DNA from: Octopus vulgaris
Taxonomy: Eukaryota
Assembly (NCBI GenBank): GCA_951406725.2
Contig: OX597820.1
Location: 50,468,001-50,532,000, forward strand
Reading direction: 5' to 3'
Length of the DNA stretch: 64,000 nt
Positions within the stretch are counted from its first letter, which is position 1; every line of letters starts with the position of its first letter. Shown here piece by piece: positions 1-64,000 of this stretch. Position numbers and translations under genes: made by a program. The notes below the pieces were generated by a model, which saw only the letters and a list, made by a program, of their open reading frames with translations, ran no database searches and had not been told where the DNA came from.

Positions 1-2
1 GC

Positions 3-655
3 ATGAACTCTGCTCAGAAAAGAGCTGCTTTGTACATCTTCCGCAGAATCATGTCTCAAACTACGGAGACTCAGTATCGTGGGAAACACTGCAGGCAAGG
101 TGTAGCTGCGAATAGGATCCTCTCCAAAACAGCAATAGCGATTGGAGTGCCTCAGACAACTGTCTTGGTGACGCTGCTCTTTATAGTTGCTCTTTCAGAC
201 ATGCCATCAGTTGCACAGATAGTCACATTTTCTAGCAATGAAAGAACCTTTCGATTCCACTTTTCTACAGGAATAACTAGATGCTATATATATCGATGGG
301 CTGAAGAAAATAGTATGCAATTTAATGCAGGAAAATTCAAAGCCATTCACCAAAGTCTAGTTTGTGGTAGCATGTCGCAACAAAGATATTTTTGTCCGAA
401 GGGATCGGAAATCCCACAGTTAAGTACAGTGAGTGATTTGGAGAATGGTATGAATAATCACGCCTCGTTTTATGTACATACTAAAAAGATGGTGGCAATA
501 TGCAAAAATAGTGGTTAGATGAATTTTAAGTAGTTTAAGAACAAGGAGCAAGCAAATTATCCTAGTTCTATTGAAGACATTTATCCTCAGATGTCTGGGC
601 AACTGTTCTCATCTTTGGCCATCCAACTGTTTGAAATTAATAGCAGGGCTTGCGG
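3..655 (+). mobile_element. Degenerate CR1/L2/Jockey-group LINE, reverse transcriptase C-terminal fragment
   Basis: ORF 3..518 contains GVPQTTVLVTLLFIVALSDMP (decayed GVPQGSVLGPLLF..IND motif) and WAEENSMQFNAGKF (W...N.M.FN..K thumb motif); the YADD region is deleted. Confidence 0.7.
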
Positions 656-659
656 CAGT

Positions 660-771
660 CCATCATCATCATCGTCGTCGTCGTCGTCGTCGTCGTCATC
701 ATCATCTTTCTCCTCCTCCTCCTTCTTCTTCTTCTTCTTCTTCTTCTTCTTCTTCTTCTTCTTCATTTAAT

Positions 772-812
<41 letters not shown>

Positions 813-831
813 GTTGTTGTTGTTGTTGTTG

Positions 832-903
<72 letters not shown>

Positions 904-925
904 TTCTCATTATTATTATTATTAA
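660..925. repeat. Compound trinucleotide microsatellite (CAT/CGT/CCT/CTT/ATT/GTT)n
   Basis: Directly visible tandem triplets. Confidence 0.95.
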
Positions 926-1099
926 TCTAGCTGAAGAAACTCTCTTTACGCTCGTAAATTTATTGTTTTAATTTATGTCTCCAAATGTTGTTAATTAATT
1001 ATTTTGTTCTATAACTTTGTTGAAACTATCACCAATTCATAGATTACTCTGTTTGTTTGCGCTCCTTTGAGAACATAATTCCGAAAAGATAATTTTAAT

Positions 1100-2367
1100 T
1101 CGAGGTGGGGAGAACAATTATTTTAATGATTATGGCGTCGTCCACTCTGCTAACAGACATGGAGAAGGAAGTAAGAGATAGCTTTGATAGTGAGTTGCAA
1201 CACACGTTAGACCCCTCCAACTCTGAAATAGAATTCGAAGTGAACCTGCAACAAGATCAACGTACAGTGGACCACACTCAAACTATGAAAATAAACAGTA
1301 ACAGTATGGGAATCATATTCCAAATATGAAACAGATTTTCCAGCCAAAACCAACTGCAATAAAAGTACTAAAAGTGCCACCATCACCATCACCATCACCA
1401 CCACTCCAATAACAATAATTAATCATTGATAATTAATCATTGACAATTAAACAAACAAAATATCTAGAGCCTCGGCAACTTAAACGGCAACAATATTTCC
1501 ATTGTGAATAATAAGGACTTCAACATCTATAATAACAAAATACTCGTAGCACACTTTGAGAAAGGCACAGATCTATACAGGATAAATTTACTGCAAAAAG
1601 ATACATGTCTTAGCGGCTAAATTGATCAGGGCTGGAAATATCGTGTGCAGACATAGCCATCTGGTCTGAGATGTTGGCAGAATCACATAAAAATATGTAA
1701 TTTATAAATGTGTTTCCATAAGTACAAAGTGGGCTGAGATGGTTAGTCAGACGGGTGTGGAATTTGCGCTGAAAGGGATAATAACCGACCTCAAGAGCCA
1801 AGCAGTTTTTGTCCATTTCAAAACTCTTCAAGACTGAAGCTCTAACCGCCAAACATTCCGTTATATAGAAGTAGAACAGTAAGAATGAAAATTTTCAGGA
1901 AATCCACCTGAGGTAAATTTATGGTGGATTTTAGCGTGTATCGTATTAAAAGGGAGTATCAGCTTCGTTGAGGTGAAGTAGACCCGTCGTGAAAATTGGT
2001 CTGATATCAGTGTGGTAGTGCTACTCCATATAAAAGCAGACACGATCCATAAGATTCCAGACGTAATTCACCTCCTGGGAAGGGGAAAATCTGCACGTTA
2101 TGGTTGCTGCAAAGTAACCTATTTGGGGAAACTTAGAACATGAAAACTTTTTACCCACCACATTAGACAGAAAAGCATTGGATCCCTTTAGTGCCAACAC
2201 CAAGTCCACAAAAGTAATAACTGAACCACCAACAAACAATCGCAAAGTCAGTGTCAACTGCGTCAACGACATCTTTAATATGAACACCAATGCTGGAGGA
2301 ACACTAATACCAGTAACAACAGCAGCAGATGAATTAACCCACCACCACCACTACCACCACCACCACT

Positions 2368-2399
<32 letters not shown>

Positions 2400-2550
2400 C
2401 AGCAACACCATATTCAACAGCAGAAAGAACAGTTAGAACGGCTACACACAACAGCAGGGGCTCTTCCAATGAAGCTCTCCCTCTTCTTCTTCCTTCTCTC
2501 TATCTCCTCTAAACACAGATACATACTTACACTCGCTTACCGATTCCAGT
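1100..2550 (+). mobile_element. Probable decayed gag-like ORF1 of an L1/Tx1-type LINE
   Basis: Frameshifted pieces PLYRSRTVRMKIF/GNPPEVNLWWILA/VVVLLHIKADTIHKIPDVIHL/GENLHVMVA resemble RRM-to-zinc-knuckle ORF1 proteins, followed by a low-complexity T/Q/H tail. Many stops. Confidence 0.35.
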
Positions 2551-3216
2551 GACATTGATGCCTCTGCATCACGCAGTGAAATGTGGGTGAACCTGAAAAA
2601 ATAAGAAAAGGAAAACAAATATGAAAGAATAAAACATCATGCTCCACACCAACACACACATACCAATAAACATACGAAACACGCCTGCAACAACCACAAA
2701 CACACCTACAGAAATTGCAACCCCTTCAGCACCACAATTCTCAAGACATACACTGCTATCACAACCTGATCCACTAATATCACCATAGCTACGAGAAACC
2801 GTTCTCTAAATGCTTGATGCGTCGGAAAGACGCATTCAGCTTTTAGTATCCGGGGCCTACCTAATTTCGACCCTAATAAAGCACAAATTTGCGATACATA
2901 TCCCATCTCTCTATATCCTAATTTCGAAACATGTCGAGATAAAATTTGCTTTTAATCTTTCTACGTTTGACATAGAGAAGTACAAGAGTACACTTTGTCC
3001 GTGAACACAGTCGATAAATTTTATACTTATATCAGAAAAAATAATTTTCTAATATCATTAATCTTATTTGCACTCAATGTTTTTACTGCTATACGATAAA
3101 GTACAACAGCGTTTGTGTTTGGCACGAGCAACATTTTGAGCAGCTTTTTGTGTTGGTCTCTTGTATTTATCTTTTTTTAGTGAGAAAGTGTTTGTCTTGT
3201 GAATAAATCAATGACT

Positions 3217-3268
<52 letters not shown>

Positions 3269-3299
3269 CTTTCGTTCCTTCACTTCTCAGGTGGTGCCG

Positions 3300-4120
3300 A
3301 TTTCTTTTATTCTTCATGAATATTCACTACGATCTGTTGAATAAGTAATTGGTCATTTTTTTCTTTGCCTACATTTTACTATGATATCTTGTCATGCCAT
3401 TTTCAATTTACTTTAAATTTTCTTAATCGTATATTTAACGTTTTTCTTCCTTCCCATTCACAACTCTCTTCCTTCCTTCTTGTATGTTGGCGTCTTTGAA
3501 AGGAGAACATTTTTATATTCCCAGTGTTTTGTTCCTGTTAGAATCAGTTTCCCTTTATTCTTTCCAAGATGTTATGTAGTCCTGATTTGTCCTGACCTCT
3601 ACGTTGTTTATCGATTCCTAAGTATTTGTACGTCTCTGTTTGGTCTAATTCTCTTATCTCTATACATCTAACATGATTATACTGGCTTTCATTAATTTTC
3701 CCCCTCTTAATCTTGTAATTCTCTTTTTTTCCCACAGAACTGAATTTCGTGCCAATTTTCTTATCTGACATATATATCTAACATATCTATTTCTGCATTT
3801 ACCATTTAATAATATATGTACTATATCGCAAAACTGAATCTGTCGCTTGATTAATTGAATCATTAAAATGTTGGAGATTGAGTTTCGATTTTAACAATCG
3901 TGTGTGATATGTTAAGCATGTTCATCTGGTGTTTTTTTTCTAATACTGAATAACATTTTTTAAATAATTTGAATATATTTACTTTAAATATCAAACCGCT
4001 CCTACGTTTCTCTGATGCGTACGGTACTACGTTTATCATTGTTGTTATAGCATATTTTGTATGTTAAATTCCATGGTTTTATCTCCAACACAGATTCAGA
4101 CGTTTGAATGAGATCAATCA
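3300..4120 (-). mobile_element. Highly decayed R4/Dong-clade non-LTR retrotransposon, RT C-terminal region
   Basis: Minus-strand IRELDQTETYKYLGI motif (RT motif 7 in the R4/Dong style). Confidence 0.55.
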
Positions 4121-4774
4121 ATTATTTTACATTATAATCCTATTATTTAAATTATCCATACAAAAATTGGTTCATCAGGGGCATTTAATTAAGTTTAAAT
4201 CCACTTCAATTATTATAATTATTTAGAAAGCAAAAAACTAGCCAACAATATTTTGACTAGAAATTTGGCAATTAGTTACTATGCAAACGTTACATTGTTG
4301 TGAGTTATATATTTGCTACTCCATCGGTAATTAATCTGTGGATTACTGAACGCAGTATACTCATCCGGCTGTCAGTCCACTCCAGGGCCTTTAAGGCAAT
4401 AGCTCTTCACTCCTTCCCTCTTTCTATCTACCACTCTCTTAGATTTTCACAGTGACGAATTCAGACTACCTCTCTATCCGCTTTGCCTGCAAAATCCTTC
4501 CCTTTTTTGTCATGTTAATGACGGAAGCTACAATAGCCGTCCTTCGTTCGCCCACCTCTCTCTTCTTCCTTCTAAAGAAAGGAAACTGACAGAAATGACG
4601 GGTTCTTCTGTCTTCAAGGATAATGATTTGTTTGAACATTTCCACTAAATAGTCTATGTATGATACCAGATAAAGCCGACTTCGGCATAGGTTTAGATAT
4701 CAATTGAACATCTCAATGAGCGGTATATATTCCAAACTTGTGCAGTAACAAAAAGATGTCTTTTATATTTTCTG

Positions 4775-5150
4775 TACTCTTTAACTTGTTTCAGTCACTA
4801 GATTGCAGACTTGCATGGCTTTGATTTTTAGTCGAATTAATCTACCCTAATACGTTGATTTCAACCTGGTACATATCTTATTGTTCTCTTTTGTTGAACA
4901 GCTAGGTTACGAGGACATAAATACAGAAAAACCGGCTGGCAAGTGTTGGTGGTAGAAAAATACAAAGACACACACAGGCAGACATAGAAACAAACAGACA
5001 GACACACACATAGGCTACTTTCAGTTCGCGTCTGCAAAATTAACTCACAATGGCTTGGTCGGCCCGAGGCGAGAGTGAGAGTCACTTGACCAAATGACCA
5101 CACAATGGAACTGAACCTTGAATCAAGTCCTTGTGAAGCGTGAGCCTATC
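4775..5150 (-). mobile_element. SINE (family B: tRNA head + CORE-like body), degenerate
   Basis: Homologous to 29320-29712 and 62490-63030 (cttgtttcagtca...; ggtcggcccgaggc; gaactgaacc). Confidence 0.7.
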
Positions 5151-5339
5151 ATCAAACGATTTTGAGGTTAGGGAATTAGTTGATACTAGGAACCTTAGTA
5201 TCTAGCAGTAGCTTTATGTCGTCGACCCGGAGTAGATGTAAGGTAGCATTGGCAAGGTTGTAGTTAAATTAAAACTAGAGAAATGGGTATAAATAATGTG
5301 AAGATTTTAATCCGACGTTCTAACAACTGTAAATTTTCT

Positions 5340-6270
5340 GTCTTTGATAAATAGCGATGAATACCTGCTGTCATATGCCGCGAAAGATATGGGTGTAAAT
5401 GCAGATGAATTGATGGGCAAAGAGCTGAGAAGAAAAAAAAACCTTCTTGAAATGAGGATGCATGGACTGTTTGAAAGGAATACACAAGACGTTAAGGATA
5501 ATAGAGCATCGTGGGCATGGATTGAGCGAGGTGATTTGAAGCGTACCATGGATCATTGCTGCACAAGACCAGGCTCTCGCTACCAATTCAGTGAAATAGA
5601 AAATCTATAAAACTTTTGACACCCAGAAATGCAGTCTCTGTGAAAGGAGTGTGGAAAACGTGAACCACTTGTGCATCACTAAGTGTATGTGAGAGCCTTA
5701 CACATAAAGAATACGAATGCCACCACGAGAAAATGTGGCGGCATTTGTATTCATTGGCTCTTATGTCGTAAATACCAAAATGAAGTAACAGAGAACTGGT
5801 ATGAGCTTGTAACAAGGAGGATGGAAAGGTACCGATACTCTGGGACTATGATTTTCAGACGGATCGTATAATCGATCACCGTCACCCAGGTATTGTCATA
5901 TTGAGTAAGACACAAATATTGTCAGATCATTGATGTGTTCATACACCATTGACACGAATGTTGTGAGTAAAGAGGTTGAAAATATCACCAATACCCCGAA
6001 TTGAAAGTTGAAATACTAAAACTGTATATAATGAGAGAGGGTAAAGTAAAAATGACTCCAGTGGTGATCGGTCTTTGGCTCAACCACACTGAAACGTCAA
6101 GAGCTCTTAAGGCAACTGGGAATCCCATGCAAGACTGATGTCTTGGAAAAAGAAGACCTATTGGGTACAACGCACATCTTAAGGAAAGTATTATCTGTGA
6201 GGTCATTGTTGTGACTTGACAGATGACTCAAGACGGTGGTGCATTTTTACCTGCATTGTTTTACGAATGA
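5340..6270 (+). mobile_element. R4/Dong-clade non-LTR retrotransposon 3' end (CCHC zinc knuckle + restriction-like endonuclease), pseudogenised
   Basis: MHGLF..SWAWIERGDLKR, AAQDQAL, CSLC...ENVNH, ILWDYDFQTDRIIDHRHPGIV, PVVIG motifs across frames; ends in a (TAA)n tail. Confidence 0.85.
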
Positions 6271-6291
6271 ATAATGATGATGATGATATTC

Positions 6292-6325
<34 letters not shown>

Positions 6326-6335
6326 TAATAATAAA

Positions 6336-6620
6336 TGCCCTGATGAAGTACCAGGCAGTGGCACTCATGGCTTTTGATCTTAACTGATTGGAAGTGTTTT
6401 AATGTACATTGTTTTGTCTTGGTATAAAAGATAGGCTACAGCAAATATTCTGTTCTCTACCACAGATTTGCTTGTCATTTGTTTGTCATTATTCCAGTTG
6501 AGCATTTCCCTTAGTGGTTGACGATATGTACATCTGTGATCACGGGCAGAAATAATGCGAGAGCAACGTAGCCATGTGTTGAAAATAATTCTCTGAGGTT
6601 TGGATAATTCGCATTTGGAA
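6336..6620. repeat. Interspersed repeat abutting (AAT)n; second copy in opposite orientation at 17305-17441
   Basis: 6443-6580 is the reverse complement of 17305-17441 (e.g. ccttagtggttgacgatatgtacatct vs agatgcacatatcgtcagccactaagg). Confidence 0.75.
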
Positions 6621-6721
6621 ACGTTGAGTATTTCAGATCTATATTTAAGAGATGAGGAATTATGTACATTATTTACGTTATTTATATTTGATGCATACTT
6701 GTCCTAATCTTGTTTGTTGTT

Positions 6722-6768
6722 AACATAACGTTTCGGTTGATATAACCTCCAGCTTTCATCAGGTGACT
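6722..6768 (-). ncRNA. Minimal type-I hammerhead ribozyme (canonical C3:G8 core), partly decayed
   Basis: Minus strand: gtcac CTGATGA a agctgg-aggttata-tcaacc GAAAC GTT atgtt; palindromic AACGTT stem III; stems I and II imperfect. Confidence 0.6.
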
Positions 6769-6782
6769 CGAGTTATTTTTCG

Positions 6783-6865
6783 ATCTTCTTCTTCTTCTTC
6801 TTCTTCTTCTTCTTCTTCTTCTTCTTCTTCTTCTTCTTCTTCTTCTTCTTCTTCTTCTTCTTCTT

Positions 6866-6896
<31 letters not shown>

Positions 6897-7220
6897 TTCT
6901 GCTGCTGCTGCTTCTTTTTCTTCTTCTCTTTCTTTTTCTTCTTTTTCTTCTTCTTCTTCTTCTTCTTCTTCTTCTTCTTCTTCTCCTCCTGCTCCTCCTC
7001 CTCCTTCGTCATCATCTTCTTCTCCTCCTTCTTCATCATCTACTTCATCATCATCATCTTCTTCATTTTCATCTTCACATTTTTCTTCTTCATCATCATC
7101 ATCATCTTCTTATTCTTCTTCATCATCATCATCATCATCATCATCTTCTTCTTCTTCTTCTTCTTCTTCTTCTTCTTCTTCTTCTTCTTCTTTTTATTAT
7201 TATTATTATTATTATTATTG
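6783..7220. repeat. (TTC)n/(TCA)n/(TTA)n microsatellite array
   Basis: Directly visible. Confidence 0.95.
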
Positions 7221-7221
7221 A

Positions 7222-7297
7222 TCACTGCCTGGAATTGAACTCGGAATCTTGTGGTTAGTAGCCCGCGCTCTTAACCACAACGCCATATGCCCACAGG
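7222..7297 (-). mobile_element. tRNA-derived sequence (SINE head or tRNA retropseudogene) followed by an (AAT)n tail
   Basis: Minus strand gggcatatggcgttgtggttaagagcgcgggctactaaccacaagattccgagttcaattccaggc with A-box-like TGGCGTTGTGG and B-box GTTCAATTCC. Confidence 0.6.
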
Positions 7298-7299
7298 CA

Positions 7300-7640
7300 T
7301 AGACATAGAAGTAGGATATGAGCAGTTCCCATGAGCACTAACTTTTGAATTTCTGCCATTTTGGGGTTTCCTAGTATCTCAGATAGGTAGCAATCAGCAC
7401 CTTTTGCAAGGGCCCCTATGACAACAGGTATTGTTTTTGACTTCAGGTACCACATTTTGCTCATTTCTATTTCAAGATGTTTAGGCTTGCTCAGTTTTTG
7501 GTAGGTCTTGACAGATACATTCATATCGATTGGGATAGTCGTATCAATGAGGAGACATGATTTCTATCTGAAGTCTTTCAATATGATGTCTGGCCTATTT
7601 GCATCTATCTTTCTGTTAGTTTGAATGGTGAATTTCCAGT
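7300..7640 (-). mobile_element. R4/Dong-clade retrotransposon restriction-like endonuclease 3' fragment
   Basis: TDRKIDANRPDII..CLLIDTTIP.D.NVSVK..QKLSK..LEIE.SKMW..TIPVVIGAL..IQK.VLMGTAHIL: PD-(D/E)xK RLE signature. Confidence 0.9.
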
Positions 7641-8038
7641 GGAGTGAGCTGTGATCATTTTGAAGCATTGGAGGTGGTTTATGCGTCCACCAGTTTTTAT
7701 CATATGGCAACGGATAAGAGGGAAAATTATAATGCCATTTTTAAAGAGTGAAGATTTATACTGAACAAAAATGGAAACATCATGAAATACATGTATACAT
7801 GGCATACTAAATTCTGTTGTTCAATGTTTTCCAGGCTCATATATTTCTTAGCTATTCTAAGCTCTCATTCCATAAATCTTCTCGGGAACGGAACTCTTTT
7901 CCCGCCCTTTCAAGTAACTTGTTTAAAAGTCAGTGAGTGAACTATTAAGGATGAAAAGCTTTCTCCAAAGCTAATTTGTCATCTCTTCCAAACACCTACA
8001 TAGCGTGTCAAGTATGCACTGGCTACTGACATGCCGGT

Positions 8039-8697
8039 ATATTTTGAGTTTTCATAACGGCTAAAGATTCCTTGTCTGTAAAAGGCTGCAGCCTTATATA
8101 GGTACCAGGCAGAAAAATTTACCTTCCTCATTTAGTCAAACGAGGGAGATGTGGCATTTATCCTGATGGGTATGACTGACAGCCGGGTCCATCGTAAACG
8201 TGGTCCCCTCTGACCCACATGATAACACAAATCAGAAATGGCCGGAGACGGAACAAGCTTCTGCGAAATGGATTTGTGACTGTGCTCGCACATTTGGCAT
8301 AATCGTGTTACGACACTTCTTTTTCTGTTTAGTTTATCTTCAGCTGGTAACATCCATTTGTTGCACTGTCAGTGCAAGGAGGTCTGGAATTTATCTATTG
8401 TATTCTCCAATCGAAATGTTGTTTAGAACAAACTATTCATTTCTGTATTTCGACGCCCAGTCTTCCCCGCTATTAATTTTTTTACTACTTGTTAAACTTC
8501 CATCGATCCCGCCATCCGACAAGTTGAAGGTGGTGCGCGCCTGACGATGGTGTAGATGCTAGACACCCAGTTTCGGTATTTGTTTCAGCTAGAACAAGGA
8601 GAGTCGCTGTCAACGAGACACAATACTGAAAGGCGTGCACCAAGACTACAGCCTTTTACAGACAGGGAACCTTTTGAGGTGATGCTGTTCAAAATAT
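8039..8697. mobile_element. Inverted-repeat-bounded element enclosing an L1/Tx1 ORF2 3' fragment (minus strand, ~8096-8640)
   Basis: Imperfect ~57-bp IRs at 8039-8095 and 8642-8697; the interior translates on the minus strand to DKFQTSLH*QC / LPAEDKL..CQMC..HKSI..PAISDLC, resembling the L1/Tx1 C-terminal CCHC region. Confidence 0.55.
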
Positions 8698-8705
8698 ATA
8701 TATAT

Positions 8706-8930
8706 ATTTCTTTACTACCCACAAGGGGCTAAACATAGAGGAGACAAACAAAGACAGACAAAGGGATTAAGTCGATTACATTGACCCCAGTGCGAAACTG
8801 GTACTTAATTTATCGACCCCGAAAGGATGAAAGGCAAAGTCGACCTCGGCGGAATTTGAACTCAGAATGTAACGACAGACGAAATACAGCTACGCATTTC
8901 GCCCGGCGTGCTAACGTTTCTGCCAGCTCA
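8706..8930 (-). mobile_element. tRNA-derived SINE (family A)
   Basis: Minus strand gagctggcagaaacgttagcacgccgggcgaaatg...gagttcaaattccgccgaggtcgactttgcctttcatcctttcggggtcgataaattaagtaccag; related copies at 13760 and 34057. Confidence 0.9.
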
Positions 8931-9152
8931 TAGCGAGCGCATAACCGATCCGCTGTGTACGTGTTCTGTAGAGAGGGCCTCTTTAGCAGTGGAAGTCATC
9001 TCTTTCACAAGAAGTTGATATACTGGACAGTGTGGTAGGTGATAGATTTAAAATAACAGGAAAAAAGATGTACTCGTCTAAATGACCGAGAATACCTAAC
9101 ATGAAGAACAAGATCTACAATATTTAGAATATTGATGTTAACAAATATATAT

Positions 9153-9537
9153 CTCTCTCTATATAAACGGCAGTTTGTCTGTGTGTGTTTCTGTGTGTCT
9201 GTTTGCTTGTACCCTCACTCTGACCACGGCTTTCAACCGATTCTGATGAAACTTGACGCACACATAGCCCAATGTCATAATTCAAAACTAACGCAGCGAA
9301 AATTTTGAAAAGTTCCCCCAGTTCTGAAAAAGATCGATAAATTCGACATGGGGTCGACAATCAGAAACACAAACCACCGATGGTCTAGGGGACGCAACTC
9401 GACCTTTTTAACTATAAAAAAAAATTTACCATAATTTTTTTCCCCATTTTTTTGCTATTTTTTGGCTATAACTCTCTAAAAATGCTTTATAGTTATTTCC
9501 CTTACAAACCCGAGCAACGCCGGGCGATACTGCTAGT
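9153..9537 (+). mobile_element. Non-autonomous Helitron
   Basis: 5' TC(TC)TATATAAA start, internal (TGTC/TG) microsatellite, 3' hairpin cccgagcaacgccggg followed by CTAG|T terminus. Confidence 0.8.
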
Positions 9538-10707
9538 TGTCTATATATTTACACTGCTTTGTGTTATTTATTTACAACTTTACTACTTGATTTCGAATTT
9601 AATAATACTCACAGAAACTTTTTTTCCTTTCAGGAGTTCATATAACAATTAACAGTCAGATAACTATCGACGTCTACATTTTCAACAGTTCCCTTCCTAC
9701 ATAGCTTCCGGATTACGATAAAAATCAATTTCAATATTAATAATTGTAGCTTCAGTAATAAACATTACCATAATTTTAATTATTTACCCCGTGTTATAAT
9801 CATTGTGATAATTAAAAAGATATATAAACAGTATTATTAATATTTTATGAGTTATTATATTGTAATAATAATATATTTTATTAGGTATTTGTTAATTAAT
9901 TCACAACTAAACACTGATACTACAAACTGTCCATTAAAACCATACGTAGGCGTCTTTGTATTAAGCTGTGGCATTCATATCTGGGAGAATATCTCCCTCT
10001 TATTTTTATTTTTACAAGATATTTTTCTCACTTTCACTCACCCCTTCTCTCTCTTTGCCACTATGTTCTCCCCCTCACTCACTCTCTTTCTCTCCCTGTC
10101 TGTCTGACTGTCTCGCTCGCTTCCCCCCTCTCTCTCTCTTTCTCTCACTTATATTCTTTATTTTTTGCGACCTAAAACATACTTATTTCTTTTTTCATCT
10201 ACACCATATAACTATATAATTTTAGAAACCTGTCAATTTCAAAGTTGGTTTGCACGTCATTTCTTTCACCAGATTCTTTAGCGTTGTCCTTTTTTCCTTT
10301 TTTTTCTTCTTTCTTGACCATTCCGTCTTAACATTTTGTTAATGATATTTCTTCTTGGTATTCTAAACGCATAGATTCTATTTTCTATTCGTGCTCAAGA
10401 AGATAAACCTGAAAATAATCTTCCTACCTGATATAAACAAACTTAGCCAACTCTTCCAGAAATCACACTCGGCCTTTCAAAACAGAAAGGACGCATTGTA
10501 TACTATAGTCTTATGATATTCTACAATTTAAATAAAAAAAGGTGAAATGATAATGAATGAAAGACTTTTAGCATCATTGTAGTCAATCAGGACCAAAACA
10601 TGGCCACACACTCACACACATATTAATAGAAGTGTACGTGTGCATAGAAACCGTCCAAGATGTCATAAGTTAGGAAAAAATGCACTCGTATATCTGTCAG
10701 TACAACG

Positions 10708-10709
<2 letters not shown>

Positions 10710-10749
<40 letters not shown>

Positions 10750-10786
10750 TATATACATAAAAATACATACATATATATATATATAT

Positions 10787-10850
<64 letters not shown>

Positions 10851-10935
10851 TATACATATATACGTATATATGTATATATCTATATATACATGGATATATG
10901 TATATATATATATATATATAATATATCATATATAT
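10710..10935. repeat. (TA)n-rich microsatellite
   Basis: Directly visible. Confidence 0.95.
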
Positions 10936-10967
10936 CTTATGGACATTATAGATCAAATAAGCACGTA

Positions 10968-11835
10968 AGAGGTCTGATCAATAAGTATCTGGACTGCTGT
11001 CATGGTAGCAAATCTAAAACACGCATAGTAAAGCCGCTGGGCAAAAATTGTACTTACATGTGCCTTAAGTTTTAAGGATCTACCTCATTTCTGCTGTTTA
11101 CAACAGTGCTTGCTAGAAAGGTGTGTAGCGTGTGGTTGTCTCATTGACCATTATAAAGACAGTTGTCATGGAGATATCTGCTCAGAGGCCCACACAAAGT
11201 TACAGAAAATGTATGGGGAGGAGTGTATAAGCCGTACACAAGTGTATGAAGTGTATGAGCGGTTCAAACGTTTCCAAATGTCCGAAAAAATGTCGATATT
11301 GACGAAAGTTCTAAGAGATTCTCAACCAGCAGAACTGAGAAAAACATCACAGATGTGCTTGCATCTGTGAGGGGAAATCGTCGAATTACCATCCATGAGT
11401 TATCAGAGCATGTGCAGTTTAGTTATGGTTCAGTTAAGTCCATTATCACTGAAAAATTGTGTATGAGATTGTGCAAAAGTGCTTTCAGCTGACCAAAAGG
11501 ACACTCAGGTTTCAGTTGACGAAGATCTCTTTGACTGTGTCGAGAACAATGAAAACATTTTGAGAGTTTGCATAGGCCGCTGAGAAGATATCACCAAGCT
11601 TCAGGCAAAATTTTATGCAGATTCATGCTCAGCTTTCTGTCATAGGCAATGCGAGGACCACACGCTACACCCCTTCTTTCCGGTACTGCTGTAAACAGCG
11701 AAGGTGAGCTAGAATGTGGAAACTTTGTGCACCTGCACAATAGAGCTGAAGGTCCATCTGTGTCAAGTGGCTTCACATACGTGCTTTAGCTTCGTTACTA
11801 TGTCAACAGCCCTCATACACATTGATCAGACCACG
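10968..11835 (+). mobile_element. Internally deleted mariner-like element with ~200-bp inverted ends
   Basis: TA-flanked termini agaggtctgatcaataagtat / atacacattgatcagaccacg; the IR extends about 200 bp; internal HTH remnant LQKMYGEECISRTQVYE..FKRF and ENRRITIHELSE. Confidence 0.85.
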
Positions 11836-12591
11836 TATATGTAGTAAGAAAATTTGTGGACTAAGTTGAAAAACAAAGCTATTACAAAACTTGCAAGTTC
11901 AAACCGTGACCTTAACATCACATCCATATCTGGTGTATCTACATAGAAAAAGGAGGACAAAAACAAATTGAGACTTTGATATCTATTTAAATTATAAACC
12001 ATCTTATGCGAAATTATTCAAAGAGTTGAATAAAAAAGAAACATAAAAACTTCTTTGTTTCCCTATCCGCAGTATTTTGTGGAACAACATTTCCTTCATT
12101 GCTATATATATTTTTTTTATTTAAAGTTATAAAGCTACTTTAATATTTATAAAATATTCTTATTTATATATTTTATTCATAAGCTAACTTCTATTGTGTA
12201 GACTAATAACAAAGTTATTTCTCTTTTATAGTTTTCTATCGAGTATAATAGTATAATATTACGATAGTTATATAGAAGTATATAATCTAATAGATTTAGA
12301 CGCAACTAAAATACTTAAAAATAAATAATTTCACTCGCATTAAATTTGTAAAAAGATGTTATGAAGTAAAAGCCTCTGTATTATAGCGAGGCTACACCAT
12401 CTACTTCCAGCCTTACCAAGTTCACCCACCTTCCTGTAGACAAAATTATGATGAAGCCTATGATAATATGCCTATATGATAAATGCTTCAAAGATACAAT
12501 ATCATATTGAATAATTTGGGTATGTTGATAACCCGGGCACACCTAACCAAGGCATAGATCGATCTACCCTGTTGTGTTCGAAGCATATATA

Positions 12592-13405
12592 GAGGGTGCG
12601 ATGGGTAAATTGTCGACATTTCAAATTTTGAATTTCGCGCATGCACATTGTTTATTTTGGATTTTGTCGGCTACACAGTATGGTAGGGTCAGTAGGGCAC
12701 TCTCTGTGAGAAAAGCAGCTGCAGGACACAATTTACTCTGTCAGAAATTAGGAAGCAACAGAAGCACCAGTACGATTATTTTAGAGTGTTTGGTTGTCAA
12801 TCCAAAGACAGTGCAAAGTGAGGACTTGTACTGAGAGAGATATACAGTCAACATTATGATTTTTGGAGTGATCTCTAGTGAGATCTTCCCCAACGACCTC
12901 AGATTTAGCACGGAAGCCAACACTAAGTGTATGGGGGAAGGCAGTGCTGCCATGGATCAAGAGGGTGGCTGGTTGAAAACACTATGTCTGTCAATAGAAC
13001 TCAGCACCATTCCACACAAACAGGAGAACACAATCCACGGCTGAAAGATTATTTCTCCGACTACATCATCTAACTCACCAGACTGCAACCCACTTCATTA
13101 TTATGTGTTGGGCGTAGTTGAGCGAGATATCAACAAAATTCCTTATAACACCAAAGATAAACTGAAGACAAGGATTATAGCAACATTCGCCAACTTAAAC
13201 TAGTAGACCATCCTGAAAGGTTGCAGATGATTCCAAAGTCGTCTGGAAGTTGTATTTGAAGCCAATGACGATTTGATTGAATAAATTTTCTCTTTAGTAT
13301 TTCAAGATATTTTTTATGTAATTTTGGTAAATATATCTGTTAAAATGAAATGTCAATATCATTTTGATTTTTGCGTAATTTAGACAATAATTTATTCACA
13401 CACCT

Positions 13406-13407
<2 letters not shown>
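12592..13407 (+). mobile_element. Decayed IS630-Tc1-mariner (maT/DD37D-like) transposon
   Basis: Imperfect TIRs gagggtgcgatgggtaaattgtc / acaataatttattcacacaccttg|TA; C-terminal SPDCNPLHYYVLGVVERDIN...FQSRLEVVFEANDDLIE*. Confidence 0.8.
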
Positions 13408-13466
<59 letters not shown>

Positions 13467-13759
13467 CGTGTGTGTGGGTGTGTGTGTGTGTGTGTGTGTG
13501 CTCGCGCGCCCCTGTCACTGTTTGACAAATACACAAAAACACATACGCACACACGGAGACACAGATATACACATTCGCACGCAAACGCAGGTATATGTGC
13601 GCTCGCACACACATACACGCGCGCACATGATTGTGGGGTTGCGTGTGTACGTATATATACATCTGCATTCATCTACGTACGCAGTTATGTTTGTGCATAT
13701 TTATGAGAGAATTTCTTTCAACGTTATTGTTTCACTGTTATTCAATACTTTTCGTCAAT

Positions 13760-14165
13760 GGCGGCGAGGTGGCAGAAACGTTAGCACGCCGGGCAAAATG
13801 CTTAGCAGTATTTCGTCTGTCTTTACGTTCTGAGTTCAAATTCCGCTGAAGTTGACGTAGCTTTTCATCCTTTCGGGGTCGATTAAATAAGTACCAGCTA
13901 CGCATTGGGGTCGATAAAATCGACTTAATCCGTTTGTCCGTCTTTGTTTGTCCCCTCTATGTTTAGCACTTTGTGGGCAATAAAGAAATAAGAAACGTTA
14001 GCACGCCGGGCGAAATTCTTAGCAGCATCCCGTCTGTCTTAACGTTCTGAGTTCAAATTCCGCCGAGCTCAACTTTGCCTTTCATCCTTTCGCGGGTCGA
14101 TAAATTAAGTATCAGTTGCGCACTGGGGTCGATCTAATCGATTGGCTCCCTCCCCAAAATTTCTG
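13760..14165 (+). mobile_element. Tandem (dimeric) family-A SINE
   Basis: Two head-to-tail units starting gaaacgttagcacgccgggc at ~13775 and ~13992, each with B-box gagttcaaattcc and core catcctttc..ggtcgat. Confidence 0.9.
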
Positions 14166-14189
14166 AAAGAATACATTTCCTCTCTAATC

Positions 14190-15050
14190 CAAGCTAAGCA
14201 GAACTTTCTTTAATATCGGTACATGCTCCTTCTAGACACATTATGCGATATACGAAGTTTCTGTTCTTTCAGTCGATACAAAGGCTTGTTACAGAAATCA
14301 TGCAAACCTTTCTTCTTATTTTTCTATCAAAAGGATAAGATTTACAGATCATTGATCTCAATGATCAACCTGATATTTTGTTCACGACTTTGATATTAAG
14401 ATTAGTTTCCCATAGAATTTTCCAATACCTATTAATTATTTTATATTGGTTGCGATGTCTACAAAGGCGGTATTATCGAATTTTGTTTTACCGGACTATG
14501 CATTAACCTTCTTTTATATTTTATATTCTGTCGTTGTCATCGTCGTCGTCGTCATCATCATCATCATCATCACAACTATAATCATCTCGGCTGTTTTATT
14601 TGTCTTGCGCTTTCATATTATACAATTGACCGAAGCCGTATGTACTTTGGGTTATGGAGTATACTATTACCTTTCGTATTGCTTTCAAAGCAATCTAATA
14701 TTTATACAGTGACCAGCTGTGTTATTTTCTGATATTTGCGTATATGAGAAACTCTTGGAATCTTAGCTAAGTAATACTCAGCAACTTCAATAATTCTCAT
14801 GGCTAATGTGATGTTGATTGCTTCTGCAAACGGATTATCATTGTTTCTAAATTCTTCATGTGTGCGGTACCAAACTATTTCTATTAGAGATTTATTATCA
14901 TCTGCTGGAACTCAAAATAATATGAAAAGCAATTTCCTTTTCTAATTACCTGCGACCATACTACTCAGTATATGCGACCTGTTGTCTTTGTTTCATCGGA
15001 ATGGTGTGTCGTAGAATATAATCAAATTATAATTTTCTAAGTCGTTAGGC
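14190..15050 (-). mobile_element. Old, heavily decayed R4/Dong-like copy
   Basis: Minus-strand KILWET.. and following residues resemble the decayed KILWD...PD RLE motif; upstream part has an open stretch 14703-14910. Confidence 0.4.
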
Positions 15051-15107
15051 CAGTCTTTTCTGATAGCAATTCATAAGGCTGGCATAATTTCCATGTCGAG
15101 TATTATG

Positions 15108-15615
<508 letters not shown>

Positions 15616-16299
15616 GTATTAGCAATAAAGAAACAATGCCATTAAGTTATTCCTTCACAAAATTTACACATTGTGTAGTTACCCATATCACACTATTCAT
15701 TAGATGTCTTGTGGCAGTTTCCAGTTAAAGCTTTTTCCCCTCGTACCTCAATGAAATTCCTTCGGTCACAGATTTGATTTCTGAGCATTTCTTCGAAGGT
15801 TAATATATTTATTTCTTTTCATCTACTATTTGCAGTCTTCGAACGAATTTGCTGTCGTTTTATGAAGTTAATCTCTAGCCTTCTTACCAGCCTAGATAGT
15901 AGTAATTTCTTTCTATACCAATATTATCATTCAAACTGCTATAGATATACTCCAACTTCCACATTTAACTTGAATTCACATATTTCCTTCACTGTCATAT
16001 ATGTATTCTGATACCATTTTCTTGTATCTAAGCAGATGTATGCATGAAGGATACAGAAGGAGGGTCTGATTCATAATTAGTAGGGCTCTAAATCATAAGG
16101 CTTAGCGGAATCTAGTGAAATATCTTCGCCAGACGGTACACAAAAGTATCATTTTCAGACACTTCCGCATTCCGAGGCTCTAAATTGTAACTTACTTACA
16201 TTATACGTTAATCCAGCACTGTAAGCTTGTCTAACATTGATATAACGATGTTAATGTTATACATTCATAATTCTTATGTAAGAGACAATATATTTATAA

Positions 16300-16730
16300 C
16301 GGTTTCAAAGTTTGGCGCAAGGCCAGCAATTTCGTGGGAGGGTTAAATCGATTACATAGGCTGCAGTAACGTAACGAAATGGTTCTTTATAGTATCAACC
16401 TGGAAAGGATGAAAAACAAAGTCGGAGTTTAAGCTTAAAATGTTAAGACGGACGAAATACCACTTAGCATTTCGCCCGGCATGCCAAGCAATCTTGCTGC
16501 CTTCGTTATATCTGTTATTAATAATACATTTGAAATGGTATAATCGTTCACCCGTTGGACAAATTCGCGTCGTTTTCTTCGGTTCTTTACGTTCTGTGTC
16601 CAAATCCCTCGTAAGTCAACTTTGTATTTTATCATTTCGGAATAGATAAGATGACGTTCCAGCAAAGTATAGGGATTGATGGAATCAACAATTTGCTCTC
16701 ACCTTTCAGTTTTGCTGTTCTTGTTCCAAA
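16300..16730. mobile_element. Two degenerate family-A SINE fragments in opposite orientations
   Basis: 16320-16500 on minus (gacgaaatacc..gcatttcgcccggcatgc) and 16545-16720 on plus (ctttacgttctg..caactttgtattttatcatttcgg). Confidence 0.65.
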
Positions 16731-17437
16731 GTTATAAAGAAATATGAAATATAAAATTTACTGATTGAGGTTTGAGTATCGCAAAAATGTTGACATCAGA
16801 CAAAATATTTTGTGGAACAGAAAGCTTGACAAACTTTACTTGGGTTTAGTTGTATTCATCCTCATAGTGAGTTCCAAATATTATCGAATTTGGATTTTGC
16901 CGTTTATCATTTCAACGAGAAAGATTTAGTACCAGTTATATACAGAGGTAAAACTAAGTCACAACATCGTACTCCCTTTAAACATTCATAATTTGTGGCA
17001 ATACTAGATCTTACTACTAAGTGTTACTGCAAACGTGACACAACTATTTTATATCTCTTCACCTTATGTTCATTTTAAAACACTCTACGTAGCTCCAAGG
17101 CTCTTTAACTGATGTCTATTCTTTAGTTATCACTCTTCCCAAGATCCTGCAGGAATATATTTTTTTCTTTCTGCGGTTACATGGGATTTAAAAGTTGAAA
17201 CTGATGAACAGTATACTTCGAGTGACATGACATCTCAACTACATACAATACTTAAATAATATCAATTAAATAAGAATGATGTCTATACGGTATGGTATAT
17301 AACATATAACATGGCTATGATGCTCACCCGCTACTTTTGCGCGTAATTAGAGATGCACATATCGTCAGCCACTAAGGGGCATGCTCAATTGGTTAAGGTC
17401 AAACAACTGACAAACAAATCTTTGGTATTGAGCAGAA

Positions 17438-17572
<135 letters not shown>

Positions 17573-17845
17573 CGTTCTATGAGGCTTCAAGTTTCGCAGG
17601 ATTCTAACAGAAACATGTTTCATTTTCAGTACCCACGTTGAACTTGCTCTGTTTCTCCATTCAGTAATCTAAGCCTAAGTGAAACGGGTTTCTCTTAGAA
17701 GCCAGCGAAATTTGAAGTCGCACTGAGTAAAGGCAAACTGTCTTAAACAATAATGTTTGCAAGTTCTACTAAATGTGAGTGCATTTTCTTTTTCTTCCAG
17801 TTGTCTACTGACTAATATATACATCTACATACACACACATATATA

Positions 17846-17895
<50 letters not shown>

Positions 17896-17916
17896 CATAC
17901 ATATTTACATACATGA

Positions 17917-17959
<43 letters not shown>

Positions 17960-17960
<1 letters not shown>

Positions 17961-18900
17961 ATGAATGAATTACAGTTAACACGGACATTCAATAAACAGT
18001 TACCAGGGTAGCAAAAATTCATGCAAGTCAGAAGGATGTAGCGACTTATTAAAAGATAGAAACTCCGGGTTAATGTGCAGTAATTTGTATGGTATAATTA
18101 AATAAATGGAGTTGAACGCAGGTGTTATTCAAATTATTTCACAATCAACATATGTTTCGAAGAGAACATTGGTTTTATTCCAAAGGAATAAACGGTGTAA
18201 AATTTTGTAATCTCATCAGGAAATAAAGAGAACCCATCTCAACAACAAGACATTATAACAATTCAAATGACTGCGAAAATGATAAACAGAACGTTATTAA
18301 GTATTTTTAAAATAACCGTTAGTAGATCTTCCGAACGGAAGAGAAGGGTTAAAGAAATAATAAGTAGAGAACAAATAAAGAGGGATATATTGGTTGAAAA
18401 TAATGTTCAAAGGCTTAGACGTAGTTTTCTCTATTGAAGTAAAATGCAAGGTGAACTAAATGTTCAAACAATACAGTCTGGTATAAATCACTTATAGGAG
18501 CTAAAGGCATGTTTCTGCCAGTGCTTACATTTGTAAGATCGCTCTATAAGTGTGGTAACCAGGTGATTCTTAGAGAAGAGAATATGGAAGTGTTCAGAGT
18601 TGCAAATGCTGCAAAACCTTTTGCTCATGTCATAAGGGAAAGAGATGAACAGGATGAACCAATCTAAATTAAAATCCTTAATGTTAAATTTACTAAGCCC
18701 TGTGCTATTACTTTTACTGCTATCCCTAAATGAAAAATAATGATTGGAAATTCTCTTAGATAACTGGGAAGAAGAAGCGCCAATATAGAAATAGACATCG
18801 GTACAGGAGGTAAATTTACATTGGTGTATAGACGTCTTAATCTTAGAATTATTAGACATAAATTTAATTCTGTTGAGGTTGTCATAAGAGACCAAAACTA
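17960..18900 (-). mobile_element. Penelope-like element (Neptune-type) 3' fragment: GIY-YIG endonuclease + pLTR
   Basis: ORF 18488..18895: IHQC..YFYIGASS..SKRISNH..SF..STGLSK..CSICNSE..CKH; hammerhead motif downstream. Confidence 0.8.
18143..18223 (-). ncRNA. Type-I hammerhead motif with long stem II in PLE 3' end
   Basis: tttc CTGATGA [~54 nt] GAAAC ATAT GTT; the homolog at 56246-56331 preserves GAAAC ATAT GTC ggaa. Confidence 0.55.
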
Positions 18901-18906
18901 TGTTGT

Positions 18907-18987
<81 letters not shown>

Positions 18988-19053
18988 TTGTATGCGCGAG
19001 TGAATGTATGCGAGTGTGCGTGTGTATACATATATATATACACATATATATGC

Positions 19054-19150
<97 letters not shown>

Positions 19151-19415
19151 CATACATACATACACACATATACACATACATAAATGTAAGATTCAATCAT
19201 TGCGGTGTAGAAATAAGGTGTACTTCATGCAAACCTTAGGAAAATGTCAACTTTCAGGCACTATTGAGGTTTATTAAGGAGAAAGGTTGTGGACATTTTT
19301 CCATATCGAAGCATGCAAAGCAAAAAAAAATGCTTTATAATTCCATGACGGGCAGCCAGGATTGCCAGCTATTCGAATAAAATACAATAGTTAAGGAATG
19401 GTGGACATAGTACCC

Positions 19416-19500
19416 GGGCTACATGTTTCGTAGAGAGCGGAACCTCGGAAGTGGTTGATGCCTAATAACGTTGCATACGGGAGGCTACTCTTTAGGACAA
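19416..19500 (-). ncRNA. Decayed hammerhead-like motif
   Basis: CTAAAGA (G5 mutated) gtag...ctac GAAAC AT GTA; stem II closing pairs intact, stem I poor. Confidence 0.3.
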
Positions 19501-19664
19501 GTGTATTTTCATTAAATGGAATTTGCAGCATCGCAACAAACGGACGATTCGATCAGAATATAAACATCATTTAATCAAGTCAACCTTCGCCTGAGGTGTA
19601 ATCTCTAGCATTCAAAACATTTGGCTATCTACCACAGTCGAGGTCGACTCGACTGTGGTAGATA

Positions 19665-19720
<56 letters not shown>

Positions 19721-21674
19721 TGTATGTATGTAATTTAAGCTTTCTTTGAGTATACTGATTGAAATATTGAAGATGCCTAAAGCAATTAGATAGTTCTGAA
19801 ACACACTGAAATATTTCTGAAAAATGAATATCTTAATTTTGAAAGACATAGAAAAATATTTGTACATGAACATTCATGAGCAGTGAATGAGACCTAATCA
19901 CACAAAGAGGTTTAGGACAACGAAGTAGGCCTGTATGATATCATCTGATATGCTTGAAACTCAAGTCGAACCGACGTCAATCCATTAACGCTTAACCTAT
20001 TGTCTTCCAAAAAGACCCACCGGATAATGTGATCCTGAGTTTTCAGAGACGTTAATGGCCTGAACAAGTTTAATGTTAGATGTAACCCATTAAGGCTCGT
20101 ACGGGGATAAGCAACAGCAATAACAAAGAAAGCAATACATTAAGTCGCTGATATAAAAGGTGTGACAATAATCTGCACTCATAAAACCGACAATAAAATG
20201 GTATGTGTCTTATCAGATGAAAATATTCAAACTTCGATAAAACACAAATATATGGCTGTATGAAACAAGGAGAAAGACGTTCAACAGTTATAGACAAACG
20301 CACACTCGCACGCAGACACAAAAAAAAACCCATACTCGTTTAGGAATATATTCATATACGTTCATACATCTTGTGGTGAATGCGTATTAATGTATATGTG
20401 TTTGAGCAAATGTGTGTGTCTATTTACGAATGTAATTTCACAGATGCTGAAATTTTGTACGTACACATACAGAAACACATTGATCCATATATACATACGC
20501 ATTTTACACATACACTGGCATTGAAATATACATAGAGTCAAGCACACACTCATACACACACATTTATATATTACGTATAGAAATGTATATAGAACACAAC
20601 GTTCATATATGTAGATATGTGTGTTAGTGTATGTTGGCGTGTGTGTACGTGTGTGCGTGAGTGTATGTGTCTGTGTGTGTGTGTTTGCATGTATACATAG
20701 ATGCACAAATAACACACACATATATTTGCGTGTATATTCATACAGACGGAAATATATGTAATAATATTGGACAAAAAAGCATAAGAACAATTTTGACAAA
20801 AAAGAAAACAAGACAAGCTAAATAATATTTGGAGTGTTTAGCCTGAAGAAGGAAGTTTTATCAATAGCCCGGCCAATGGCTGCCACTGTCAGAATTGCTA
20901 ACGAGTTTCCAAATAGTTTCTTATAAAAATAGGAAATTGATTTCTGTCTATGTTGAAGATTGGAGATATTTGTTTGTGTGTTATATATTTTGTGAAGAAA
21001 AATAACATGAGAAAAATAAAATACATGAAAGAGAAAAAGTAAAATATATAGTAATATACTGAGTATAAAAGAATGATATAGGGAAATAAATATAGTGGAT
21101 AAAACAACAAAATACGTATTACTCCAAATCTCTCAATTCCTGCTCCGTTCCTTTTCAATATGTATGTTTTGAATTTTATTGAAAGCCACAGAGTGAATAA
21201 AAAACTGAACTTAGGGAATCAAATCTGGTTACCTGTCAGTCTATATAACTATAAGAAATGGCAGAACTTGTGCTGTGACTTTGTTATGATAGAAGAGCTA
21301 TTTTCCAAATGTTTTCCAAACACTCTCGGTCCATTATACTTCTCATGTGAAGTTGGATTCATCGTCAATCTCGACGAGGAGCATTCAGTAGTTAGTTTTA
21401 CTTAATTCCAATTGGAGGAATTAATTTGGTATGTCAGAGATTATTCTACAATCGAGGGAAACACTAACACAATTCTCAAGCCGCTGGTGTGATTTCTGAA
21501 TCAAGCCTTGACATTCGAATTATTGGAAGTATTACAAGAACGAAGTACTGGACTGGTATTCTATCCACACACAGACATACGCGCACGCGCAAACACACCC
21601 TCTCACTCAATCACACACACAGAGACACACACACAACATTTTACTATCACGAGTGTGTTTCGAAGCATGTGAAG

Positions 21675-21812
21675 TTGCTTGGCTTGGTGATTAGGGTAGT
21701 CGGCTTACAATCGTAAGGTCATGCTTTCGATTTTCAGCGTCTCTTTGTGTCCCTGATCAAGACACTTTATTTGACATTGCTCCAGTTCACCCGCTTTGCA
21801 AGAATGGGTAGT
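21675..21812 (+). mobile_element. Degenerate tRNA-derived SINE head
   Basis: tggcttggtgattagggt (A-box-like) ... tttcgattttc (B-box-like) ... gtgtccctgatcaagacacttt. Confidence 0.55.
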
Positions 21813-22382
21813 ATTTGTTTTTCACATTCGTTTTCCCGCTGGATCTCGCTGAGAACAATGTTTACAGATTATCAATTAAACTGGCTATATCAGGCCCAAA
21901 TATTCTACATCTGTCATGTTCAAACCAGCTATGTCTCACGCTTTCTGTATAGTATCATTCTAAAACATATGGAATTACTTCATTCAAATCTGAAAGCAAT
22001 GATATAACGCCTGATTACATCAGGTCAATTTGAATAAAAAAGCATTATATTTGACAAAGTAATCTGAATGCCAAACGGTTTAGTGTACGTGTGTCTTTGG
22101 ATTGGTCAGTCCCATGCACGTTAATTTCACGAGGTGGCTGTTCCATTCAGGCAGGACTGTAAATATATAAAATCTTGTTATCAGTTCAAATATAACAAAT
22201 TCGAACCCCTAAGAGAGTTTTGACTTTATTTTGTCATGCAGAAAATTTGTCTCTGCGAACGAATTTGGTGCCTTCACACCGATCCGTCCACTGCAACAAA
22301 TTTTCTCTATCACAAAACAGAATAAATGGCTTCCTTACGTGTTCGAACATGCCTCAAACATATTTGATCTAGTAACAAGTTC

Positions 22383-22456
<74 letters not shown>

Positions 22457-22535
22457 GTGCGTTTGTGTGTGTGTGTGTGTGTGTATGTATGACATGAGAG
22501 AAAGAAAAAAAGGCAATTCACGATATTTCTTTATT

Positions 22536-22623
22536 AATTAATACTATCGTTTCGACACATCGTGCATCGGTCCCTTGTGGATGAGATTCTGTACAAGTGG
22601 TTGTGGTGTATCATCAGCTGACT
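22536..22623 (-). ncRNA. Hammerhead motif with long stem II, decayed
   Basis: agtcag CTGATGA tacac[..cttgt..acaag..]gtgtc GAAAC gata GTA ttaatt. Confidence 0.5.
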
Positions 22624-23170
22624 TTTCAAAAGGTACCTCGCTCATTAAGCCCAGTTTCAACTAGCTCGTTTATAGTATATTTCGTTACTTGCCTGCATGA
22701 GATCATAGTTTGGAATGATTTGGAATGAAGGACACTTCTCGTTATTGGTAGTAAAGATCCTATCTAAAATCATAAATAAAATCGTATATAGGAATCAAAA
22801 CTAAAATACAAAAATATAAATAAGCATATGATGGGCAGGTCAGTCATGTACTATGCTTGCATTGATAAAATATTCATTTAATAAAGTCATAACATTATTG
22901 GACAAGCAGGTATGATTTGAAGAGAGAAAACAGAAAGATGAAATCCAGCATTTAATTAAATATTGGCTCATATATGCATATACAGAAACACTTTCACTAA
23001 CGCCAATGCCAACTTAAATGGTCGACTCACTCTTTGTGTTGTATCACTTCGTACCATACCTTGGTTATCTTTGAGTGCGAAGGAATACTAGAAGTAAATC
23101 GTGTGGAATTTATATCCACAATATTAAATGACATCAAGTGTGAACGTACTTTAAACGGCATACTATTAGG

Positions 23171-23209
<39 letters not shown>

Positions 23210-24349
23210 CATTACAGATATAGGTTGAAAAATCAACAAATTTCACCTAGTAGTTTTTCGGTATGGAAAAGGACCATATTCGTTAAAACCTTATACAAAA
23301 AGGTTTTTTTTATATATATAATCAGTAGTAGTCTTTTGGCTGCTATTTCTAAAATTTTCGGTATGTGGTCAAGCAAGTTGTTGCTAAACACTTATTGTTA
23401 TAATTATACATATATATATATATATTTGTATAGACACAACCTAAGTGTCACCTTTAGTTGCGCATAAAGTGTTATAGGCAAACGCGAACAGAGTCCAGTT
23501 GCTCATGCAGGAAGTACAATGTGTGCCCAGTAGGGGTGACATTGCGAGGTTGAGGGAGTCATAAAGGAGGCTGTAGAGATATCCAGCCCTAACAACCAAA
23601 GAAATAACAGCAACGGCTATTCCAACAACATTAACGACAATGATGACACGCCGGAGGTGGCAGCGGTGCGAACGCATTAATCAAAAGAAACACTAGCAGC
23701 GACAGCAACGATCACAGCCCCAAAACCAGCGTCACGACCTGATGATGACCACTCCAGAAGCAGCAGCAGCAACGAAGCTACTACCCCCACGTCTGGTATT
23801 AGCAGCGACGGCGGCCATAACTCCATCGGTATATGCAGCAGCAACACAGCACAGGGATGACTAATACAACGGCAATAACTAAAGCGATATCGCCAGACCC
23901 ATACCCCGTAATAATAGTACTGATAAAAGCCCCAACAACAGCGGCGAAAACAACAACTCCAGGGTCCGGGTCAAACAGAAGATACACCAGAATCGTGAAC
24001 ACAAGGAGCACGCAATTTCGAAGATATATTATGTTGGCTGAAACTGCATTTAAGCGGCACCAATACAACCCCAGTTCTTCTTTCAGGATCTCGGAATGAC
24101 GCTACGTCACGTCCCTGGCCAGCAACGTGTGGCACCTATGAGTCTAGGTACTTTATGAATACGAAATCATTGGTCACTCTATGACCGGACAGATATTTAA
24201 CTGCATGTAAATAGGATATTGTTCTATCCTTTAGAGTTTGCTTCTTTTTCGGATATATGATCCACTTACGACTATGCATACATACATATTTACTATAAAA
24301 AATTCAGCAACGAAATATGAATAATGAGGAAAAATTGGATAGGCAGTCA

Positions 24350-24890
24350 TTGGCAGACATTGTCTATTAAAACTTTCCGCTCATTTCCACCTTCATCCAA
24401 TAGAAGTATTTCATTGAGTTACATACTGCAGTGTAGACGGGTCGTAATTGGCCGTGTCCTCTCACGCTTTCAAACTTGTACGGTGGCATCTGGCACTGTT
24501 GATAACATCATTGGATGGGTGTTGCAGTTGGTGAGCGATCCATCTTTATCCTTGTGTTCATTTATTTTTCGCCAGCCATCATTGGAAACGTGGTCGTTAT
24601 AGGATATCTGGTTTATTTTCGTCAGGTTTCTTGTATGAAAATTGTTCCCTATGACTCATTATGAAAAGTGTTCCGCATGTCTCATAACCATATGTGAAAA
24701 TCGTAAGACAGATATTTCTATATCTTTACCTAAGTTGATGGAGTTATGTCAGATGATCAGGTGTTGAAATTGCACCATTGCTCCGCATACCACTCTCCAC
24801 CTGTCTATGACGTCACTGTTTGAATTATGAATGAGATATTTTTAAAGTCTATCTAAGGTAAGTGAATTTATGAACCATGGACAGATGCTT
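24350..24890 (-). mobile_element. Degenerate RTE-clade LINE 3' fragment
   Basis: Minus-strand ISYNDHVSND and KRERTRP pieces resemble RTE C-terminal 'ISW.DHVSN.E' and 'R.RGRP' motifs. Confidence 0.5.
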
Positions 24891-25389
24891 TCCATTTGTC
24901 AGTATGGCTTTTATTTCGTCTGTTTATATTAATGGTGATATACCTTGTTTTTGATTCGTTTATTTCTAGCCCCACAGTCTTTACTTGTCACACGACAGGA
25001 TCTAACGCGACCCAAGTAGTTATGTGCTTTTATAATGCTAAGAACAAAGAGAGCAATATTATCTGCAAATTCGAGATATGTAGGTTCAGTTTAAAATTAA
25101 AGTTTACACAGTAGACTTTAAAATGTAGTATCAAAATCATGTTTTAGTTATGTCGCTAGCAATGTGCCTTAAGAGCACGTTTACAACATACGGCTACCAG
25201 GCGTCATCCGCAGTTAGATAATTGATAAGGAAGACAGAAAATGCTGTAAGCTTCATTTAACACGACAATCGTTTCGGCTTATATCTGCACTGCACCAGGT
25301 GGGGTACATTCCGGTCTGTTATATCGTTCCCCCCCACTATAATATATATAAATGTATGATGGTACATATATATGTATATATATAAACAT

Positions 25390-25474
<85 letters not shown>

Positions 25475-25486
25475 TAACATACACAC

Positions 25487-25517
<31 letters not shown>

Positions 25518-26927
25518 TTTACTATATATTATCCTAACAATATATCCCCTATGTATGTATCTGTCTGTATGTCTGTCCGTCGGCCTCTATGCATGTGTTA
25601 TGTACGTATATTTGGAATAGTGCATGTGTTTGTTCCATTGCTGTTACTGGTTTCTGTACCCCGAAAATCGGCAACATAGAGCGACAGATTAAGTATTAGA
25701 CTCAAAGAAATAATACTAACTCTATGCAAGGTAGAAATTTTACGACAAATGTAATAAAGCTCTTTCCAACATTTTATTATCACGAATGTGTTTCTAAGCC
25801 ATAGATAAAAAAATGGCCAAATATATCACGAATTTATCTTTCAGTAATGAAATTTCAATTAATATCCTCGGTATTGTAAACAGGAATTTCTTTTCTCTTT
25901 TTAATTCAATAAAGTTCACGCTAAATTTATAAAACTCAAACTATTAAATATCGACTTAAAGTTTTAAAAACTAACTGCTAGTTGGAGAATTGTTGAAAAT
26001 TAGCATATGCTACATAAATTTTAATAGAAATAATAACTCTTAGATGAAAAGAGAAACAGAAACCTCATTGTAAAGTGATTATAATTTCTTCTAGTACAGG
26101 CACAAAGATATATTGTTTGAGGGGGATTATCGATCGCATCAACACCAGTGATTTTGAGATATTATTCAATTGATCCTGATATGATGAAAGGCACGTATGA
26201 CCGCGGCCAGATTTAATCTCAGATTATCAAGGGTCGAATAACAACCACAAGGCTGTTTGCATAAGCCGACATTTTGTGAAAAGAAGATCGACTACACTAA
26301 AGGAGGATGCAAGCAATGGAAATGAAAAGAAATCGATATATGTACAGAAGAAAATTTACTAAAAGTGAGAACATATAGGAGCTTCTCATGGAGAGTATAA
26401 AACAACTCCTATCACGCTGATGGTTAAGGCAAGTGTTGCTACCAGTCGTTTTCGTCCAATGTACAGGGATGTGCATAGGGCAGGCCTGTGTACACTCGGA
26501 TCGTGCTCCCCATTCGCATCCACTCGCGAATTAATTTTCATGGAAGAATTATTTACCTCTTTAATTACAGTTTCCTTTACAACTAAGATTTGAAATAGTT
26601 GACGAGGACTTAGCCTAACGGGAAGTAGTATGTCTTCAAGTCTTTCACTCTTGTCCATCACATAACCTCTATCACCAAAGTCATCAGATAAGAGGAAGAC
26701 CGCTTTGCCTGGGCTAAAGAAGGCAGCAGAATGATAAATGCACTATACTCAGTCCATAGAAGTTGTTAGAAGATGTCAGGCATTGGTACACTGGGTGCAG
26801 AACAATTTCGTTGCGCTAAGCGCAACTTGAACAGGCAACAATGACTTGAATTTATCATAAACTGTAGGTTCCCTTCTATAGGACTTCTAAGCCAAGTGTT
26901 TTTTATGGATAATGCACGGGATCCAGC

Positions 26928-27015
26928 TTAGAGTTGAAAAGTCTCCATGACTGAAACCGGCACTAAAATGTTTTTAATGATAAAAGTATTTTAGTATTTT
27001 CTATCTTCAAATTTT
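26928..27015 (+). ncRNA. Decayed U3:A8 hammerhead motif (same family as 50259-50294)
   Basis: gag TTGAAAA gtc tccat gact GAAAC CG GCA cta; downstream flank homologous to the reverse complement of 50215-50258. Confidence 0.5.
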
Positions 27016-27066
27016 CCATATATATATATATGTATGTATGTATATGCATGTGTGTGTATGTATATA

Positions 27067-27126
<60 letters not shown>

Positions 27127-27764
27127 CACATATATATACACATACATACATACATACATATGTATATATACACATACATACATACATAAATGCGTTCATA
27201 AACGCACCCTCACTTACACACACACACTGGCATGTAAGCACATTTTCGTTTGCGTACATTTGTCTTCCACCTCGACATTGGTCCTTCATAATTGTCAGAA
27301 TGCGTTTTTTCTTTCTTCATGTTTTAATGGACGTAATCTTGCTGCTAAGTTTCATAGTAAAATATGGATTTCTAAAAGAGTTATGAGCACATTTCTTAGT
27401 GTGAGCAATGATACGAAACTTCTGCAAAAGGAAAAAACCAAATAAAAAATCCTGTAGTTAAATTGCACGGAATATTCTCGACAGCATTATTCTACAAAAT
27501 ACCATTCATAAATATACATTACTCAGAAAGAGATAAAGGAAAAATTGGAGGGACTCCAAAGTGTATAGATACCAAAATTTCATCGTATTTAAGCATTATT
27601 CTAATACTTTTCTGTTAAAAAAAGAAAATTGTATATTTTTTGGGAATAACTGTCTTTTCTCAAAGTTTGATTAGATGTAACACTTTCTGATTTTAATATT
27701 CATTGACGATGCGAGTGTGTGTCTACCACCAAAAGCACCGCCGCCACTAGAACTGTTAATGAAT

Positions 27765-28237
<473 letters not shown>

Positions 28238-29319
28238 GATTAATAACAGCCGCCATATTTCCACTCACATTTCAATATGCATATATTGTAGGACTTTCAT
28301 GTCTTGAATCTGCAAGGTGCTTGTTTTTTTCATTTTCATATCAAATAATTATTTATATGTACTTTACAGTTTGTATTTTCTCTGTTTCAAATATTTTCAT
28401 ATTTTGAAACTTTGAATCATAAATTTTACACATCTAAATTGAATATTATTGTAAAACGCGAACAAAAAAATAATGATAACCATTATTTTCATAGTAATAT
28501 TGACATTAATAATGCTTTTAGACTGAAATAAAACTATTATGACATATTTATAATATATTCTCATGTATCACAGTTGTGTATATCTTTCATTTAAAGCATT
28601 GAAGTTCCAACAGAATATGTGTGTTATTTCTGTTACAGTTGGTGATTGTGGTTTTGGAATATACATACATACACCACACTCGCTCACGTGTGTGAGTGTG
28701 TATGTGTGTTATATTTTATTGTATTCTGAATTGTCTTTTGCATGTTATTTTTTGTCGCTGCTATAACGAATTCTAAATTAGATACAGAACTCTCAGTGAA
28801 AAAGATGTCGCTTAGGCAAATTGTAATATGCACTAGGTGCAACATGTCAGGCCATTTCTAATCATACATGCGTAAGCTTATCTTTCTATAAAGAAAATAT
28901 TGATTGTAACTTCGAATTTCCTACTTGCTAGCATGCACCAAAATGCCATTTAGTAAGTCACTTCAATTTTTATCGTTTTCATAGGGTAATGTCCAATTCG
29001 TTGGTATACTAAATTTGTAGGTAAAACAACTGATTATGTTATAAAGGATGAAACGTGGGAAAAGGATAGGTAGAACAAATACTCTTGTAGGGTGTCGGCT
29101 GAGAAGAAGTGATGCTGGTACCAGTATTTCTTGTTTGATGGAGGAATTTGTTAATGCTGGAATAAACTCAAACATATTTATAAATAAAATTTATAGATGT
29201 CCATATGCATCATATTAGAGATACAGTTTGCGTTTAATGTATACGTACATGCACATGAATATATGTACGTACGTTGTATCCATTTCTGTATATACGCTAT
29301 ACACTATGTCTAATATAAA

Positions 29320-29428
29320 TAGCTTGCTTACCAACGGCATGGTTGCGGATTCATTATCACTGCGTGGCACCTTGGGCAAGTTTCTTCTACTATAGCCTAG
29401 GGCCGACCAAAGCCTTGTGAAGCCCGTC

Positions 29429-29475
<47 letters not shown>

Positions 29476-29712
29476 TATGTATGCATGTGTGTATGTGCGT
29501 GCGTGTGCATGTCTGTGTGTCTGTGTTTGTCCCCCCAACATCGCATGGCAACCGATGGTGGTGTGTTTAAGTTCTCGTAAATTGGCGGTTCGGCAAATGA
29601 GACTAATAGAATAAACACTAGGCCTCCAAAGTATAAGTCATGGGTCGATTTGCTCAACTAGAAGCGATGCTCCTGCATGGCCGCAGTCAAATGACTGAAA
29701 CAAGTAAAAGAG
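29320..29712 (+). mobile_element. SINE family B (tRNA head, CORE-like accttgggcaagt) with internal microsatellite
   Basis: agcttgcttaccaac..ggttgcggattca..gcaccttgggcaagt..tcctgcatggccgcagtcaaatgactgaaacaagtaaaagag. Confidence 0.85.
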
Positions 29713-29729
29713 TATATGTATAAATATTC

Positions 29730-29763
<34 letters not shown>

Positions 29764-29869
29764 ATGTGTGTGTGTGTGTGATTGTGCGTGTGTTTGTGTA
29801 TATGTGTGTTTGTACATCAATTGTTAGAAATGTAGAGATTTGATCAAAATTAAATCTAGTTGCTCCACA

Positions 29870-30340
29870 TTGATATTCACGCAACTTCTCCAGTCGTCAT
29901 CCTTCATGACCATTCGTAGACATGCTGTATAGAGCCTTATAGAAATGATATCTCCTTGCATGGGACCTTTCTCAACTGGCACGCTTAGTATAGATAATAA
30001 TAGAGCTATAGTATGCATATAGTGTTAGCATCTCTGAGCATTTGATATATAGCTCCTTGACACCGGGCATTTCCGGTGATTTCAACATTGCATTCACCTC
30101 AACGCTATGGAAAGCGTTTTTGTATCAACAAAAGCGGAAGACAGAGGAAGCTTATGTTCATTCACTCACTGAATGAGCTATGCTATTGGGAATAAGTGGT
30201 CTATCGTACTATATTTCCTTCTGAAATCTGTTTACACTCTTGGTTGTTGGTTGTCGAGGTGTTTTTGTAGTCTGGTGACCATGACCTAAGTAAGCAGCTT
30301 ATAGAGACGAGATAAGAGGAGTAACGTCATTTTAGCCTTC
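29870..30340 (-). mobile_element. RTE-clade LINE RT fragment
   Basis: STIDHLF, AFVDTK and KGPMQGDIISIRLYTACL (decayed GVRQGDxISPKLF). Confidence 0.7.
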
Positions 30341-30593
30341 TTCAGAGTGACAGAAGCATAGATTGAGGATTTTCTACAGCTCTTCAGCCTCCCCTCTTAA
30401 CATCTCTATTGTGTGCCATCTTCCCCAATATATATATATATACATATATATGTATATATATATATATACATATATACAACTGTGATGTTGATAAAACATG
30501 TTCTTTGTCTATCTACTTATCCTCTTTGTGATTTTGGATAAAAATAAAACTATTTAAATGAATCCTCCAAATTTAACTAAATTCTATATTTTT

Positions 30594-30682
30594 ATGCGTC
30601 TGAAGATTGCTCTACATTTTAAATTGATGTAATGTTTGCATAGTTTAATTAAATGGAGTCGCATGAAACGATCGTACTGCAT
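30594..30682 (+). ncRNA. Type-I hammerhead with ~58-nt stem II, in a ~300-bp repeat (30490-30795)
   Basis: atgcgt CTGAAGA ttgc..gcat GAAAC GATC GTA ctgcat; second family copy on minus strand at 38293-38380. Confidence 0.65.
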
Positions 30683-30795
30683 TACCTCTGGATATCCTTG
30701 TTGCTTATTTTGAATATAACCACCCCATTTTGAATTAAATGGATAATACCATACTAAATTCTGGTGCCTTTAACTTAAGTACCATGTTCATCTGA

Positions 30796-30848
<53 letters not shown>

Positions 30849-30857
30849 CCTATGTAT

Positions 30858-30906
<49 letters not shown>

Positions 30907-30914
30907 AAAGGTTA

Positions 30915-31378
30915 TTTGACAGCATAACGTTGCTGTCCTGTAAGGGACGATGTTACTGATATTTTAGCTTCAAGATATATTGTTTCTGGCTGGCTATACA
31001 ACACAACATCTCTATCCTTATATTTTCAGGACTGCCACGTTATTTTGGCCAATAGTCTTTACTTTAAAGAACGGTTACTGAAATGTCTCTCTTTGAATGA
31101 TTTAGAAATCATAATATTTCTATTTTTAGATGCCGTGAATGTGTGTCACTTTGGAAATTATATATTCGAAAGGTGAATCCGGCAACGTCATCTAGCTAAG
31201 CAGTGACCCAGAAACTAGTCCACAGATGTAGTTTTGTGCTAAGTGGGAGTGCTGAATTCCATGTTTGATAATATAAGGACACAAATATTGTGTCATGTAG
31301 CCAGCTAGTTACGATCTTTCTTGGGGCTAAAACAACAGTAACATCGTCCCTTACGTCCCGCTATATTATGTTGGCAAA
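30915..31378. mobile_element. Non-autonomous PLE-like element with ~110-bp inverted ends and half a hammerhead
   Basis: 30915-31025 is an inverted homolog of 31270-31378; 31205-31225 gacccaGAAACtaGTCcacag matches the 3' half of the 31729-31775 hammerhead. Confidence 0.6.
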
Positions 31379-31500
31379 TAGCCGTTACTTCTAAGAGCTA
31401 TAAATGAGTGTCTCTCTTTGAGAGATTTAGAAATAATATATATATATATGTGTGTGTTTGTGTGTGTGTGTGTGTGCGTGTGTGTATACCTGCTTATGTG

Positions 31501-31572
<72 letters not shown>

Positions 31573-31728
31573 TTGTATACTGTCAACATAACGTGACAGT
31601 CCCGTATGGGAATTACACACCGATGTTTAGCCCTAGGAAGCATCGACGCTTTCTGTCGGCTTTCACACATTTCCTGTGTCCTTATATTTGTGACGGGAAG
31701 GCAAGCACCCCACCAGCCAAGATTCACA

Positions 31729-31775
31729 CCTGAGGACATGCATGTTTCTGGGTCTTAACCCATCATCAGCCCAGG
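31729..31775 (-). ncRNA. Intact minimal type-I hammerhead ribozyme
   Basis: cctggg CTGATGA tgggt-taag-accca GAAAC ATGCAT GTC ctcagg: all core nucleotides, 6-bp stem I (one G.U), 5-bp stem II, palindromic stem III, GUC cleavage triplet. Confidence 0.9.
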
Positions 31776-32311
31776 ATAGTGAGATCTGCTGACTGAGGTG
31801 CCTGACTAGCCTTCACAAATATATATCTTTACAGTGAAATCTATTCACTCGTCACCGTAATTAGAAATATTAAATTTTTAAATGTCTCAGAGATTACTGA
31901 CAAATTTATTTGTTTGTGGAACTTGTGCGTGTCATATTTAGTGGTATATGTATTACAGTACTCTATAGTGAGCGTGAAAATTACATTATGCAAGTTTGAT
32001 TTAAATATGATGGAATGATATAACTTATTGATATCCAATTTTTTATGTGATCGATATTTTGTTGGGATATCTGATATAATCTGATCGTGAGTATGTGAGC
32101 AAACGTTATTATGGCGTGATTGTGTAGATCATATTTACTGTTGGTTGCGTTACACTATGAAAAGGTCTTATTGCATAGAATGTGTACCGTGTGTATCCTC
32201 TCATCGGTTTCTGTACACAGCAATAATACAGAATGCTAAATGCTACATTTGTTTCTTGGTTCCACTCATTGTTTAAGTAATCGGCTGAAAGAAACCCCTC
32301 TCTTATTCTCC

Positions 32312-32362
<51 letters not shown>

Positions 32363-32383
32363 CACACACAAATATATATATTA

Positions 32384-32906
32384 CATGTAAAAACGTGAGC
32401 ATAAAAAGTAATATTCTTAAGATTATAAAACTGGAAAAAACAGGACAAGTTATTACACCCGGAAAAGTATAGGACAAGCTATTACTTCTAGTAAAGTAAA
32501 GAATAAGAAACTTTTTACTTAAAATATTGCAGCAAAGAATACCAGTTATTCTAATTCATTACTCTTTACAGTTCTTATCTTTTAAATATATTGTACAAAA
32601 CTGTTGAGGTAATTTGTAAGTTTAGTCACTTTTGTAAGCTAGTCACATTTTTTCTGTATTTAAGTTAGTAAATTAGCCAAATTCTACTTAAATAAGAATA
32701 GTGCTATTTGTAAACTATAATAAAATATTTTTTTTAATATTCAAATTTTAATTTTAGCTGCAATATTTTAAGTAAAAAGTTTCTTATTCTTTACTTTACT
32801 AGAAGTAATAGCTTGTCCTATTCTATTATAGGTGTAATAACTTGTCCTGTACTTTTCCAGGTTCATAATCTTAATAATATTACATTTCATGCTCGCATTT
32901 TTCATG
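32384..32906. mobile_element. MITE/foldback-like element with ~150-bp inverted repeats
   Basis: 32384-32533 vs 32757-32906 inverted; internal subrepeat aggacaag(t/c)tattac twice per arm. Confidence 0.85.
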
Positions 32907-34056
32907 AAATCCATGATTTTTCCAGGCGTTGCTGTTATGAGAGAATTAATAATGTTTCAATTAATAATTTAAGATTTTACCTTATAAAATACTGAAAGAT
33001 ATTATTTCAATTTTTCCATGTAAGTGATGATAATATTTCAAATTTTTCATGTTTAATTTAAATATATGTGGTGTTTGAATTATTTGATATTACCCAGCCA
33101 CACCAAATTAATGGCAGGGATTTTTACCATGTCGTTGGTTGCACCATGACTCACCAAACGTTACAAAAAACAAGACCCGAAAACCATCAGTTAGTAGGCT
33201 CACCTTAAGTAACGTAATTTTGCAATACTAGGTAGCCACAGGAATTCATTCAACACAAAGAAAAAAAATTCAATGATTCCGGTAATGGTAGGGGGCGGAA
33301 TACCACGTTATTTTCTCTGAACCAAAACAAGGGATCTGCAGTATATTAGGAGGTCAGGGTACTTGATTCAACGCAAAAAATCATTTTTTCTTTCTTAATG
33401 AAAACCGTACGAGTGTTATAGAAATTTACCATAATGTGTTATTTAGCCTAAAATCAACCCTGATACTGCAAATCGATTATCAAACACATTCCAGCCTTCA
33501 GCATACCATCTTTTAGGGATAATCTTGGACATTACGTACAATGGGCATGTGATTTAGGTAGGGGGATACTTTGGCTGCTATTTTTAGCATGTCGAGCGAC
33601 CTGGTAGAATCTCTTTCATCGGTTCGATTGTGTGATGAAAAGTTTTACATATATATGTAATATTTATAAATGTCATCGTCAGAAATCAGGGAGTAAGTCA
33701 AAAACTGACAGTTTCGTGTATTGGCACTTTTCAAACATGAATTTGTATATTGTCAGTCTCTAAATTCTGACGAAATAACTTCTAAAGTACAAAATGTTGT
33801 CCTATGTAAACCCTGTTGTATGTGACACTGTCTACCAGTACCGGAAATTTGAAAGTGTTGAGTTAAAAAACTTAAATAGATGAAAGTCAAAATCGACCGC
33901 GGCAGAACTCAGAACGTAAGAGTAAACCCTGTTCTATGTGACACATTCTATAAGTATCGGAAGTTTGGAAGGGTTTCGTAAAAAAAAACAACTTAAATAA
34001 CCTGTACGTCAAAGTCGACATTGGCGACTTAAAATATAAAGACAGATGAAATACCT

Positions 34057-34275
34057 ATTTCTTTACTACCCAACAAGGGGCTAAACACAGAGAGGGCACA
34101 CAAGGAAAGACAAACGGATTAAGCCGATTATATCGACCCCAGTGCGTAACTGGTACTTAATTTATCGACCCCGGAAGTCGACCTCGGCGGAATTTGAACT
34201 CAGAACGTATCGGCAGACGAAATACGGCTACGCATTTCGCCCGGCGTGCTAACGATTCTGCCATCTCGCCGCCTT
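34057..34275 (-). mobile_element. Family-A SINE
   Basis: High similarity to 8706-8930 with a short internal deletion. Confidence 0.9.
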
Positions 34276-34829
34276 AGAAGGTAAACATTCAATTTAGAAA
34301 GATTTTCGGTATTCTTATTGCCTAAGCGTTATTCCCTTACATCCTTACTTACAGATATAAATTTTCGTAACATTTTACCTCATGACTTTTTTTGTCCTAA
34401 TTTTTGTTCCATGCGACTAGCGATTCTGAGATCCTCGTGCATTTTTCTATCATTTAAGCCTAAGAAAAGTATACTTTTAATTTAGAATTTTAAAATTTCA
34501 TGTTAATTAAAGATGAATGTCTGCCTTCCTGCTTCCCTAGAGGTCACAGATATTTTGATGTAACCTTCTCTCTACTAAACCAAATCTCAAACGATTCATG
34601 CCAAAGTGTAGCTGAGGAGGTGTCCCCGTTAAAACTATTAACAGGTTGCGATTTAGTTGAGAACTGAATTAGTGGTGAAGCTTGGAATCGGCTGCGATTG
34701 ACGAAATGGTGGACTTCACAATATATTCAACCACTGACGTGGTTGAATTATATATAAAACTTAGATAAAACTTAGATATGTTTCGACCAGAGATTGGTCC
34801 AGGCCATGTCTAACTTAATAGCACCACCT

Positions 34830-34860
<31 letters not shown>

Positions 34861-35757
34861 ATTTATACATATATATAGAGAGAGAGTAAGAGAAGGGATA
34901 TAATATCCTGGCAGATACCGAATTTCTTTTAGGAAAATGCAATATATATAGCGGTTTGTCAAAAACCGATAGAATAGGGGTCAGGCTTAAAAATAGGTGT
35001 CAAGCTTATACTTATCAATATTGTAGACATGGCTGATACAATAAAAGTTTAGAACAGATTTGTGAAAGCTAATTATAATATACATGTAAAAAACGCAATA
35101 GTGAAGCCCTGGCGTTGTTTGTAGGGTATAAGAAAATGTAGATAACAGCCAAAGATTTTCTGTTTCAATTAAGTTGGTACAAAAAGTAAATGAATGGCAC
35201 CTCGAAGAGATATGAAAATAAAATCACTGATAAATTAAGAGAAAATTTAAATTTAAAATAGATAAGTATTAAAATCCCATTAGCCATTAGCTATTAGTGG
35301 AAATGTCTGTTGTAAGATAATGTTCGAATTTTGTGCAAAATATATGTCAAAGACACAAGGCGACAACACGTTACTATTATATCAACTCTTTATAAGCGAA
35401 AATTTCAAACGCAAAATCAAAGAAAATGAAAAGATTGGAAAATATCAAGATAAGGCTAGACAAACGAGAAAATATTCTGACATATGAAGGAAAAATATTT
35501 TCTGTAGCTACATGAGAAATGGGAATAACATGAGATAATGTGTAAATGTTACAACTGAATAGCTAAATAGGAAAATCATTCGCAAATATTTGACAGTCCA
35601 GAATTTTTAGAAATAATCAAATTGTAACTATTCAAAATCAGCAGTAACAACAAAAATATCAATAATAATATATGTAAATATATATCTATATTCATACTGA
35701 CACACACGCATGCGCACATTCACTCACACACACAAATTCCAACACACACAAATATAC

Positions 35758-35803
<46 letters not shown>

Positions 35804-35864
35804 AATATATATAAATGTACATATACGCTATACGCATAAATATTTAGCTGTCTACACATCGATC

Positions 35865-35895
<31 letters not shown>

Positions 35896-36459
35896 CTATC
35901 TAGATGCATGCATGTTTATGTTACAGAAAAAGGTGATATTAATAAACTTCATATTGAATGATGCAGTAATGGCAAAGGAAGTTGGATAAGCACAGCATAT
36001 CCTGTTGCAATAGAGAAGTATTGTCTGTTAAAATGTACTTCACAGAAAGTAACTAATAATTTTGAAGGCTAGTAAAATAGGAGCAATAAATGCCAGGAAA
36101 GAGATTTTAATGGAATCTGGAAAGAGAAATAGAACAAAATATGTATGAAATTCTTTCCGTAACTTACTGTATACAAAAGTACTCAGACTTGCAAATTTCA
36201 TAGAATCAGAATTGTTCATATCGACGTGGTATTGAAATTAAAACGAATTTAGGAATATCAGTGTTTGAAACTAAGCGTAATGAACTACTGAAGACATATG
36301 AAATATCATTAATAAAAAAAAAAGATTAAACTGGAACAATCTCTTATATTCAAGATGAAGGATAAGCTGCTTCATTTTGTGTGCATGAGTGTGTGAGATT
36401 TTTCGTGTAAGCGTGTGTATGTGTGTAAGTTTGTGTGCGTGAACTTTTCAGCTAGTGAG

Positions 36460-36516
<57 letters not shown>

Positions 36517-36600
36517 AGAGTTTACGAAAGAAAAAGACGAACACAGGTGGTGTACAAAACAAACAGATGTATTAGTATGATGCTCAGGAATAGAAAAAGT

Positions 36601-36636
36601 CTTTTACGCTTCGAGCCTACGCTCTTCTACAGAAAG
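36601..36636 (-). ncRNA. Hammerhead-like motif with non-canonical core, in a ~180-bp repeat between (TA)n tracts
   Basis: cttt CTGTAGA a gagc-gtag-gctc GAAGC GTA aaag: stems I and II perfect; A6 and A15.1 deviate. Confidence 0.4.
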
Positions 36637-38292
36637 GGACACAAAAAATAAGGAGAGAAAAAATGTGTGTAGTGGCTAACGATCTATCATGATATATATA
36701 TATATGCGTGTGTGATTTTGTATATAAGTCTTTCTCTATGTGCATGTGTGTGTGTGTTTGTGCGTACGTGTGTGTGGCAAACTGATATGCAAGACTTCTG
36801 CAATGAACATCTAATCTAGTCTGTCAACTCAAAAGGGAGCATTTAATTTTCATGCGAGTTGCACTACATCAGCTCGCAACTACATTAGCATCTACAAAAA
36901 TAAACTAAAGTATAATACATGTTACCAGGAGACAGCAGTAGTTTTATTAACTTACAGCTTAGTCATTACAAATATCTCGGTTGATATACGGATTTTTCTG
37001 TAGCCCCTTACCTCTGGTAGATACCATTTTAATTGCAAATATAGTGAAAAAACACTCGTCCAGTATGATAAGAAAAACCACAAACAACATGAATTAATAA
37101 TATACTAGCTCTTGCTATTTTAGTATGAATGATATAGTTTTACAGTTACATTGTTATTAGACATTATCATACGAAAAGAACAGATACATCTTTTCGTTAT
37201 TTCTAATTGTTCGTTATCTCCGACAAATTAGTGTTTATAAGGTTTAATATGAAATATGTTACATCCTGATGCATTAATTTATAATTTGTGCACCCCTCAC
37301 ACATACACACTTGAACACGAACACTCACATCATGTTCGCATAATAACAGTGTGTTCATTTGTGTGTGCGTATGTTTGCACGTGTGTGACTGTATGTGTAA
37401 GTGTGCCCGTACGTGTGTTTATATATAGCTGTCTATTGTACCTGCTAATATAATATTTTATCTCGGTCTCAAATATTGAAGACATTACATACTTGTACTG
37501 TATCACATCGAATACACGCGCGCAAAATTATACACAAGCATATCTATGCTAACGCTTTCAAATATGCATGCTTGTATATATGTGTACTTGTGTGCGTGTG
37601 AGTGCTTGCGTACCTGTATTCTTGTAGTGCCTAGTCACTTTTACTGAAAGACCGAAAAAATACAACCGTTCAGGAATGTTGGAAGTATCATACAGTTGAA
37701 TGGACAATAATAGGCCTTTAGAGTGTAAGCACACATATAATTTGAAATGTTTACAGAATGTCTCGGATAAAACAATAATCTAGAAGCGGATCAGTCATAA
37801 AGCAAACACAACTGCGTATTCTTCTATACTCTATAGTGTAACATGCACTGAGCTATTATGTTATTGTATGTCTAGCAAATTTAGGAATGTATACAAAAGA
37901 AAGAAAATGAAAACGAAGATTAAAAAAAATTGAATGCGAAAGTAAATATAAAGGAACAATTAAAAGTTGTAAAACTTCCATGTTTAAATGAATAGCAAAC
38001 ACTAGTGAAGTTATTTGGCGACGTGACAACACATTTATAATATTTTTTTCTGTATATAATTGAATACAAAATATTCTGAATTATTTTTGTCGTTTAGTTA
38101 ATCACAGCTCTTTCAGCGTTTGCCATATTACTTTGGGTAACAGTGTGTACGTCAGAATTTCATGTATAAAAATTATAAATAGATGTAATCATGTCTGTTG
38201 GACGAAGTAATTCAGCAAAGTAATTTCAGTTTCAATCCCATTGGACAGTTTATACGCAGACTGATTCTATTAAAGTCAGCCATTCAGAGATA

Positions 38293-38380
38293 ATGCAGTA
38301 CGATCGTTTCACGTAACTCCATTTAATTGAACAATACTACCATTATATCAATTTAAATGCAGAACAATCCTCACCTGCAC
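38293..38380 (-). ncRNA. Second copy of the long-stem-II hammerhead family (core C3 mutated)
   Basis: gtgcag GTGAGGA ..[long].. GAAAC GATC GTA ctgcat; flanks align with 30495-30690. Confidence 0.5.
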
Positions 38381-41300
38381 ACAGACATAGAATTTAATTA
38401 AATTAAAACAGATGGACACATTAGTATAATTTTGCCTGAAATCTCCAAGAAGTTAACGAGATAGACAAAGAACATGCTGCATTTCTTTCCACTCAGTAGC
38501 TTCTAAGTATATATATATGATGTAAACATGCAGGCGACACAGTGTTGTGGAATAGGGCTAAAACCCACTTTAGATCAACTGAAATATGCACAGGGCATTC
38601 GACCAGTAAAAAGGCAAATTTCCCTACAGTATATGGACGAGAACACACTTATTTGAGGAGACATATGTCAAAGCAACAACAATTTGTCAGATCACCACCT
38701 TTAGACTAATGAACGTGTTTAAAGCATTGCTATCTTGTAAAGGAGAAAAAATAAAGAGCTTCAAATGATTTTATACTGGACAGGCATTCGATCAGTAATT
38801 AAATCATCCAGTTCTTTATATTGTCTGATGATTGGCTAATTTTTGGCTGCGTCATAACTACTTTGCTGAAATAGATTGTGTTTCTCTTTTTTCAGTTGCT
38901 ATCTGTAGCTTGCTTGTTATTTTTGGACGTTTTATAGTGTTGTATATGCTGTAGAAGAATATACTTTTGTTCGAGTAAAACCCGATTGAGTTATATGAGT
39001 CAGGTAAATTTGATCATTTCGCTTATAATATGGATAGTAGAGAGTAAACCTTTCAAAAATTTAAACAGGATTTTGACTATCCAAGGCAAAAAATATAAAA
39101 AATAAAACAAGCTTGGGTGTATCGGTAAAACTCTAATTACCCTAGAAATATTTAATATAGTATAAAAGAAGCCTACTAAAGCGATGCCGCTAAAGTAGAG
39201 ATTTCAGCTAATATGAAACACCAGTTCACTATTTTAAAGTGTTATATTCGTAACATACATGAAAACACAAAATATGTTATAGATAATGTAATAAAAAATT
39301 TGTTCATAACTTATGTCGGTGGTTTTAATACATTTATGAGTTTGAATGATTGATTCTTATTGCATGTTTAAAAAGCCAGATGCACAATTTGACAGATAAC
39401 AGTAATACCAAGCCTAATTTCTAACGCTTTCCAGTGCAGCATATTGTACAACAGTCTAATTGGTCGATATCCTCTTTAAAATATTTCATTGAAACGACGT
39501 TGAAAACATAACCAGACAGATTCTTTAAGGGCGTTTTTCGAAACAAAATATATAAAATGAATCAACAAGAATGGAAGAATAGCAAACGATTCAGTTTTAA
39601 ATACAGACATTATGACGAAATTAAACTATCAAGAAGAATAGAAAGAGAAAAGAAGCAGACATAAAATAAAATAAATGAGAAACTATTATTTTTAATTATT
39701 CAGATTGACTTGCTTCAAGGATCGCTATTGTCAACAAATTTCCGAATTGAAATTATTTATTTTCCTTTTCTTCCTTTATGGTTTTTCCGTCTTTATTCTC
39801 ATTTTAAGTGATTGGTTTATAAATGCTATTTCCGACGCTTAAAACTATATAATTCTCAGTAATATTAAAAGAAACCGAAATACAATACATCAAATAAAAT
39901 ACGATGTTTAAAAATGAAACAAATAGACAAAAAATCTATCACTCATGACTCTTAGATGATTTAGCTCTTGAAAAATTAAATATAAGCTATTACATAATAT
40001 GAGAGCGGAAAGCTATTTAGACTTCTTCCTATTATTCTCTGTACAACGCAAATTGTAGATAAATTGCGTAAATTTTCGGAGACTTCCTTTAAAATGAAGA
40101 ATTAATCGGAACTCAAGAGTAGTTTCATCAAGTGGATTTATGAGATTCATTTGCGGCACAAGTTATGTTTGCAATTAATTCATGAAATAATTAACTCAGT
40201 GAAGATAAAAACGAATGTAACGTCAAGAGATATAAAAATATAACAAATTACGTATCTGTATATTACGGTGGTTAACATTTATATAGATATATTGACTGTG
40301 AGTGAAACCATGTGTGCTAAGGACTGAATACGAATTGTTTTAGCATTCAGTTAGCAAAACACAATTACTTTCATTTAACAGAGTCGCAATCGTGACTCCT
40401 TAGCTTTTCATAGAAGTCATGTGTTCAATTAAAAACGAAAAGTGGGAAATGAAATTAACTCTACAATGTAGTCCTTATCAACGCTAGAAATGTTTTCCTG
40501 TTTGTATTCCTCCGTATCTACTTTCCCCTCACTTACTACTTAATGGACATTTTAGATTGGCGTGGTATTGATGTAAGTGTTTATATAATAAATAGGACAA
40601 ATCTGGAGTGGATAGCAAGAATTTAATATGGGTCAAATAAGTAAAAAGTATAAATCACTGTTTACATACGTGTGAAAGGTTGTGCTTGCTTGTTTGTTTT
40701 TGTATATGTATGTGTATGCTGTGTGTGTGCGCATATGATAATATGTGTGTGTGTGTGGTTATATGTTGTAGTTACATGTATTGTGGGAAAACATAAAGCA
40801 TAAAGGTTTCTGCTGGTTAAGTTTATTAAAGTAAGATGCCAATTATTTTATATGGGACTCAGAAGTCCCATATTTGGAGTTAAGCTTAACTAAATAAATT
40901 TAAACGAGGTTACTAAACTGATAGATTGAGTGTATCCCATATTTGGTTTACTTGTAAGGTTTGAGTGTCTGGAAAATGTCTTTTATAAAAATTAAATGCA
41001 TTAATAATGTATTAGTTACGATGTCATGCGGTTGGATAGGTAATCATTAAATAAGCGTAAGTGGAAATTACTGTTTTAATATTGGTAGTAACTGAACGAG
41101 AGTCTCTGGATGATGTGCGTTCATAAAAACGTGAATAGCTTTGAGTGCGTTTAAAGTTATTCCTGTTTATACGATTTTCAGTTATGTTCCCCTATTTATT
41201 ATGTGAGATGTCGAATAAGACATGTTCGTGTTCAAATCAGAACATCATGCCCTAACCAAGGTAGTTTTTATTTTTTAATGATGGTTTGGATTATCATGAA

Positions 41301-42063
41301 TGCTTCTTTTTGCCAGTAAATTCGTTTTGGAATATATTGATTCCATTTAACACGCGATATATATATATATCAGTTCGATTAAATTACTCAAGTTCACTTA
41401 TTTGACATGAGTATAATGTCAGGTTTCACATTCAAAAAAACTATTGTGAAGAGCACTATAACCTGACATTCCAATATATTTCGTTAAGAACAAATGAAAC
41501 GGCATTAAATCAAAACCACTCTCCCTGTATGTACAGCATTAGAAGGCATAAATCCGTGGATTTCTCTGGGATTAAAGATCTTTATAAACTTTTTGTGGTA
41601 AAAATACAATATATTTTGGAGTATAACAACATAGTCGCCTTAATGACGCAAAAGAAAGGAGCAAACATACGAATAAAAACACAATAAATTATCATAATAT
41701 TAAAAAAAAAACAATTCGCTATTGAAGAGATCAACTATGTTAGTGAATAAATCAATCAGCGATAGAACTACTTTTGTATGGAGTGAGTTCCATGTGTAAG
41801 TGATATTAAAACAGGTTTACACGTAGTTTATAGGTAGTTACATTTCAAAAGGTAAGTTCAGATTAAAAAAATAAACCCTGTCATATGTCTAAATATAAAT
41901 ATGAAAAATAAGTCAAAATAAAAAGAATATGGGAACGTTTGAATAATTGATAATACTCCGAAGAATTATATCACTATTTCACACCAAGATAATATCAAAT
42001 TCACAGGAAACACACTATAAAATGAATTGTATCGCAGTGAACACACATGCCCGTGTACAGAAA

Positions 42064-42572
42064 TCTATATATATAAAACTCAACTTGTGTGTCTCTGTGT
42101 GTATCTGTGTGTGTTTCTGTGTGTTTAACTGCCCGGCACATCTCCTCCTAGCCAACAAATCGTAGAACCACAAAAATGGGTCACTTAAAGTTTAGGCGAA
42201 TGAAAATTGAACTGCGCTATTTTTGTTCCAAAATTCATCTCGCAAGGGCAAAAATCGATAATGTGTTTGTTTAGGCCTTATCCCATGCATTGAATAGTGA
42301 ACTTTACTCAGTTAGCTGTTTGACGTGAACTGTCTTCACCACGCGTGCAAGCATGCGTAAATTGCATGAAAAATAAAAAAATCAAGATATAAAAACGAAT
42401 CGCCATAAACATTGTAGAAATTCGGCAAAGAAATGAATTTTCGGGATGTAGCCTGGAGGGTTTTTTCGTATTAATCGTTTGGACTTTGTGAAAACATACC
42501 AATGGTTTTCATAACATTTTTAACGCTTTGAATTAAATGTGACCATTTTGCAAAGCTGGGCAATACTGCTAG
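42064..42572 (+). mobile_element. Non-autonomous Helitron
   Basis: 5' TCTATATATATAAAA, (TG/TCTG) microsatellite, 3' gctgggcaatactgCTAG|T, similar to the 9153-9537 terminus. Confidence 0.7.
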
Positions 42573-43859
42573 TTTATAATAAAGAATAACAAATGCTCTA
42601 TAATTGAACTTAAATAGAAAACATATGGAAAGTATACATCAAACAGAGTATAAATCGAACTTCTCATAGAAATTTCAAATAAAACACACATGGCTACACG
42701 TAAATGACGCACTTCACCTGACTGAACAAAAGACTATAACAATAGTACAACATATGACCAAAAGCAAATCAGAATTCAAAATGAGGAGATATTTGGTGAT
42801 ATTTTTAAAGAAAATAGAAGGTAAGAGATACGTTATGATTAGAGATTGTATACTAACTCTAAATAAACCATAATCTACTCTCTATTTACGAACTTAGAAA
42901 TACGATAATACCAAGATGATAAAGTTAGACTAATGTCTTCATTAGATTAATCAATAAATAAAAATACCTGGGTGCGTCGAGGAAAAACACAACAACAAAC
43001 TCTATACCGAAGAGTTAAAGGAATGTAGTTCAAAATATTGGTCAAATTAACATGAACTTTGTATAAAAATGAGGCGTATGCTGGGCTGTAAAGACATTTA
43101 ATAAACATGTGTCCGTCTGTGCGCGTGTGTGTGTGCGCGCGTATGTGTGTGTGTGTGTTTGTCTTTCTGGTCAAAGAAATAGACATTTCGAGGACAGTGG
43201 CGTTTTTTAACAGATGAAATGAATAGGATAAAATGGCTATGAATAAAATGGGTACAAAAGTGTACACCTCAAGATTTTCAAAGGAGATTCGAAATTTGTG
43301 TTCCAAAAATGCCCAGATACATTGCTTGCGATTGACATGACTGAGTAGTATATTTATATGCATACAGAATTAATGTGATTTAATAAAAAAGCTGTTAGAC
43401 CTCGTTTTGCATTACTTTTGAAAATATTCTCGTTGTACATGCACTGGTCAAGTGTACCTGCTTCAAGAGGGAGCTCATTACGTATCGCACTCTGGTAGTC
43501 CACCGACATTAATCGGGTACTAATATGATCAATCTTACACGAATTACGATGCCAAATATTTGGGGAAAAATTTTCCGTTGTATATGTGTGTGCGTGCGTG
43601 TATGTGATTGTGTGTGTGTACATGTGTGTGCGCATGTAAGTTTATACGTATACAACTCAGCATTTAAATGCTGCCTTCATATTGTCGATCAAATAAAGTA
43701 CATTTTGAGTACTAGGTTTGATTGAATCACTATTTCGCCTACAAGAAAAAAAGAACTCTCTTGAGTATAAGCTATGAAAAATATGATCAATCGCATAACT
43801 TCCTCTAATATATATTTCTTGTCCGATAGTCTGAGAGAAAATGATGTTTTTGATATATG

Positions 43860-43866
43860 TGTACAT

Positions 43867-43897
<31 letters not shown>

Positions 43898-43922
43898 CAT
43901 GCATACATACATACATACATAC

Positions 43923-44002
<80 letters not shown>

Positions 44003-44172
44003 TTGTGTAAGTATAATATATATTGCATATTATGTATATGTGTGTATATATGCATATATACAGATTTCCATATATATATATATATATATATATATGCATA
44101 TATATATATATATGCATATATATATGTATATATATATGTATATATATATGTATATTCATATGTATATGTATA

Positions 44173-44230
<58 letters not shown>
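43860..44230. repeat. (TA)n/(TG)n compound microsatellite
   Basis: Directly visible. Confidence 0.95.
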
Positions 44231-44729
44231 GACCGTTTGCTTCAAAGCAAGACAAAGCAATATACTACTGATTCTACACACTAATTACTTTAGCAGTAAC
44301 CAAAGCTAATAAATAAAACATTTCTTTCATAATTTAGATAAAGTTATCACCTGCGTCAAAGGTCATGCTGTAATCAGTTTTCTATTGGCGTAATCTTAGA
44401 ATTAATCTGCAGATTCAGTGATGGAGTTTTCACACATTCACTGAACAATCAATAAGGTCAGATGTCTTTTTATCACTTACCCACTGGTTCTTTCAAACTT
44501 TCACCCGTCTCTGTTCCTTCTCTGTCTCTCTCTTTATTTCATTCTCCTCGACTCTGTCTGTCTCTTTCTATCTGTCTGCTGTCTAGTCTGACTGTCTCTC
44601 TCTACTCCCTTTCTTCCTCTCTCTCTCTCTCTCTCTCAGTCTTCTTCTCTATGAATTTCGTTTCTCACATTCATAGCTTGATTCTTTCTGTCAGTGCTCC
44701 TGTTTATCTGTCTGCCTCACTTTGTCTCA

Positions 44730-44822
<93 letters not shown>

Positions 44823-44825
<3 letters not shown>

Positions 44826-45615
44826 GGGACAGACCCTCTATAGTTCAGGCTTCGTCCACCAAACGCCACATGATGCAACTCTCAGGCATCAATCTGCGAC
44901 CGCTGTTATTGAGTGTAGTCCTGCTGCCACGGGGTGCGTCTTTGTTTTGCCTTGCATTTTCCCTGTTCGTTGATTTTTGCGATGGTTGAAACGTTGGATA
45001 TCCGTACTTCCGTCAAATTCAGTTTTCTGCGGGAGAAAACGGCGGCCTAAACAGTTGTCATGCTTCAAACAGCTTACAAGGACGCTGCCACAAACAGAAC
45101 CAGTTTACAAGATTTTACCCCACTTTAGGAATGGTCACTTGTCACTTGAAACCAACTTCGTTCCGAACGAATGAAAATATGAACATTTATGAACTTATCT
45201 TAGAGGCCCGTCAACGAACAATTGGCAAATTGTTGAGCAAGTAGTCGAGAATGAAGGAAGTTGAGACAAAATTTGTACCTCACTTGCTCAGGGAAGATCA
45301 AAAGCAGTCATTACTGAATAAATTCCTTAAACTGAAAGAACAGTGGGATGTTGATCTGGATCCTTTTCTCTAGGGTCATCACTAATGACAAAATATGGCG
45401 CTACAGAATTTGCAGCTGTGGAAGAGGTAAATAAAAAACGACGTTAAAAAGACATCACTTTGCCAAAGTTCTAGCACAGCTTCGAATAGCGGAATACGCG
45501 CATGGACCGATGCATTGCTTCAAATGGAGAATATTTTGACGGCGATAGAGTGTAAACATGTAAAAATAAGTGAATAAAATAGCATTGCAAACGTCCGGTT
45601 TCTTTTGGGTACCCC

Positions 45616-45619
<4 letters not shown>
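44823..45619 (+). mobile_element. Decayed, internally deleted mariner-like element
   Basis: VKFSFLREKTAA*TVVMLQTAYKDAA (HTH), KFVPHLL (WVPHxL-like), RCIASNGEYFDGD C-terminus; right TIR tccggtttcttttgggtaccccc next to (TA)n. Confidence 0.8.
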
Positions 45620-45669
<50 letters not shown>

Positions 45670-45679
45670 GGGGTTTTAA

Positions 45680-45797
45680 GTGGAGCTTTTAAGTGTTTTC
45701 GCTCAATAAACACACACAACGCCCGGTCTGGGGATCGAAACCGCGATCCTCTGACTGTGAGTCCGCTGCCCTAACCACTGGGCCATTGCACCTCCCA
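45680..45797 (-). mobile_element. tRNA-derived SINE head (family C)
   Basis: gggaggtgcaaTGGCCCAGTGGttagggcagcggactcacagtcagaggatcgcGGTTTCGATCCCcagacc: Pol III A and B boxes. Confidence 0.75.
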
Positions 45798-45798
45798 T

Positions 45799-45920
<122 letters not shown>

Positions 45921-45926
45921 ATATGT

Positions 45927-46023
<97 letters not shown>

Positions 46024-46731
46024 TATGAATTATATATAAGATTAATTTACCGAATGTTTTTGCTTTTCTAACGGCGTTTCTGCGTTCGGAAATAAAGTAA
46101 AATCGTATTTGTAGCTTACAGCACATTTCAGAGTTTATAAAAATAGGAAACCGGTGTTTATTTTTTCGTTCATATTTATATAAACGCGGTTGTACATTTA
46201 TCTTTAAAGGCGTCTAAAAAGCGGATTAGATTGTTGGCAGGTAGTTTAGTTTAATGGTAGAGTACTTTGATGCAGTCTTCAAGAGATGTAGTTTTGAATC
46301 CCATGGCTGTTTATTGACAAATATTTCCATTTTGCTCGGGTAATGTACTCGATGCTTTCGTTGTTCTAACGGCGTCTCTGCGTTCTAAAATATATTATCA
46401 TCTTATATATAGTTATTTATATATGTATGCATTTCCATATGTGTGTAGCTTTGTTGTAAGAAGCTTGCTTTGCAAATCCATAGTTCTGGGTTTAGTCATA
46501 CATCGTGGCCCATTGGTCTAGTGTTTTCTACTGTAGCCACGAGCCAACAAATCCTTGTGCGTGGATTTGGGAGAAAAGAAGCTCAAAGAAACCCGTCGCA
46601 TATATATATATATATATATATAGATAAGAAGGTTGGTTTGTGAAAGCACGTGGGTGAATATATAGAAAATAGTAAAGAGTGAAAAAACGACAGAAGGCTT
46701 AAATGTTAGAAAATATATATATTTGCGTCAA

Positions 46732-48143
46732 TATGATGTAGTCAACTTGTATACCAGTATACCTCATAATTATGGACTGGAGGCAATACAGTTCTGGTTA
46801 GACCAATTTCCGGAAGAAATACCAAAAAGGATCAGTAAAGAATTCATTACTAAATCAATTGAATTCATCCTACACAATAACCACTTCATGTTTGAAAATA
46901 CATTTTACCGTCAAAAATCCGGAATTGCTATGGGTACAAGGGCAGCACCAGTCATTGCGAACTTAACAATGGGGTACATGGAAATAATCATTTACCAGGA
47001 ATCTTTATCAATCTTTGGAAACCCCCTCTCTCAATACATAAAAGAGAATTGGATACGATTCTTAGACGATTGTTTTATTCTCTGGAATGAAAATACAGAT
47101 AAGCTCCTAAAATTTAAAAAGCTATTGAACAGCATAAACCCAAATATACAGTTCACAATGGAATACAACCAAAAGGAACTCCCGTTCTTGGATATACTAA
47201 TTAAAAAAATTAACCTTAAAATAGAAACAGACATTTTTTACAAAGCCACAGACGCCAAACAATACCTTCTGTTTAATTCATGCCACCCAAGACACACTAA
47301 AACAAACATCCCCTTCAACCTTGCAAGAAGGATATGCACAATAGTGTCAGAACAAAATACCAGAACTTTAGACTGCAAGAACTCAAAAACACCCTAATTG
47401 ACAGACATTACCCAGCTCAACTCATAGAGAATGGGATCAGACGTGCAACAGAATTCAACATAGAAACTTTAAGAAAAGTTCAACACAACAACACACCTTC
47501 CCCGAAAATACTACCTTACATATCTACATACAACCCCAGAAACAAAGAAGCCTTCACCATCATCACCCAGAATTTACCAATACTTCATAAAAACCCCAAA
47601 TTAAAGGAAATTCTAAACATACACCAAATCATTAAAAGCTACAAACAGCCTAAATCACTTAAAAAGATTCTCACAAAGGCAAAATTGTCTTCTGAAATTA
47701 CGGATGCAAAAGTAAAAAAATGTGGTAGATCGAACTGTGCAACATGTCCTAAACTGCTAGAAGGATCAGAATTCCTCTTTAAAGAGGGACAGAAATTCAA
47801 GATCAAATCTAACTTTACTTGTGCCTCTGAAAACATAATTTATGTCATAAAATGCTCGGGCTGCCACCAAGACTACGTGGGTTCCACGGGACTATCACTC
47901 AGACGTAGATGCACACTGCATCGACAACAGATTGCATTCCCAGAATATAGAATGATACCTTTTAGTGAGCACATTGAGAAATGCGCAAAGCAACTACTGC
48001 CACAATTTTTAATCTTTCCATTTTACCAATGTGCTTTCGGATCATCAACACAAATTAGACTAAACAAGGAAACATTCTTCATTGAAAAGTACAAGCCCAG
48101 ACTCAACCATCCGAACATACTGATACAGAGAAATTCACATTAA
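46732..48143 (+). pseudogene. PLE reverse transcriptase / GIY-YIG endonuclease, 5'-truncated, one frameshift near 47365
   Basis: YDVVNLYTSIP, QKSGIAMGT, WIRFLDDCF, LPFLD, SCHP; then CGRSNCATC, NIIYVIKC..C..DYVGSTG..LRRR..LH (GIY-YIG). Confidence 0.92.
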
Positions 48144-48274
48144 GGGAAAGGAAAAAAAAATTTAAGCGATTATCTCCCTTACACCGGAAGAAATCACCCA
48201 CTACCTCCCCTTATGTAGAACTCTCCGGAACATAAACACAACGATAACTCTATTCAACATAAACATAACGTCAC

Positions 48275-48313
48275 AAGAAATTTGAAAAGCTACACGCGAA
48301 ACCGGTCTTTCTT
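48275..48313 (+). ncRNA. Minimal hammerhead with U3:A8 core in PLE 3' UTR
   Basis: aagaaa t TTGAAAA gc-tacac-gc GAAAC CG GTC tttctt: 6-bp stem I plus one extra U, 2-bp stem II, palindromic ACCGGT stem III. Confidence 0.65.
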
Positions 48314-48443
48314 TAAAATTATGTCATTATAAGAGAAAAAAAAATTTTTTTTTAATTTTCTAATATTTTTCAGACATATTGACGCACATATATATATTTT
48401 CTAACATTTAAGCCTTCTGTCGCTTTTTCACTCTTTACTATTT

Positions 48444-48510
<67 letters not shown>

Positions 48511-49139
48511 TATGTATATATGAGAGTATATATATATGAGAGTATGTGCGTGTATGTATTTGTGCTTAAATAACATTGTTTAATTGGGTACTTAAGTAAA
48601 AAAAAACAAGGTGTATACCTAAGAAATAGGCTTAACTTACAACTTTACTCTTAAATAAATGTGGAAAGAAAAATGGACATTGGTTATTTATCATTGACTC
48701 AAGTATCAATAGAAAAAAACGACTTACTAGCAATTGTATACATAAACTGCATGTATAATAAATTTGCAATGATTTGAGAGTTGCTCTTTAAGTGAAAAAT
48801 ATATAATATTTATTAATGAACGTTAAAATTCGGTTAAAATTTATCATGTTCTTTTGATTCCAGCTGTTTTATTATATATGATGCATTGCTTTAAAATATA
48901 GGCTCACCTCGTAACACGAAGCTGACAGAGCTTCGTGCATGCGTATTACTTAGAGAGGTTTTAATTCAGTAGTGAAACGTAAAGTATACACGCTGCGCTA
49001 ATGTTCTGAGATTAGGTGTTCACACATGATGTTAGGCCATATATTAGATTAACTGTGTTGGCGATGCATTAGAATCTTGATCAACACAATTCATTTCACG
49101 AGTAGCAGGTTAGTGATAGAGTACCCAACTTCAATCTCG

Positions 49140-49390
49140 ATATTTTGACGAGACATCATAGCATTACGAACGTCCTGTTTCTGAATGCCTGTATTCCTGG
49201 AGATTACATCAGGGTAGGAGAGTGTGCGCCCTCTGGTATTGCGAGTAGAAGGCTTCCAGATGAGAAATTTGTCGCTGGGCGTCAAGCGTGCTGGTCCAAA
49301 TGTTTGCCCTTCCCATTTCTGTTCTTCTGTTCTTTATATCCATTTGTGGATTTCTTCCAGACGTTAATCCATCATTCACGTGATTAGCTC
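49140..49390 (-). mobile_element. RTE-like LINE 3' fragment
   Basis: LIWKPS..RGRTLSYPDVISRNTG..RNAMMSR resembles RTE C-terminal RGRP..Y.D..M.DR. Confidence 0.55.
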
Positions 49391-49696
49391 AAAGCTATAT
49401 TCATTTATTGTCTTCGTCTATCGTTTTAAATTACTGTTGTTTAATTTCGTACGTCTACCCTGTATTAATTTTTTGCTCAAGACCTAATACTCCGCAAATC
49501 TAGCGGGTGATGCTGATATAAGAATTTCCTAGTCTTATCGTTAAAGTCATGAAAATAGGTATCAGTAGTTTTCGGTCGATAAATGATGAAGTATTAGGGT
49601 TCTAGTCAGGGATTCTCCCATGCAAAGGTTTTGTAGTATCTAATGCATTTTTCATTTATGGAATAACTGAACGCTTGGCGTCGTGATATTTGTTTA

Positions 49697-49791
<95 letters not shown>

Positions 49792-49841
49792 CATACATAT
49801 ATACATACATACATACATACATACATAAATATATACACACA

Positions 49842-49905
<64 letters not shown>

Positions 49906-49965
49906 CATACATACGTACATATATATGACGAACTAACTGTTACTTTCTCAGATGCAGCACGGATT

Positions 49966-50015
49966 TTTGTCAGTGAACAGGTCGCGGATTTTAGCGACGA
50001 AAATATTTTGACAAA
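49966..50015 (+). ncRNA. Type-I hammerhead with swapped G3:C8 core, in a ~230-bp repeat (49926-50156) between (TA)n tracts
   Basis: tttgtca GTGAACA g gtcgc-ggatttta-gcgac GAAA A TA T TT tgacaaa: perfect 7-bp stem I, 5-bp stem II, palindromic AAAATATTTT stem III. Confidence 0.7.
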
Positions 50016-50258
50016 TTAAACTTAAATGTTGAAGTGAATCGAACGGCTTTTGTGTGTTTCTTAAATGGCTTATAAACACCTTCCACCCTGCAATTGTTTT
50101 CGTTTCAGCACACGATCTCAGATCAAATTACTAGCTATGCGAGTACATCTCCGTAATATATATATATATATATAAGGTTGAAAAGGAACACACGAGTTGA
50201 TATATATGGAAAAAAGTCAAGGTAGAAAATGTTAAAATAATTTTAGAAAACGGCATTT

Positions 50259-50294
50259 CAGTACCGGTTTCAGTCATTGAGACTTTTTCAACTG
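50259..50294 (-). ncRNA. Minimal hammerhead with U3:A8 core
   Basis: cag TTGAAAA agtc-tcaat-gact GAAAC CG GTA ctg. Confidence 0.7.
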
Positions 50295-50476
50295 TAAGTA
50301 TGGAAAACAATTAAATTGGAGAAAAATTAAAAGAAAAGATCTTAAAAAGAATATTTGCATAGTATTCAAATACAAGGGGCATTTTCCTTGTTTCTGCCTA
50401 TTTCTGACTCACTTGTTTACTCTTGTGGGTTGGAGCTCGTTGTGAATTCTTGGTAGTTAAGAAGTAGAATAATATA

Positions 50477-50547
<71 letters not shown>

Positions 50548-51982
50548 GAGGGAGATAGAAAGAAAGTGAGAGACGGAGCGGGGAAAGATGGAGAGTGTGG
50601 ATAGATAGGAAGAGAGACAAAAAATAGATAGATAGTTATACATATATGTGGTTTGAAGAACAGGAACAAAATTCCACTTAAGTTGAAGGTTGCGATATAC
50701 GACGGGAATCTGGTAGAGTCGATAACAAACCATGCCAGATGCTTAAAAGTATTTCAATCGGCCTTATATTCTGGTCTCGAATATAAGGCTTTGAATTTTA
50801 TAATTTCGGTGTCGATGAAATAAGTACCAGTTGTGATGTAATTGACTCTCTCTCGCCTGATATTAGTAACCCTGCGCCAAAATTTAAAATCAAAACATGT
50901 AATGTATTTAGCCTAAATAATAAATTTAAATGTATTCAAGTTATATTAAAATAAGCGCACAAATTTTCATATACTGAAGAAAACAGATGTTAACAATCTA
51001 TGATTTTGCTAGTAATTTCTAAAAACTTATAAGTAAATCATGCCATGTCTTGTACCAATAGTGCTGAGCCAGCAAAATCTTTAAATTCAATGATATAATT
51101 TGAAAGCTTGCTCTGCTATTCAGAAAAGTAATTTTCCGAGGAATTTGTTTCATGCACAGTATAGTTAAAGCATAAAAGGTTCTATAATACACCAGAGTTA
51201 TGAAGCAATGTATAAAATATTTTATACTTACATGAAAATCAAATCGCATATTAATTATGAATACAATATTATTAAATATGTGTGTGTGCTTTCATGTGTG
51301 TGTGTGTCTAAATACATATAAATACAAGAGTGTATGTATGAATAATCATCTTCGTAATTGGCTGAAATTACTGTAACAGACACTAATTACAATCATGCAA
51401 ATATGGCTTATACACACTCTTGCATTCATATATGTATGTCTGTGTGTGTATGTGTATGTGTGTGTGTATGTGCGCGCACACACACATATAGATGCTGTAA
51501 AAGGAGGTGATATATGCAACTGACACAGTTCGATAGATACCGATAAAGCACATGTTCACACTTATTTGCCCGGATTCACACCTATACATTTATGAAAGTG
51601 TAAATCATCTCTATAGAGAATATTGAGTGATTGACTTCTACATTGTCCTGATGAAACGTAATGAATATATTTTAATATAACCTCAAGCGAACTAAATTTA
51701 CATATACACAGTTAATAAGGAATAATGGATGATAATTTGATTTTTACAGGCCTTGTAGCGCATTAATGCGAACAATCTAGATAAAAATCTAGTTATAGTT
51801 TATTGGCTGTAAGGTTTATTGTGGTGCATATAGCTGATATATTCTACATCTATTGTGAGGAAACGTTCTTATATTTATGTGATAAATCGAAGTTGACATA
51901 TCAAGAGATACCACTTACTAATGTAAACGTCGGTATATACATATATATATATATATACATAGATACATGCATACATACATAA

Positions 51983-52027
<45 letters not shown>

Positions 52028-52208
52028 CACACATACATGCACGCACATATATATATATATTTCGTTTTTGTATTTGGTTCCCAAGATACATTACGTGAAT
52101 TGGTGTGTTGAAGTATATTTCATTGTGTTTGGGGAAAGTCATTCTTTTGTAATGCCTTATTAATTAACACACTCACCGGTTCGATTTCCACTCATTTACT
52201 TCTTTCTT

Positions 52209-52246
52209 CTAAAATTTTCGTTGATCCTTACAAACTCTTCAATAGT
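52209..52246 (-). ncRNA. Decayed minimal hammerhead-like motif (U3.G8)
   Basis: cta TTGAAGA g tttg-taaggat-caac GAAAA TTT tag; palindromic AAAATTTT. Confidence 0.4.
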
Positions 52247-52389
52247 TGTTGATTCTGTCCATTATTGCTGCTGCGTTCCTTTGTTACAACAGGTGCTACG
52301 GCCATTCGTTGAAATATCCCCGGATGTCTGCGTGAACACAGAGGATTCCCGCTGTAGAACAAGTAGTTATAACCACTCCAACGACCCTC

Positions 52390-54180
52390 GATAGATGAGG
52401 GAAGGACAGCAATAAGTAAAATGAATTTTGGTAGTGCACTTGGAAGAGATGGAGTTTGTGCTGAGGTCTTGAGATTTGGTGGTGATTACATCACACAGGC
52501 CTTTCATGAACTTATTAGTGTAGACTGACAGGAGGGTGCAATTCTTAAGGACAGGTGGAATGCAATTATTCTTCCTCTCTATATAGCAAAAGGAGTCAGA
52601 ATAATGTGTGGTAAATATAAAGGTGTTGCTCCACTATGAGCTGTTGGCAAGGTTCTGGCAAATATTCTTCTTAAGCCTGAATGGGTGCCTCGTAAATGAT
52701 GTCGTATCTGAATCTCAGTGTAGCTTCCAATCTGGTAGAGCGACAATGGATATGATTTTCACAGCAAGACAGATGCAGGAGAAATGCTATGAGTAGAGTA
52801 TGGATCTCGCCCAGCTATTCATGGATTTAACCAGGGCCATTGACACTGTGAAATAGGGTCTTGCTATGGAAAATACTTGGCAAACTTGGATGTCCGGATC
52901 ACTTTCTATCTATAATTCAATCATTGAATGATAGGATGGAGGCTTGAGTCAATGCTGGCGGTGGCATGGCGGGACCCATTCCTGTATAGAATGGTGTCAA
53001 GCAGGGTGATATCCTTGCCCCAACTTTCATTTATTTTTATTTGTTTGCTACTTTTACTCATGCTTTTACTAAGTTTAGATATCTGGGAATCAGGTATCGA
53101 TCTTCTGACTGCCTCTTTAATCTGCGCCGATTTGCCGTCAATTCAAAAGTTTACCAGTCTCTAATACGTGACCTCCCTTATGCAGATGACTGTGATTTAG
53201 TCACTCATACAGTGGATGAGATGCGAATACTTAGGAATCGTGTTTCTGCTGCTTGCAAGGTATTTGGACTCAGCATTAGCGTAGACAAGATTGTTGCAAT
53301 GTCCCAGCTTGCGCCAGGAAATACATTTGTGGATTCAGCTATCTTGGTTGAAGGAAAAATACTCAAAGTGGTAGACAAGTTTTTCTTCCTGGGCAGCAAA
53401 CTCAGCCATTCTTGCTCCCGGGATAATGAATTAGCTTTCAGGTTGCAAACAGTAACTGATTCCTTCCGGTCTCTTGAGTCCCGTGTCTGGTCCCAGCATG
53501 CGATCATAAGGCAAACAAAAATTGCTGTGTACCAGGCATGTGTACTGACATCGCCCTCACCCCTTTAATCATGCGAGACATGGACACTTTACAAACGTCA
53601 TGTAAATGTCCTTGAACGCGTTCATCAGCTATGTCTGAGACACAATCTGTACGTCGGCTGGACCTTAAAAACTTCAGACACACAGGTCCTGAGGAAAGAT
53701 GATATCTTGAGTATATTAGCGATGGTGATCAAGCACCGGTTACGTTGGACTGGATACCTTATTGAAATGAAGAATAGCAAATGCTCTATAGGGAAGTTGT
53801 TAGTGGGTAGAGACCCCGACAGAAACCAAGACTGCGATTTAAGGCCTGTTATATGGGCATGTAATATGCAGGAGACCGACTGGGAGAGCAATTCCTGTCA
53901 TCGCCACAGATGGAAGAGCAGATTAAGGAGGGGGTTGGCACCTTTGAGAGAACACTTATATTGCATGAAGAACTCTCGCGTGCTGCTAATGTAGTGAATG
54001 GGGAAAGCTTGGTTTGTAATGTTTGCAGTCGTGTATGCTTGTCAAGGGCAAGGCTCATTAGCCACCAATGCTAATACTAGTACAAGTACTACTACAGTTG
54101 CAAAATATATGTTAGTCCCGTATAGTACAATGCTCCTAAATGTCAGCAATGGTCTTCCTCGATCACGAGTGGACGGCCAT
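52390..54180 (+). mobile_element. RTE/BovB-like LINE, RT and C-terminal zinc finger, pseudogenised
   Basis: ESQCSFQSGRATMDMIFTARQMQEKC, FMDLTRAIDTV, NGVKQGDILAPT, DLPYADDC, VVDKFFFLGS, CNVCSRVCLSRARLISH. Confidence 0.92.
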
Positions 54181-54707
54181 TATGTATACATTTTTATGTG
54201 TAAATATATAAGTATGTCTATAGTTGTATACAAAATACCACTTATCTGACGTATTTTCAGAGTCAAAAAGTAAAAGAAATATATGCGTGATGATAATATC
54301 TAAGTAAAATTTTCCACGTACGTGTATAAATATTTTCAGATGAGTAGAATATTTTAAACTGGTTTTTATAAGAATGCTGGCTTATAATATTCCAGGTATA
54401 CTTAAGGGTCTTTCCTCTGAGATTAAAAGACATACACATGTCAAATTTTTGTAGGATCTTCTACATGATGTGTGTATATGTATGCATAAGTAATCTTCTT
54501 GTAAACCACAAAGACAATACATTCACAGAGACGTTGCTATTAATTTTCATGCGATATGTATTATATACTTCTCTCTCGATTTACATAACTCTCTATCTTT
54601 TTAAGAAATATACACGCGCAGATTCCTGAAAACACACGCAAACACACATACATACACGCACACACACACCTTCTGATATATATGCATATGTGTGTGTGAT
54701 TTATATT

Positions 54708-54766
<59 letters not shown>

Positions 54767-54768
54767 TG

Positions 54769-54801
<33 letters not shown>

Positions 54802-54967
54802 CTGCACCCATGTTCGTATGCATCCATTTGTGGGAATTTGATTATATAAGAGTGGAAGATAGAGAAGGAAGGAGATTATGAAAAGGACAATGAAAAACAT
54901 TTTAAACTTACTTGAAGATTCAGTTGATAAAGTAAAAAGAAAAAAAAATTGTATATCACTTCTATAG

Positions 54968-55030
<63 letters not shown>

Positions 55031-55524
55031 AGAAAAACAAAATAGAAAGTGATCGCACGAGAAAGAAAACTATAGAGATACCAAAATATAAATATATAGA
55101 AAATATTATCCAAATGGAGTTTATGTCCTCCCAAACGTTCGCCATTATGGATTCAGTTTTTTCTGATCTTTCTTTTTCTTTGTATGTGTATTCAACATTT
55201 GTTTTTCGTTATTCCATTTTTTTTTTGATGTTTTGTTTATGCAGTGAATATTTCCCCATGTAATGAATGGGAAATCTCCTAGCTAAGAGTAGAGGAATAT
55301 CCTTTATTTTATTTTATAAATGTTGTGTATATACTTTGTTATATCAGATTTTATTTTTCCTAAAAGTGATATTATGATGTTCAGATATTAGAGGATTATC
55401 CGATATTGCTGATCGTATCTTTAGATATAATCGTGAATACGTAAGAAATGTAAATATGACAAGAATACAGAAGTAATATCAATATTATTGTTAATGTTGT
55501 TGTTATTATTATTATTATTATTAA

Positions 55525-55591
<67 letters not shown>

Positions 55592-56204
55592 TTAATTTTT
55601 TATTATTATTATTGGTGATGGTAACAAAACAAAAATAAATAAGAACAGCAATGCTAATACTAATACAATTACTACTACTACTACAACTAATAAGATGTTT
55701 AAAAAATATCTATATTAATATGGTTGAAAAATACATGAAAAAAATCTGTATGGGATGGCAGTTTTATTCGTGACATACTCAACATCAGCGAGTAGAATAT
55801 TATATGTTTGATGTAAACCGATTTATTTTCGATAAAAGTGAACTTTCTGACTTCATTTTGAACGACCCAGAATGGTGGTTGTTTTTCAATAACAACAGGT
55901 AGCATTGATTTGATTCAACCACAAAGGCAGACAAACGGACCCATGCGTAGTTCGTACAAAGGCAAGCAAATGTTCACCTAATAAAGCACTGGGTACACAA
56001 AATTATACGCACATGTAATCCACAAGCACGAATGGGCAGAATATAAAGAGTCGAACTCACGGTTATAAAATATCTATATACAGGCTCTTACAATTCTTGC
56101 TTGGATTTCCTTTTTAAAGCGACTTGACTATACACACACACACATACACCCCCCACACACGCACACAAACAAAACACACACATATATATATACATATATA
56201 AATA

Positions 56205-56925
56205 CATAAATGGAGGTAAACGCTGGTGTTATTCAAAAGTTTTACTTCCGACATATGTTTCGAAGAAAACATTGGTATTATTCCAGATGAAATAAAATGA
56301 TGTAAAACAATGCTATCCTCTGATCGGGAAAAAAGAGACCAAACACATCAGTAAAACATCTTAACAGAATGTGATGACTGCGTGTGTGATTAAGGAAAGC
56401 TAGCAATTTTTTTACGCCGTTAATAAATATAACGTCAAAGGCAGTTCATAGAAAGAGGAGGAGAAGAAAGAAAGAAATTAGCAGAAGTCTGACAGTGGAG
56501 AGATATAGAGCAATAAGGGAATAGGAATAAAGCTTAAAGGCTTGGAAGTAGATATATGTAGTGGAAGTGAAACGTAAGAAGACAGTTAAAGGTCGAATTT
56601 TATAGAATGGTAGAAATCACTTATAGGAACTAGAAGGTATGTTTTTGCCAATGTTTGCAACGATAAACACGTTTTTTAAACATGTTTACAAGATAATCTC
56701 TGAGAACAGGATGAAATACACTCCATCGTTACAAAGTGAACAGAAAGATTTATCTTTATCATACTGAAATTATTTAGATAGAATATTCAATTCCAAATCA
56801 TATTGTTTAATATGATAAATACAGATATTTCACCAAGACCTGGAATTTCTACTTTTCTAAGTAGGCTGTTAGATCCTTGGTACTTGTGTGAATTTTAGCT
56901 ACCCTGGTAACTATTTATTTATCTC
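56205..56925 (-). mobile_element. Second Neptune-type PLE 3' fragment with inverted tail at its 5' junction
   Basis: Aligns with 18115-18660 (cacttatagga.cta.a.gg.atgttt.tgcca.tg); YDKDKSFCSLCN; 56835-56920 matches 17990-18075 in inverted orientation. Confidence 0.7.
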
Positions 56926-57012
56926 GACTTGGTAGGGTTCCGGGTTTCCGAAGAGTTTGAGCGATGGCAGGTATTCGTTACAATATATATATATATAAAT
57001 ATACATATATAC

Positions 57013-57053
<41 letters not shown>

Positions 57054-57329
57054 TACATATTTCTCTCTCTCCCTCCCTCCCTCTCTATCGCTCTATATAT
57101 ATATATGTTTATAAAAAAAATAGATTTTAATTTTCTTAGAGATTTTCCATGTTCCGTTTCTTCTTGAAAAATCGAACCTTATCAAAAAATATTTTAAAAA
57201 GTTAAGTGTAATAAAAAAAATTCATAATGGTTTCTCACTGGTGATGTTTTGTTGGGGTAGCATAATGACTTTGTGCGTTGACTAGAATCGTTGGCTGTAA
57301 CCCTGAAAGTGACTGCTGGCCACCTATAC

Positions 57330-57367
<38 letters not shown>

Positions 57368-57481
57368 TACGAGGAAAACACATTTGATAAGCATAACAAA
57401 TGCGCAACCGGTAAAAATAACTTTCACCTAATTAAATTACTTAAATTACTTAAATTATTTTGTCAGCATTTTCTTCATTTC

Positions 57482-57515
<34 letters not shown>

Positions 57516-57888
57516 TACCGTCAGAAATTAATTAGCACCCTTGATTTGCTCTTCACTCAAGGTATTTGCTGTCATTTAGTGGCCATATCTCGAACTATTG
57601 CTTTGTTGCGAGTTCACTGTTGCGCAGAACAATGACGTAACTTTGTTTGCAGAGCGGTTTGAGAGACTACAGCCTAATGATGTTGACATAGCAGTGCAAC
57701 AACAACTTGGAGTGCGGATGCAGACAAATCTTCCTTTGTTTAATAGATATAGGTAGCGCCTCGCAAGGACCGAAATCACACCATACTAAGTTTTCTCATC
57801 GCATAAGACGTTTTGAACAGCTCGTAGGTTAATTGATTTGTGTATTTGCAAGATTTTTTTCCTCACAAATTCTCCTACACTCTGCTTT

Positions 57889-57904
57889 GTGACGTCACTT
57901 CCGG
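57889..57904 (-). promoter_or_regulatory. Overlapping ETS-CRE motif (CCGGAAGTGACGTCAC) upstream of the Tc1 transposase
   Basis: Plus strand gtgacgtcacttccgg, about 160 bp upstream of the ATG. Confidence 0.5.
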
Positions 57905-58064
57905 TTCACAAAACTTTCTGTTATACATCAAATAAGGTGAGAAATTCTGCTTTCTTTCTTTTTTTGTTTAATGAATAATAACTCATAGCAGTTTTGTTAT
58001 AGCATAACATTATTCAAATGAATAGTTTTAATGAAAATAACTGGTTTTTATCGTTCATTCCTAG

Positions 58065-59045
58065 ATGGGCCCAAGACCTCGCATGACCTTGGAGAGACGG
58101 TACGAGGCTCTCTCGTGGCGTGGGAAGCTGTCGGAGGTTGCAATAGCCAGAAAACTTGGTGTAGCCAGGCGCACAATTCAGTGCTTATTTAAGAAATACG
58201 AGGAAACCGGATCAGCAGCTGACAAAAAGGGTATGGGACGGAAGAGGCTGACGACCCAGCGGGAGGACCGGATCATGATCCGAATGTCACTGTACAACCG
58301 AAGGGCAACGACCCGGCAACTGGCGGAGGAGATGCAAAAGATGACAGGGAAGCAGTTGTCTACAACCACTGTCAAGACCAGATTACTGGAAGCTGGTCTA
58401 AAATGCTGTAGGGCCGCCCAAAACCGGAAGAGGCAGCTGCTCTGGGCCCGTGCCCACAGGACATGGACCGTGCAGCAGTAGCGGACAGTGATGTTCACTG
58501 ACGAGTCGCGATTCAGTCTCGTCAGTGACAAGCCTGTCCATGTGCGACGCTGCAGGGGTGAGCGCTTCAACAAAGACTGCATTGCTCCCACCATGAAGCA
58601 TGGTGGGGGTGGTCTGATGGTGTGAGGGGCGTTCAGCTACAGTGGTGTTGGGCGGCTCTATGCCGTCGAAGGCAACATCAACGCAGCAAAGTACGTTGAG
58701 ATAGTACGGGATACCTCTTTGGTGGCGAGGAGTACGTGCTCCAGCAGGACAACGTGCCTTCCCACACAGCCAAGCTCACAACCGGTTTCTTCAAGGACCA
58801 TGGGGTGACATCATGGACTGGCCTGGCCAGTCACCTGACCTGAACCCTATTGAGAACCTCTGGAGTCGATTGGGTAGGGATCTGAATGTGCAGCAATACA
58901 GGAACCGACACGAACTGTTTGGGGCACTTCTTGCTGCATGGGGGGGCCATCCCTGCACAGTACCTGCAGGCACTCATAGACAGCATGCCGACCCGCGTAG
59001 CAGCTGTCATTGCTGCCAAAGGAGGAGCAACAAGATATTGACTAA
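58065..59045 (+). pseudogene. Tc1 transposase pseudogene (stops, frameshifts, internal deletions)
   Basis: Paired-like HTH (IARKLGVARRTI), GRKR, VMFTDESRF, QQDNVPSH, WPGQSPDLNPIENLW; 34 residues between D and E after restoring one missing base; AAKGGATRY*. Confidence 0.92.
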
Positions 59046-59199
59046 ATTTCACGATTAATAACAATTATGTGGTGTGCTGAGATATGTTTTAATAAATTTT
59101 TGATTAAAAACGAGTTCGTTTCTGATAATAAGTTAATTAAATTAAGAAAATGTAAGAAAATGTAGAAATTTGAGAAGTGCTAATTAATTTCCGACGCAA

Positions 59200-59252
<53 letters not shown>

Positions 59253-59898
59253 TGAGTGTGTGTGTGCGTGTGTATATGTGTATATGTATGTATAGAATAC
59301 GGTATATTATAATACATCTCACTTGAACAATATTTCGAGGCCTTTTGATTACTATATAGAGTTTCAAGACCTGATTGCTTACTCAACCAATGACATCTTT
59401 TCGTTTTGTACGGCTGAGACAAACATGACGATCAAATCGAAAAACGAAGAATAATTCTCATTCACACATCACAACAGTATTCTCGTATTTTCAAAAAGCA
59501 TATTCAACACATTTACTTGCTAACATATACTTTTGAAACGTAGTGAATACTTTAGTTTCTATCATGTACTATTGCTATGACAGTAATCGACTATTTGCAT
59601 TTTCCTAAATTTGTAATGATGTGAACCTTATAATATACCTTAAATGTTCAACCTGTTATCATGGTGAGCATTTAATTTTTTAGTATATTTTCTTTTATGC
59701 ATTCTCTTTCATTTATCTATTTATTTTCTTTTATATTACATAATTTGCACCGGGCGAAAGAACTGAAACACTGTTTGTTATAAATTATAAGACGTAAAAA
59801 TGAACTACAAGTCAGTTTAGATCCAGCTGCGTCCTCATCCTCTCAAACAACTCTCATATTTGTGTATGTATGTATGTATATATATATCTATATATATC

Positions 59899-60022
<124 letters not shown>

Positions 60023-62489
60023 CACAGAAGACGTGTTCTGTTTTGAGATATGAAGACGCACCTGCGTCTTAAGAGGAATTATAGTTATCTTTTAATTTTC
60101 AAAGATATACCTGTTTGTGCGTGCGTGTGTGTATGTATGCGTGTATGTGTGCGTGTGTGCGCATGTGTTTGTTTCTAATTACATATTGTCTTATTGAGTT
60201 CGCTGTGTGACGACAGTATAACTATTTATATTTCTATTTTTATCTTGGCTCTGCTGTCAATGCCTCTCTTAAGACTTTAATTCAGCGAACGATTTAGAGA
60301 CTAGCCTGAGGTTTGTAAACAGAAAGGAAGTGTTATACAAACCGGTTGGCAAGTTATATAGTGACCTTTTCTTTGTTCCCTGTTCTTTAAGCTGATCAAG
60401 ATGGTCCAATTCCTTAATATTTATAGCTTTATAGCAAGCTAACCTCAATCTGTTGCAATTCAATGCAATTCTTCCAAATGTTTCTTGGAATATCTTTGAG
60501 TTTCTTCTTGTACTTAAGGCATATGTATGTGTCGTGAGAGAGAGAGAGAGAAAGAGGAAAAGAGCGAGAGGAAGAGTGCCTGTGAGTATGTGTATGTATG
60601 TCTATGCATGTATATGTGTATATATGTATGCACGTGAGTTGAGTATACAAATAAGACGAAGATAAGTATACGATTAGGACAATGAAATAATAATGTTAAA
60701 ATCATAACAATGTTTTGAAGTCAAGTAGTGTTGAACAGATGTTAATGAAGATAAATGATGCAAATCGTAATCTGTTTCTGTCAGTCTCACTTATTCTAGT
60801 ATCCGATACAGAAGTCGTTGAACTCAATACTGTTTGATAAACGATATATTTCAAATTCTTGTGATAGAAGTATAAATATTTGAAGAAAATATACAATGTA
60901 TGTGTATGGGCATCGGTTAAAAATAACGGCTAATTAAATCACATTGTGTATGTGGGAAAAAGTGAGCTGACACAAAGATCATTGGTAAAATTAGTGTTAT
61001 TACATGGCGAATTACTTTATTCGTTTTATTTTGTGTGGTACATTGAAAAATAAAACGTGAATTTCTATTTAAAGCGGTTTTCTTCACGTAAGTAAAATAT
61101 GTCAGTTTGAATATTAATGTAATTATTACATAATTTAAGTTCTTTTGATCCAAGCTGTCTTTAAATCACTCTAACTTTTCCTTATTTTATTGCCTTTATT
61201 TTTATCAAATTAGTACATTTGATAATCCATATTTCTGCAATATATACACTGTACAGCTTTGTCGCAGAATCACTTAATCTTAGCAACATATATGTACCGT
61301 TATGCATTTTAATGTAGTGAAATTAAATTCATTCACTCATGGATTATATATTGGATTTATATTTGAATTTCATAACGCTAACGGCATAATTGATTGCGGT
61401 CCATGTGTTCATATATTTCAGATACATGATGTTTACTGATTTTCTCTAATTTAACTTTATTATAATCAAATTCATTGTGTGCAAATATATTCCCAGTAGA
61501 TTTAAAATGTGATAACCTATAAAACGATATGTATTATCGCAGATGCTTAACGCTAGTCTCATTGCCCAATTAATTTTTCCATTGATTAATATATATTAGA
61601 TTATTTAACCATATTATTCCTTTCTCTCTAATCATTTATCATACAGTGACACTTAGCTTCTTTCTAGAGTTATCCCTAATCTAGGAGTGAACATGCTTCC
61701 ATTAGTATAGATAACATCATCTGCATCATATGCGTATTCTTGTCGAACTAGCAAAATACTTGCCTATGCGCATTATATACTTTCAATCGTCAAAGAGTAT
61801 TTGCCATTTGACAATTAGTGCTCCTTATTTTCCAGACACCTTCTTCGTATATATATACGTAAATTTCAATCTCAATTTATGGACGACAAATTATATTTCA
61901 TGAGCCGTCAGCTTCGCCATGGTTATGTTTACTATCATCCTTTACGCACATTTTTGTATGTATTTCAAGACATATATTTACCTTTGTTTCATTAATCGAT
62001 AGGATCTGTTAATCGAAATATATAGCAATTATTATCATTGATCATCAATACACATGAAAATATACACAAAAATACACACATACACACATATGTATGTGTG
62101 TGTGTATGTAGGACAGAGAAAGTTACAGAGAGAGAGAAGGAAAGAGAGACAGAAATAGGGATAACATTTCTGGGAAAGATATAAATTTACGGAGTTAGGG
62201 CAATATTTAGGCACGTGTATAAAGGACCTATGTTTGAGAAGTCTTTCACGTCGGTTGACTGAGCTGAATAAGGCAAGTAGTACTGCACATCACGAAAACT
62301 TAAAATATAAACTATAAAACCGAGATGAAAAATATTACTCATTAACACGACCATCCCGTGTAGCATTTCAAAAATTTAAACTTGATTCTCTGTGGATGCC
62401 TCATTATTATTCCCACTCTCAGAAGTTTTTAAACTTCAGAGATTCTATATAACCACGGGAATACGGACGTCTTGTACATTTATTCTTTA

Positions 62490-62730
62490 TCTTTTATCTT
62501 TCACTTGTTTCAGTCATTAGACTGTGGCCATGCTGGGGCACCACCTTGAAGAAATTCTAGTCGAGCTAATCGACCACAGTAATTTTTTTAAAATCCTGGT
62601 ACATATTCTCTCGACATTGTTTGCCGTATCGCTAAGTTACGGGGACGTAAACATACCAACACTTGCTATGTAGACGGGGAGGACAAACATAGACATAAAG
62701 ACATACACGTAGATACATACATATATATAC

Positions 62731-62792
<62 letters not shown>

Positions 62793-62793
62793 G

Positions 62794-62863
<70 letters not shown>

Positions 62864-63030
62864 TATATACATATAGATATACATATGACAGGCTTCCAAT
62901 TTCAACCGAATCTCACAAGTCTTTGGTCTGCCCTAGGCTATAGTAGAAGACACTTGCCCAATGTGCCACGCAGTAGGACTGAAACCAGAGCTATGTGGTT
63001 GGGAAGCAAACTTCTTACCACAAAGCCACA
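62490..63030 (-). mobile_element. SINE family B with expanded internal (TA)n
   Basis: cttgtttcagtcattagactgtggccatgctggggcacc ... ggctatagtagaagacacttgcccaa..tgccacgcagt..gactgaa. Confidence 0.85.
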
Positions 63031-64000
63031 CTCGTACCATTTGGTGATTTTCTACATATTTGGTTACCTTAAACGTTATACGAGATTCCTAGGTTTTTGT
63101 CAACGATTTGTATAGATTTGTGGACTGCATTTATGCTAGAAACATTCTGAATTGTAATTTTGACGATGAACTATATTCAATTTGTTCTATTGGACACATC
63201 GGCGCAAATTTTCTTGTGAATTGACAAGGCATTTACTACAAAATGTCATGACAACATAAAACACGAAACAGAAATAGATAAAACAAAATATTGATGCATA
63301 AAACCATTGTCCTACACAGCGTTCAAAGGAAATTGAAGATTTCACAAACACACATGTACAGCAAGGAAGGAAATATTGTAGTAAATAGAAGTCTATCGTT
63401 AAAACTATTAGCTACTGCGATAACGGCTCTCGTGAACCCAGCTGCTTCCAACAAAAGAAAAAGGCTACAATGGTTATGAGACATTAATGGATTTTGGAAA
63501 GTTATTGTTCCAAACTAAATAGAGAAGACTGCTAAGGAGATATTGAAAAACTTTCTCATGGAAAGATAAAACTCAAATATTTTCTAAGACTTCTAAGTAC
63601 AAATTTTAAAAAATCCTTTGTTTGCATGCATTTACACACAAGCATACGTAAATGCATGCATGTTTGCATGCAATTACGCACATATGTATCAGCGCATTCA
63701 TGATTGTATAGGTGAGAAACTCACTTCATAGCCATGTTGTTTTGCGTTCAGACCCACTGTGCGGTTGCATCAACGGGAATAGCACCGCGCCAACAAATGA
63801 TTTGTGATTGAAATGGCTTCACGGAAATTGTGTAAGTCTGTCGTCTGTATGTATGCATGTATGTATGTATGTCATTGATCACTTTTATTTAAAAATGTCT
63901 TGCTATTAGAGAAGCAGTCGGTTACTAACCTAAATCCAAGGCTCCTTCGTTGGAATTTCAACATCAACAACATAGTATATTCTTGTTGGTATATATGTAT

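What the first reader, a model, noticed from the sequence alone, without database searches (positions are those of the whole stretch)
48275..48313. U3:A8 hammerhead directly tied to a coding Penelope element
Seen: about 130 bp after the GIY-YIG stop, aagaaa-U-UUGAAAA-gc/gc-GAAAC-CG-GUC-uuucuu. This is where PLE pLTR hammerheads are expected, which anchors the non-canonical UUGAAAA core to a genuine PLE. It shares the core and the ACCGGT palindrome with the ORF-less 50259/26928 family. Inference: that family may be mobilised in trans by related PLEs.
Basis: partly seen in the sequence, partly recalled or inferred. Interest (0 to 1): 0.7.

Follow-up and report, generated by a model that had tools for sequence, protein, structure and literature searches.

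The report
Decayed Penelope hammerhead, known U-A core
A broken copy of a Penelope-like jumping gene carries, at the usual place after its coding region, a small hammerhead-ribozyme motif with a U-A core pair that was already published for such elements in 2014; this copy has likely lost the base next to the cut site, so the finding is ordinary.

Summary
The motif is real (48275-48313). It sits 131 nt after the stop of an RT/GIY-YIG Penelope-like element (PLE), and 17 of 28 related PLE loci carry the same type I hammerhead at that place. Sixteen of them have C3-G8, so U3-A8 reads as a compensatory change. In four sequencing runs of this family no change at positions 3 or 8 was among the 40 of 74 variant rows shown.

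It is not new: a UUGAAAA hammerhead in both pLTRs of a full Schistosoma Cercyon PLE is in Cervera & De la Pena 2014.

Three corrections:
1. The element is 5'-truncated and frameshifted, not coding.
2. The 'extra U' is likely a lost A at position 1.1; other copies read ATTTCTT after GUC, a perfect 7-bp stem I.
3. ACCGGT is clade-wide (14 of 17 relatives) and is broken in the 26928 copy, so it is no special link.

The 50259 family does share this PLE's pLTR end and tail (0 of 2000 shuffles). It may equally be truncated ends of a sister autonomous PLE. Mobilisation in trans is untested and was already proposed in print.

The parts
48275..48313 (+). Minimal type I hammerhead motif: stem I 5' arm 48275-48280, unpaired U48281, core UUGAAAA 48282-48288 (U3 48282, A8 48287), 2-bp stem II 48289-48297, GAAA 48298-48301, palindrome ACCGGU 48301-48306, predicted cut after C48307, stem I 3' arm 48308-48313
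   Evidence: family variation
48144..48446 (+). 3' UTR / 3' pLTR of the PLE, ending in TTTTC before (TC)n(TA)n
46736..47362 (+). 5'-truncated PLE reverse transcriptase and thumb; the frame breaks near 47362
   Evidence: Pfam RVT_1 E 2.7e-6, below the curated cut-off; frames; other copies hold one more base behind 47362 (table 4)
47363..48143 (+). Linker with C-X4-C-X2-C motif (47721-47747) and C-terminal GIY-YIG endonuclease with CCHH residues; stop 48141-48143
   Evidence: (GIY-YIG E 0.008, below cut-off)
46623..46735 (-). Inverted pLTR piece at the 5' end (46664-46735 matches 48375-48446, 70 of 72) plus a tail of about 40 nt (46623-46663) found only at this end; abuts (TA)n
50174..50468 (-). 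Short related element: about 177 nt with no detectable ORF remnant, U3-A8 hammerhead (core 50291-50285, 4-bp stem II, ACCGGU, intact 3-bp stem I), pLTR-like end with tail; between (TA)n runs
26927..27025 (+). Shorter, decayed copy of the 50174-50468 family (80% identical); starts about 7 nt before the core, lacks one A, U16.1 and the tail

Best explanation
This is the pLTR hammerhead motif of a high-copy, likely Neptune-type Penelope-like retrotransposon family with a U3-A8 core pair in place of C3-G8, and the copy in this window is a truncated, frameshifted insertion that has likely lost the A next to the cut site.

Shown: position, anatomy, inverted 5' pLTR piece with tail, (TA)n flanks, and the homologous C3-G8 motif in relatives.

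Inferred from the published PLE model: in tandem transcripts of intact family members, two motifs would pair through ACCGGU to form a shared helix III, and each core would cut slowly after GUC, trimming the precursor RNA. The U-A pair would keep the 3-8 tertiary pair.

Inferred: this solitary copy is inactive or nearly so. The short 50174-50468 / 26927-27025 family is a sister PLE lineage with the same core change and terminus, seen here as 3' ends.
For: 17 of 28 related loci (23 hold at least 200 nt 3' of the match) carry core-stemII-GAAA-NNNN-UH 83-281 nt after the endonuclease match; 16 are C3-G8, 1 is C3/A8, 14 have ACCGGT, and all 17 have a Watson-Crick 2.1-1.1 pair. Stems covary among 11 non-redundant relatives: 91% of cells paired, 7 of 11 pairs with two-sided changes, every slid control at or below 52%.

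Four runs under 4 organism labels lay 1,133-4,723 contig pieces each. The only variant row shown inside the motif is 48293 C>A in loop II. Loose ends behind 48307 read ATTTCTTC (8 contigs in X1, 3 in X7). Depth in bin 48304-48342 falls 8- to 17-fold, about what 4-6 covered positions of 39 would give (my arithmetic).

Inverted arm 70 of 72 identical. Architecture as described in PMC8557442. U3-A8 is natural, and such ribozymes are active in vitro (PMC3088659). It is known from PLE pLTRs (PMC4209133).
Against: No cleavage or expression data. A covariance model from the relatives ranks this copy only 11th of 21 hits in the window (10 bits, E 0.55), whereas 50255-50298 is first (20 bits, E 1.5e-4); this fits decay but gives no independent support for this copy. 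The monomer does not fold better than shuffles (z +1.2). Stem II is only 2 bp.

hides 34 of 74 variant rows (X1 has 3 unlisted T>C and 3 unlisted A>G places) and 927 loose-end rows, and 16 of the 39 positions of the low-depth bin lie in a skipped repeat. No row reports the extra A as an indel. The closest proteins (P0001-P0005) have no DNA context, so their cores are unknown. In the anole PLE, hammerhead mutants did not affect insertion in vitro (PMC11167929), so a processing role is not established.
Confidence: 0.8

Rival explanations
1. The short 50174-50468 / 26927-27025 family is a true non-autonomous element (retrozyme- or SINE-like) copied in trans by this or a related PLE, which would recognise the shared pLTR end and tail.
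For: Its 88 nt after the cut site align with this PLE's inverted pLTR end and tail (score 53; shuffles 29.8 +/- 5.0, 0 of 2000; best of 17 relatives 40). Same U3-A8 core and (TA)n target. No endonuclease remnant in its 5' part (profile score 1.1 bits; 307 of 2000 shuffles as high). The model is proposed in PMC7229834 and bioRxiv 10.64898/2026.07.22.740005.
Against: Both copies are solitary, not tandem. Their 5' ends differ by about 170 nt, as truncation gives. 177 nt upstream of the core lies within the 83-281 nt UTR range of relatives, so no ORF is expected there. Stems I and II and the upstream DNA do not match this PLE (936 of 1000 shuffles as good). ACCGGT is clade-wide.
Confidence: 0.3
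2. The U3-A8 motif is a vestige: inherited from a working C3-G8 hammerhead but non-catalytic across the whole family, kept only because it is copied with the pLTR or serves as a protein-binding or promoter sequence.
For: A weak 2-bp stem II and an all-A-U-rich stem I; PLE hammerheads cleave poorly in vitro (PMC4209133); 8 of 9 Xenopus dimers did not cleave; cleavage was dispensable for insertion in vitro.
Against: Both partners of the 3-8 pair changed together, in two families with different stems. All other core positions are kept. Other copies keep a perfect 7-bp stem I. Two-base-pair stems II occur often among natural hammerheads.
Confidence: 0.15
3. The bulged U is a real, family-wide core insertion (position 2a), making this a new structural variant.
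For: The window copy shows it; one search lists no indel row at 48307.
Against: Loose ends behind 48307 carry A, and depth collapses there in all 4 runs. 17 of 17 relatives pair 2.1-1.1. A 2-nt insertion at this place impaired a natural hammerhead (PMC3088659).
Confidence: 0.05
4. Chance match in A/T-rich DNA.
For: No Rfam hammerhead among the 150 of 159 matches listed; weak covariance-model score; no stable fold.
Against: Chance rate about 1e-4 per 300 nt; homologous motif at the same place in 17 relatives.
Confidence: 0.02

Closest known systems
U3-A8 minimal hammerheads of Schistosoma mansoni Cercyon PLEs (Cervera & De la Pena 2014, PMC4209133; family 4, NW_003038051)
   Same: Identical core UUGAAAA, type I, G10.1-C11.1, in the pLTRs of a PLE with ORF; about 1,300 U3-A8 hits reported, mostly single motifs.
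   Different: Schistosoma: 6-bp helix II, an extra base after A9, no inserted palindrome. Here: 2-bp helix II, no extra base, ACCGGU helix III, another PLE lineage and host.
PLE hammerheads with a small palindromic helix III (Drosophila virilis Penelope, rotifers, shrimp, mosquito; PMC4209133)
   Same: Short palindromic helix III predicted to work as a dimer; pLTR location.
   Different: The palindromic-helix examples I saw in the supplement have C3-G8 cores; helix lengths differ.
Neptune/Nematis-type EN+ Penelope-like elements (Arkhipova 2006, as described in PMC8557442)
   Same: RT then CX2-5CxxC linker then GIY-YIG with CCHH; 5' truncation, inverted 5' piece, one-sided 30-40 bp tail, microsatellite target.
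   Different: This copy is truncated and frameshifted; placement against named Neptune or Nematis references was not tested.
Animal non-LTR retrozymes (PMC7229834; bioRxiv 10.64898/2026.07.22.740005)
   Same: Short, no ORF, type I hammerhead, related to PLE pLTRs (applies to the 50174-50468 family).
   Different: Retrozymes are defined as tandem repeats making circular RNAs; the two copies here are solitary and end like ordinary PLE insertions.

Membership tests
EN+ Penelope-like element (Neptune/Nematis type) | PLE-type RT followed by C-terminal GIY-YIG endonuclease | tested here: met
   Pfam hits weak, below cut-offs; 34-71% identity to 12 longer proteins, 8 with RT (PF00078) and 7 with GIY-YIG (PF01541) annotation
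EN+ Penelope-like element (Neptune/Nematis type) | CX2-5CxxC linker and CCHH motif | tested here: met
   C141-C146-C149 and C185, C188, H207, H224 invariant in 9 aligned rows
EN+ Penelope-like element (Neptune/Nematis type) | pLTR with inverted 5' piece, one-sided tail, microsatellite target | tested here: met
EN+ Penelope-like element (Neptune/Nematis type) | RT phylogeny groups with named Neptune or Nematis elements | not tested
   The tree held no named clade references
Autonomous (coding) PLE copy | Full-length intact ORF | tested here: not met
   5' truncation and frame break near 47362
Metazoan PLE minimal type I hammerhead | Core N3-UGAN-N8-A and GAAA with a paired 3-8 | tested here: met
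   U3-A8; relatives C3-G8
Metazoan PLE minimal type I hammerhead | G10.1-C11.1 closing helix II | tested here: met
   G48289-C48297
Metazoan PLE minimal type I hammerhead | Extra nucleotide between 9 and 10.1 (consensus of PMC4209133) | tested here: not met
   Absent here and in L003, L006, L011, L014; not universal in the clade
Metazoan PLE minimal type I hammerhead | Palindromic helix III and NUH site | tested here: met
   ACCGGU, GUC; predicted intermolecular duplex -9.7 kcal/mol
Metazoan PLE minimal type I hammerhead | Helix I closed by a 2.1-1.1 pair | tested here: inconclusive
   Not met in this copy (U-U or bulge); met in other copies by loose ends; share of copies not directly counted
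Metazoan PLE minimal type I hammerhead | Self-cleavage as a dimer | not testable with these tools
   Needs an in vitro assay
Non-LTR retrozyme (for the 50174-50468 family) | Tandem repeats of hammerhead-bearing monomers | tested here: not met
   Both window copies are solitary; the genome was not available
Non-LTR retrozyme (for the 50174-50468 family) | No coding remnant | tested here: inconclusive
   None detected, but 177 nt is within normal UTR length
Non-LTR retrozyme (for the 50174-50468 family) | Abundant circular RNA | not testable with these tools

The most novel reading that the evidence does not exclude
A whole lineage of Neptune-type PLEs in this host (likely an octopus) has fixed the U3-A8 core. 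The short family is its non-autonomous passenger, copied through the shared pLTR end, and its RNA completes the autonomous element's hammerhead in trans through the common ACCGGU helix III, so the passenger would cut or regulate its own helper.
Probability: 0.07. Interest if true: 0.55.

Novelty: new member of a known kind. Interest (0 to 1): 0.17.

Why it matters
Modestly. It adds a likely independent origin of the U3-A8 core in a second PLE lineage whose relatives keep C3-G8 in a near-identical scaffold. That is a convenient natural pair for testing whether PLE hammerheads are under selection for catalysis. It also warns that descriptors fixed on CUGANGA miss a very high-copy family. The core variant, its PLE link and trans mobilisation of short hammerhead repeats are all in print.

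Tried and rejected
- Whole-genome copy alignment: no genome is held.
- Rfam: no hammerhead among the 150 of 159 matches listed, which were microsatellite-driven miRNA-type hits.
- GIY-YIG remnant in the 5' part of the 50174-50468 element: suggested by blastx (E about 0.8), rejected with a 135-sequence profile (307 of 2000 shuffles).
- DNA likeness of that 5' part to this PLE's 3' end: none.
- Relatives in viral contigs: 0 of 189 stretches. Exact motif patterns: 0 in prokaryote genomes, 0 in viral contigs.
- Expression: no RNA holder listed on record; not evidence either way.
- Names for the six close proteins looked up: none.
- Earlier findings by place and by sequence: nothing relevant.
- Lunse, Weinberg & Breaker on PLE hammerhead dimers (PMC5785218) is not held; seen only as a citation in PMC6765202. 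It may report further core variants (recalled, unchecked).
- Supplement file 1 of PMC4209133 could not be searched; bioRxiv supplements are closed. Either could list cephalopod motifs.

Full report
Observation. The letters and coordinates are right: core TTGAAAA at 48282-48288, a 2-bp stem II, GAAA, ACCGGT, predicted cut after C48307. Stem I (AAGAAA/TTTCTT, 6 bp) forms only if T48281 is left out; in register, 2.1-1.1 is U-U. The motif starts 131 nt after the TAA at 48141-48143. A general descriptor finds 2 such sites in the window (this one and 50291 on the minus strand), against 0.04 per simulated window and 0 in 20,000 simulated UTRs. Rfam lists no hammerhead among the 150 of 159 matches shown, and the monomer folds no better than shuffles, as expected of a motif that needs a partner for helix III.

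The host element. 46623-48446 is a PLE insertion between (TA)n runs. The RT begins mid-domain at about 46736, breaks frame near 47362, and continues into a C-X4-C-X2-C linker and a GIY-YIG domain with CCHH residues. Pfam hits are below the curated cut-offs; the assignment rests on 12 longer homologues at 34-71% identity and on architecture. 46664-46735 is the reverse complement of 48375-48446 (70 of 72) and carries about 40 nt more that the 3' end lacks. These are the inverted 5' piece and one-sided tail described for PLEs (PMC8557442, passages; PMC11167929, passages). So it is a genuine PLE but a dead copy. The host is likely an octopus: a separate RT fragment in the window has its highest-identity hit (70% over half the query, the only named one of 7) in Octopus vulgaris. 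This is a hint, not a determination.

Other copies of the family. No assembly was held, so contigs of 4 of 24 listed runs (four organism labels) were laid on 47290-48445 at 80% likeness. Thousands of pieces map, so the family is abundant, though the tool's depth is no copy number. Inside the motif, the only variant row shown is 48293 C>A in loop II (44, 48, 39 and 22 contigs). No row at positions 3 or 8 is shown, but 34 of 74 rows are hidden. Loose ends behind 48307 read ATTTCTTC in 8 contigs of X1 and 3 of X7. That A pairs with U48281 and gives a perfect 7-bp stem I. Depth drops 8- to 17-fold in the bin beginning at 48304, about what coverage of only its first 4-6 positions would give (my arithmetic; 16 of 39 positions of the bin are a skipped repeat, and no indel row is listed). 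I infer that most copies have A1.1 and this one lost it. Other copies also carry one more base behind 47362 (about a third of the depth at that place), and most read C at 48141, so the frameshift and perhaps the stop are marks of decay.

Relatives. Of 144 candidate stretches in metagenome contigs, 28 encode a related protein (31-47% identity). 23 hold at least 200 nt downstream, and 17 fit the full motif 83-281 nt after the match. Sixteen are C3-G8, one decayed copy is C3/A8, none is U3-A8; 14 have ACCGGT; all 17 pair 2.1-1.1. Five of the 17 are near-duplicates. Of the 11 misses, 5 lack downstream DNA, 4 show a core with decayed remainder and 2 show none. On 11 rows (the 5 near-duplicates and the decayed L012 dropped) the stems covary well beyond the controls. 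A model from those rows ranks 50255-50298 first in the window (E 1.5e-4) but this copy only 11th of 21 (E 0.55); that is against this copy being intact and adds no independent support for it. In a 24-row tree the window protein groups with P0001-P0005, P0014 and P0016, which have no DNA context, while the C3-G8 loci form a neighbouring group. The direction C-G to U-A is therefore inferred.

The short family. 50174-50468 (minus strand) has a clean U3-A8 motif. 26927-27025 is an 80% identical, decayed, shorter copy lacking one A and U16.1. ACCGGT cannot link the families, being clade-wide. The 3' end can: it aligns with this PLE's pLTR end and tail above all 2000 shuffles and above all 17 relatives. 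Stems and upstream DNA differ, so it is a sister lineage, not a deletion of this element. An apparent endonuclease remnant failed a profile test. With only 177 nt upstream of the core, lack of an ORF is uninformative, and the unequal 5' ends fit truncation. Trans mobilisation stays open at about 0.3.

Mechanism. The published model has tandem PLE transcripts dimerise through the palindrome and cut slowly (PMC4209133, main text parts 1-2 of 4; PMC6765202, passages). The predicted ACCGGU duplex is -9.7 kcal/mol. U3-A8 keeps the 3-8 pair, occurs in nature, and such ribozymes are active in vitro; a 2-nt insertion next to position 3 impaired a natural hammerhead (PMC3088659, section 8 and passages). 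Hence the family motif is likely weakly active and this copy likely not. Against a needed role: hammerhead mutants of the anole PLE inserted normally in vitro, and 8 of 9 Xenopus dimers did not cleave (bioRxiv 10.64898/2026.07.22.740005, parts 1-3 of 5).

Novelty. PMC4209133 reports U3-A8 found by homology with the Cercyon PLE and about 1,300 hits. Its supplement (file 2, part 1 of 3 plus passages; file 1 not searchable) shows a UUGAAAA core in S. mansoni family 4 at both ends of a full element. PLE-driven mobilisation of short hammerhead repeats is proposed in PMC7229834 (passages) and the 2026 preprint. I found no paper on octopus PLE hammerheads: the search for octopus plus hammerhead ribozyme gave 5 papers, 4 listed, none on this by title or abstract start; (listing) likewise; 'ribozyme' does not occur in the O. 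vulgaris repeat paper's main text (PMC13282606). Subscription papers are not covered. Verdict: a new member of a known kind, interest 0.17.

Noticed in passing
window 31735-31769 (-): Canonical C3-G8 type I hammerhead with 5-bp stem II, 10-nt palindrome ACATGCATGT and 6-bp stem I (G-U pairs counted); solitary; it looks more intact than the finding.
   Followed up: no
window 6762-6727 (-): Decayed minimal hammerhead (CTGATGA ... GAAACGTT) after a (GAA)n run, likely the end of another PLE family.
   Followed up: no
window 33734-33707 (-): TTGAAAA core with a 3-bp G-C-closed stem II and GAAACTGTC, no stem I: possibly a third, decayed U3-A8 motif or chance.
   Followed up: partly
window 18488-18910 (-), with CTGATGA at about 18219: Fragment of a different PLE endonuclease (profile score 12 bits, E 0.013) followed about 270 nt later by a decayed core; begins in an (ATA)n run.
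   Followed up: partly
window 46043-46114 and 46341-46412: A 72-nt direct repeat 298 nt apart (75% identical) just left of the PLE, between (TA)n runs; possibly a partial tandem of another repeat family.
   Followed up: no
window 52990-53994 (+): Broken non-LTR reverse transcriptase, likely RTE-like by recall; the only named hit is from Octopus vulgaris.
   Followed up: partly
L001, L002, L007, L008, L010, L013 3' UTRs: These relatives close helix II with a U10.1-U11.1 mismatch, a variant known to retain activity.
   Followed up: no
L002, L006, L007, L011, L013 just after the pLTR: The pLTR runs into TTTTCCG(T/G)ACAAG followed by an ATG and what looks like a new reading frame, suggesting tandem copies with an upstream ORF in this PLE group.
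   Followed up: no
window 48219-48270: A 25-nt direct repeat (period 27) just upstream of the hammerhead, variable among copies.
   Followed up: no
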